Below the pieces are notes generated by a model. It saw only the letters and a program-made list of their open reading frames with translations, was not told the DNA's origin and ran no database searches. This document shows, piece after piece, positions 1 to 64,000 of a stretch of DNA of 64,000 nucleotides. Each line of letters begins with the position of its first letter. Position 1 is the first letter of the stretch. This stretch comes from Takakia lepidozioides (lineage: Eukaryota > Plantae > Bryophyta), in contig CM060734.1 of the NCBI GenBank assembly GCA_030704615.1, forward strand, positions 11,904,001 to 11,968,000. The letters are read 5' to 3'. A program made the translations under genes and the position numbers.

Positions 1-26
1 TTTCACAAGAGGTAGAATGTGAGAGA

Positions 27-3000
27 ATGGTTGGAAATGGAGGGGGACTAGGGGGCTTCATGCGAAGACCAAGTAGCAACGCCAACTGTTTTAAGAGCGC
101 CAAGCCCAGTATGGAGCTGCCAAAGCTGCAGCCCCGTGTTGCCTCCACGTTTCCACCTCCGCACAAAACCCAGCTGCCCATGCGGTACCAGATACAACAC
201 TATCAAAATCCGAATACTGCTCGCTTTCCATGCCGGAAAAACGTGTGGATCGTTCTTATTATCTCTTCTGTTTTCTTCCTTACAATGTATCTCCTCTCGA
301 TCGCGCGAGGGATGCAATTTCCATCCCAATTGCAGAGGGCAAAGAAGGGGTATGGGATCATTATTGATGCTGGTAGCTCAGGATCTCGTCTTCACGTATT
401 TCAGTACACGCAAGGTGTTCTCCCTGCTGTAGATCTAGTAGGTCGCGAGTCCCTCTCGCTTAAAAGGACACCAGGACTTTCGTCCTTTGCAGATAACCCG
501 AAGTCTGCAGGGGCATCATTGAAGGATCTTCTCGAGTTTGCAAGGGGGAAGGTTCCGGAGAGGGAAAGGCCAATGACAAGGGTTTATCTCATGGCCACGG
601 CTGGATTGAGACGCCTCGATCACCAGATCCAGGATGAAGTGCTGGACTCATGCAGGCTAGTAATTCGAGCTTCGGGTTTTTCCTTTAAAGACGAATGGGC
701 GTCTGTCATCACCGGTTGGTCAATCTTTCAACATACCGTCTCATTACTAAATACATTGCTTCAGATGTCTACGAAGAGCTCACATTACTAAACCTAATTC
801 GAATTGAAGAAACTGGTGTGGGAAGGCCTAATTATAGTTAATGGTAGGTGAGTCTACTAGAGGCTGTTTCAAAGAAACAAACAGCGCCCTTGACCTAAAA
901 TTGATGTCTCCCTAAGTAGTTAATCTTGGTATTAGCCAATAGCCATCTACTTCCTGACGAAAATGGGCGATTCATGACCACAAATGCTGTTCTGCTACCC
1001 TCTTCCCACAAAAATTTGATGTGCACAGTTCAGAATTAGTTGATTGCAGAGTAGCAGTCAGAAGCCAGCCCTCCATTAGATAGAGGTTTGATGTTGAAAG
1101 CCTTCAGTTCAGCAGTGAGCAGCATCACATTTCTACATTCTCTTCCTGTGGTTCTTTTCAGAATAGAGTCCCAAGCCTCATTTTCCTATGCCCAAGGCAC
1201 TCCCCAACCAACCTCCTATACCAAGGTGCATTGCCACATACTTCCTTCCAGACCTGCCCATGTTGCTAGCTGCCACAGAAGTGATGCACAGAGCTTGTCC
1301 ACTGGGGATCACAAGTCATCCAAGGAATATAGTCGGATGACTGCTTACTACCTAAGCACTCTTGAGACCAACATCATCCAGAGTGCCTACCGGATTTTAC
1401 CCTGATTTATCATCCCAACTCCTCTAATATTGGATATAAAAAATAAATGGAGTGTGCATGCTTGTTGCATCTTCAGTGGTCCATGTCATTGCAGAGCATC
1501 ATGATGTTGTTAACATGATTACTTTGTCTTTGAATTTTGAAAGAAAAATGTGAGTTGTGTCCGGATGACAGGCACGGATGAAGGAATATATGCATGGGTG
1601 TCTGCCAATTATGCGCTTGGCACACTTCGGGGTGACCCTCTGAAGACCACGGGTATTGTGGAGTTGGGTGGTGCTTCTACCCAGGTCCCAGCCCTCCCCT
1701 TTCTCCCTGCCATGCTCCTCCCCATCCCTCACCTTCTGCTTGTCCAGACCATTTCGTTGGGCCACAAGGCTAGGGCACCCAAACTGTCATAAGCAGAGTA
1801 TCACTCCTCAATAGCCTGTGACAGAGTTGTTGTCTTATGGGCTGATGTCAGCAGACAACAACAATTCCATGTCGACCAAGAAAAGCCTGAGTCCTTCATC
1901 AGTCTCTCTCTTGTTTCTGGTTCTTTTGTACATTTTAATGTAGGCATGGCAGGAAGCTGTAGAAAGGTGCTTCGTCATATGATCTGCAGGAGAGATCTAT
2001 ATTGTAGTTGTGATGTTGTGGATCTGGAGAGAGAGATGGGGATGTGTGACCTGGGGAGGAAGGGCTGCAGGTGACCTTTATTCCAGAGGAGAAAGCGCCA
2101 CCAGCCTTCCATCACTCATTAGAGCTAGGGGGCATAACATACACGCTGTACTCATATAGCTTCCTCAACTTTGGCCAGGTTTGCTCTAAATTATCTACAT
2201 TTCCTGCTCTAGTTCAACACGATGTAGTGTATGAAATTCTTGGCTGTCATGGAACATCCTGGTTGTGGGTGTTGGAGGAGTGGCTAAGCACTGAGGGATG
2301 GACTATGCAGGAGGCAGCATGGGATAGTTTACTGGAGTTAATGCTGGCTGGAGCAGTGAAAGCATGTAAGAGTTTTTGTACAGACCTATTTTTCATCAAT
2401 TGCATTATCCGCGTGCGGCTGACCCAGTCCCTCGTTCTTCTTTCTTCTGCTGCAGCTCAGAATGTGCATATGAAGGGTTGGAATCAGCAGGTATGTAGGA
2501 TCTTGTGAACTGGCCATGGTGGGAAGGGAGTTTCCTTTTAATGACTTTGTGAGTGGGTGTATAGCAGCAAAGCCTGGTTTTGCGGGGGGTGTGGTGGTGG
2601 ATCCATGCACCCCCCGTGGTTATGTGCGAAGTTCGGATGAGACCCAGCGCCATACAGCCAAGGTAGTGGCCACCACGGACAAGCCTGTTACCTCTATCGT
2701 TTCTGTTGGAAACTTCTCTGAGTGTCGAGCTGCAGCTTTTACTATGCTTCAACAAGGACATGGTATGAACCTCTTCTTCAGTGAGAATTATCTTCTTTCA
2801 CAAACGAGTAGGAGGCAAAGTTTAGGAGTAGATGGAAAATTTGCATGGCTCTGAGGCTTCGGGCTGCTATCTCATTTTGTGGCTAGGTCAGCTTGTGCAG
2901 GCCTCTGCCATTGAACTATTTAGGGTTACTAATTAATCACCTGGCCAGAAAGATTTAGCTGGAGACTAGCTTGTGCAGATTGAGCTCCCTTCCCTCACCA

Positions 3001-4487
3001 TGCCCGCCCCCCCCCCAAAAAAAAGGGCCACCAATGTCACAAAGTCAACTCTGTCAGTAGCTTGGCAAGGTAGTGCCTCAGAATCAAAGGCCTACTGATT
3101 CTGGAAGAATTATTCAACTATCCTGATCTTCCAACTCGGATTGGCATTGATTGCATTCCTCCTGGGGATCTTTCCCCAGCCTTTCAGTGTGTGTCTCGTC
3201 CCGCCTTTATGCCTTCTTAAATGTTGGTGCCATCCTACTAGTAGTTGCCATCCTGTCCTTCTAAACTGCCTGTCATGGGGAACCTGGTGGTGGGGCTCGG
3301 AGCAGATGACTGCCTGTATTCGAAGTGTGCGATTGGAACTGCTTTCATTCCTGAGCTACGTGGAAAGTTCTTTGCCACAGAGAATTTCTTTTACACATCT
3401 GAGGTCTCTTTTCTTTCTCTTCTCTTCTATAGGATGATTAGACGTCTGCACTCTTGCAAGGCTTGAATTTTAGGTAAGTTTAAACAAGATAGAGGCTGAA
3501 ATTTCTGGCATGCACAAGTATGTATTAGTATCATTCAATCTATATGAAGATGGAATGCCTTGCTATATCAGCTTCTGGACAAAGGCTGCCTCCCTAGGAG
3601 CGAATTCACATAGCATGTTGAAAATTTCTCAGCTGGAAGAGGGATTCTTAATTTACAGGCTCTGACCGTTTAGTGGAAGATCTTAGCAGCAGAAGTGGTC
3701 TGTGATATCCACATTCTCTTTTTCCAGGTTCTGTCAAGTCCATCTTATCTTTTATGCCTTGGTTCTTTCTGGTATACAAGTGAGCAGAGCCCTTCATGAC
3801 CTTCTTCATTGTTGCCATACAACCTTCTGTTGGAGCTTTAGTCCATGCATTAATTCCACCTCTTTATCAGTTACCTCTATTAGCAACTGATGTCCTAGAA
3901 GTGGCATTTGGTTGCTTGTGTCAGTTTTTTCGATTGCCCACCACAACATCACTAGCAGAGATGGAATCGGCAGGAAAGTACTATTGTGGGGAGGACTGGA
4001 AAAGGCTGCAAGAGAAGCACAAGGGTATTGACCAGAAGGACTTGCTGAAGTACTGCTTCTCCAGTGCCTATATTGTTGCGCTAATGCATGACAGCCTGGG
4101 CATTGCTATGCACAGTGATGAACGGTGGGTTAGCTTTCTCTCCTACTTTCTTTTTCCAGCTTGGTTGTGAAATGTGCTCTGGTTAAGAATAAGGACGTCC
4201 TCATGTGGGGCTATGTCGGGTGCAGGATAAAATTCACAAACCAGGTTCATAATGTGCCTCTGGACTGGGCTCTAGGGGCACTGATTGTGCACCTCAGTGA
4301 GGAAGGGCAGCAGTCCGCAGGATGGATCTTCCAAGATGGGTTTCTCAAAATTTTGTCAATACTGGGGGTGGTAAGCTTAGGGGGATTGGCTGTGTGGGGT
4401 GTAGTACGGTGTCGAAGGCCGAACATCACAACAATTTACGATTTAGAAAAGGGGCGATATATCACAACTGCTGCCCGCATTCGCTGA
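27..4487 (+). CDS. Apyrase / NTPDase (GDA1/CD39 family), APY6-like, 8 exons: 27-714, 1572-1684, 2071-2178, 2311-2365, 2565(or 2568)-2762, 3306-3403, 3925-4124, 4226-4487; about 573 aa
   Basis: All five apyrase conserved regions are present: IIDAGSSGSRLHVF, LMATAGLR, ITGTDEGIYAW, IVELGGASTQ, DWALGA. There are N- and C-terminal hydrophobic segments and a YDLEKGRYI tail as in plant APY6-type proteins. GT-AG introns join in frame (1722 nt in total). Confidence 0.95.
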
Positions 4488-5149
4488 TTCATTATTTTTG
4501 GGAATACATAAATTTATTCATTTTATGCTTGCTAGTTGTTCACTTTCACGCAGCTTCTACTTGCTATGTATCCTACTTGTGGAAGTTGCGTGTCCTTGGT
4601 AACAGCACGTTGACTGCTGACACATTTTGCATGTCAATTTATGCTAACAGGGCATGAGCTCTTGGGTGTTATGTCTGGCTGTCTTCCAAATTTTGTGTGC
4701 AGCTGATTTCTGGAGAGAAGATTTACAATGTCATTGTAGCAGATGTCCATGCTACAATTTTACTTCCAAGTGGTTAGCTCATGGATCATACTATACGTTA
4801 AAAGCGGGCATGCCAATTTAAGGCCCTCGTCTCAGTACACATATGCCTACTTCAATCTCGGTTGATTAATCTTACTCATATTTGTGCAGTGTAATGCTGT
4901 TTGCTACAACCCCTCAGCCAACTTTTGAGGCCCATCCTATCCTAGATTATCTAGGATTGATTCAGTGGATCTTGAACCTGAATTGTTCTTATTTGCCTGA
5001 AATGAGTATTTTGAGAACATTTGATAACAAATAATAACAAATGTTAAATTCCCATGTCAAGCTCTGGGATTGAAAGATTTTGCACCTTTGACAGCTGCAT
5101 TTCACTCTTGCTGAAAAGAATGGTGTGCCTCATCTTTTTCACTGTACAT

Positions 5150-5930
5150 TTATTTTTTAAATTTAATTTAATTTTTGAACAGGGGAAGGCCCTGAATTAA
5201 TTTTATTGAGTTTATTGTGGGGAAAAAAATTAAAACCCCAGATTACACCATGAGGTACACACACCGTAGTCAGTGATGAACAAACTAACCTCCCGAAGGG
5301 AGAAGATGAAGACAACCTAGGGTTGCAAGCCCTATGTAGAAGTCACACCCCTAGGGGGTTGCTTTGAATGTAGGCAGTCGCTTCTGGACTGGTGAGATCT
5401 ACAAGGAATCCATGAGGTGAATGGCTTAGCAGCCGCTTGGAACCTGTCCGAAGCTTATTTGTGTGCACGAATGGATCTCAACGAAATTTCAGTCTAGCAG
5501 CCGATTTGATGTGGCGCCAATTGATATCCCTGTCAAACTCGGGGGACGCCGCCATGGAGGGGTGTGTTGAGGTCTCGCCATCGATCTGGCGGTTGAGCTG
5601 CCCAGGCACAGTGGGATGGTGACGAGCTAATGTAGAGAAGATCGTTTCTTGCCCAAGTGCTGGCGAAGTGACCGTGGATTGCTGCCGCTTGTTGGGGTCT
5701 TCTTGCGACATCTTAAGGACTCTGTTGGCTATTTGCCATAGCTGTACAGTTTCTTTTTGTAATGGATTCTTGGTAAGCTTGATTGTATATTGATTTCTGA
5801 GAGAGAATGTACTCATAAGACGTTGTTTGCCGTAGCCTTGTGGCTATTGACCCCGCGCCCAGTTTGAGTGGAAAGCAAAGGGATAGAACCTACCTCTGTC
5901 AGGGGCTGACATTGGTAGTAAGACTTACCT
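5150..5930 (-). mobile_element. L1-type LINE 3' fragment, homologous to the 3' end of the 27161-29340 LINE
   Basis: The 3' end (ggggaaaaaaattaaaaccccagatt...acacacaccgtagtcagtg) matches 27267-27322. The peptide SPEFDRDINWRHIKS matches SSEFERDVNWKHLKT in the other copy. Confidence 0.7.
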
Positions 5931-5939
5931 TTATACAAA

Positions 5940-7740
5940 GAATTGATTCAGGTTTTCCAGATATCCTCTAGAAATCCCATCACACAAGCATCAATCTGCT
6001 GTGTGTGATTTGCCCAAAAATTAGGCCTCAGAAGGGCCTGGGCTTTTGGCTCAGCCTCGAGACTTTCAAAGTTGGTAAACAGAGGTACAGGCACAATTCT
6101 CTTGAGGAGAGCTTCTCTCTGGTGAGAGTACCCCATACAGTGAATCATAAAATGAATTGTGCCCACACAACGGTAATTGCACTCTCCCTTTCCTCTCTGC
6201 TTCTGTTTACTGTTCAAAGGTAGGCTTCGTGCCCTGAGTTTAAATTTCAGTCTGGTGCCGAGAGTGGGTAGACCCTTGAGGTCATCCATGATATCCTCCC
6301 CCATGTCACAGACTGGAAACAGGTTCAGGGAAGTTTTCTGCCTAACTTCATTTGCATCAGACAATTTACTGGTAACAGACATGGTTTTGGACACTACAGT
6401 CTCTAAGTCAGATTTATCCAGCAAGGTCAAGACTTGCGGGTCCAGATTCAGATCCTTGAGAATATCTTCTACTCTCTTCTGCCATGACTCAGCCTGTTTG
6501 ACAGGGCGGTCCTGTTTCCAAGATATAGAGTCGATTAACTTAGGGTATCTGGTGTTGGACATGTGTTGCAACTGACCCCACCATCTGACCTTGAATTCAT
6601 CTCGTCGGGAGCTTAAGGAAGGGATGCCAAACTCACCCCGAATAGCCACATTGGCTGTTTTGGAGCATGCTGACATGCACTCATTAAGCATCCCCACTTG
6701 AATGGATTCTAGAGACTTAGCCTGGTTGGAGTTATCAACCCATATAGAAGATCCGTACTCCAAGGTAGGTCTAATAACGTGGCAAAGCAAGGTTTTCTTG
6801 ACCTCAGAGTTAATCCCTCTGCAGTGAAAAAATTTAGCGAGACTCAGCGCTTTGCCCTTGCCAGTTTGAACAACTTTCTGGATATGTGCATCCCAGTTAC
6901 AGTTGGAAGAAAACTCAACGCCCAGGTATGTGTAGGAAGAGAGGACTGGAATCTCTTGGCTACCCCACTGCCACTTAAGATCACTTCCTCCCTCTCCTCT
7001 GTCGTTGAATGCCACATTTACTGACATTAGCCTCTAGCCCCCAAAGATCAAAATATCTCTTCGCACAATCAATCAATTCCTGGAGGTTGGAAGGAGTCTC
7101 CCCTATGCCTGCGAAGTCATCCGCAAACATAAGGGCTGGAATGGTGGCATCACCCGATTAAGTTACCACTACACCCTTAGTAGTCTTCAGCGCTTGTACT
7201 TGCTGACAACTTTTCGGCTTGTACAAGCGTTGAAGGGCCAACCATAATCTCTTGTCATTACCACCATGGTGGTTTGAGTTTATTTCACTGTATAACTTGT
7301 CCCAATATAATTTCTTCTGAGCCCTTACAAACAGATTGATATCTTTACGGATCTGGTAGTACCTCGCCCACAATTCTTTGTTGGTTTTCAAATTGCAGCA
7401 CTCTTTATAAAGGACTCGTCTCTCAGCTATCTTGAGTTTAATCTCATTGGTCCACCAATTGACAGCTCTACCGCAGCCAATTAGTTTCCTCCCAATGATC
7501 TTGTCAGCCGCAGAGGAGACGAAACTCTCCCAAGAATCCATTGCTCTTTCGACTTCATTTCTTGCATTGTCAGCGCGAGACTGAAGGTCTTGGACCGAAT
7601 GGACAAAATGAGGAAGAGCCTCTTGCAAGGCCTGGACATACTCAGCCTTGACCTCTTCATTATGGAATTTTTCTATGTGCATTCACAAAAAATAGCAAAA
7701 ATGGCATTCCTGGGACAATGGTTGGAGCCTCGATGGGAGA
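5940..7740 (-). mobile_element. Non-LTR retrotransposon (RTE/RTEX-like) ORF fragment, internally deleted
   Basis: RT catalytic motif PALMFADDF at about 7110-7140, YTYLGVEF thumb motif, IRPTLEYGSSIW and a C-terminal C..C..HF..HC remnant. RT subdomains 1-4 are missing between 7158 and 7140. Confidence 0.8.
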
Positions 7741-9860
7741 CCTTGAATGGTTCCACGAAGGATGGGAATAGGAGGAGTGGAACCATAGTAAGAACCAACG
7801 TATTTTGTGGTGTTGTTGGTGTAGATGTTACCAATGAGTTGGATAACATCTGTAGGGTATCCTAAATCTGTCATGATGGCGAGCAGGCGGGGGTGGTCTA
7901 GGGATCCAAAGGCATTTTTGAAGTCGATGTAGAGAAGATAGATGTCTTGTTTGGTGAGTTTTGCATCTTCCAGAGCCGGTAGGACATATTATATCTGTCT
8001 GGTGGTACTCCTCGTAGCGTGGAAACCTTCTTGTGGGTCGCTGAGGATCCGGTGTTGTTCCCCATAGGTAGACAGCATTGTTGTCAGGGTGTTAGTGAAT
8101 AGTTTGTATATAATGTTAGCTAGTGCGATAGGCCTATAGTTACCAAGGTCCGTGGGGTCACCTTTTTTGAATAGTAGTATGGTCCTGCTATGCTTCCAAG
8201 AGTGTGGTATACGGTGGAGCTGGTAGCAGAGTTGGAAAAATTTAAAGAGGAGGTCATGGAATTGGGGTTCAAGTGCTTGGAGGATGGCGTTGGGCATGAG
8301 GTCTGGGCCTGGCGCCTTGGCTTTGGATAGGTTTTTGAGGCATGAGTCGTATAGGTCAATTATGAAGAGATTCAATATACGGTCTGTAGGGGGGCCGCGT
8401 TTTTCTAGGGAGAAACCGTCAAGGTCGTGCCACGGATAATGCTTGACTTTGCATAAGCAAGTGGGTGCGTGTTGGCTTGGATGCAGGCAATTAGAGACTG
8501 TGGGTGTGTATGAAGTCGATGTCTGCGACCATATTTCATCCCTAATGTCATCAGGTTTGGTTAATAGGTGGCCTAGTCTGCGTTTGAGACAGTCAATGGG
8601 AGGGTTAATTGCAGGATTGAAGATAGCTTTGTGGGCTCGTTCAGGGTGTTCATATAATAGTTTGCCAAAGGAGGCAACAATTTTTTTGTGATTGGCTGTG
8701 GCTTTTTCTTTTGTGATAAGGTATGCCGCTTTTTTTGCATTACGACCGATTTTGGATAGGGAGGCAAGCCATTGGGGAAGGGAGGGGGTGTCCGTGGGTG
8801 GAGGTAGGAGTGGTTGGCATACTTCTAATGTATTTAAACAGGTTATGCGGGGGTCAGTTCTCCGATTGTTATATGTCGGGGATGGGGAGTGGGGTATGAC
8901 GGCAAGGGCCCGTCGGATGGTGTGGTAGATATTGAGTTGGGAGGACCATGCCCGTTTCTGGGTCCTAGTGAGATATCCTCCGTTTTGCTTTGAGCGGGCG
9001 GTTTGTGGGAAGTCTGGGGGGGATGAACATGTGGCTAAGACACTTTTAGTCATGTCTAGCATCGTAGATGAGAGAGTAATCTCGGCCTCGGTCCATGCGG
9101 CCTCGGGAGATAAGAGTGTATTAGTGTCTGAGAGGGTAGAGGAGATCTTATGTATGAAGGTAGAGGAGGCCGTGTGACAGTGTTCTTGGAAGGCCTTGAG
9201 ATTGTTTTGTGGGATGGGTGATAGAATTATGGGTTGAGGGGGTGGGGTGTGTACGTCCGGGAGGGGTCGGAAGGGGATAAGAGATGGGGGAAAAGAGATA
9301 GAGATCGGGTAATGATCGGAGTTGCATAGGCTATTGATATGGACGTGATTGTGAAGATATGTGGGGATATCATTACTAAATCTGAGGTAAAAGCCATCAA
9401 GCAAGCTTAGGGAGGAGTAGTGGAGACCTCCTTGTCGGGAGTAGTGGTAATCGGCGGGGATATATTTGAGCTTTAGAGACTGAGTGAATTTGGCCCAGTC
9501 GTGATCCGGGGCCGAGGGTGGTTTGTGAATACCATTATATGAGTGACCTAACAGTGCAATGTCCCTGTTAAAGTCCCCTGCTAGGATGACGTGATGGTGC
9601 TGGTGGTCTGGGTGGGTGACTGTTTTGGGAAATACTATGCAGTATTTCCGGTATGAGGGGGAGGTCGTCTGTATGAGAGGGCATATATAGATGTATAAGG
9701 GTAATGGGGCATAGTGCTGGTGGGTGTAGTTGGATAATTTGTAGGTGTGAGCGGATGGGGATAGGGACGGTGATTTTGGTAGTGGTGTTGGGGGAATGGT
9801 GTGTGCGGAGGATGCCAAGTGCAACTCCGCCCCTAGTGGGCTTATAGGGTGCGGACCTAT
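7741..9860 (-). mobile_element. Dualen/RandI-like LINE copy A (APE endonuclease plus N-terminal half of RT), truncated
   Basis: APE motifs RGGVA, LYMPS, ILAGDFN, SDHYP. RT motifs KAPGPD, YRPIALAN, QEGF, YIDFKNAFGSLDH, DLGYPTD, RGTIQG. LINE status is secure; the clade call is from recalled motifs. Confidence 0.85.
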
Positions 9861-10130
9861 TTCGCAATGTTGTACTTAAGTCATTCCAGGTTAGGAAATG
9901 ATTATCAGGGAATCTTGCATACCATTCACTTGCTTTCTTTATAAATGAACAAGGAAACAATCTCATTTTGGCATCATCACCATTCACATTGTTCACAATA
10001 CACATGTGCTCAAATTGGCTGATGTCTACATCAGGATCCCATTTTCCTGCATATATTGGAAAAGGTGGTTTTGCCCGTGTTGGTTGTAATGCCATATGTG
10101 GCCCTACCCCCTGCCCACTGACAGGTGCTG

Positions 10131-13100
10131 TGTCGCGGCCCTTTGCCTTGAGGGCAAGGGGGTCGGGACACATGAGGGGTTGCCCCTGTGGTGGGGCAGC
10201 GGCAGCGATAGGTATGGGGGCTGAAGCACCCTTGAGTGCCCAAGGCACCCAAGGAGGCGGAGGCGCTCACTAGGTGGAGCCCCGCACACCGGGTTGCGGT
10301 GGGGTGGCTCCACAAGGGGTGGTGGTAGCTTAGCGGGACTTAGTGGGGGTGGCATATGACTCACCATGGGGGCGGAGACCTCGTGGTGGGAGTCGTGGGG
10401 AGTCTTGGGACTCATCACGGTCCATAGGGGCCGTAGTGAGTGGGCCAAGACTCACCGCGATCATCACCGGGAGTCGAGGGTTTTCGTGGTGGTTCACCAT
10501 AAAATGGCATGGCTGGTTGTGAAACCCCCACGGACAGCTACAGAAGTATATATAAGGGGAGTAGTGACCCCGAGAACGGTGCAAGCCCGTTGGTGACCAA
10601 AAACTAGTGAGTAAGCGAGCGAGCCGGAAAGCGACCAAAGAGTGGGGAGCTGTTCCGGACTGCCATCTACCAAAGGGAATTCTCCTAGTCCCAAATAGGT
10701 GGAGGGTTTAGTGGGAAGCGAAGGGGACCGTTATGTCCCGGTGAGCAGCCGAAGCTCCAAGTTGGCCCGGGCGGCTAGGTTGGGAGTCAGGCGCGCGCAT
10801 CAAAGCGAGTAACTATGACTTGAAGGGGAGCTTATCGAAGTGAGGTGCGCGACACTTGGTATCAGAGCTTAGAGTTCAGTACGCGATCGTCCTTGGGATT
10901 GGCCTCCTCATGGGGTCGGGCAAGCCAAAGCGAAAGCGGAACGGCCCAAAAGATGATGATCCTGGTGAGCCCGATGGGGGCGACGTGTCACCGAAGCGGC
11001 CGTTTGAGGAAGCGACGTAGGTTTCTGAAAGCGAGGCCGCTCAAGAGCGGGAGGAATCCGAGGAGTCGGAGCCCGAGGAATCCGTGAGAGCTCCGACCGA
11101 CCAACAGATGCCTCCCATGCCGGCAGCCTTTTGGGAAGGGTTGTTGGCGCAGTTTGGCGGGACGTTGAAAGACGTGTTGAAGGCGGCTAATGCCACTTCC
11201 ACTAAGGCAAAGTTTAAGGTGAAGCCTAAGGAACCTGGAACCTTCGAGGGCGTCCGAAATCGGAAGGCACTCAACACCTGGCTCCTAGAGCTAGAGCAGT
11301 ACTTCCGGGCGGCCAAGTTGAGTGACGAGGATCGGGTGGAAGTGGCTCCCACCTATTTGAGGGGCTATGCTCAACAATGGTGGCAGAAACGCCTTCACGA
11401 CCGAGGTCCAAGCCCGGAAACCTTGGACTGGAGTGGGTTCAAGGAATTGATGAAGAGACAGTTTGTGCCCCTCAACGCGTCCTGGCTTGCCCGGGACAAG
11501 ATGAGGAATTTGAAGCAAACAGATGACATTCGGGGGTATGTCCAGGCTTTCAATGTGTTGTTGCTCGAAGTCACGGACATGGCAGAACCAGAAATGGTCT
11601 TCAACTTTGTGGCGGGACTGGCCCCATGGGCCAGGCGGAAGTTGGAGGAGAAGCCACCCAAGACTTTGAACGAGGCAATTGAGAGGGCTGAATGTTTCTC
11701 GGATGTCCCTAGGGGCGAAAGACAAGGCCGTACGGAGCTGAACCACAAGAAGACCCGGCGGGAAGGTGACTCCTCCCGACCGGAAAGAAGTGGGATAGGC
11801 CACGCGGCGACAATGGCACGTGGAAATCGAAGGGAGGGCCTTCACACGTCAAGGCGGCACCCGGTGCTTCGAAAGGAAAAGCGGGTGGAGCGGCTTATGG
11901 CGGACAGAAGGCGACCTTTGATGGAGTGTGTTTTCAATTGCGGGGAGCCCGGGCACATGGCCAAGAAGTGCACAAACCTCGACAATTGAACATGACTCGG
12001 GCAACCACGGAGCTGTCGGAAGATACCATCAGTCGCTTGGTGGAAGCGGTGGTCGCCAGGACTTGCAAGGTAGGCAACTATTCTTGTGAGTTGTATCAGG
12101 AAACTGGCGCCCTACGTAAAGGGAGTCAGTTATTGTTCGTGGATGGGATAATATCCGGAACTAACGTGTCGTTGTTGGTGGACACAGGAGCGTCGCACTC
12201 CTTCATGACGCCGGCGGCGGCGCGAAAGTTGGGACTCCCGACAAGTGACGTGGGGGCCTCTATTGAGGTGCGTTCTGCAAAAGGAGAACCGCAATTGGCG
12301 ACAAGGTTGGCATTTAATGTTCCTCTTCAACTGGGGAGTTGGGAGGGACGTGAGAACTTCACCATCTGCGAGATCGATGGAGTGGATCTCATTTTGGGGA
12401 TGACATTTTTGAGCAAATCCGGAGCGGTCATAGATGGCCGCAAGAGAGTAGTCACGCTGCCATGTGGGAATGGTGGCGAGGTCTTACGAGTGTCGGAAAC
12501 GCCCAAATCCGTGGGAGGGCGAATAAACCTTCTGTCAGCAAGGGAGTGGGCCGTGGAGGAGGCACACGAGCCCCAGTTTTTGCTTTACATTAGAGAAGTG
12601 AAAGGGAGAAGGCGATGGGGAGCCGAGCCCAGATTGGATCAAGGGGATTTTGGAGAAATACCAGGATGTGATGCCGGAGGATTTACCAAGCGGCTTGCCA
12701 CCGCGAAGAGGAGTTGACCACAAGATTGAGGTGATACGGGATCGGAACCGCCTGCCAAGGCGCCCTACCGGTTGAGCCACAGGAGTTGGTCGAGCTGAAG
12801 ACTCAGCTCAAGGATCTAATGTCAAAGGGGTACATCCGGCCGAGTAAGTCACCTTACGGAGCCCCGGTGCTATTCGCAGATAAGAAGGATGGGACGCTGC
12901 GGATGTGTGTCGATTACAGGGCTTTGAATAAGGTGACTATCAAAAACCGGTACCCTTTGCCAAGGATCGACGACCTTTTCGATCGGTTGGCAGGAGCGAA
13001 GTATTTCAGCCGGATCGACTTGCGCTCCGGCTATCATCAAATTCGGGTGGCGGAAGGAGATGAGGAGAAGACCGCGTGCAGGACAAGGTATGGTTCATAT

Positions 13101-16100
13101 GAGTTCTTGGTGATGCCTTTTGGCTCACCAATGCACCAACGACATTTAGCACGCTGATGAACAGCCTTTTTCAGGAGTGGTTGGATGACTTTGTGATCGT
13201 GTACATCGACGACATCTTGGTGTACTCGAAAACAAAGGAGGAGCACCTGGAGCACCCTCAAAAGGGTGTTCCAAAAATTGCGAGAAGGGAAGCTGTATGC
13301 CAAAGCTTCAAAGTGCGAATTCGGGGTCACAAAAGTGGAGTTCCTGGGGCATGTGATTACACAGGATGGGATCAAAATGGATGACAGAAAGGTGAGGGCG
13401 ATCTTGGACTGGGAGCCTCCGACTTCGGTCCCGGAGTGCGATCCTTCCTAGGACTCGCCTCCTATTACCGGAAGTATGTGAGAAATTTCGCCAAGATCGC
13501 GGGGGCCGCTGTCGGACCTTCTGTGTAAATCCAAAGTCTGGGTATGGAACACCTTGTGCCCAAGCTTTTGCTGAATTGAAGCAGCGGATGGCGGAAGCTC
13601 CAGTCTTGAAAATCCCGGAGTTCGATCGTCCGTTCGAGATACATACAGATGCGTCGGACTTCGCGATTGGGGGTGTACTGATGCAAGATGGACGTCCAGT
13701 GGCTTACGAAAGTAAGAAACTGAATGAAGTGGAGCGACGGTGGCCGACGCACGAAAAAGAGATGAAGGCGGTGGTGCATTGCCTTGAGCTTGGCGCCACT
13801 ATGTTGGTTCCAACCCAGTGAAGGTGTTCACGGACAATGTCACGGTGAAGTATTTTGCCACGCAGCCCAAGTTGTCCCCAAAACAACTTAGGTGGCAAGA
13901 TACTTTGGCGGTGTTCGACGTGGATATCCAGTACAAACCGGGACGGGACAATGTGGTGGCCGATGCTTAAGAAGTAGAAAGCAGCAGCTCTTTTGGTGTA
14001 CAGGGGCGAGACGGCGCTCCAAAGGAAGATCCGGAAGGCTTGCCGGAAGGATGAGCTGGCGAAGTCCGTGATGCAGGACTTGAGGATGGGGGTTAAATCG
14101 CAGTTCCACTTGCAAAATGGACTGCTCCGGTATAAGCAAAAGCGTCTCTACGTGCCGAAGGGAGGGATCAGAGATAGCCTCTTGAGAGAATGCCATGATA
14201 GCCCGCTTGCGGGCCACGGCGGAGCCAAGCGCACTGCGGCACTCTTGAAGAAAGAGTATTTCTGGCCCAAACTGAGGGAGGAGGCAGAGGAGTATGTCAA
14301 GACATGCACCACATGCCAACAAAACCGGAGCGAGTACAAAAAGCAAGCGGGGCTGTTACAACCCTTGCCGATTCCAGAGGGGACTTGGGAAAGCGTCTCG
14401 ATGGATTTCATGACTGCTATGCCGCTGTCAAAAGGATTCGATGCAATCATGGTGGTGGTGGATAGGTTCAGTAAAATGGGCCATTTCATCCCCACCAAGA
14501 GACGGCAACGGCGCAGGAGACAGGGCGACTTTACTTCGCCCACGTCTTAAAGCATCATGGAGTCCCGAAGGATATTGTCTCGGACCGCGATCCAAAGTTT
14601 ACGAGTAAATTTTGGAGGGCACTTTGGAAGAAGATGGGGACGAGGCTGAAGATGAGCACCGCCTTCCGACCTACGACCGACGGCCAAACAGAAAGAGTGA
14701 ATTCCGTAGTGAAGCAGATCTTGCGGAATTACGTGTCGGCAGACCAAACAGACTGGGTGAAACACTTAGACGCGGCAGAGTTCTGTTATAATAACACAGA
14801 ACACTCCGCAACGGGAGTTTCCCCTTTCGTATTGGTCTATGGAAAAGCACCTCTGGTGCCGACAAGTTGGGCCGCCCAGGACGTTGAGGAACCGGCAGTA
14901 GCGGCGGTACTGGAAGAACGCGAGCGTTTGTTGAAGCTCGCAAAGTACAACATTGCCAAAGCTAGGAAACGGTATGAAAGGCAGGCGAATCGGAAGCGGA
15001 GGGAAGTGAAGTTTGAGGCAGGCACAGAGGTCTGGTTGAACATCAAGAATTTCCGACTACCTCCGGAAGTGAGTCCGAAGTTCGTACCTCCGTATGCGGG
15101 ACCCTTTCGCATTCGGAAGGTTATGAATGAGGATGTGTATGAATTGGAGCTGCCAGCAAACAGCAAGGTGCACCCAGTATTCCATGTCTCCCTTTTGAAG
15201 CCTTACTTCAAAGATGAAGCGCGTCCGAATCGGCATCAAGTGTTGCGTCCGCCACCTATGCTGTTGGATCATGAAAATGAACCTGAGTACGAGGTGGAGG
15301 CAATACTTAAGTCGAGGAGGTTCAAGAACCGAGAAACGGAGTATCTCGTCAAATGGAAGGGCTATCATCATGTGGAGGCATCTTGGGTGCGTGCCTCAGA
15401 AATGGGAAACGCATCCGAGGCGGTTGCAGCTTTCGAAGGGCGACCTCAAAAGCGGAAGAAGCGTTGATGGGACATCAACCTTGGAGCGTGGGGGAGGAAA
15501 TGCATGCTTAGCCCGGCTTAGCTAGCTTAGGAATCCGATTGCAAAAACTTGTATTGTACAAAAATGCTATAAATGAAATGGGTTCCAAATGTTGTGCGTC
15601 CTATTTTGTTTGGAATGGTGATGCATGGTATGGTTGGCTAGTGTGTAGAATGCATGCTAGCTTATAAAAGTGGGAGAGGTAAATTGGGTTAATCGTGTGT
15701 TTGCGTAGTGCCGAAATCGGGTGACCCCATCCAAGGGGCAAGGAAACTTGCGCCTTCTTTGGGAGTTCACGTGCTAGTGCGCACCTGGCGCGTGCGCGTA
15801 CTATAACTGCGCTACCGAGGGGGTTGCCTTGTAGTGCGGGCTAACGCGGAAGCTACGTGCTTCCGTTCACGTACTATAATCGTGTAGCCTCGGGACGAAG
15901 TCGTAGTGCGGCTTCGGCGTGTTCCCGTACCTCAGGCCAGCATTCCAAGGCGGACCCAATTGTAGTGATTGGGGCGCACGGTTGGTTCAAGGTTATCTTC
16001 CTAGTCAAAGAGGGTTCCAGGGGACCCTTGCTCAAGGTGATGCCAAAAGCGGCATCATGAGCGGTCGCAAGCAATGTTGTTGCAGTAAGGCGATTCGATC

Positions 16101-17092
16101 CTCGGGGAGGATCGTTCCTTGGCCTTGAAGTAGGCCAAGAAGAGTGCACTGGGAGGAGCTTGAGAGGCTCCACCCTTGGCCGGGACTTGGAGGAAGTCGG
16201 CCGAACTAGCTAGTGGAGAGTAGAGTCAAGTGTGGGGTTTGGTTCTTTGCCATGGGACGCCATGGTACGGAAACAAACTCCTTGATGTGGGACGCCACAA
16301 CTTGGATGTTCGTTTCTACAAAATGAACAAGTCGATGAGGACATCGACTCCCTGTTGGTAGGGGTGTGTGTCGCGGCCCTTTGCCTTGAGGGCAGGGGGT
16401 CGGGACACATGAGGGGTTGCCCCTGTGGTGGGGGCAGCGGCAGCGATAGGTATGGGGGGCTGAAGCACCCTTGAGTGCCCAAGGCACCAAGGAGGCGGAG
16501 GCGCTCACTAGGTGGAGCCCCGCACACCGGGTTGCGGTGGGGGTGGCTCCACAAGGGGTGGTGGTAGCTTAGCGGACTTAGTGGGGGTGGCATAGGACTC
16601 ACCATGGGGGCGGAGACCTCGTGGTGGGAGTCGTGGGGAGTCTTGGGACTCATCACGGTCCATAGGGGCCGTGGTGAGTGGGCCAAGACTCACCGCGACT
16701 CATCACCGGGAGTCGAGGGTTTTCGTGGTGGTTCGCCATAAAATGGCATGGCTGGTTGTGAAACCCCCGCGGACAGCTACAGAAGTATATATAAGGGGAG
16801 TAGTAACCTCGAGAACGGTGCAAGCCCGTTGGTGACCAAAAACTAGTGAGTAAGCGAGCGAGCCGGAAAGCGACCAAAAAGTGGGGAGCTGTTCCGGACT
16901 GCCATCTACCAAAGGGAATTCTCCTGGTCCCAAATAGGTGGAGGGTTTAGTGGAAGCGAAGGGGGACCGTTATGTCCCGGTGAGCAGCCGAAGCTCCAAG
17001 TTGGCCCGGCGGCCAGGTTGGGAGTCAGGCGCGCGCATCAAAGCGAGTAACTATGACTTGAAGGGGAGCTTATCGAAGTGAGGTGCGCGACA
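10131..17092 (+). mobile_element. Full-length Ty3/Gypsy chromovirus (Galadriel-like), copy 1; LTRs 10131-10854 and 16369-17092
   Basis: TGTCGCG...CGCGACA LTRs, tRNA-iMet PBS TGGTATCAGAGC (10857-10868), and TSD TGCTG/TGTTG (1 mismatch). Domain order is gag-CCHC, protease LVDTGASH, RT YIDDIL, RNase [13 protein letters not shown], integrase, chromodomain. Many frameshifts. Confidence 0.97.
15280..15467 (+). CDS. Integrase C-terminal chromodomain plus basic NLS-like tail (copy 1)
   Basis: EPEYEVEAILKSR...EYLVKWKGY...SW, with the aromatic-cage residues retained. Ends in RPQKRKKR. Confidence 0.9.
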
Positions 17093-19127
17093 TGTTGGCC
17101 CCCCTGCTGGTGCTAGTCCTTGAGGACCTGTTGTAGTTGTGGTGGAACTCCACCAAGTGCTGGTCCATGAGCACTCCCTGCTACTGGCCCCACTACATTC
17201 ACAGTATTCCCAACTCCAGTTGCACTACTTCCCACACTCCCTGTCTTCCCCGAGCCAGATCCAGGCTGCCCGCCTGATCCCCCTGAGCTGACACCTTTGT
17301 TGGCCTGTGATCCAAGTGCTCCACTTGATCCAGGTCCAACAGGTTGGGATGTCATGGTTGTAGTCTCAACCTCAACTGTTGGGTCTACTTCTTCATACTC
17401 TCATCTTCCAATTTCTTCTCTCTGTTTTCATCTTCCAAGTTCTGCCCTTGGGTTTCTTCTTCTTCACTCATGTAACTCAACTAAAGTGGTGTGGGAGAGT
17501 CTGAACTCTCCGTTGGCTCTGCCACATCCTCCTCTCCTTCCTGGCCTTGTGCCTCAAAAACTGGAGTTCCTGCTTTTGGTGTTCCATGCCAACTCTAATC
17601 AAAGATTTCCGTCAAATCTTTAATCCAGGGATGTACCTCAAATCTTTCACCTCGTGGTTGATCTTCTTCCTGTACCAATTCCCTTAATCTTTCTTGTAAA
17701 GAATAAAAAGGAGTAGCATCCAACTCTAATTCTTCCGGTATGGGTGATGTACTCTTTGATCTTAACGGTGTGAGAGGTCCAGATGATTCCCCTATGTCTA
17801 TTCCTCTCTCCCAAAGATATGGATAATTAGCTTTCAGATAACTTTCTCTTTTTGCTGAATATCTCTGGAGTCTAGCTTTTCTTTCATCACTCATGTCCCA
17901 TGTCTTTCATATCTTTAATGAGGCAATAACCAAAACTCTCTTCTGTAGTATCTCTCGTATATGCCTGAATTTCTTTCAAGCTTCAATGCACCTTTGGCTA
18001 TACTAGAAGTCTCCGTTACCATATAACCATATGGCAAACAAGTCTGAAAAGCTGTTCTTGGTGTGAGTTTGATCCACAGAATATCCTTAGGAATCCAATT
18101 CTTTACCAGTGTAAGCTCTTCATGCATATGAGTGTAAACATTCACTTTCCTTTCCTCCCAGCCTTCAAACTCTACTTGCTTAATGGATAGCAATGCTATC
18201 ACATAAACCAGTGTTGGTAACCAACGTGCTCTTCCTCTACAGGCTACTTGATAAATCTTTATCACTCCATTCTCCAGACCCCACTCAGGGTTAGCATCAT
18301 GCACTCTCTTAAGAATATTTTCTTTACAACCGTCTGGCAATTCCAAGAACCTCTGAAAGAATTGTTTGGACAATCTTTCCTTCTCCGTTCCACATGGAAT
18401 TTGATTCACATTAAATTCTTTAATTCTCCAACCACCATGATCCCACCAGATGCCTGTCACATCTGGTTGTTCATGACCCAGTTCCCCAGTATGGTCGCCA
18501 AATGTCGAGCGGCTTTTACTCACCCATCCCTTCGCTATCCGAGGCGGAAACTCCAAGATAGAAGAGTTGGATATCTCTAAACACTCAGCCCGCTCAGAAC
18601 AATCAGTCATGACCTACAGCTAGTGAATCATGGTTGTGCTTCCTATTTGTATTTCTTCTTGCCTTCATGTTAGCCAATTACCTTACTGTGCATACTGAAG
18701 CATCAGATTGCTTCAGTATCTATCAAGTTCCAATCAATCATTCATTCATTCCACAACTTCATTTATGTCTCTCTGCACAGTGTATTTGTATCGAATTAGT
18801 ATCAGATTATGATTTATCAGGTATCAGGCCAATGCCATGATGTCCCTAATCTACCCTACTGTATGATTCTACAGCTTGCATGAATTAAGCCTCAATCAAG
18901 TCATCATCTCCTCTTCACTGTTTCCGCTCTCCGTTTCCTCTCCCCTTCCCCTCACCAAGTCGCGCTCTCCAAGAAGTGATCCCCTTCCTGTTGCCGCCCT
19001 GCCTAATCTACCCGCAAGCTGTTCTAACCACCTAACTAACTAACTGTCACCCCTGAAGTAACCCGTTCCCTCTGCAGATGTCGTTCCCACACAGTCATTC
19101 CCTGTCAATGATAACCGTTCCCTATGT

Positions 19128-19300
19128 ACGCTGTGACGGGCTGTGCCAAGCTGTGTCGAGCTGTGACTGTGCCGAGCTGTGACTGGCTGTGTAAAACTGT
19201 GTCGGGCTGTGTCGGGTTGTGACTAGCTGTGGCGAAGTTGTGACTGGCTGTGACTGGCTGTATGAGGCTGTGTCGGGCTGTGTTAGACTGTGTCGGCCTG
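19128..19300. repeat. 10-bp tandem array (GCTGTGACTG/GCTGTGTCGG) inside the Tat/Ogre-like LTR; inverse copy at about 24415-24640
   Basis: Decamer periodicity is directly visible in both LTR copies. Confidence 0.9.
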
Positions 19301-19438
19301 TCTACCACCCCTAAAGCCTGTGTCTGTCACCCCTAAGGCCTCTGTTGGTCTAAGTCTTCCCTTCGTAAGTCTGCGCAAAAATTAAGGGTACCCCACAGAG
19401 CCCGTAAAAGTGACTAAGTCCCAAACAGCCCTCTAACA

Positions 19439-22400
19439 ACCGGGGTCAGTACCAATCAAATAGGCAAAGTACAGGATGAATCCCAACTATGCACAGAAGG
19501 TTGGGGAGGAGATTAAGAAGTTGGCTGAGGCTAAGTTCATATACCCGATAGAGTATACAACTTGGCTATCACCCATTGTGATAGTTCCCAAGAAGAATGG
19601 CAAACTGAGAGTTTGTGTGAACTATAAGAAGTTGAATGATTGTACAAAGAAAGATCTCTTTCCTTTGCCATTTACAGAAGCTGTACTGGACACTGTGGCA
19701 GGCCATGAGATGTATACAGAAGATGTATGATAACAACATAGCTATGTTACAAACCATTAACAAATAGATGCTTGCTAGCGTCAATGCCAATAAGTTGAAG
19801 GGATACAGTGGTATCCATGATAAACCATTGCAGCATGATTTGCATCTTGAAACACAGATGAAAGCACAGACTACACCAGTAGCACCAGCGGAGCATGAAA
19901 CACTTGACATAAAGCCGAATGTGTATGACCATAGCAGAGAACATAGGTGTTCACACAACCATCACAGTCCACCATAGTCTAATACAACATATCACAGCTT
20001 ACCACAGCTTGTCACAGCCCAACACAGGCAACACAACCCACACAGGTCGCACAGTCCATAGGGGCAGTGACAGATGGACACGAGTTAACGTCAGTTAAGT
20101 GGCCGGTAAGTGTAAAGACAAATGAAGTGTAATGACAAACTCGGAGAATGTGCCACGCGGACAGAGGGAGACGGGAGAGTGTTTGAATTCAAACACGTGG
20201 CCTAAGGGGCAATAACGAGCGTCATCACACAAGAAGACAAACACGACCGTCAAAGTACCTACCCGGTACATCAGCCGAAACTTATTATGAGCCCATTAAT
20301 ACATCAAGAGGACAGGTAACGGAACACTTTACGTGTCCGGCAAAGGGAAACCTTTGCCACATATGCAGTCCTAGTGGTCATTCCAAGATGGAATGTGAAC
20401 AGATTAGGGTAAAAATGAGAAGTTACCTAATGAGGCAACGACCAATCAGCAACGTGAATTTTGTGCAAGAGACTCCATTCAAGAAACAAGAACAAGAAAT
20501 TAAGAAGATTATGAGCGGAAGAATAGGTGTTATTCCGGATAACCAATGTCTCAACGGGAGGGGCAATCAAAGCTATAGTTTTGTAGCTATGGCGGATATC
20601 ACGGACTATACACTAGCTCTACTTCTTACGCAGTGGCGCAAGGAAGGACAGGTTGAAAGTACTTTCTTTCTCACTCGCTATTTGCAAACCCCGCAGGCTT
20701 ACACCCACTTGCCTGTTCCATTCTGTGCTAATCACACTTTCATGCTATACGCATTACAAGCTTTCCTGCAGTTATTCCAAACAAGGCCTTCTTGTTTGTC
20801 CGGGATGAAGCAAATTAGAGAGATGGAGGATCTACGAGTGAAGAGCACAACGATCTTATAGAGGCAAACAATCGCCACACCACAGACAGTGCAGCTGCTG
20901 AAGGAATTGCGGTTGGAGGGATTGTTGCACAAAGAATGGTTTTTGCATCATCGGGAATTGATGATCCAGTTCATCAAGAACTTTGAGCCAAAGACGGGAG
21001 TTACCCAGGTGAAGGGCGTAGATATACAAGTTACTCCGCAGTACTTGCAACAGCTTTTTGAATTATCATCTGGTAATGTGAGCGTAGATGAGCACAGGGC
21101 AAGATTGCAAATAGGGGATCTTTTCCAAGAAACGATTTTTTTCAGGAACCAGGGATTCACTTGCACCAAAGCCGAGTATCCAGGGTTGAGGGAAATTGGC
21201 CAGATGCTAAACATTCTGTTTGTCATGAAACAGAACCAACGGTATCTTAGCAGATCTTGTACGGAGAAGGTTCTGAAAGCTTTGAGAGGAGAGGATGTAG
21301 CTTGGGTGGAGATGATGCACAGTGGTCTGGTGGAGGAGATGAAACGATTACAAAATACTACTGTCAAGTCCCCAATTATTGTGTCTAGCCCAATTATTGC
21401 ACAGATCATCTTTGATTCTTGCTTGCTTCAAGAACGCAAAGTAATGGGGGTGTTTGAGGCAGCCACAACTGCAGTTGAGGAGCGAGGCTCTTCACAAGGT
21501 GAATGAGGTTTAGAGAGGCAGCACCAGTCCAGGAGACAGAAGAGGGACGCAACTGTAATGGCGGATCCACTGGCCACAAAGAACCCTCACGATGATGTTT
21601 CCATAGCTCCTGCACAGGATGGGGTGCAGCAACACAATAGGCTGTTATTACTGGAAGCACGGCCATTAGAGAGGGAGGAAGAAGTCACCTCATGAGTACC
21701 ACGGCCAGCACAGCAAGCTGACTAGGTTGCCCCAGTGGTAACTCAGACCGGACATGTTGTTACACCGGAGCCTCTTACTGTGGAGAGAGAGGGGTTAGAC
21801 ATCCCCACTACAGAGCAAGTAGTGGCAGAAATTGGGAAGGGCGACCTTCTCTATGAAAACTCTAGCATGGTCGGAGAACCCATAGTACCAAAGATGCAGA
21901 GCCTGCCCAAGGAAATCCCTGCTGTGCATGTTATGCCTAGAACTGTGACAGAGGTTAAAGAGGTAAAGGGCAAGAGTACTGCAGCACCTGTGGAGGATGA
22001 GGTTGCTCAGGAAGAAGATCTTGTGGGATCATGGCCTGACTGGTTTGTGAAACATCAAACTGTGGAGAATCAGGAAGAACAACAACAAGTTCTCCATGAA
22101 GACCCACAGCAGGCCATGCTTATGAGTTCTATAAGCAGGACTCTCAATCTATTGGGCACCTATGTCAAGACTCATGTTCCTTCCACTCAATTGGCAGCAT
22201 TGCGGGAGGAGCTCAAGCAAGAGCTTGAGGCAAGAATTGCCACTGAGTGTGCAAATAGGGTGGATGTGGAGGCCAACCTCAAGTTGCAGAAAGAGTTGTA
22301 GGACACTAAAATTGCCCTACAGCTTGCAAAGGAAAATTTAATTGAAGCAGGTCTTGAGCAGGAGAAGTTGCATGAAGTGCATAAGCAGCAGCTATACTAG

Positions 22401-25295
22401 ATACAGATTCAGCATGAGGGCAAGTTGCATGAAGTGAAGTTGCTTCATACAGAATTGGAAGCACTCCATCAGAAAATGATCATACAGTGTGCCACACTAA
22501 CGACTAATCTGGAGATGGCTGCACTGGAAGTTGTCAAAAACCCTTAGAGATGTATAACGGCCGAGACAGAGTCAATGGAGCAGGGAAAACTCATTGCTGA
22601 CATGAAGGCTACTATCTGTCACAATGAGGATACCATTCAACAGTTCCACCGGGTCGATGCCCAGAAGGACAGGTACATCTTTGAATTGCAGCAAACAATC
22701 ACAGTACCGGAGAATGAACTTTCTGTGAGTGAAAGGGCCTGGAAAGAAGCCAATAATCTGTCAGCTGCCTATGCAGCTCTGGTTGAGCCTCATGCGAAGT
22801 GCATGGAGAGTTTACAACAGCAGTTGGAAGCATACCGGCTCAAAGAGGAGCAGGATCTCCGTGGTGTTACACAGGACTTGGTGGATAATCATCTTTTGCA
22901 AGAGTGGTTAACACAAGGGCCAGTGGAAGGGAAAGCATCAAGAAAGCTCACCCAAGACGAGATGAATGATCTCAGGCTACGGGTACATAACATTGCCACA
23001 ACCACTATAGACAATGTCTATAGTCGGATAGCTGAGTTACAGGAGGACGTAGAAGGGCTGCAGACTCAAGTAGATGACTTGAGCTCCAACATTGACAAAA
23101 GGGCCTTTGTTCCTGAATGAATCCATGAACAATCTGGAAGGCAATTAATTCCTTTAGCATGGTTCCTGCCTCAGACCAGTACCGCGCAAAATGGTGATCT
23201 TCAATGGGTCTGTCAGTTGGAAGAACTTTAGTCCGAGTTGCCACTGGCAACCAAATGCGCATGATCTGGTAATAGTGTCCAAAGACTCTGGAGGACTGAA
23301 TTCTTTCCAAGCCAAATCCATAACAATGGGAATTTGGTTGAAGGATAGAATCATAGCCCGATTGTATTCAAGTGTAGCAGGAGTAGTAGGTGGGTTAAAA
23401 GAAGCATCACCCCAAACCTCAGATAGTGATTGCTGCAGTGCCATGGTATCAACATTGTCGACGTGGTGTGGTTATTGTGATGTCGTTGCCACAGTCCCTC
23501 CTGATGTTGGCAAGTCCTGCACTTCTTGTGCTGAAGATTGGAAAATCAAAGTCCTTGCGTGCAAATAGGTAGCCATGAGCTGTTAAGCTTCCAGACATGG
23601 TGGGCATACACTGTATGCCAGTCAGGATTCCTTCAAAGCCATCGAAGGTCAAGAAACAGTACGGCCAACGGGGGGAAGATGATTCCGATACTACTGGTTC
23701 TGTGGAGGAAACTTTTGACATGGCTGAGGATTATGCGATACAAATGGCGGAAAAGAAATGACGGGGATTTCCTATGCCTGAAAAGTTACCTCCATATCAG
23801 CCTAAGGCAGGACAGTCAAATCCATCTAGTCGAATTGTAAAACTTGTGTCAGCCTCTTTCGGGCAAGATTAATATATGCCCGTAGCTCATCATCTGTATA
23901 GCTGAGTGGTGAGCCATTGACTTTGGAGAAGTGTAATCACTTCCTGGCTTCATGCCCCTTGGGAAAAATGTGGTCAAGACCCAAGTTCTCCTTGGCCAAG
24001 TTCTCCAGAGCAAAAGTAAACCAAGAACAACGTTGGGGATCCTTCTGAAGCATGATCCTTACATCATACAGATATGTATGTGGTGGAACTGAAGGTAACA
24101 TCCAATGCTCCCCACTGGAATAAGAGTCATCCCCACCAGCCAGCGACATGGCTCGGGCTCACACACAGAGCCCTCCGAGGGACTCTCACCGGCAGAAGGG
24201 TGCTCGTTCACAAAGGTATGCTGATCCTAAACAGTAAACCGTGAGGACACGGTTTTTGAGAGGGGGAGGGATAATGTTAGAGGACTGTCTGGGACTTATA
24301 CAGTTTTACGGGTTCTGTGGCGTACCCTTAATTTTGCGCAGACCTACGGTGGTAGACTCAGACCAATACAAACCTTAGGGGTGACAGACATGGGCCTTAG
24401 GGGTGGTAGACAGGCTTACACAGTCAGTTACAGCCTTACACAGTTAGACACAGCTTGACATAGCCTGACATAGTCAGTCACAACCTTACACAGCCTATCA
24501 TAGCCTATCACAGCCAGTCACAGCCTATCACAGTCTATCACAGCCCGACACAGCCGACACAGCCCGACACAGCCAATCACATTTTGACACGGCCAGTCAC
24601 AGCCCGACATAGCTTGGCACAGCCCGTCACAGCGTTCACAGGGAATGGTTATCATTGGCAAGGAACGACTGTGTGGGAACGACTGTGTGGGAACGACATC
24701 TGCAGAGGGAACGTGCATTCTGTCTTGGATGAAAGTTAGTTAGTTAGGCGGTTAGAACAGCTTGCGGATAGAATAGGCAGAGTAGCGACATGGAGGGGGT
24801 CACTTCTGAGATCACTGCTGGAACATCACTTGAGGAGATCAGGCGGAGAGCACGATCTTGGAGCACAGGGATGGAGATTACACAGAGGAGGAGATACAAC
24901 GAGATGATGTTTGATTCATGCAAGCTGTAGAGATGCACTGTAGAGCAGATTAGAGACACCGTGGCTTTGGCCTGATACATGATAGATATTAATATGATTC
25001 ATATTTCATATTCACACCGTGTAGAGAGATATGAGTGAAGCTGTGGAATGAATCCTTGAGTAGTTGGAACATGGTAGATTACAGAAGCAATCTGATACTT
25101 AATCATAGACAATAAGGTAAATTGCTAACATGAATGCGAGATGGGATACAAATAGAAAGCACACCCATGATACACTAGTTGTAGGTCATGACTGATTGTT
25201 CTGAGCGGGCTGAGTACTTAGAGATTTCCAACTCTTCTATCTTGGAGTTTCCACCTCGGATAGCTAAGGGATGGGTGAGTAAAAGCCGCTCGACA
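19439..25295 (+). mobile_element. Same Tat/Ogre-like family, 3' portion: RT fragment 19440-19725, accessory sense and antisense ORFs, PPT 24258-24271, 3' LTR 24275-25295
   Basis: RT peptide YRMNPNYAQKV..EI.KL...FIYPIEYTTWLSPIVIVPKKNGKLRVCVNYKKLN..TKKDLFPLPF. PPT GAGAGGGGGAGGGA precedes the TGTTAG...CTCGACA LTR. Confidence 0.88.
20804..23120 (+). pseudogene. Accessory retroelement ORF (about 770 codons): globular N-terminus, acidic linker, long coiled-coil C-terminus
   Basis: ORF-track pieces starting at 20388, 20889, 21735 and 22575 all share one frame and are separated by stop codons. The C-terminal half is heptad-like and E/Q/L-rich. Confidence 0.75.
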
Positions 25296-26760
25296 CACCG
25301 TCTCTCCAATCCCCTCAATATGTAATGACTACCTTATAAGCCAACCAGACACAGACATATGCTCACTACTACAGCAACTACACAATTTACCCCCACTACG
25401 CCACAAATACCTAGCACCTCCACACTATTTGCACAACTTACACGAATCTCTCAACCTGCTTGCAAGCTAAGCCTGGGGAAGTACATGGGCTATTAGGCGA
25501 ACATCTGGCACACCCAACCACCGCCACACAAGAGTTAAATACCATCTCCAAGACAACCAGCATATAGCCCAGTAGTAATGGGCACATACCACGTTGGATG
25601 TGGTTGTGGGTTCAAACCACGGTCTGGTGTGTCATGAAGGTGTCCACCTTTCAGCTGGAAGGCAGTAGCCCTTGTGGTGAAGTGACACCATAAGTTACGC
25701 TCCCTTCGGGAGGCGTCATACTTTACTTACTTTACTTTTTCTACCATCTCCAACAAATTTCCATTCCTTTTCGAGAATATTCTCAAGGCAACCCTACAAG
25801 CCAAGGCAGTCATCCCACGATATCTACCCCCACTAGTGCTAGCACCACCCACCTCACCTTGCACCAACAGTCCCGTCAGATTACCACCTCTAGAACCCCC
25901 TAGATCCTCTAACCTCCCGCATTTCCCCTCCCGCACATAATGCACACTCACTCCACATAATAACTTGGAATGTAGGCTCATTTACTACCAGCATTCAAAG
26001 TTTAATTCATCTCACAAACTCTACACCCCCACATATCTTCCTCCTACAAAAAACTCAACATACACAACCCCAATAGTTCTTATATCAACAAACTCCTCCC
26101 AGCGGCCAGCCTATTATATGCAATATGGCAACTCGCTCACAACTGCTCAATGCCTCAACAAGCGCTCCGTGCCATATCATCCCACCCGGGGTGGGGTGGC
26201 TCTTGGCATCCTCCGTACACATCACTCCCCTAGTACTACGATTAAAATACCTGTCGATCTCCCCCTACGGTCGCACCTCCAAATCATCGAACTACACCTC
26301 CCCGCGCTCCCCTCTATTACCCTCATACACTTATACATGCCATCACACACTGATGATCTACCTTTGATCCCGGATATCCTACTCACCATATCCAAAACAC
26401 TCAACCAACCCTCTACCCACTCCTAGCAATATATCCTAGCAGGTGACTTTAACAGAGACATTGCCCTACTGGGCCACACATACATTGGTAACATAAATCT
26501 CCATCTGCAGCTGATCGCGAGTGGGCAAAATTTACTCAAACACATCACCTCCGCTATAATACCCGCCAACCACCACTACTTTAGACAAGGGGGACTCAAC
26601 TACTCCTCTTTAAGCCTTCTCGATGGTTTTTACCTAAAAACACAAAATGAGATCCTAACATACCTCAACAGTCATGTACATATTAATAGTATATGCAACT
26701 CAGATCACTACCCTGTCTTTGTAACCATCCCACCATCTCTCATCCCCTTCAGACCCATAC
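25296..26760 (+). mobile_element. Dualen/RandI-like LINE copy B (region upstream of APE plus APE domain), decayed
   Basis: PTRGGVALGILRTHHSP, LIHLYMPSHTDDLPLIP, ILAGDFNRDIALLGH and NSDHYP are nearly identical to copy A. Confidence 0.85.
25552..25741 (+). mobile_element. tRNA-derived SINE with 12-bp TSD
   Basis: TSD TACCATCTCCAA at 25540-25551 and 25742-25753. A-box-like TAGCCCAGTAG (25565), B box GGTTCAAACC (25609-25618), acceptor-like stem ACCAG/CTGGT, and a CTTTA/CTTA repeat tail. Confidence 0.8.
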
Positions 26761-27160
26761 CAGGGTTGTTGCAGCCTACGGTGGACAAAATGAAACACAC
26801 CATGAGTCCCTAAAAGTACATAAAGGGGGATGTGGCGAATCCTCAACCATTGGATTCGCTTCAATTTACGATCTCAACCGTCCATTATTGACCATTAAAG
26901 ACTTTATTTTCAAATTGTGATAGTTTTAGATCACGATAGTTTTTTTCAGATTTGACCTTAATCCACCCTGGGGGTCTACCCTTGGTCTATGTATTTAATG
27001 AGGTAGTGTTGATATTTCAAAGAATTCTATATGTAAAGGACTTCACGAAAATAGTTATTTTGAAGGCTCAAGATAGTACATAAAGTTTATTTTACTTTAC
27101 ATTTTTGAGTGGATGTTTTCATTCTAGATTCTTTATCCCTCAAAACACATTTGGTCAAGG

Positions 27161-29340
27161 TTTTTTTTTTTTTTTTTTTTTTTCCAAAAATTTAATTAAT
27201 AAAAATAAAATAAAATAAATTTAAAGAACAGATATTGCCCTGATTAAATTTATTCATGAATTATTTGGGGATAAAAATTAAAACCCCGATTAAGCCATAA
27301 GGCACACACACTGTAATCAGTGTAATAAGAGCCATGCATCCAACAAGTTGGATTATGATCTGGGACAGATCCCAAGAGAGAAAAACCACTTAAATGTAGC
27401 AAGCCTATTCCGATTGCCGGTCCTTAAACGAATGGACCCTTTGACCCTATACTGGTAGTCTCACGAATCAGAGGACTCAGATTTTGCCCATTGACCTTAC
27501 CCGAAGCAGAATGATTTAAGAGTAATTAAGTCTAGAGGCTTTGGAAGTGGTCTTGAGGTGTTTCCAGTTGACATCGCGTTCAAACTCCGACGAACGAATG
27601 GAGGGGGACCCGCATGTCATCCCACGCTGGGGAAGGGAGCTCTGTCCAGACACATTTGTCTTGCAAAGGGGAGTGGCAGATGATTCCTGCACAGCCCCAA
27701 GAACTGCAGAAAGCTGCGTGGATATCGCTGGCGCTCCCGGAATTGCGTTCCATGTCTGTACACGTTTTAGCCCAAGCCTAACGGGCTTCAGTTTGAAGAT
27801 CATAAAAAATGGTGGAAAGAAGCGCAGAGATAGTGACGGTCATTCGAGAGAAGATATTCTTACACCGTAACTTCCACATGTGCCATAGCATGGATCCTCT
27901 GAGGGTTTCAAATACAAGACAACTCACAGCTCTGGTTTTTGTGTTCTTGTCGTAGTTTAGAAGTAGATGGGTTTCGGATAGGGCAGATGGGTTCTAGTGT
28001 AGATATAGAGATTTCACCAATGGCCATATCTTGGATGATGCTTGGCAGTGAAGCAAACAGTGTTCCAGGGTTTTCTGCATGGCGGAAGAGCAGCACGCAC
28101 AGAGGACTGATGCCTGGAATTGGAGCCATTCCCCTACTTTAAGAACCCTATTTGCAACTTGCCATAGAAAGGCAGAGATTTTTGTAGGACGAGTTTTGAT
28201 CCATATTGAGCCCCAGATAACTGATCACTTTTCATCACGAATTCCATGGGTTTCCCATTTTAGGTCCCATTTAGAGAGCATTGGTTCTGTTTTGGCTAGT
28301 ACCCTGTAACCTTTCTTGATTGTGTATGAAAAAAAAGGGTCCAGCGATCTGTTGAAGGTCCATGACCATTCTGCAGGGTCTATATCAAGCTCCGCCAAGG
28401 GTCTTCCAAAGATCCATACAAAAGTGTTAGAGGCCAGCCAATCATTAACTGGAACAGATAACGGAGGCAGTGGGTTGAAGGCTCTATCTTGCGAAGACCA
28501 ATGGCAGATTCTTCGGAGTGAGAGAGAAGGGTTTAATGAGATAAGGGGATTTTGAGGCTAGTGTGAGCACAAGAGTGACCGTGTTGATGTGGAATATGAA
28601 GATGGTAAGTTCCTGAGCAGTTGCGTACTGGACAAAAATGACTGATAATTGTCCCTGGAAAATGGCCAAGCCCCATAAATTGTCCGCAATCCCAGGGGGT
28701 CCTGAATCCAGGATAGTTAACCATTGGGGGTTTATGGATGAGATGAGAGTTTGATATCCCCTGTTCGCCCTCCCCTTGCCTACCAGATGTGAGACGCTTT
28801 CCTTGGGTTGGAGAGACCTGTTTTTCCAAATATTGTTAATTTGGTTGATTCCCAGTTTGTCCCAGCAAGACCATCGTCTGGCCTGGTTACGCTGTGAGGG
28901 ATTTGGGGTGTTTGTATTGAGAAAGATGTGTTGTCTGAGCACTTTGTAGAAGGATTTTGGATGGGCTTTAGCTAGGAATTTTCGGAGCTTGCCCCAAGCC
29001 TGCCAGATATTTCTCCATAGAGGTGATCCTCTTGCCTTGAGATTGAACCCATGTGCAATCCAGCCTAGGAAGGGTTGCCAGACTGGGACTTTGAGGGGCG
29101 AGGAAGCAATGATGTAGAAATTTCCAGCATCCTCCTTCTGGCCCCAAGAAACGTGGAATCCATTTTGCAAGAAGCGCATTGATTTTAGATTCCAAATCTA
29201 AAACCCCCAAGCCCCCCTTCTTTTTGGGAAGGCAAATTTGTTTCCAACTTACTTGTGGTCTTTTGTTGTATGTGGCTTTGCAAGCCCCCCAGATGTAGTT
29301 TCTAAGGAGGCCTCTAGCTTCTTGGACTTGTTTCGAGTCT
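27161..29340 (-). mobile_element. L1-clade LINE 3' part with poly(A) tail, cut at 29340 by a CACTA end
   Basis: RNYIWG...VSWKQICLPKKKGGLGVLDL...NALLAKW, a zf-RVT-like C..C....LEHCLLHC...IW near 28020-28170, and poly(T) at 27161-27183 on the + strand. Confidence 0.88.
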
Positions 29341-29400
29341 CACTACAGGAAAAGGGGGGGGGGGGGGGGGGTAGTGACGCCGCGGAAACGGCGCAGCTTT
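29341..29400 (+). mobile_element. CACTA (En/Spm) terminal inverted repeat, left end
   Basis: CACTACAGGAAAAGGGGGGG at 29341 abruptly truncates the L1 ORF. Confidence 0.85.
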
Positions 29401-31925
29401 GATCCGATAGCTGGCGAGAGGGAGAGAGAGGGAGAGATCAGGAATCTCTGTCCCTCTCCCTCTCTCTTTTTAATTTTTTCTGCCCCCTCTCTCCCTCTCT
29501 GTTTTTTTTTTTTGTGAGCAGCACAAAAGAGAGGGAGAGAGAGGGAGAGATCAGGAAACCAAAAAAAAAAAGGTGTGGGGGGGGGGGGGGTGACTGAGCA
29601 GCTCCCCGCCCCCCCCCCCACATTTTTTATTTTTTTCTTTGTTGCCCTCTCTCTCCCTCTCTCTCCCTCTAGAAATTGGGTTTATGGAATTGTTGTCCCG
29701 ACTTCAATTTTTGAAAAAATTGAAAAAATTGGGTTGCAGGGAATTTTGGATGTTTTTCATCCAAAATACATTTTTTTCCTAGTGAAACATTTCTTCACTA
29801 AATACCTGTGAGGTTTTTTGCTTCATCCGAACATCAAACCGGAATATACTGATTGCAAAACTCCCGTCAGTTTGTTCAATCCAACCTGGATGAAAAAAGG
29901 ACTTCATCTGACAAGATCTAAATACGGGGCAAGACAGGTATAAAAAAGTTTAAAAGAAAAAAAACCCCCGATGTTTTTCATCTAACCTAGATGAAAAGCG
30001 GACTGCATCCGTCGAGTTCAAGACAGGATGAACGCACGATGTTTTTCATCTTCCGCGAATGAGAAACGGACAACGTCCGTCGGACGTACAGGCTGGCAGA
30101 TGTTTTTCATCCTGAGAATGATGAATGACGGGCCAGACAGGGGAAAACCCTGCGCAACCCTAATGTCTTTCTTTTTGCGCTGCGAGAGCGCGCGCGATGG
30201 CGGCTTGGGAGGAGCGATGGTGCTCGTGCTGCAGATACCTTGAGCTACCAATCCTTGAGTGTTTATGGCTCCTGTGAGCACCGCCTAGGCGGGCTCTTTA
30301 AGGCGATGGCTGTGGCTTAGAGATGAGGGAAGATTCACTGTCTCTGTTGTCTGTTTTTTTGCTGCACAAGGGAACCGCGACAGTGATGGCGGAGATACCA
30401 CCTGCATGCTTATGACGTTTCCCTAGGAGCCCTCCTCTAGATCTTTGATGAATGGCGGCGTCTTGGTAGAACAAGGAAGTCTCTCTCCCTCCCTTTATAA
30501 ACCCTACCTTTTGAGGCCAAGCTCTTTTTTCTTGTGCTTGGCAAGACTTTGCTTTGGTTAAGGTAGCAGTGCTGTGGTGCTAACGGAGTCCTCCCTGCAC
30601 GGTTAGGCTTGTGGAGAGATGACGACTCTCCCCCAAACAGTAAAAAAGGTTTTTTTCTGTTTGTTTTGCTTCCCTGCTTTCTTTGGCATTCTCTGCGCTT
30701 AGATTGAAGTGTATTTGACCTCGATAGCAAGTGTGGAAGCCTGCTATACCTCGTGCATCCTCACTAACTCACAATGCATTGTGATTGTTTTTGGGACGGG
30801 CACATGTGAGGGCTTCCACTTAATATTCTGATGTCTAGGTGCTGCTGGATGCCAAGTGGGATTGCAGAGCAGGGGAAGGAATCGCTTGCCAGGGACTCAT
30901 CTTAAAATGTTGAAAAACTAAACTACTCTATGGTTTTTCTTGATCCTACCTCTTTCCTTCTTTTATTTTTGAAGAACAAGTGTAATGATTTCTACGATGG
31001 GCTATTTTCGGCCCAGCCAATGGAAGACCTTTGCTTTGTTGTGACAGCCGGGTTTATGATGGCTTGTGTGAGAGACACACATCTGTTTTCCAGGCCCTAG
31101 TTTGCTTTGCTTACCTTATGGTAGTTGGAAACAATTTGAGAGGCTGCAAGGAACTGTTTGTTACAGCTATTCGGGTACCCATATTGGCCCCTGTTATGTT
31201 CCAACCCGGATGGCTTTGTTAGCTAGATGCTTAGGCCAGGGTATGGTGAAGATTGGTAACTGGTTTTTGAGGCAGCCAGGGTGGTCAAGTGGAAATACCC
31301 CCTAGACATGGTGTAATGACATGGTCAAATGTGGAATGATGTGAATAGGATGTACTGACAGTATTATATACTATCACATGATGTGTATGCAGTCCTTTAT
31401 CTTTACCTTGCTGGGTCACGAGCTTTGATTTTCAGCTGTAGCAAGAAAGAAAGGTATAGGGGTATTCTGAAAAACTTACTAGACATATCCACCTCCCCTG
31501 TGGGGGCAAGCTGTGCTGCAGACCAGTCTAAACAAATACTAGCAGGACAAGATATTTAAATCTGTGATGTCCAAGTGTTCTTCTTGTTCTTTTTGTTTTG
31601 GAAAAAAAACCCTCCATGACACCCATGGGGTTTGAGTAAGTATGCTTGGATTACAGCTTGCGGACAGTAAATCTGTATGACCATTTGACCTGCAACACAT
31701 CAAGGCCAAAATATGGCCAAGTACCCGCCATCCCACCCAGACCTCTGAATGTGTATCATGATCATGACTGGTGGTCAATCAGCATCAGTGGCATACTCTT
31801 TGGGTTATGAATAATACTGACATGAACACATTATTGTGCATGGATGTAATTCTGGATTTTCTAAGCTTGATGATTGATGGATGGTGCCACTGTTAAGTGG
31901 CTGATATGTCTGATTATTCTTTCAT

Positions 31926-32361
31926 GACAACGACCCTAGGGGTCCTGTCCTTGTCTTGACGTGACAAAAAGTATCTTCCCTCTCTCTTTTTAATTTTTTC
32001 TGCCCCCTCTCTCCTTCTCTGGTTTGTTTTTTTTGTTAGCAGCACAAAAGAGAGGGAGAGAGAGGGAGAGAGAGGGAGAGATCGGGAAACCAAAAAAAAA
32101 GAAAAAGTTGGGGGGGAGTGACTGAGCAGCTGTCCCCCCCCCCCCACCTTTTTTTTTTGCTTTGTTGGCCCCTCTCTCCCTCTCTCTCCCACTCTCTCCC
32201 TCTCTTTTGTCTCTGTCCCTCTCCCTTTTAAAAAAAAACTTTTCTGCCCCCTCTCTCCTTTTTTTTTTTTTTTTTCTTAAAAGTAGCACAAAAGAGAGGG
32301 AGAGAGAGGGAAGATACTATGTCTTGTCAAGACATGGACAAGACCTGACTAGGTCATTGTC
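31926..32361. mobile_element. MITE/foldback-like element with imperfect TIRs of about 60 bp
   Basis: The left arm gacaacgaccctagg..gtcctgtccttgtcttgac..agtatcttccctctctc matches the reverse complement of the right arm. No clear TSD. Confidence 0.7.
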
Positions 32362-34810
32362 GGATTAATGACAAATCAGGCCTCATATAACAAGGCATTA
32401 TCAACCATTCTTCATTCACAAGTTAGCTTTATGACAAATCCCAGACTTCAAAGTCAATGAAATCTCTTGGTGGGGGGGGGTGGGAAAAATTAGAGACTCA
32501 ATTACCACTGTTCATAGCAGGAAACATTTGCTTAGCATGCTAAAAAGTGCCATTCATGATGCTGCAGTTTGTATTGTTTGGCCAGCTTACATACCAAGGC
32601 ATAACCACCCATCCTATTTTATTGTTGGCCCACAAACTAGTTTAGTTTTGAGTTCTTTGTATCACTCCATACCAAAGTGATTGAGCAGTAAGAATCCATG
32701 TCCAAATAAGGAACCATTGATCACTGTTCATAGCAAGAAATGTCTGTTTATCTTAAAGAAGCCATTTATGATCACATAAAAGGCTTAAGAACTAAGTAAG
32801 AGCATTTCTTTGCATAAAGAACATCACCAAAGCAAGGTTACAGACTATTTTTTGGCAACTTATACATCTGGGTATAATCAGTTGCCCTATTTTGCACATC
32901 AGGTCGCGTTCGGACACCATGTTTTTTGCCCCATGATCTGTTTTAGATCTGGGGCTGGTGTGTATATTCAATGACAGGGCAGAGTAGTGTTCCCACATCT
33001 TATTCCATGCCCCAAGACCAAGTTCTATGTCCGGGGCAGGGAAATCATCACCATAACAGGCTGTAATCAGATTTACATGCCATGCAATCATTCATAAAAA
33101 ACACACAGAGGGTCTGAATTGCTCATTCCATCAGGCCTGCAGGCTGTCTTGGTATCATTTATCCTAAAGCAATCTGAATACAGGGCCTGAATCCGTTTCT
33201 TCACAACCCACAATGGCTTACCACCATGGACTTTTGTCCAAAAACTTTTATAAAAAAAAGCAACCATGGGCATATAACCAGGGACCATATTTGGCCAAAG
33301 AGGAGCCAGCCACATCAGTTTCGCATGGCACTATGTGTCCTAAAGTAGCCAGCTCCTAAAAGAGGTCAGGCTTACAAAGCTTTATAGTAAAGAACACTGT
33401 CTGGTCAAAAACCAGATCTGTCCTAAGTTGCAGCTTGTTACCAAATATCTTAAAGCCACCAGCTTGTCACATAAATGCTTCATTGTCACAACAAGATGCC
33501 ACAGGGAACAAGAGAAAAACACCCTAATGACTGAGTGTCCACCATACCAGGTTAAGAACAAGAGCCATCAAGATCAAGGGAAAGAGGAAGAAAGGTTTAT
33601 TCTCCCCCAAAGATACAGATGTCATGGCGTTGCTTCTTCAACTCGATTCCAATCAACTTCAAGCTTTAAAATGAGGACCCTCACCTGGTCCCATCACATG
33701 CAATAAAAGTTAGAGAAGATGTGGAACCCCAGGTGATTCACAAGTCTCACGCTTGTTATCGCTGTACAACATGCATCCCAAAGCAAGGGCAGAGAGGAAA
33801 TAGAGCATGTACAAACCAATACCTTGATGGCTTGCAGAAGAGAGGCCTGCGCCATGGCTCCCAAGACCAGCAAACAAGAATGCACAAAGAAAGTGAATTG
33901 CCCAAACATTTTAAAAGGTTCAGTCACTTCCCTGAGGTCTTAAGATGCGTCGCTGTATCTTAATGATCAATGAAGGTCACAACAAGCAAACACAGCCTAG
34001 GTAGATTGCCCGCCAAACATGAGAGACAACCGCCACAGGGGAATTGTAGGTACTGCCGCCATTGCGCACCCCAAGAGGGGAAGAAGGTACTGGAATCTTG
34101 CCAGAACACCTACAGGCCTTAAAAGCGCAGCTCCATAGCAGTCAAGGGCACCTGAATCGGGATCAATGCACACTCCGCCACCATCTCTCAACTCCCGCCA
34201 TCCCTTAAGCACGATCGTTGTGCAGAAGGTTAGGGCAGGGAGGAGATGAAGCGCGATTTCCCGTGATTTCATCCACGCGGGATGAAATCAACCGTAATTT
34301 CATCCGTGCGGATGAAATTAACGAATGAACGTTAATCTGCTCCCGATTTTTCATCTCTGTGTCATCCTCTAAGGATGACATCCAGATAGGGATGAAAAAA
34401 TAATAATAAGATGGCCACATTAGGATAAAAACATCACGACCTTATACCAAGAATTTCCAATATGGATGAAAAATCTCAAGAAGGTTAATTAGCGGTTAGG
34501 TAACATACCACTGGTCTTAAACTATCAAGTTTTAAGAGAACCAGCCAGATCCATGGAGGGAGGGAGAGAGAGGGAGAGAGAGAGGGAGAGATCAGGAAAC
34601 AAAATGAAAAAAAAAAAGTGGGGGGAGGAGGGGGTTTTGACTGAGCAGCTGCTGCTCAGTCCTCCCCCCCCCCACCCTTTTTTATTTTTGTTTGTTGCCC
34701 CCTCTCGAGAACGCAACACTTGCTGCTCTAAGCCCCCACATGTTTTTTTTTTTTTTTTCCGATCTGGAATGTAGAGGTTGTTTCCTGGTGAGGCCAACTT
34801 TTGGTTTTGA

Positions 34811-37044
34811 ATGACAGGTGCCAGGCTTATGGGGAAAGAGAAGAAGTCCTCTGCCCCAAAGAAAGGGGCGGAGAACCCGTATGCTCTGCCGACACGTGTG
34901 ACGCGGGCTGGCGTCTCACGGTTTACCAACCCCATCGACAGCCGCAGTCGGAGGAGTCAGCCGCCCCCCGAGGCCAGTCCCCCCCCCCCTCTTGTCCCCG
35001 TCTTGGATGCGCCAGGGGCCAGCTTAGCCAGCTCTCCTATTCGGGAGGTTGTTGCTGAGCCGGATGCTCAGTTGAGCACACCCCCAGCCACCAAGATGGG
35101 TGAAACGTACCTTGGCAAGCGCATCACCCGTTCGGGGGCCCGGTATGGGGAACTTTTGGATGTCACCCCTATAGCGACCCCTTCCTCCGTAGCGAAGGCT
35201 GCACTTGCCAAGGCCCAAGGTCAAGTTCAAGGGCCTTTGGAAGTGGTCGTTCCTAGCCCAATGTTGAGGATGAAGGAGGAGGAGATGAGGAGGGCCAATG
35301 AGGTGGTTGAGTTGAGGAAGCGGCTCGAATTAGTCAAGCCGGGTGAGGGCCTCGATCTTGTAGAGCATTGGGGGGGGGGGGGGGGGGGGGGACTACGGGC
35401 CGGTGGAGAGCCTAGCCGGTCAGTGACACCGCCCCCTCAGCCTGAGCGGTCAGCATTAAAAAAGGGCCTGGACCACGGGGCGCCGCCGCCGGCTATGCTC
35501 CACATCTGGAATCTACTTCTAGTGGCGCTCCGGGAGGGGATAGCGCGGGCACATCCGGCAACGGGGATTCCTGCCACATTGGGTGACACCGGGGGCGAGT
35601 CGGCCAAGCTTGCAAAGGTACAACTGTCGCACCTTGTTCCATGTTTTGTCCTTTCCTTTGCATGCATGATTTTCTTTGTTGTTTGTTTATTTTTTTGAAT
35701 TTGGGGGGTCAGGAGGCAGCAACATTCTTGGCCTCGTTGGCACAGTCCGGTGCGGTTGCCAATGAGGGAGAGCACGTGGTGTTCATGAAGGACCCGAACA
35801 CCAAAGGTAAGAAGAAGAGGCCTCGACCTCCCGAGGTCCCTTTTACCATCAATGAAGGGGCTGCCGAGGAGAGAGAGAGAAGGGAGAGGGAGAAGGAGAG
35901 AGAGGAAGTAGCAGGGAAGGGGAAAGAGATGGTCGTGGAGAAGGGGAAGGAAAAGAAAAAGAAGAAGAAGAAGTCCCGTGGAGACGAAGGGGTGAGTGTG
36001 CATGCGGGGGAGGGCAGTGGGGTAACAAAGGAGTAGGGGAAGGAGGCTACAAAGAAGGGAGAGGGTGGGAAGAAAAAGAAATCCTTGGGGATAGAGGACG
36101 TGGAGTTGGCAAAGATTGTGGTGCCACCGGTGGAGGTCAATCGCCATGGTGACCCCTGCGGTGCGTTTTGAAGAAGCCAGCCTTCAAACTTTGGCACATT
36201 GAGTGGGTTGATCAGCACTTTGGCACGAAGCGGGCGTATGCCTGTGAGTTAGACTGCCGGTTTCCAGGCAATTGGAGTGACACAAGGGTGATGGAGATGG
36301 TGGGGCGGAACTTGAAGGACAAGAGGTACCGTGCCAGAGAGATCATTTGGAGGGAAATGGAAAAGGGGGCCCAACCCAAACCACCTTATGGAATTACACA
36401 GGTTGGCAAATCCTTGAATCATTTCACCTTCCATTTGTTGCATGTGCATTAATGAGGTGGATTCGATGCAATGTATGTGTGTAATTCACTAATTGTTGGG
36501 GGGGGGGGGGGGCATAGGTATTGTGGGATGCACTCATTGCGGGAGAGAATGATGAGGCAAAGAAGGCCAAATTTGAGCAGGCACACAAAGCAACAACAGG
36601 CCGCCTTGACAAGCACGAATCCACACACAAGTGGGGCGCCGGCGGATCCAAGGGTTTTATCTTGCGATTTGTAAGTCATACTTCCCTATGTATTTTGTTA
36701 TGTCTTCTTTCTGGCTCCATCATTGTGAGGAACTGACTTTAATTTGTGGCATGTGTAGCAACGTGCAATTAAGAGGATGTCATCTCTGGTAGAGTACAAC
36801 TACGCCAAGGAGCATGGTTGGCAATCCCTCATGAAGCACATAGCCAACACGGAGGGGATGAGTGCACTACATGGCACTAGTATGGATGGGGGGGGGGGGG
36901 GGGGGTCATGGCCAGGGATTGGATGAGAGCTCTGTGGGACTTAGGGGAACGCTGCCTGCTTTAGGTGCTCTGGCAAAGGGTGCGGAGTCAGGCTCATCGG
37001 ATAGCTATGAGTTCTCCTCTGAGGATGAGGATGAGGATGACTAG
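34811..37044 (+). pseudogene. CACTA TnpA-like gene (Ptta/En/Spm Transposase_24-like), exons about 34811-35617, 35713-36401, 36518-36670, 36759-37044
   Basis: The spliced peptide KPPYGITQ|VLWDALIAGENDEAKKAKFEQAHKATTGRLDKHESTHKWGAGGSKGFILRF|QRAIKRMSSLVE resembles the TnpA W...R...H..G..G pattern. There is an internal stop at 36034 and a frameshift near 36168. It lies downstream of a CACTA TIR. Confidence 0.7.
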
Positions 37045-37321
37045 TTCTAGTCCGTGTATGTCCCAGGGTCAGCCTACTGAACCCTTGTGAGCAAAGCATT
37101 TCAGCTCATTACTTGTAAATATATTTCCATCTTTCCATCTTTCATCTTATTCATGTGTCGCACCGGCCTCACCCTCGATTCATGCTTGCTCAATTGTGTA
37201 CCTGCTAAATCAGAGCAATGGAAGCTGTAAGGTCTCCCAACATCCCAAAACAAAACCAGGGAAAAAACAAACACCACCCCCAATTCACCCCCAAAATCAA
37301 CCCCCAATCCGCCCCCCATCA

Positions 37322-38570
37322 CACGTTTATGGTAGTTGTTCGAGGAGGCACCTCCGTAGCGACGTTCCTTTAGTAGTTTGCGAAAACGTACCACCAGTGC
37401 TTCCTCCCCATCTGCCTTTTTGGCTTTGTTGGATAGACGAGTATCCTCCAAGATCATCCGGCCAGTGAGTTCATTCTAGACCAGGAAGCTCCTTCTCATT
37501 GGATACAGCTCGGGTGAGACCCTCAAAACTGTCTGGCAACGCGTTGATCAGTTGCTCAACGATCATTTCTGGAGTGGGATGATCACCAACCTCTATGAGC
37601 TCATTGATGACTTCGTTCATGTACCGCATGAATTCACTTACGGTAGTCCCCTCGGACATCTTCAAACTGTAGAAGCGGTTTCTCACAGCCAAACGTTTGG
37701 CATTGTTCTTGATCCCGAACAGTTTCTGCAGAGTGATCCATATTTCTTTGGGACCTGCACAATTCATGATAAAAGGAACAATGGAGTCATTAACTGAAAG
37801 CTTCAGAATAGCAAAGACCTTTTTAAATTTCTTCTTGTGAATGGTTGGATTAGAGTCACGGCCAGTGTATCCATCATCGACGGATTCGTCATCTGAATTA
37901 GGAAAGATGAGATCCCATAGATCTTCACTCTCTAGGATGCTCTGGATCCTGAACTTCCACATCGTGTAATTAGAGGTACCCTCGAGCTTATGGGCGTCAA
38001 TGAGCAGTTGCGCAGCCCCAGGCATGATGATAGATTTTTTTCAATAAAAGATAGATCAAAGGAGAAAGGAGGAGAGGAGAGGAGAGAAGATACAGTAGAA
38101 TAAGACAAGAAACAGTAAGACAAGGTTTTGAATAAACTAGGAAAAAAACTGATCCTCTCCTTCTGTCAACTACTAACCATATAGCACGCACAACAAGGAG
38201 TTAGCACAAATAGACCTTCTGCACTATCTGCTACCCTCGTAGCTTAAGTCAGGGTGGGTCCCTTCCTAGACACAGGACTTAACAACCAAGTACCTCAGCA
38301 GCTAACCGTATAGCGCTAGGCGCTCTGATACCATGTTGGAGTGATCAAACTATATTGATAAGATGAACTGAGCCAGAGGGCTCCATATATACTACTACAC
38401 CACTACTTGGTGATCACTTGATAAGTACTCATAAGAGGAGAGTGGAGGCACTAATGAGTAATGTGGCAAGCAACGTAACAACCTGCATGATAATTATTGT
38501 CCACTAGCAAATAAGGGAAACCTAGTAGGAGCTACTAGATGACAAGACGATGAGAGTGGTATTTCTGACA
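37322..38570 (-). mobile_element. Ty1/Copia 5' part (5' LTR about 38334-38570, tRNA-iMet PBS, gag N-terminus), inverted relative to the rest of the element
   Basis: PBS TGGTATCAGAGC on the minus strand at 38322-38333. Gag peptide KLEGTSNYTMWKFRIQSILESEDLWDLI...FYSLKMSEG...LINALPDSF. The outer LTR edge is approximate. Confidence 0.88.
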
Positions 38571-41219
38571 TTTTCAACCCACATAGCATCTTCCAAACAC
38601 TTCCCCCACCACTCGCGCGCTATTTATGCATCCTCACTAACACACAAAATGTCTTTTGTGGTGGTTTTTGGGACGGGCGCAGGTGAGGATCTTCACCTTA
38701 CATAATGTTTGAAGCTTGCAGATGCGAAGAACTCTGCATAAAATGTGGCTGATGCTGAATGCAACTACTCCTCCAATGAGACATCAAGGGAGGACCTATT
38801 TTGTACTCTTTAACTTGTTCTCTAGTTGTTGACAACTGAGTTTACATGATTAAAGGGCAGGAATATGCTAGCATTCATAGAATACACATATTCTACTGAA
38901 AGCTATCTATTTTCTTTGACAAAGCCACATTGTGGCATTTTTTTGACCTTAGCTGCAGCTTGAGAAGGCAGTATGTTGCCTTTTCCAGGCACTATTTTTT
39001 GCCTTTTGATGAGTCAAGACAACTCTGGTTTATGAAGCTTATGTTCAGATCATACCTGGCAGTGCTTATTTAGCTTCTTCAGAATACATACATTCTTTTA
39101 AGCTACCACATGCTGTTGGTTTTTATCTAATAACAAACATGTACATCTTGAGCTTTTTTCTTACTTTGGCAAAATGATGATAAGGCCCTGGAACATCAAC
39201 CCCAGGCCTGATTCTGCTTAGGAAACACCCAAATAGTACTGCTGCTGCAATCCTTGCTTAGTAAAAGTACCTTTGCAGTGTTCTTATGGAAGCCTCTCTA
39301 GCAGACTTGGTCTCGCTTAAATGCTGCCAGTCATTTTGGGAAACATAACCTGCTACATGGTTATAGTGTTTGAACCAGGAACAATGGGGCAATCACACTT
39401 ATAACTATTAGGTACTGGTACCCCAGACCTAAAAGCTGCCTTGTGGAAGCCTATCTGTTTTGTACTTTAGCAGAATGTGGATAAAGCCCTGAAGCAAACA
39501 CTTCAGGCCTGGGCCTGATGCTGATAATTTCAAATACGATCTATGAATGCATTGTTTGTTTTGCTAACCATTATGCAAATGCTCTTGAGGATGCTTGTTT
39601 AAAAGACATGGTTGCTTTTAAAACTTTCCAGCTGTTCTTGGGAACATATCTTGCTAAGTGGCAGATATATCTCAATTTGGCTGAGAGATGCAATTACTCT
39701 GCTCTTTGGAATATGAAACCAGTATGTTTTGATGGTGATGGATTTTTTTTCTTTCTATGATGAATATCTTACAATTCCCACCCTCCCACCTGGAGATTTC
39801 AGATACCTTGAAGTCTTCATTATTCAATCAAATCGGATGCTATGTGTGAACGGAGATGTTAGATAGTGCCTTCTAAGGAGGCTGCTATGTCCTTTTCTAA
39901 CAATGACTTTAAAAGTCTTGTCTATGTGTTGACATGACATGAATATCTTCCCTCTCTTCCTTTGACCAGTTTGCTTAGTGGTGTTTGCACACACTATCTC
40001 TCACCCTCCTTTCATGCTCCAGCTTTCTGAGTATTGATATACTGACACTTTATTGACCTTGGCAGAAGGTCAACAAGTGCATTCCGGACTGGATAACCTG
40101 GGAGCTGCCCTTGAATATGTGGTTCAGATTGCCTTCTGGCAATACCACAATGCTCACCCTCAGTCCCATCATTCACTTCTGATTCAAGCCAAGTATGGCA
40201 CCTTCTGGAAAAGCAGGTGGGATCCTTCTTCCAAAAAACCTGATACTTGGATCGAGTTCTCTGAAGCTAAAACTGATTGGACTCCACAAGTGATTTGATG
40301 ACCCTTTTTAGTTGCTTTGGGTGATCAAGTATGGCAGCAACTATCAGATTGAAGCAACAAAATGAATACCATGAATCCCATGGAATTACCAGTAACCTCA
40401 GAGTAGAATGTTTACCTTTCATGAGGTTTGTTGTGAAAATTGAGCTAAGCTTGGTATGATCCAATGGCATTTGGAACTCATATACACCTTCTACATGATC
40501 CGGTCAATGTATAGTGACATCTACCCCGGCTCCCATGGTTGATGCCTGTTTCATCTAAGGAAGCCTTCTATCATTGTTGCTATGGTATGATCCCATGAAT
40601 CTATCCACTCAATGTGGTTCCAAACCTGAAACTACTAAGGACTAAGGCTGGATCCCAAATTATTGGTTTGGTGGCTTGTTTCATGCACATCCAGGTCGTC
40701 AGCTGAATAGTGACACTGGAAAGTCACAATTCTGGACAGAGGTATGATAAGAGAAGGCTACTGCCTTTCTTATATTCTCAATACATCCAGTTCTTGTATA
40801 ATAGACCAATGGATCAGTCTTACAATATGGTGATTTCACCATCCATTCATATTCTGTATTTTTCCAGCAACACTGATTTTGCTTGGAAAGTGTACAAGAA
40901 GCTGGCCCGAATACTGATAAGATTCCTCGAGCCCGGATGCTTCCCTGGTCTATACTTCCCTTGACAAGAGTTTGTTGACAAGCTAAGAGGTAACTTGTCA
41001 AGCTTGATTTCTGCTATGCCAATGTTTATCTGGGGAGATGGGAGTGTAGGCCTTCTTTTCTTTTTCTGGCTCTCCAAACCAAGGAAAGAACTACATAGTA
41101 GGGGGAGAGTCCTTATGAAGTTTGGGTCTGGTATGCACTCCCTTACGGGGTGAGTGCATACCACACTCACTCCATAAGGGATTGCCATACCAGGGGTTGA
41201 ATGGTGGGCCATCGCCATG

Positions 41220-41442
41220 GACCGCCTGAAAAGCGACGTCCGGGCGTCGCGGGAGGGGGGGCGGGGGCTCGTGACCCCCGTACGTCGCATATTTGCGACG
41301 TTTTTTTTGGCGACGCTCGTGCGACGGGCCTGCGACGTCCGGGCGTCGCAAAATCGGCACCACGCCCATGCCCGAAACGGGGGGTTTACCCATGCCGCGG
41401 CGTGGCCGGGACATCGCAAAAACCCCCCCTTTTCCTGTAGTG
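41220..41442 (-). mobile_element. Second CACTA terminus with GCGACG/CGTCGC subterminal repeats
   Basis: CCCCCCCTTTTCCTGTAGTG ending at 41442 is the same TIR as 29341. Dense (G)CGACG repeats, with a similar array at 43420-43897. Confidence 0.85.
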
Positions 41443-42060
41443 CGAGGATAGCCTCAATGACGAAGGCGTCAAGGTGGGTAGGGTTGGCTAGGCAAGGGGT
41501 AAGCAGTGGGGGTGGGCAGGGGACTACAGAGTTGATAATTGGGGGGGGGGGGAGGGCACGCTTGAGTGTTGCGAGAGGATTTGAGCTGCTGGAGTATAGA
41601 AGGAGTTGGGCTTGTTCTGAATTCTGGGAGGAGGTCTTGCTTGTTATGGGGAAAAAGTAGGCATGATAGGTCACATTTGAGGGTACAGGCGGCTGTCTGG
41701 TGACAAAATAAGGAGCGAAGATGAAACAGATATTTGCGCGTTTTGATAGTAGCACAGGAGTGTTTCAGGGTAAATTGACAAGGGGTTAGCTGCCGATTTC
41801 CAGTGGCTGTAGTGAGTTGGGTGAGGGTAGTAATGTGCCGCGCTTTGAAGTATGCAAGGATAAGTTTTCTTTGACGGGGGTGGTTGGATTCAAATTGTGT
41901 GAAGAATGGACTGTTAAGCCAAGCGTGTTCAAGTTGAGATATGGAGTTGGGACAGTCAGGGAGGTCAGTTTGTATACTGATTTTCATTTGGCGTAGACCT
42001 TCACACTTGCTATCGATGTCATACATACAGTCTAAAGCAAGCATATGCAGGGAACAAAGC
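41443..42060 (-). mobile_element. Probable further fragment of the Dualen-like LINE (post-RT region)
   Basis: The 197-aa ORF has the same A/C-rich sense-strand and H/P/T-rich composition as copies A, B and D. No overlap with those copies confirms it. Confidence 0.4.
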
Positions 42061-42274
42061 ATTAAACCACCAAGACCTTAAAGGCTTGTGGAAGCGGCGA
42101 AGCCTGCGACATGGTGTCCAAGACGTGCATTCAAACAAGTGGAAATAGTTTGCTTTGCTGAAAAGATTAATGAGGAGTTTATCAAGTGAGAGAGACTCTC
42201 TGAAAACCATGCAGGTGTTGCAGCCTCATCAATGAGCATTCAAGGGTTCAGCTAGCAACCAAATTGATTGCTTC

Positions 42275-42311
<37 letters not shown>

Positions 42312-42439
42312 ACCAGTAAAGGAGTTGAAGATCCAGCCGCACTTGCGCATGAAAAGCCTGGTAATCAGGCCTGGATTTCAGATGCCAGGCTGCCTTCAAT
42401 GTGCAGGTCCAGAAGCATCAAAACACCCTGGATTCATTC

Positions 42440-43100
42440 AATTCCAGCCACATTTCCAGTGTGAAGACATAGTCGCCAATGCACATGGCAATTAGGATTG
42501 GAATCAGGCTGCAAAGTCTTCATAAGGCCTCACCATAAGCATCAAATGCTTCAGATTCCTGCAGTAAAAGCACTTAGCAGCCCCCATTCACACCAGCAGA
42601 AGCTCATGCAATCAGGTGTGAAGACATAGCCGCCAATGCACATGCCGAGACCAGCGATTAGGCCTGGAATCAGGCTCAAATGCTTCAGATTCCTGCAGTA
42701 AAAGCACCTAGCAGCCACCATTCACACTAGCAGAAGCTCATGCAATCAGGTATGAAGACATAGCCGCCAACGTACATGCCGAGACCAGCAATTAAGTCTG
42801 GAATTCTGCTGCCAGACTGCAAAGCCCTCATCACGCCTCTCCATAAGCACCAAATGCCTTGGATTTATGTAGTATAAGCACCTAGCTGCCATCATTCATA
42901 CCAGCAGAAGCTCATGCGATCCAGTAGCTCAGGTATGAAGGCATAGCCGCCAAAGCACATGTTGAGACCATCAATTAAACCTGGAATTCAGCTGCCAGGC
43001 TGCAAAGCCTTCATTACGCTTCTCCATAAGCATCAAACGCCATGAATTCATGCAGCAGGAGCACTTAGCCGTCACCATTCACTCCAGCACAAGCTTAAGC
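42440..43100. repeat. Degenerate tandem array, about 130-180 bp unit, 4 copies, next to a 32-nt poly(A) (42277-42308)
   Basis: The core TGAAGACATAGCCGCCAATGCACATG recurs at about 42462, 42619, 42753 and 42935. AGCAGAAGCTCATGC also recurs. Confidence 0.85.
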
Positions 43101-43905
43101 ACGGGCTTCGTGTTTTTTCTTAGGTTTAGCAAAGTGATAAGGGCTCACTCCACGCGATTTTCATCCAGTGTGGATGAAATCTTGTATAACTGATAACATT
43201 AATAGGCATTCATCTATGATGTCATCCAGTATGGATGTCATTCGTCCAAGATAAAAACCTAGGTACAGCATTCATCCAGTATGGATTAAGCAAAAAAATA
43301 GATCAAGGATTAAGTTGAATCATACCAATTTCAAACCACATAGGCTTAAGAAAAAATGATTAGATCCCGATCCGATAGCTGGAGAGAGGGAGAGAGAGGG
43401 AGAGAGGGGGGCCTCCTGCTAGCGACGCTCGGCCGTCGATGCCCTCCACTAACGGCATTGGAGGGGGCGACGGCTCGGCGTTGCACCAATTTTTTTTTCT
43501 AAATTGCCCGGGCGTCGCATCCTAAAAACAAAAAACACGTGGCGTACGCCGGATGGTAGAATAAGCGACGCCGCTGCGTCGCGACTAGCGACTCCTGGGC
43601 GTGGCAAAGAAAAAGAAAAAACCGTCGCCGCTAGAGTCGGGCGTTGCGACGCTCGGCCGTAGGTTTCCGCAACGTGCTAGCGTCGCTTTCCAGATTTTCA
43701 ATTTTTTTTTAAAAACACGTGGCGCAGGCAGGTTGTTGGGATCCGCGACGCCGCGGCTAGCGACCCCCGGACTAAAAAAACCCGTCGCAGGGGGGGTTGG
43801 GCGTTGCTACCTACATTGGTAATTGCGACACCCGGCCGTCGCTGCTTGCGACCCCCGCCCAAAAACCCGTCGCCAACACCGACGCCCTGCCGTCGCAAAT
43901 AGATG

Positions 43906-46900
43906 AACGTGGAGGCCCATCGAAGAAAAGCGATGTGTGCCACAAGTGTGGTAAGACTGGTCACTGGGCCCGAGATTGCAATGTCCGTGAAGGAGGTCAT
44001 CTTGGTAACCAACATGCCCACCTGCTATCCGGTAATGAAGAAAGAGAGCTAGCAAGAGATGAGGTTGCAGAAGAACTAGTTGTAGAGGACGTATTCGACG
44101 ATGCTATTGCAGCCTTGTCTGTAGATGCCTCCTGGATTGTGGACTCCGGAGCTTCTAAGCATGTAACTGGCAATTCTAGCTGATAGAGCATGTCAAGCCC
44201 ACAACCAAGTCCTACAATGTCAGCACTGCTGGAAGACAGTCACTTAAAGTCCAAGGAACTGGCAATGTAAGCCTTCGTGGCAAGACTGGAGAAATGAAGC
44301 AGTTCCCTGATGCTCTCTACGTCCCTGGTCTGACCAAGAACTTGCTATCAGTAGGCACCTTGGTAGATAAAAATCTCATTGCTATCTTCGACACTCAGAA
44401 GTTCTTGCTTCTAACAAAAGAGAAAAATCCTAAGATAGTAGCCAGAGGATCTAGGAATGTTAAAACTCTGTATTCATTGGATCGAGTTAAGAGACTTCCA
44501 GATAAAGAAATCCATCTATCTGAGGTGAAAACTGCAGAGAGAAAAGTTGATCTGCATCTATGGCACAAACGGCTCGGCCATCTCAACTATCCCAGTCTGC
44601 ATCATCTCTCGTCCAAGAACGTGGCGAAGGGCATTCCATATATTCCACTCATATCATGCATATGCGAAGGTTGCCAATTCGGGAAACAATGTAGGGAACA
44701 ATTCCCGAAGAAAAGTGAGAAGAGAGCCTCACAACCCCTGGAGCTGATCCACTCAGACATTCCCTCTAGCCACCACATCCATGGGAGGGGCTCGCTATTT
44801 TCTCACGTTTACCGACGACTTCTCTCGAAAAACGTGGATTTTTTTTCTTGGCAAGAAAAAGCGAAGCTCTCAACATGTTCCGATAGTTCAAAGCCCATAC
44901 GGAGCAGGAAACTGGCCTAAAATTGGTGCTTTGCGCATGGATCGAGGGAGAGAGTATCTATCCAAGGAATTGGAGCATTTCTGCAAAGAGGCAGGCATTC
45001 AATGTCAACTCACCCAAGCTCGTACACCCCAACAGAATGGAGTAGCTGAGCGGAAGAATATGACTCTTTTGGATCGAGCAAGGAGCATGGTGCTGTCGAC
45101 ATTAGTCACCAAGAACCTCTGGGCAAAGGTTATCAATAGAGCCAACTTCCTGGTAAACATATCTCCCACTAAATCCAACTCTGGTATCACTCCAGAGGAG
45201 AAATATTCGGGAGTAGTACTTTTTGTCCTTTCTTCGGGTTGTTGGTTGTGATGCATATGTTCACATTCCAAAAGAGGAGAGGGGCAAGATGGAAGCAAAA
45301 AAATAAAAATGCATCTTCGTGGGCATGCATTCCAAGGCATATAGGTGCTTTGATCCCAAGAATAGAACAATTGTGATATCAAGGGACATTGTTTTTTATG
45401 AAGACTCTCCAGGGACGACAGGCCAACCGAGGAACATAGGGGAAGAACCAAGGCCACCTAACGCTCAGACCTTCGGAAATCTGGCCCCGATACCACCTGT
45501 AGAAATTGCTCAGGAAACAGAAGCACCTCAAGCAGAAGAAGCACCTGAAGCAGATTCTCCTTATCAACCACCAATCCAACATACCATCATCATGCATGAT
45601 CCATTCATGGAAGGAGTTAGCGGAGGAAATGATATCTCATGTCCCACACTGCCGACAATCCCACGAGACATCCCTATATCTGCAATCGATCCTGCATCTC
45701 AAGGGCCAAGACAATTGATGCGAGAAATGCGACCTCCAAGCTGGCATAAGGATTACGATGTTCCCCCAATCAGGAAAGGAACTGATGCATCAGTTGATGC
45801 AGTGTTAGCTCATGAGGAATTAATCAATTTTCATCAGACTGCCAGGGATCCAACCTGGATTGCAGCTATGAACAAAGAGATGGACAACATTTCAAAGAAC
45901 AACACATGGGATCTTGTCGCGGCCCTTTGCCTTGAGGGCAGGGGGTCGGGACACATGAGGGGCTGCCCCTGTGGTGGGGGCAGCGGCAGCGATAGGTATG
46001 GGGGGCTGAAGCACCCTTGAGTGCCCAAGGCACTCAAGGAGGCGGAGGCGCTCACTAGGTGGAGCCCCGCACACCGGGTTGCGGTGGGGGTGGCTCCACA
46101 AGGGGTGGTGGTAGCTTAGCGGGACTTAGTGGGGGTGGCATATGACTCACCATGGGGGCGGAGACCTCATGGTGGGAGTCGTGGGGAGTCTTGGGACTCA
46201 TCACGGTCCATAAGGGCCGTGGTGAGTGGGCCAAGACTCACCGCGACTCATCACCGGGAGCCGAGGGTCTTCGTGGTGGTTCGCCATAAAATGGCATGGC
46301 TGGTTGTGGAACCCCCGCGGACAGCTACAGAAGTATATATAGGGAGTAGTAACCCCGAGAACGGTGCAAGCCCGTTGGTGACCAAAAGCTAGTGAGTAAG
46401 CGAGCGAGCCGGAAAGCAACCAAAGAGTGGGGAGCTGTTCCGGACTGCCAACTACCAAAGGGAATTCCCTGGTTCCAAATCGGTGGAGGGTTCCTTGGGA
46501 GAACAAAGGGGGGACCGTTATGCCCCGGTGAGCAGCCGAAGCTCCAAGTTGGCCGGCGGCCAGGTTGGGAGTCAGGCGCGCGCAAGTAAGCGAGTAACTA
46601 TGACTTGAGGGGGGAGCTTACCGAAGTGAGGTGCGCGACACTTGGTATCAGAGCTTAGAGTTCAGTACGCGATCGTCCTTGGGATTGGCCTCATCATGGG
46701 GTCGGGCAAGCCGAAGCGAAAGCGGAACGGCCCAAAAGATGATGATCCTGGTGAGCCCGATGGGGGCGACGTGTCACCGAGGCGGCCGTTTGAGGAAGCG
46801 ATGCATGTTTCCGAAAACGAGGCCGCTCAAGAGCGGGAGGAATCCGAGGAGTCGGAGCCCGAGGAATCATTGAGAGCTCCGACAAACCAAGAGATGCCTC

Positions 46901-49900
46901 CCGTGCCGGCAGCCTTTTGGGAAGGGTTGTTGGCGCAGTTTGGCGGGACGTTGAAAGACGTGTTGAAGGCGGCTAATGCCACTTCCACTAAGGCAAAGTT
47001 TAAGGTGAAGCCTAAGGAACCCGACACCTTCGAGGGCGTCCGAAATCGGAAGGCACTCAACACCTGGTTCCTGGAGCTAGAGCAGTACTTCCGGGCGGCC
47101 AAGTTGAGTGACGAGGATCGGGTGGAAGTGGCTCCCACCTATTTGAGGGGCTATGCTCAACAATGGTGGCAGAAACGTCTTCACGACCGAGGTCCAAGCC
47201 CGGAAACCTTGAACTGGAGTGGGTTCAAGGAATTGATGAAGAGACAGTTTGTGCCCCTCAACGCGTCCTGGCTTGCCCGGGACAAGATGAGGAATTTGAA
47301 GCAAACAGATGACATTCGGGGGTATGTCCAGGCTTTCAATGTGCTGTTGCTCGAAGTCGCGGACATGGCAGAACCAGAAATGGTCTTCAACTTTGTGGCG
47401 GGACTGGCCCCATGGGCCAGGCGGAAGTTGGAGGAGAAGCCACCCAAGACTTTGAACGAGGCAATTGAGAGGGCTGAATGTTTCTCGGATGTCCCTAGGG
47501 GTGAGAGACAAGCCGTACGGAGCTGAACCAGAAGAAGACCCGGCGGGAAGGTGACTCCTTCCGACCGGAAAAGAAGTGGGATAGGCCACGCGGCGGCAAT
47601 GGCACGTGGAAATCGAAGGGAGGGCCTTCACACGTCAAGGCGGCACCTGGTGCTTCGAAAGGAAAAGCGGGTGGAGCGGCTTATGGCGGACAGAAGGCGA
47701 CCTTTGATGGAGTGTGTTTCAATTACGGGGAGCCCGGGCACATGGCCAAGAAGTGCACGAAACCTCGACAATTGAACATGACTCGGGCAACCACGGAGCT
47801 GTCGGAAGATACCATCAGTCGCTTGGTGGAAGCGATGGTCGCCAGGACTTGCAAGGTAGGCAACTATTCTTGTGAGTTGTATCAGGAAACTGGCGCCCTG
47901 CGTAAAGGGAGTCAGTTATTGTTCGTAGATGGGATAATATCCGGAACTAACGTGTCGTTGTTGGTAGACACAGGAGCGTCGTACTCCTTCATGACGCCGG
48001 CGGCGGCGCGAAAGTTGGGACTCCCGACAAGTGACGTGGGGGCCTCTATTGAGGTGCGTTCTGCAAAAGGAGAACCGCAATTGGCGACAAGGTTGGCGTT
48101 TAATGTTCCTCTTCAACTGGGGAGTTGGGAGGGACGTGAGAACTTCACCATCTGCGAGATCGATGGAGTGGATCTCATTTTGGGGATGACCTTTTTGAGC
48201 AAATCCGGAGCGGTCATAGATGGCCGCAAGAGAGTAGTCACACTGCCATGTGGGAATGGTGGCGAGGTCTTACGAGTGTCGGAAACGCCCAAATCCGTGG
48301 GAGGGCGAATAAACCTTCTGTCAGCAAGGGAGTGGGCCGTGGAGGAGGCACACGAGCCCCAGTTTTTGCTTTACATTAGAGAAGTAAAGGGAGAAGGCGA
48401 TGGGGAGCCGAGCCCAGATTGGATCAAGGGGATTTTGGAGAAATACCAGGATGTGATGCCGGAGGATTTACCAAGCGGCTTGCCACCGCGAAGAGGAGTT
48501 GACCACAAGATTGAGGTGATACCGGGATCGGAACCGCCTGCCAAGGCACCCTACCGGTTGAGCCACAGGGAGTTGGTCGAGCTGAAGACTCAGCTCAAGG
48601 ATCTAATGTCAAATGGGTACATCCGGCCGAGTAAGTCACCTTACGGAGCCCCGGTGCTATTCGCAGACAAAAAGGATGGGACGCTGCGGATGTGTGTCGA
48701 TTATAGGGCTTTGAATAAGGTGACTATTAAAAACCGGTACCCTTTGCCAAGGATCGACGACCTTTTTGACCGGTTGGCAGGAGCGAAGTATTTCAGCCAG
48801 ATCGACTTGCGCTCCGGCTATCATCAAATTCGGGTGGCGGAAGGAGATGAGGAGAAGACCGCATGCAGGACAAGGTATGGTTCGTATGAGTTCTTGGTGA
48901 TGCCTTTCGGGCTCACCAATGCACCAACAACATTTAGCACGCTGATGAACAACCTTTTTCAGGAGTGGTTGGATGACTTTGTGATCGTGTACATCGACGA
49001 CATCTTAGTGTACTCGAAAACAAAGGAGGAGCACCTGGAGCACCTGAAAAGGGTGTTCCAAAAATTGCGAGAAGGGAAGCTGTATGCCAAAGCTTCAAAG
49101 TGCGAATTCGGGGTCACAAAAGTGGAGTTCCTGGGGCATGTGATTACACAGGATGGGATCAAAATGGATGACAGAAAGGTGAGGGCGATCTTGGACTGGG
49201 AGCCTCCGACTTCGGTCCCGAGAGTGCGATCATTCCTAGGACTCGCCTCCTATTACCGGAAGTATGTGAGAAATTTCGCCAAGATCGCAGGGCCGTTGTC
49301 AGACCTTCTGTGTAAATCCAAAGTCTGGGTATGGAACACCTTGTGTGGCCAAGCTTTTGCTGAATTGAAGCAGCGGATGGCGGAAGCTCCAGTCTTGAAA
49401 ATCCCGGAGTTTGATCGTCCGTTCGAGATACATACAGATGCGTCGGACTTCGCGATTGGGGGTGTACTGATGCAAGATGGACGTCCAGTGGCTTACGAAA
49501 GTAAGAAACTGAATGAATTGGAGCGACGATGGCCGACGCACGAGAAAGAGATGAAGGCGGTGGTGCACTGTCTGGAGCTTTGGCGCCACTATGTTGGTTC
49601 CAACCCAGTGAAGGTGTTCACGGATAATGTCACGGTGAAGTATTTTGCCACGCAGCCCAAGTTGTCCCCAAAACAACTTAGGTGACAAGATACTTTGGCA
49701 GTGTTCGACGTGGATATCCAGTACAAACCGGGACGAGACAACGTGGTAGCCGATGCTTTAAGTAGAAAGCAGCAGCTCTTGTTGGTGTACAAGGGCGAGA
49801 CGGCGCTCCAAAGGAAGATCCGGAAGGCTTGCCGGAAGGATGAGCTGGCAAAGTCCGTGATGCAGGACTTGAGGATGGGGGTTAAAACGCAGTTCCACTT

Positions 49901-52900
49901 GCAAAATGGACTGCTCCGGTATAAGCAAAAGCGTCTCTACGTGCCGAAAGGAGGGATCAGAGATAGCCTCTTGAGAGAATGCCATGATAGCCCGCTTGCG
50001 GGCCACGGCGGAGCCAAGCGCACTGCGGCACTCTTGAAGAAAGAGTATTTCTGGCCCAAACTGAGGGAGGAGGCAGAGGAGTATGTCAAGACATGCACCA
50101 CATGCCAACAAAACCGGAGCGAGTACAAAAAGCAAGCGGGGCTGTTACAACCCTTGCCGATTCCAGAGGGGACTTGGGAAAGCGTCTCGATGGATTTCAT
50201 GACTGCTATGTCGCTGTCAAAAGGATTCGATGCAATCATGGTGGTGGTGGATAGGTTCAGTAAAATGGGTCATTTCATCCCCACCAAGGAGACGGCAACG
50301 GCGCAGGAAACAGAGCGACTTTACTTCGCCCACATCTTAAAGCATCATGGAGTCCCGAAGGATATTGTCTTGGACCGCGATCCAAAGTTTACGAGTAAAT
50401 TTTGGAGGGCACTTTGGAAGAAGATGGGGACGAGGCTGAAGATGAGCACCGCCTTCCGACCTACGACCGACGGCCAAACAGAAAGAGTGAATTCCGTAGT
50501 GAAGCAGATCTTGCGGAATTACGTGTCGGCAGACCAAACAGACTGGGTGGAACACTTAGACGCGGCAGAGTTCTGTTATAATAACACAGAACACTCCGCA
50601 ACGGGAGTTTCCCCTTTTGTATTGGTCTATGGAAAAGCACCTCTGGTGCCGACAAGTTGGGCCGTCTAGGACGTTGAGGAACCGGCAGTAGCGGCGGTAC
50701 TAGAAGAACGCGAGCGTTTGTTGAAGCTCGTAAAGTACAACATTGCCAAAGCTAGGAAACGGTATGAAAGGCAGGCGAATCGGAAGCGGAGGGAAGTGAA
50801 GTTTGAGGCAGGCACGGAGGTCTGGTTGAACATCAAGAATTTCCGACTACCTCCGGAAGTGAGTCCGAAGTTCGTATCTCCGTATGCGGGCCCCTTTCGC
50901 ATTCGGAAGGTTATGAATGAGGATGTGTATGAATTGGAGCTGCCGGCAAACAGCAAGGTGCATCCAGTATTTCACGTCTCCCTTTTGAAGCCTTACTTCA
51001 AAGATGAAGTGCGTCCGAATCGGCATCAAGTGTTGTGTCCGCCACCTGTGCTGTTGGATCATGAAAATGAACCTGAGTACGAGGTGGAGGCAGTACTTAA
51101 GTTGAGGAGGTTCGAAAACCGAGAAACGAAGTATCTCGTCAAATGGAAGGGCTATCATCATGTGGAGACATCTTGGGTGCGTGCCTCAGAAATGGGAAAC
51201 GCATCCGAGGCGGTTGCAGTTTTCGAAGGGCGACCTCAAAAGCGGAAGAAGCATTGATGGGGACATCAACCTTGGAGCGTGGGGGAGGAAATGCATGCTT
51301 AGCCCGGCTTAGCTAGCTCAAGAATCCGATTGCAAAAACTTGTATTGTACAAAAATTTGTTATAAAGGAAATGGGTTCCAAATGTTGTGTGTCCTATTTT
51401 GTTTGGAATGGTGATGCATGGTGTGGTTGGCTAGTGTGTAAAATGCATGCTAGCTTACAAAAGTGGGAGAGGTAAATTGGGTTAATCGTGTGTTTGCGCA
51501 GTGCCGAAATCGGGTGACTCCCATCCAAGGGGCAAGGAAAACATGCACCTTCTTTGGGAGTTCACGTGCTAGTGCGCACCTGGCGCGTGCGCGTACTATA
51601 ACTGCGCTACCGAGGTGGTTGTCTTGTAGTGCGGACTAACGCGGAAGCTATGTACTTCCGTTCACGTACTATAATCGTGTAGCCTCGGGACGAAGTCGTA
51701 GTGCGGCTTCAACGTGTTCCCGTACCTCAGGCCAACATTCCAAGACGGACCCAATTGTAGTGATTGGGGCGCACGGTTGGTTCAAGGTTATCTTCCTAGT
51801 CAAAAGGGGTTCGAGGTGAACCCTTACGCAAAGTGATGCCAAAAGCGGCATCAGGAGCGATCGCAAGCAATGTTGTTGCAGTAAGGCGATTCGATCCTTG
51901 GGGAGGATCATTCCTTGACCTTGAAGAAGGCCAAGAAGAGTGCACTGGGAGGAGCTTGAGAGGCTCCACCCTTGGCCGGGACTTGGAGGAAGTCGGCCGA
52001 ACTAGCTAGTGGAGAGTAGAGTCAAGTGTGGGGTTTGGTTCTTTGCCATGGGACGCCATGGTACGGAAACAAACTCCTTGATGTGGGACGCCACAACTTG
52101 GATGTTCGTTTCTACAAAATGGACAAGTCATGAGGACATCGACTCCCTGTTGGTAGGGGTGTGTGTCGCGGCCCTTTGCCTTGAGGGCAGGGGTCGGGAC
52201 ACATGAGGGGCTGCCCCTGTGGTGGGGGCAGCGGCAGTGATAGGTATGGGGGGCTGAAGCACCCTTGAGTGTCCAAGGCACTCAAGGAGGCGGAGGCGCT
52301 CACTAGGTGGAGCCCCGCACACCAGGTTGCGGTGGGGGTGGCTCCACAAGGGGTGGTGGTAGCTTAGCGGGACTTAGTGGGGGTGGCATAGGACTCACCA
52401 TGGGGGCGGAGACCTCGTGGTGGGAGTCGTGGGGAGTCTTGGGACTCATCACGGTCCATAGGGGCCGTGGTGAGTGGGCCAAGACTCACCGCGACTCATC
52501 ACCGGGAGTCGAGGGTCTTCATGGTGGTTCGCCATAAAATGGCATGGCTGGTTGTGAAACCCCCGCGGACAGCTACAGAAGTATATATATGGAGTAGTAA
52601 CCTCGAGAACGGTGCAAGCCCGTTGGTGACCAAAAACTAGTGAGTAAGCGAGCGAGCCGGAAAGCAACCAAAGAGTGGGGAGCTGTTCCGGACTACCAAC
52701 TGCCAAAGGGAATTCCCGCTGGTTCCAAATCGGTGGAGGGTTCCTTGGGAGAACAAAGGGGGGGACCGTTATGCCCCGGTGAGCAGCCGAAGCTCCAAGT
52801 TGGCCCGGCGGCCAGGTTGGGAGTCAGGCGTGCGCAAGTAAGCAAGTAACTATGACTTGAGGGGGGAGCTTACCGAAGTGAGGTGCGCGACAGATCTTGT

Positions 52901-54190
52901 CGATCTGCCGAAGGGAAAAAAACCAATTAGAGCGAAATGGGTATACAAGCAAAAAGAAGGGCTTGGAGGAGCTGCCCCTGTCCATAAAACTCGATTGGTG
53001 GCTAGGGGGTTCGAGCAGCGTCAAGGTGTGGATTTTCACTTTGCGCCTGCCATAAAGTGGAGCACCTTAAGAGCCTTAATCGCACTTGCAGCCCAAAACA
53101 AGTGGCCAATGTATCACCTCGACGTCATAACAGCCTTCCTGAACGAAGACCTCTTGGAAGAAGTGTTCATGACACATCCTGAAGGCTTCGTTTTTCATGG
53201 CAAAGAAAGCAAGGCGTGCAGGCTTAACAAGGCACTTTACGGGCTGAAACAAGCCCCCCGTGCCTGGTATGAAAAGATTGATGCCTATCTTAAATCCCAG
53301 GGTCTACAAAGAAGCAATGCAGATTATAATCTCTACTATTCGATTGAGGATGGAAAATCATAATCCTCGTGCTTTATGTAGATGATCTCCTTATCACGGG
53401 TGACAACACCGACAAGATAGAATGGATCCCACCACAACTGAGCAGGAGATTTGACATGACCAATATCGGTCATATGAATCACTACCTACGGATAGAATTT
53501 ATCTACCTTGACAGGGGGATATTCATGACTCAACGGGCATACACCCCACAAACCCTGGCACAATTCGGCATGACCAATTGTAATCCTGCCTCAACACCGA
53601 TGCTTGAAAATCTTAAGCTGGTAGCAGATATGGGAGCACCACTTGAGGTTGCGATGGAGTACCAAACCATCGTAGGCAAACTGATATATCTTACGAATAC
53701 GAGACTAGATATAACTTTTGCGGTGGGAGTCATCAGCCGATTCATGACAGCCCCTCATGAGCCTCACATGGCTGCTGCCAAACATGTCTTCAGGTATCTA
53801 AAGGGTACAGTCGAGTATGGATTGTTCTACGAATAAGGGGGAGAGACTGTGATATCTGGGTACACGGATGCAGACTGGGCTGGCGACTCAGATACTAGAA
53901 GGTCAACCACATGATACGTGTTTAGTCTCGGCAATGGCCCAGTCACATGGGCAAGCAAGAAACAACCAACAGTCTCTTGTTCATCGACCGAAGCCAAATA
54001 CCAAGCACTCACGGAGGGAACTAAAGAGTCTATTTGGCTGAATCGGCTCAACTCATAGCTACAGCAGACAAAGTACATCCCGGTAAAATTGTGGTGTGAC
54101 AACATGAGCAGCATCAAAATTGCTAAGAACCCGGTGTTTCATGGACGAACGAAACACATTGAAGTACAACATCACTTTGTACGTGAAAAC
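43906..54190 (+). mobile_element. Ty1/Copia body (zinc knuckle, protease, GAG-pre-integrase, integrase, RT, RNase H), decayed, interrupted by chromovirus copy 2; no 3' LTR
   Basis: CHKCGKTGHWARDC, WIVDSGASKH, LWHKRLGHLN, TPQQNGVAERKN, NNTWDL|VDLPKGKKPI, KALYGLKQAPRAW, LYVDDLLI, GYTDADWAG, RTKHIEVQHHFVRE. Confidence 0.95.
45915..52892 (+). mobile_element. Full-length Galadriel-like chromovirus, copy 2; LTRs 45915-46640 and 52164-52892
   Basis: Perfect TSD GATCT (45910-45914 and 52893-52897), PBS at 46643-46654, a 657-aa PR-RT-RH ORF (47712-49685), integrase and chromodomain. Only a few stops or indels. Confidence 0.97.
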
Positions 54191-55968
54191 TTTAGTAGAA
54201 AATAGCGGTAGTGTGGTGGTAAAGAGCAACCTATAATAAGCATGTGGTTTGGTGTTCAAATCCTACCAGGTAGTAATGTGTATTAATAATAAATATATAT
54301 TTTGTCTGGGGAGGGTCTATCCGGTTGAAGGTTGGAGTCAGTCCGCTCCCCAATTGGAGTCCGCTCGAAGGTCGCCAGTCCGCTTGCCAGTTTGCTCGCC
54401 AGCATACTGGCCAATCCTCTCGAAGGTTGGAGTCAATCTGCTGGAGGAGTTAGTTTCTTTGAGGATATGAAGAACCGGGACTTAGAAAAAATTCAGAATC
54501 CGGACCCGGTGAATAGGCGGTGGGTTTATCCCGTACTCGCGGGGCCCATAGGTGCATTGAAGACGCTAATATTAAAAAATGAGAGGCCAATTTGTCACTA
54601 CAAAGGACGGAAATATTCTTGAGACTCTCCCAAAAAAAAAAAAAAAAAAAAAAAGGCCAAATACGAGGGAAAAACTGCTTTTTTTGGCACCTATTTCTTA
54701 GTGGACATTTTTTTTTGTCCCCACTCTACACTTTATAATATGCAGATCTGGCGGTTGGATTTTGATGAAACTTTTTGTGGTAGGAGGTGGGTAGGTGGGA
54801 AGTAATTCCAACGGTCAGTTTTACAGGGACACAGAGAATCTCAACTAGAAGCATTGATATTTACCCCTTCAGTTTCTGGGTTGCTGAGATTGTCATTTGC
54901 ACCATGCGAGAGGGAGTCGAAGAAGAAGGCCCAGTTACTAGCCTATCTTTCTCTCGAAGCTCGGATCAGTCAGACTTGTAGAACTTGTAGCTAGTTCGTT
55001 GGACAGTTTCTCCAATCGAAACCGTTCAAGATTGTCAAGATCACAATATCTTACAATCATTTATTCTACGTCATGACAGTGTCATGAAGACACTGCAGTT
55101 ACTTGCAGACAATTGGTGCAAGTGGAATTCAGCACCTTGGTGGGTTGGTTTCATGATCTGACAGGAGAACAGCTGAACAGCAAGGAGGATTGCGGCGGAC
55201 TCTCGAGTATGTGGAATATGATCTAAGGATAGGTCTGCATGTCCAAACTTGGCCCGTCGTACATCATCCCTGACAGATCTCGTGTGAGAAAGTCCTTTTG
55301 TCCTTTGCCGGCGGTTCTAGTCGGTGGCCAACTTGACGCAAATGCTAAAATTGTAAACGCAACACCTCAGCCGAAAAAAGATTCATGGAAAGCAGGAAGT
55401 CAAAAGGCTGGCAGGCACCAGCTTTCCAGTGCAAGCTGTTTTTTCAATGGACCATATATAGCTGTGTACAATCTATCCCACATTACAAGCAGTGGCGGCT
55501 TGGTGAATTTGTGGGCAGGGAAACCCTAGCGCATTTGTCTTCGCTCATGCCGAACGCCGCAAGCATAGCTATATCCATATGGAGAAAGGATAAAACGAGA
55601 GAGTAGAGGAAGCTGCCTGGTACGATTGCCGCACTGTTGGACTAAGAATGTGTATTGCTTGAGCATGCAATACATAATGGGATCTGATCGCTGTAAAGGT
55701 AGCGTTGGACAGCTTGGAAGGTATGCGAACTTTGGAGATTAGAGACCCAGTGAAGAATCCCAGCCAGGACCGGGAAGCTGAGAAAGGCTACATATAGATA
55801 TATACCCTCGGTGAACCAAATAGTTTCGAAACAGTTTCATGAGAGGGCACCGAGCTGCTGATCGACTTTCCGTATCCCTCCCTTGATCACCGGAAACTGA
55901 GAGTCTCAATCCAAACTGTTCCATTTCGCTTGGTAGGAAGTCTACTCTTTGTTTGCAGCTCATATCAC

Positions 55969-56580
55969 ATGGCTCCCCTAAAAGCAAAGATAATTTTGGG
56001 TTCTGCATCAAAGGCAAGGCAGGCTATCTTGAAGGAAATGGGGTATGAGTTCGACATTGTCACAGCTGATATCGACGAGAAGGCAGTTCGAAGAGAGTCT
56101 CCAGAGGACCTTGTCATGGCGCTGGCAGAAGCTAAAGCGCAGGCTATTCTACCGAAACTTGCCAGTACTAAAACTGGGTTGGGCTCCCAGCCGGTGCTTC
56201 TGATTACTGCAGATCAGGTGGTAATCCACGAGGGCTTGATTCTTGAGAAGCCTCTTAATGCTGCTGAAGCGCGTCTATTCATCCAAGGGTATGCAAGGTC
56301 GCCGGGGAGTACCGTGGGGGCTGTTATGGTGACAAATCTGTCCACGGGCCTGACTGCCAGCGGCATCGCCCGAACAGAGGTGTATTTTCACCCGATCCCA
56401 GACCATGTCATCGATTCCCTCATTGAAGAAGGTGCAGTGTACAGAGCGGCTGGGGCTCTGCCGGTGGAGCATCCTCTTGTTTTGCCCCTCGTCGAAGCCA
56501 TGGTGGGCTCTCGTGATAGTGCAATGGGACTACCCATGAAGCTTACGTCATCTCTTATTGCTCGCGCTCTAGACATTTAG
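55969..56580 (+). CDS. Maf-family nucleoside triphosphate pyrophosphatase (7-methyl-GTP pyrophosphatase-like), 203 aa, no CDS introns
   Basis: KIILGSASKARQAILKEMGYEF...ADIDEKAVR...LAEAKA...LLITADQVV...LEKP...MGLP. The ORF is intact, with a likely 5'-UTR acceptor ctttgtttgcag ending at 55958. Confidence 0.93.
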   Translation: MAPLKAKIILGSASKARQAILKEMGYEFDIVTADIDEKAVRRESPEDLVMALAEAKAQAILPKLASTKTGLGSQPVLLITADQVVIHEGLILEKPLNAAEARLFIQGYARSPGSTVGAVMVTNLSTGLTASGIARTEVYFHPIPDHVIDSLIEEGAVYRAAGALPVEHPLVLPLVEAMVGSRDSAMGLPMKLTSSLIARALDI

Positions 56581-57253
56581 TATTTGAACCCTTCCCTTGA
56601 ATATTCTGTCTCTGACACGCACACGCAAGGGCGTCGTCTGATTTTTCGGAAATACCAGCGACCTTTATAATAAGTAGAGGGAGGAGAGGATGAGCACAGC
56701 CAGCTTGTTTTGTTCGAACCGATTCTGACAATTGGGACCAATTGACGGCAGAGTTCTGGACTATGATCTTTTGTATGTACATGGATATTCCTTGGGTAGA
56801 AATGGATCTCTTTCTACTAGATGAATCCATTGCGGATTGTTGCAGAGGTCATTCGTCTTTGTAGATGAGTAAACGAAGTGATGGTCAACACAGATAAGAA
56901 TGTTCAACATTTGACGTGCACATCAAAAGCTCATGGTTCAGAGATTGCATGTGCAATGAGTGCGTCAGAGTCAGCCATTCTTTTAGTGGCGAATAATCGC
57001 CAGATTTCGACCTCCCGCGGGTCTTGGCGACAGGGGTAAAAGGAAATGAGGCTGAAAAATCATCACTTTTCGCCAAAAGCTTATCTGTTGGGCCCACCAT
57101 TCACTAGAGGGGCCGCCACAGGGAGGCACATGGCGCCATACTGAGTGAAGACAGTTTACAGCAGAGGAGCCAGATCCCACCGACCACGTGCAGGACATCG
57201 CCGCATTCCCAGTGCGCGGGAGGATGTGGGGCCAGCTATGTTGCCCATTTTTG

Positions 57254-57278
57254 TATATATATATATATATATATATAT
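57254..57278. repeat. (AT)n microsatellite
   Basis: Directly visible. Confidence 0.95.
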
Positions 57279-58398
57279 GGGTAAGTATAGTATAGTCTTT
57301 ATAGATAGACTTTGTAGTAATACATTTGTAACATGTGTATGGGTAGCTTAGTGGTAGAGATTACCCTCCTAAGCCAACTGATTTGGTGTCCAATTCCTAA
57401 CACCTCAACGTTTTTTTTGATAGCAACCTGGTTTGGATGATAAAGTTCCTAAATATGAAAAAGGTGGCCGCGGAGGAGGGCAAAAGGGTGACTGCAGAGG
57501 AGGATGATAATCAAAAGGGTGGCAGAAGGTTACAAAAATGGAATGAGAATGTCATTTATTCATTGTTTTTGGGATGAAAGGACACATGTCAGCAAGTTTA
57601 GGACCTAAAAAACAAAAAGCCTAAAACACACATCTTCTTCCTTTCATTTTTTTCCTCCCATAAAACACAAAACTAAACATACTGACATATAATCTTCATT
57701 ACTGTTTACAAGCTTTGTGAGCCAAGTTACTTGGTAATTTTATTTGTATTTCCAAGAGCCTTGCAAACATTGATACTTCTTCTCTATGTGCCATGTAGCA
57801 TTAGGCAGGGTCTTTTTGTGCCAGGGTTGAAATATGCCACTTAGTGTAAATTGACTGAAATGCAATATAAGCCAATTTAAGGTTTTCTACTTATGAATGG
57901 TGGTTTAAATTTTTTTGGTGGTGTTTGGCATAATTTCTGCCTAGTCTCCAATGATGCCTAAACCCTCCAATTTGCTATGTCAATTCTGGGTTATTCGCCT
58001 CAACAAGTCTACTAGGTTTTAGGTTCATTCGCCCAATACCCATTCAAAAATCTCATATTATCGCCAGCCATTTCCACTACGCATTTTGTACAAGCGCCAA
58101 ACATGCTCCTCTAAGGTTCTAATGGATGCCACTTGTGCTACAATGTAAATACCTTAAAAGAAACGCTGGTCAGAGTAGGTTGTAACACTATCTACTTTTT
58201 CGCAGTGACATTTTCCTGTGCCTTTACTGCGCATTTTCTATCGAGCTGCACTGCTTCGACGATGGTAAGCACGCAACCTAGCACACAATTTCCTCTTCTC
58301 GAGCGTGATATCTACATGTGTCAACCTCACCACACTTCTTTCTTTTATTTTCTTCTACAGACGTATGATTATGAAAGATTTCCGAGAGCTATGTAGAC

Positions 58399-58401
<3 letters not shown>

Positions 58402-58435
<34 letters not shown>
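58402..58435. repeat. (CT)n microsatellite
   Basis: Directly visible. Confidence 0.95.
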
Positions 58436-58438
<3 letters not shown>

Positions 58439-59049
58439 AGATGGCAATTTCACTTCATAATCTGCATCATCTGCACTGTGCAGTCATATTTATATGGTTT
58501 TGGTTATATCACAAGGAACTTTTGGCGGATCCCCTGGGTGTGTTGCAGGGGAAGGGCCGATTTCCCCTGCAATCACAGAGGGGATCCTTGTTTCCCCTGT
58601 TTCCCAACCCTCACAGAGGGAAAATTGACAATGAATCGTGTCAGGGGATCCGTGTGTCAGGGGATCGGCGGGTGCGCGGGTCGCACCTTTTTTCTCGCAT
58701 TTTTTTTTTTATCTTTATTTATTTTCCTTTTTCTTCGTCTTTTTTTCTTTTCTTTTTTCTTTTTTCTCGTCTTTTTTAAAGCATCTTGTACCCCTCTTTC
58801 GATGAGGGGCAAGAGTAGATATGGAACATAGAATGTAGTGTTGTATTGCAAAGTTGATAGCAGTTGGTGAGAATTTAAGTTATGCAGAGTCCACCTCCGT
58901 CACCTCTCTCCAAAAAATACAACAAAAAACCAGAAAAAAAAAAAACTATCACAGATCGGACTGCCATTCATGCTCTTAACTTTCTTTGAAATTTTGAGAT
59001 TTGATCCATTGGTCAAATAATCATAAATGAGCAGCACAATCTCAGCTTA

Positions 59050-60300
59050 CCAACCAACAAAGCCCTTCCGTGTGAATACATGAATTGTGTGGTTCCAACC
59101 TTTTAATCCTTTTTAAAGGCAATGAACTGAAACAGTTTACCTTGTGAGAGTACATCTATCATGAAGTTCACAAGGCCCCTGAGCAACAGTTAGCTAAATT
59201 CTCCCATGGAAATTAATAGAAATAGTATTCAGTGCTTGGCCAACGTTGAAGTAAACTGGGGTCTTTTGCCAACCTGAGAAGTCTTGTAAGCAAATTGAAC
59301 AACAGCAAAGCCCCACAGCCCTCCATATGATGCCCCACTAATGAACCGTAGAACATGTGGCGCCCTAAGCTAATTCAACAAGGCTGTCACAGAAATGGTT
59401 ACCTCCAAGACAATCATGAACTTGGCCAAAGTTTCATAGCCCAACTTCCGCATGCCTTCATTGGCAGAGCTGATGGAAGCCAGGGCTATGGAAAGCAATC
59501 CTAGGGCGCACAAATTCGTCAGCATCAACGCACCCTATAGAGAAACATTGAATTGTTGCCACTTTGTTTGGGTCAGGCCTTACCCCTTCCTTGGAAACGA
59601 CATGTCCCAAGAAAACCAATTCCTGCCTGCCTAGTTCACATTTTCTGGGATTCAGCTTCAGATTTTACGATGCCCGAGTTTTTTGAGGATGACATCCAAG
59701 TGCTGCAAATGATCTTCCCATGTTGCACTGTGTATATTTATGTCATCAACATGCAAAAGTCTTTAACTCATCATGAAGTATGACGTTCATAGCCCTCTGG
59801 AAAGTTGTTGTGGCATTCTTCAAGCTGAGTGGCATGACCAGCCACTCAAACAATCCTCTCTTCGTGATTATGGCTGTCTTTTTGATGTCATCTTCTCTCA
59901 TTTTGATTTGCCAAAAGCCTGATTACAGATCCAGCGCAAAAAACCAGTGTGACTTGCCAAGTTGTTGCAAGACGTCTTGTATTGGTGGCATTGGATATGC
60001 ATCCTTCAGTGTGTGCAGATTGAGTGGCATGTAATCTCAACAAAACCTTTTGCTCCCATCTTTCTTGGGTGGCAAAGTAATTGGGCATGCATATTCAGAC
60101 TTGCTGATTCGCATTTTACCTTGTAAGATGAGTGCTTCAATCTGTTCTTGTACAAGGTTCTCCTCAGTTTCTTACAGTCTGTTCGCTGGCTTTCTGGTTG
60201 CAGAGAACCCTTGGGTGTTGATTTCGTGCTCCACGTCAGCACAATGGCCAAGGTCGGCTTTGTTCATGGCAAAGCTGTGATGATTCCTTCTGCATACTTC
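59050..60300 (-). mobile_element. Highly decayed Ty3/Gypsy RT remnant
   Basis: Minus-strand translation gives SKSEYACPITLPPKKDGSKRFC*DY.PLN, ALDL*SGFWQIKM, EWLVMPLSLKNATTTFQRAM, KLNPRKC and FLGHVVS. Confidence 0.8.
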
Positions 60301-60785
60301 CAGCAGTAGATGTGCTTTTCTCCTTTGTTGGTTGGTGACTTTGGTCCAGTCCTGAAACTCGTCATCGGACTCTGGATTCGTGTAGTATTCACCTTCCCAA
60401 GCCTCATGTAGGCCTCCTTCATCAGGTCATCAGTCATATCTTTGCGGCTGATTTCCTCATAAATCTCTGGGTATTTCTGATCCTGACTCTCATCCTCCCA
60501 GATGTCCAGGCATTTTAGATAATCTTCAATTGCCCCCTGATCTAAGTAGAGGATTCACACCAATGGAAGAGGATGGTCTGTCTGACTACATGTCAGATAT
60601 GGAGGATAGTGTGAGCTCTGTCTCGACAGAAAGCACGGATGAAGATCCAGACTAGGAAGAGGCACATGGCCTCCATTTGATCAAGAGCCATGATCTCTGT
60701 CTGGCCCTGTGGTCACCGGACAGAAAATTGTGGAATCAGATGCACCTTTTGTAAGCTACTAGGACACTTCAAATAGGACTGTAGG

Positions 60786-61720
60786 ATGAAAAAGGCGCAG
60801 GGGTCAACTGCATTGCCTTTTAATAGTTTGCTTGAGATTATGTGTGATGATGAGGAGGCGGTCTTGGAACAGTTGAATCAATTAATGGCGCATCACGATA
60901 TCAAAGAGATACGACAACTCCCTAAAGTAAGAACACCGGTGGTACCTCCAAATCAGAAGGGCGGTCCAAGTTCACAAGGTGAAGACATGGCAACAGCACA
61001 AGAGGAGCTTCCAGAGGAACAAACACGAGCCTCTAGTCAGTTTCTCTTCCCAAGAAGGTCTGAAAATTTTCCCGAGCTAGAGACAGGAAGATCTAAGATA
61101 TTAAACCATTTCTACAAATGGCACATATCCATGTCACCAATGGAGGTCATCATGCATGTACTGGGTGAGTTTGAGTAATTGAAAAGTTTGGTCAAGGTTG
61201 TGGAGAAGAGCAAATTCAATGCTTTTCCAGCCAACAGGGTTCAACATGAGTCCAAATTGGCACACGACACGAGTGACCCAGATCTGGAGGCAATATCATA
61301 TGCTTTCAGTGGCAAAGTGAAGGCTTTGCATGCTCTGGTTACGATTGGCAATTACCAAGTGATGGGCCAGATCGATACAGGGGCCATGATATCCGTGATA
61401 GCAGCAACCACATTAAGAGACTTGGGCTTAATGAGCTGTGTCACCATTGACAGGGACATGACATATCGGGTAGCTTCAGGTGCTGTTGAGACAACAATGG
61501 GGGTACTTGACAATTTGAAGGTTACAGTGGGAAAACTAACTAACAGGATCAGTTTTATGGTGGTGGACACTGACACATACAACATGCTGCTCGGACTAGA
61601 CTTCTTGAAGAAGTTCGGGGCAGCAGTGGATACGGAGACAGAGACACTGAGGGTCAGGTACGGACCTGGGCTCAATGTGGCTTACTTTCCACTCCACACC
61701 ATGAATCAATTGAAGCCAAC
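60786..61720 (+). mobile_element. Ty3/Gypsy gag-end/aspartic protease remnant
   Basis: QIDTGAMISVI...FMVVDTDTYNMLLGLDFLKKFGAAVD (retropepsin DTG and LLG.D motifs). Confidence 0.85.
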
Positions 61721-62160
61721 GATTGGCAACTTTTCAGCGTATGCCCCCTTCTTTTCAAAAAACTTGGTTAGCGTAACATTGAGAGCATCTAGGCATTTAT
61801 CTACTGGGCCAGTCACTAAGACCTCTTCCACGTCCTCTCCTTCCAAAGGTTCGAATGGTGTTTCCCCAATTTTGAACAGCCCTCTTTCCACTTGTATGGC
61901 GGTTTCGACCGCATCATCTACACTCTGAAATCTGGTTCCTAGCATAAGCTTCATAATCTCATGCCTAGAAGACCCCCCATAAACCTTCGACGTTGCTCTA
62001 GCTTAGGGCACTACAGAAGAGAAACGAACGAACAACAAGAGATAGCAATTAAGCAAGTTGCCAGGTCCAGTCTAGGTGTCGTGATGTTTTCTTGCTTCCA
62101 CTGCAGCTCATGTAGCATCGAAGCTGGACTGATGGCTTGTCTGATCAAGAGGAAGTGTTA
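61720..62160 (-). mobile_element. Probable retrotransposon gag remnant
   Basis: RRFMGGL...F.SVDDAVETAIQVE resembles a Ty3 capsid C-terminus. Confidence 0.5.
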
Positions 62161-64000
62161 GATTCTATCCCGGTGGGTGTGAAACAGGGCCCCCGTTTTT
62201 ACTAAACAGTATGTCTGTATGAAGGGGGTGTTGAACGTGTAGAATCAAAGTTAGGGTAGGTTCTTTCCGTTTGAGGTACTTGGGGAGAGGTGGGGGTATG
62301 AACATACTTAAGTTGATTTGGGTCAATTGTGGCGAGTAGATTGACCGCTACCGGGAGGCGTAGGAGAGGGTGAGAGGTACTAGGTATGTTTTGCTGTGTG
62401 AGGATGAGGATTGTGGAGGCATAAGGAGAAGAGTGACCTGCAAATTGTGCCCAGTGAAGAGCTTCGTGAGTAAGGGGGCTAGAGGGGGGGTGAGCAAAGC
62501 CCCGACCTTCCCAGATGTGCTGGGTAGCACTACCCGTGGCTCCAAAGATACAGTCTCTATGATGTGGGCTGGAGAATATGTGCAAGTCCATAGGACATGT
62601 CAGTGGGCTGGAGTGATACGAGTGGATGAGCTGAAAGGTGTTGATAAGTAAGGCAAGAATATCCTATGGTATGGTATGATGTGCACATGTCGTTTCTAGT
62701 CGAGCGAGGGATCGTGGTTTCTTAGGAGGGGTGTCTTTGAGGTATCAGTCAATAAGCCAGTATAATTCAGTAGCAAAGTCTTGCTTCGGGGGTTGTAGGG
62801 AGTGTGAGTATTCGTTTGTTGTAGAGTACTTTTCCCATAGCCACGCTAGTCGATTATTGGGGATAACCCCAATGAAGCGGCCATGTTGAGCATAGATGTT
62901 GGAGAGGCGAGGGCCCATGTGAATAAGTGGTTGGTCATGCTTGACATCTTTATCAGGGTTGCATTCAGTTATGCAGATGTGTACGTTGGGGGCAGAGATC
63001 GGTTGGTGGATGTATCGGTTATCTATAGGTTGGGTGGGGGTGGTGTGTTGACCGCGAGCTAACCATCTTAACAAGGGTTCAAGGAAAATGATAAATAGGT
63101 AGGGGCTTAGTGTGTCACCTTGGATGGTGCCTTGTAGGATGGGAATTGGGGGGGTGGAGCCATAGTAAGAGCCAGAGTATTGGGTAGTGTTGTTGGTGCA
63201 AATGTTACCGATGAGTTGTATTGCATCTATAGGGTATCCTAGGTCAGCCATAACAGCCAATAAGCGGGGATGGTCAAGGGATCCGAAGGCGTTTTCGAAG
63301 TCAATGTAAAGGATATCTATCTTGTTTAGTGAGTTTCGGTCTTCAAGGGCAGATAGGACATATTGATTTGTCTGGTGGTGCTGCGGGTAGCACGAAAACC
63401 TTTTTGGGGGTCGCTTAGGATGCGGTGTTGTTCACCATAGGTAGATAGCATTTTAGTTAACGTGCTAGTGAAGAGTTTATATATAGTGTTTGCGAGGGCT
63501 ATGGGCCTATAGTTGCTAAGGTCAGTGGGATCCCTTTTTTTAAATAGTAGGATGGTTCGGCTGTGCTTCCAGAGATGTGGAATACGGTGGAGCTGGTAAC
63601 AAAGTCGGAAGAATTTAAAGAGGAGGGAGTGGACTTGGGTCCAAGTGCTTGTAGTATGGCGTTTGGAATGAGGCCTGGGCCTGGGGCCTTAGATCGGGAT
63701 AGCGCTTTTAGGCAGGAGTGATACAAGTCTATCGTGAAGAGGTCTAGAATACGGTTGGCGGAGGATCCTCGCTTTTCTAGTGAGAAGCCACCTAGATCAT
63801 GCCATGGGTAGTGTTTGACTTCAAAGGTAGTTAGGTGTGTGTCGGCTAGGATGTAAGCAGTTCACCACGGTGGGTGTGTAGGAAGGCGAGGCCTGGAGCC
63901 AAATTTCATTTTTGATGTCTTCTGGTTTGGTTAGTAGATAACCGAGTTGGTGTGTAAGGCGGTCTATGGGCGGATTAATAGCACGGTTGAAGATGGCTTT
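62160..64000 (-). mobile_element. Dualen/RandI-like LINE copy D (RT N-terminal half, internal deletion, then post-RT region with PCIF1-like MTase fold); runs off the window edge
   Basis: Near-identical to copy A over RT (KAPGPG, YRPIALAN, DLGYPIDAIQLIGNI, QGTIQGDTLSPYLFIIFLEPLLRWL). It then continues NPDKDV...RLAWLWEKY...FATELYWLID*Y...SSPL...RDCIFGATG...AHPP. Confidence 0.88.

Follow-up and report, generated by a model that had tools for sequence, protein, structure and literature searches.

A PCIF1/CAPAM-like, probably non-catalytic methyltransferase domain in a decayed, putatively Dualen/RandI-type LINE of Takakia lepidozioides

Introduction

The ORF2 protein of LINEs usually consists of an endonuclease and a reverse transcriptase (RT), sometimes accompanied by an RNase H. 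Among these elements, Dualen is defined by an APE endonuclease upstream of the RT together with RNase H, CCHC and restriction-like endonuclease (RLE) domains; the domains listed for it are APE, RT, RNase H, CCHC, RLE and a peptidase, with a SET domain in cryptophytes (PMC5029228, PMC4640811).

In the m6Am cap methyltransferase PCIF1/CAPAM the NPPF motif is catalytic, and its mutation inactivates the enzyme (PMC8287941). Characterized m6A and m6Am enzymes all use a [D/N]PP[F/W/Y] motif, in which mutation of the first or last residue is inactivating (PMC8287941). Cap binding by CAPAM is split between its helical and methyltransferase domains (PMC8287941), the helical domain making up half of the cap pocket, and PCIF1 binds the C-terminal domain (CTD) of RNA polymerase II via a WW domain (PMC4738411, PMC8287941). 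The Pfam model PF12237 represents the CAPAM-like methyltransferase, not the WW domain (PMC7641849).

Two inactive relatives of such enzymes have been described. The polyproteins of DIRS1 retrotransposons carry a PCIF1-derived domain that was judged inactive from substitutions of catalytic residues (Iyer, Zhang and Aravind 2016, PMC4738411), and METTL14, which has lost its catalytic motif and cofactor binding, is an RNA-binding and scaffold unit that supports METTL3 (PMC8287941). While an inactive PCIF1-derived domain is thus already published for DIRS1, in LINEs it is apparently unreported: we found no such report in the literature on PCIF1 with Dualen, LINEs or retrotransposons. Here we describe a LINE family with such a domain, starting from a decayed copy in the Takakia lepidozioides genome.

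Results

The PCIF1-like reading frame of the window copy

The window is a stretch of 64,000 nucleotides (contig CM060734.1, positions 11,904,001 to 11,968,000). An earlier note, made from the letters of this stretch, had read one end of it as a LINE polyprotein with a PCIF1/CAPAM-like adenine-methyltransferase domain downstream of the RT. Translation of 62202–63260 (minus strand) reproduced the peptide quoted there exactly. The minus strand forms a single frame from 63260 down to 62202, with in-frame stops at 62745–62747 and 62664–62666, both inside the PCIF1-like module, and a terminal stop at 62202–62204. The motifs reported for this peptide are present in the order given: SSPL (62601–62612), RDCIFGATG (62532–62558), GFAHPPS with HPPS at 62481–62492, the helix with ALHWAQFAG, and the TILIL strand, read as STILILT (all minus strand).

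Comparison with relatives delimits the parts of the copy, all on the minus strand. The N-terminal part of the RT (63054–64000), frameshifted and with stops, was recognized by tblastx to positions 5939–6892 of the related contig L005 (35–70% amino acid identity, in three frames), by a weak Pfam RVT_1 match of 62748–63260, and by blastn to a second copy in the window. The 5' side of the element is cut off by the window end. Below the RT lies a deletion junction (63033–63053), and after it the PCIF1-like module, which begins with a conserved N-terminal extension (62748–63032; family profile A3 and a structural model of the relative P0001). This extension comprises a TECNPD motif and a β-meander plus helix (...LAWLWEKY...) and runs into the beginning of the methyltransferase-like core. 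The PCIF1/CAPAM-like (pseudo)methyltransferase core itself (62272–62663; P0001 match, profile A3 and tblastn) contains SSPL, RDxIFGxxG, the equivalent of the catalytic loop, the next helix and the TILIL strand, but lacks the final strand and helix that complete the fold. The remaining end of the frame (62202–62271) has no family homology. Here the LINE fragment terminates: tblastn alignments of relatives stop at 62272–62283, other genomic copies part from the window sequence at 62292–62293 in DNA contigs, and contigs of the unrelated flanking repeat diverge at 62200–62203.

A deletion in a dead copy

The deletion that had been suspected near 63045 is real. Window positions 63320–63054 correspond to L005 6626–6892 (RT) and 63032–62715 to L005 8427–8744, such that 63054 (L005 6892) and 63032 (L005 8427) flank a loss of about 1.5 kb, with both sides in the same window frame. 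Removed were the remaining RT (from the YxDD region onward), the thumb and the chromodomain. In agreement with this, residues 62–310 of P0001 align from window position 63032 downward, and the P0001 chromodomain (residues 1–26) is unmatched in the window. DNA runs of this organism, possibly the very source of the assembly, gave contigs identical to the window over 62643–62991 and 62962–63080, with zero differences. As these contigs cover the stops and the junction exactly, neither is an assembly slip.

What remains of the copy is the N-terminal part of the RT and, of the PCIF1-like module, about 80%; from the domain's last strand to the end of the element all is lost, and tblastn with the RNase H and C-terminal parts of P0003, P0004 and P0095 found no match anywhere in the 64-kb window. 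We conclude that the sequence at 62272–64000 (minus strand) is the dead remnant of a non-LTR retrotransposon, probably of the Dualen/RandI type, unable to make a working protein and without a function of its own.

The window contains another fragment of this LINE family, independent of the first, at 7740–9897 (minus strand; blastn, tblastx and tblastn). It consists of the C-terminal part of the APE and the N-terminal part of the RT, with a 611-aa ORF at 7989–9824, and has no PCIF1-like part. Its segment 7740–8630 is 77% identical to 63117–64000 at the nucleotide level (blastn), and the fragment matches L005 4700–6829 (tblastx) as well as the APE and RT of the related contigs L001–L008 (tblastn). 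Thus, outside the PCIF1-like module, only RT survives in the first copy, and APE plus RT in the second.

Architecture of intact relatives

Intact relatives encode, in order, an APE, the RT, a chromodomain, a PCIF1-like module of approximately 250 aa, an RNase H, and a CCHC motif with a putative restriction-like endonuclease, the PCIF1-like module having the chromodomain upstream and the RNase H downstream. L005 is collinear with this arrangement (APE, RT, chromodomain/linker, PCIF1-like domain, RNase H, C-terminal domain); its APE (Exo_endo_phos), RT and RNase H were called by Pfam. On another contig (L009), a 1228-aa ORF for APE and RT is directly followed by a 454-aa ORF matching PCIF1_WW. 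The restriction-like endonuclease was called from the motif series CCHC / RHN / KPD / ExT / KxxKY in P0003 and P0095, a region that gave no Pfam or PDB match (including P0095 residues 420–749 against the PDB).

Several independent contigs have intact ORFs that repeat the order RT, linker, PCIF1-like domain. This order belongs to the architecture of the family; the deletion did not create it. The proposal of an adenine-methyltransferase-like domain downstream of the RT in the polyprotein is borne out by this order, and the suggested link to Dualen fits the combination of APE and restriction-like endonuclease. Placed by this architecture, the element is probably a Dualen/RandI-type LINE. Named relatives were not obtained: a search with residues 1–230 of P0095 gave two already known members only, and the 70 proteins found with profile A2 were all metagenome-derived, none with an organism or an informative name.

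Homology to the PCIF1/CAPAM methyltransferase domain

Among 1.84 billion representatives searched, the 153-aa piece of the window copy (62663–62205) matched 90 proteins with E ≤ 1e-3, of which 35 had E ≤ 1e-10. The best of these (E 5e-29) is P0001; of the intact relatives it is the closest, at 52% identity to the window piece. Against family profile A3, built without the window sequence, the piece 63053–62748 covers positions 3–99 (103.6 bits) and the piece 62663–62205 covers positions 122–256 of 314 (134.2 bits); all three window pieces map collinearly on the family profile.

The window pieces themselves had no PCIF1 match in a Pfam scan even at E ≤ 10, and in the PDB phmmer found nothing beyond a chance match for the 153-aa piece (E = 1). 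Among the relatives, 43 of the 81 family members matched PF12237 at E ≤ 1e-3 and no other family was matched; P0015 (44.5 bits), P0116 (40.5), P0018 (39.6) and P0002 (34.9) scored above the gathering score of 31.1 bits. Relatives such as these are linked with the window by E values from 5e-29 to 1e-15, and the PF12237 membership of the window copy, as a matter of sequence similarity, is transitive through them. With the PDB as target, family profiles found CAPAM (zebrafish, human) first, in entries 6irx (E 2e-4) and 6irv. As a single sequence, P0018 matched 6irx at 0.005 and 6irv at 0.008, in an alignment that spans the catalytic loop and puts A-H-P-x-x of the family onto A-N-P-P-F of CAPAM, as the motif alignment in the earlier note had it; residues 208–410 of P0113 gave no match in the PDB. 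HPPS of the window (62481–62492, minus strand) is by this alignment and the family census the counterpart of the catalytic NPPF of CAPAM (N553–F556).

The predicted fold gives a third line of homology. AlphaFold models of P0001 reached a pLDDT of 83.6 and 79.5, with a confidently predicted Rossmann-like core and values of 89–95 in the part equivalent to the N-terminal extension. In a Foldseek search with the P0001 model the six best matches were all CAPAM (E 1.6e-6, versus 6e-3 for the next fold). VIA aligned residues 38–289 of the 289-residue model, conserved extension included, with CAPAM 417–663 (225 residues, Z 18.3, rmsd 4.0; next fold Z 8.4). The structural comparison that had been proposed, applied to the model of a relative, gives a strong match to CAPAM alone. 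In the ESM Atlas, the domain had a TM score of 0.72 to vertebrate PCIF1. A feature search of the Atlas yielded PF12237 clusters only, mostly labelled "Viruses", a label that we did not trust as taxonomy. The CAPAM helical domain has no counterpart in the P0001 model, and Pfam found no WW domain in any relative scanned.

PCIF1 was not used as input in any of the three lines (Pfam, PDB profiles, structure). Together, the Pfam matches of the relatives, the first rank of CAPAM in the PDB and the CAPAM-specific fold match uphold the PCIF1/CAPAM-like reading, and homology of the window domain to the PCIF1/CAPAM methyltransferase domain is supported.

Loss of the catalytic motif under purifying selection

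Across the family, NPPF is replaced by HP[P/H/T][N/D/T] (HPPS in the window), and the blocks shared with PCIF1, SYFSSPLTC and RDxIFGSxG, are retained. In a column census of natural copies, as opposed to a consensus or repaired element, 63 of the 80 relatives had His at the first position of the NPPF equivalent, and none had Asn or Asp there; Pro followed in 61 of the 80. Residues at the fourth position, among 79 members, included Asn (27), Asp (18), Thr (13) and Tyr (7), so that Asn and Asp together account for 45. The question whether NPP[FY] or HPP is ancestral is answered in part: no member with NPPF occurs among the relatives censused, a sample outside which the algal Dualen elements lie.

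In the domain core, dN/dS was 0.12–0.21 (10 pairs), compared with 0.08–0.09 for the RT and 0.11 for the APE in the same pair, and 0.26–0.53 in the tail beyond the core; these values come with a dS of 0.44–1.0, partly saturated, and from pairs of a related subfamily on metagenome contigs of unknown hosts, with no copies from the Takakia genome among them. By this measure, the domain is under purifying selection similar to that on RT and APE among diverged relatives.

Discussion

The window holds a dead copy of a LINE that is probably of the Dualen/RandI type, and we consider it likely that in active elements of the family the domain is a pseudo-methyltransferase, a required but non-catalytic module of the ORF2 protein. 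Since the catalytic motif is lost and the domain strongly selected, it probably binds rather than methylates. In active elements it would act between RT and RNase H, and by analogy would most likely hold single-stranded nucleic acid, either the template RNA of the element itself or its RNA:cDNA intermediate; alternatively, still as a non-catalytic module, it might keep the architecture of the polyprotein. The loss of the catalytic Asn and the absence of the CAPAM helical domain disfavor CAPAM-like cap methylation, and judged from these residues and domains the LINE domain probably does not act as an m6Am cap methyltransferase.

The strongest competitor, although we regard it as unlikely, is a domain that is still an enzyme, in which a rewired A-H-P-x-[N/D] loop would support SAM-dependent methylation of element RNA or cDNA. 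In the RNA the methyl group would be placed on the cap-adjacent or an internal A, and the modification of RNA or cDNA would mark or protect the retrotransposition intermediate. Selection as strong as that on the RT, the confident prediction of a Rossmann-like core and the conservation of His, of Pro and of Asn/Asp three positions later, along with SPL and RDxIFGSxG, all speak for this reading. The SPL and D..FGS.G blocks probably line the cofactor pocket, and with these blocks well conserved and His at the Asn position conserved at 79%, an altered working active site or retained SAM binding may exist. Against catalysis stand the [D/N]PP[F/W/Y] requirement of the known m6A/m6Am enzymes (PMC8287941), the lack of Asp/Asn at the first position in all 80 members with an aromatic residue rare at the fourth (Tyr in 7 of 79), and the missing counterpart of the cap-recognition helical domain in the modelled module. 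A screen for active PCIF1-like proteins likewise dropped ORFs without the catalytic motif (bioRxiv 10.64898/2026.10.22.757692).

Quite improbable in our estimate is the more specific proposition that a widespread LINE lineage of green organisms keeps a PCIF1-derived essential ORF2 module whose loop changed from NPPF to H-P-x-[N/D]. Such a module would still bind SAM, and would modify or specifically read either the cDNA or the 5' end of the RNA of its own element. If true, this would be the first case of a non-LTR retrotransposon using a nucleic-acid methyltransferase or a reader of methyl marks, and would add a new catalytic-loop variant to the N6-adenine methyltransferases.

For the DIRS1 domain, Iyer et al. 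proposed a mimic or decoy as an alternative (PMC4738411). Applied here, the domain would imitate host PCIF1 or compete with it, guiding the polyprotein towards RNA polymerase II during transcription or keeping the element's cap free of m6Am. Its derivation from cellular PCIF1 and its strong selection despite the missing catalytic motif would suit this role, but PCIF1 reaches the polymerase CTD through the WW domain that the LINE proteins lack (relatives have a chromodomain instead), and the cap-binding helical domain is absent; we hold this role to be very unlikely. Chance resemblance, or unrelated DNA such as a piece captured from host PCIF1 that the deletion brought up against the RT, might be entertained for window pieces without a direct Pfam or PDB match and separated from the RT by a 1.5-kb deletion, but is ruled out by the 90 relatives with the same domain, the collinearity of both deletion sides with one element (L005), the same domain order in several independent contigs, and fold and profile matches specific to CAPAM.

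The family adds two modules to the LINE ORF2, a chromodomain and a descendant of a cap-adenine methyltransferase, and offers a concrete object for asking how a LINE protein recognizes its template. For genome annotation, the LINE domain explains "PCIF1_WW" matches in plant and metagenome repeats.

Comparison with known systems

Compared with PCIF1/CAPAM (reference set: Pfam PF12237 and PDB 6IRV–6IS0), the LINE domain has the same fold and detectable sequence homology. The blocks ...F.SPL.C... and D..FGS.G are common to both, as are the structural elements surrounding the catalytic motif, a strand, a loop and a helix. It differs in having no NPPF, no helical domain and no WW domain, and in lying inside a LINE polyprotein. 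With Dualen/RandI, the relatives share an APE before the RT, and RNase H, CCHC and restriction-like endonuclease motifs after it, whereas the published domain lists include neither a PCIF1-like domain nor a chromodomain.

The closest parallel in a retrotransposon is DIRS1, which likewise has a PCIF1-derived, catalytically substituted domain within its polyprotein. DIRS1 is a tyrosine-recombinase (YR) retrotransposon with the order RT, RNase H, methyltransferase, whereas the present element is a non-LTR LINE with an APE and an RLE-like endonuclease and the order RT, chromodomain, methyltransferase, RNase H; no recombinase was found in the LINE relatives, in which the domain precedes the RNase H. 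The LINE domain is also nearer to cellular PCIF1 (TM 0.72) than to clusters adjoining RT_RNaseH (TM 0.57) in a comparison of Atlas folds. Unrelated retrotransposon classes would then each carry a disabled PCIF1-derived domain and, whether through independent capture or exchange, this would point to a general use of the fold in handling a retroelement's own RNA.

METTL14 offers a functional analogy, as a dead N6-adenine methyltransferase fold kept for RNA binding and scaffolding. It belongs to the MT-A70 clade and is a separate subunit, whereas the LINE domain is part of a retrotransposon protein with no known partner enzyme. By analogy, the role proposed here would parallel that of the dead METTL14 beside METTL3, and the idea put forward by Iyer et al. 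for DIRS1.

The Window Copy and Its Surroundings

The minus-strand reading frame running from position 63260 ends at a stop codon at 62202–62204, and is interrupted only by the stops at 62745–62747 and 62664–62666. Translation of the minus strand from 63260 to 62202 gave a peptide identical to the read-through peptide quoted in an earlier note on this DNA, and the motifs listed there were all recovered in place: SSPL (62601–62612), RDCIFGATG (62532–62558), GFAHPPS (HPPS portion at 62481–62492) and, within the same frame, the helix ALHWAQFAG and the strand STILILT. The reverse transcriptase (RT) lies upstream of this module, at 63054–64000, and is split across three frames.

DNA sequencing runs from this organism yielded contigs that matched 62643–62991 and 62962–63080 with zero differences. 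Both stops and the junction left by the deletion are therefore real, with the qualification that the assembly may itself have been built from these runs. A further 140–150 contig pieces matched at 90–95%, indicating that this genome contains many copies of the LINE family. Window 63320–63054 corresponds to positions 6626–6892 of L005, a metagenome contig carrying a relative of the LINE, and window 63032–62715 corresponds to L005 8427–8744 in the same window frame, so that approximately 1.5 kb is absent at window 63033–63053. Lost with this stretch were a chromodomain, the thumb and the part of the RT that begins at the YxDD region.

At the other end, the homology of the relatives with the window stops at 62272–62293, and no sequence resembling the family's RNase H or putative restriction-like endonuclease was found elsewhere across the whole window. 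From approximately 62200 downward the DNA belongs to another, high-copy repeat (window 62067–62203), with a summed contig depth of up to ~2000 (~50 for the exact contigs); beyond it comes a gag/protease ORF of an LTR retrotransposon, encoded on the opposite strand. Other genomic copies part from the window at 62200–62203, the outer edge of the LINE fragment. An aspartic protease ORF (61179–61925, plus strand; gag-asp_proteas, E = 5e-12) adjoins the fragment. The window copy is an ordinary fossil from which no working protein can be encoded, and the interest lies in its family.

Another fragment of this LINE family (7740–9897, minus strand) comprises the C-terminal part of the APE domain and the N-terminal part of the RT, both spanned by a 611-aa ORF (7989–9824), and lacks the module; it shares 77% nucleotide identity with 63117–64000. 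At 7740 it abuts another LINE-like element (5948–7682, minus strand), whose ORFs of 359 and 174 aa had no Pfam match. A Ty3-type gag (E = 7e-15) with protease is found nearby at 11084–12714 on the plus strand. As a whole, the window amounts to a nest of retroelements.

A Conserved Protein Family Behind the Segment

Searched directly, the window pieces gave a weak RVT_1 match as their sole Pfam hit and a chance match only among PDB sequences. An exhaustive HMMER search of 1.84 billion representative proteins with the 153-aa piece (62205–62663) identified 90 relatives at E ≤ 1e-3, 35 of them at E ≤ 1e-10, the best being P0001 (E = 5e-29, 52% identity). A 314-position profile made from relatives alone places three window pieces collinearly on the minus strand: 63053–62748 at profile positions 3–99 (103.6 bits), a short middle piece at 105–119, and 62663–62205 at 122–256 (134.2 bits). 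Read in this way, the segment is a conserved protein module with two stops, zero frameshifts and its C-terminal fifth absent.

A TECNPD motif is present at window 62950–62970 (minus strand) and in approximately 30 relatives. The motif, [T/N]ECNP[D/E], lies exactly 44 residues ahead of the start of the domain profile in every relative that has it, and is modeled by AlphaFold at low confidence. Next come a three-strand β-meander and a helix, modeled confidently, that align to CAPAM (PCIF1) from residue 417.

The Module Is PCIF1-Like

The module is PCIF1-like by four tests (Pfam, PDB sequence search, fold and a longer model), none of which used PCIF1 as input. PF12237 ("PCIF1_WW"), a misnamed model that describes the CAPAM-like methyltransferase and not a WW domain (PMC7641849), was matched by 43 of the 81 family members at E ≤ 1e-3, and no other family was matched; the PCIF1_WW match that the earlier note had proposed as a check is seen in the relatives and not in the window pieces themselves. 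Four relatives exceed the curated cut-off of 31.1 bits (P0015, 44.5; P0116, 40.5; P0018, 39.6; P0002, 34.9).

In PDB searches with family profiles the top hit was zebrafish CAPAM (6irx, E = 2e-4), with human PCIF1 next, and residues 1–190 of P0018 alone find both structures (E = 0.005 and 0.008). This alignment crosses the catalytic loop, setting A-H-P-H-T of the family over A-N-P-P-F of CAPAM, the same register in which HPP had been placed over NPPF from the window sequence. An AlphaFold model of P0001 residues 127–345, from the family alignment only (pLDDT 83.6, pTM 0.79), had six CAPAM entries as its six best Foldseek matches (E = 1.6e-6 to 9.5e-5; next 6e-3), in agreement with the fold proposed earlier. 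The longer model (residues 57–345, pLDDT 79.5) superposes on human CAPAM 417–663 with Z 18.3 and an rmsd of 4.0 Å over 225 residues, compared to Z 8.4 for the best unrelated methyltransferase. In the ESM Atlas, vertebrate PCIF1 and a chlorophyte PCIF1_WW cluster both matched with a TM score of 0.72, and RT_RNaseH-associated clusters, which may be DIRS-type domains, with 0.57.

The Module Belongs to the LINE

In L005 all domains lie on one strand: APE (Pfam Exo_endo_phos, 3338–5122), RT (5513–7756), chromodomain/linker (8244–8633), the PCIF1-like core (from 8652), RNase H (9431–9874) and a C-terminal domain (9932–10876). In L009, a 1228-aa APE and RT ORF is followed 50 bp on by a 454-aa ORF with a PCIF1_WW match. 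The order recurs in several independent metagenome contigs, and the placement of the module in the LINE downstream of the RT holds. Unrelated DNA joined to the RT by the deletion is ruled out by the same order on one strand in these contigs.

Three unbroken 700-aa ORFs (P0003, P0004 and P0095) each combine the PCIF1-like domain with RNase H (Pfam E = 2e-14) and end in a tail bearing CCHC, RHN, KPD, ExT and KxxKY motifs. By our own reading of the motifs this series would fit the R2-type restriction-like endonuclease pattern; Pfam and PDB searches gave no support for such an endonuclease. In P0001 a chromodomain (Pfam Chromo, E = 4e-9; residues 1–26) precedes the module. Chromodomains are familiar from Ty3/gypsy integrases and unusual in a LINE. 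In relatives the chromodomain lies between RT and module (L005 8244–8427), and it was lost in the window at ~63033–63053. Dualen/RandI elements characteristically combine APE with RNase H and a restriction-like endonuclease (PMC5029228, PMC4640811), and the architecture of the present element suggests that it belongs to this group.

Contigs from at least four metagenome samples (L001 3767–10940, and L002–L004) carry an intact 749-aa linker/PCIF1-like/RNase H/endonuclease ORF on one strand and, tail to tail at ~280 bp on the other, intact ORFs for APE (546 aa) and for RT (803 aa) of the same family. The arrangement may represent an inverted half-element, or a pair of nested copies both still open.

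The Catalytic Motif and Selection

Across the 81 aligned family members, the residue that corresponds to CAPAM N553 is never Asn or Asp: 63 of 80 have His there, and 61 of 80 have Pro at the next position. Pro, His or Thr occupies the third position, and the counterpart of F556 is Asn in 27, Asp in 18, Thr in 13 and Tyr in 7. The HPPS read in the window in place of NPPF is therefore what is usual in the family, and does not stem from decay of the window copy. The blocks common to PCIF1 (SYFSSPLTC and RDxIFGSxG) and the following W, G and HWARLAA helix are 70–90% conserved.

Selection was estimated by the Nei-Gojobori method on a related subfamily from five metagenome contigs (65–88% protein identity), and not on this genome's copies. 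For the PCIF1-like core dN/dS was 0.12–0.21 (10 pairs, dS 0.44–1.0 and partly saturated), with 0.11–0.23 for the upstream extension and 0.26–0.53 for the tail after the core. In the L005–L009 pair, the core (0.12) is close to the RT (0.08–0.09) and APE (0.11), and the module is therefore about as constrained as the enzymes of the element.

Discussion

A methyltransferase-like domain of DIRS1-type elements was placed in the PCIF1 clade and judged inactive by Iyer, Zhang and Aravind, with binding of template transcripts or mimicry of PCIF1 as suggested roles (PMC4738411); retrotransposon polyproteins with a disabled domain derived from PCIF1 were therefore already known. In the literature searched we found no report of such a domain in a LINE or in Dualen/RandI, and an opinion article holds that land-plant transposons encode no methylases (PMC6338049). 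Metagenome ORFs of the family are already labeled PF12237 in precomputed Pfam annotation.

We consider the module to be probably a pseudo-methyltransferase, a required but non-catalytic part of ORF2. CAPAM and related m6A enzymes depend on the NPPF loop for catalysis and are inactivated when it is altered (PMC8287941). An enzyme with a rewired, still active loop is favored by the conserved His and by the blocks common to PCIF1, but seems unlikely. Somewhat less likely still is a PCIF1 decoy, against which the absence of the WW and helical domains argues. Chance resemblance or foreign DNA is refuted.

The most plausible role of the module as a pseudo-methyltransferase would be to grip the RNA template, or the RNA:cDNA intermediate, between RT and RNase H; alternatively, the module may act as a scaffold. 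CAPAM grips the cap between its methyltransferase domain and a large helical domain (PMC8287941), whereas the LINE module covers the methyltransferase domain only, and is without the helical domain, the WW domain, the catalytic Asn and the aromatic residue. For such a non-catalytic module, METTL14 and the DIRS1 domain, as proposed by Iyer et al., provide the parallels.
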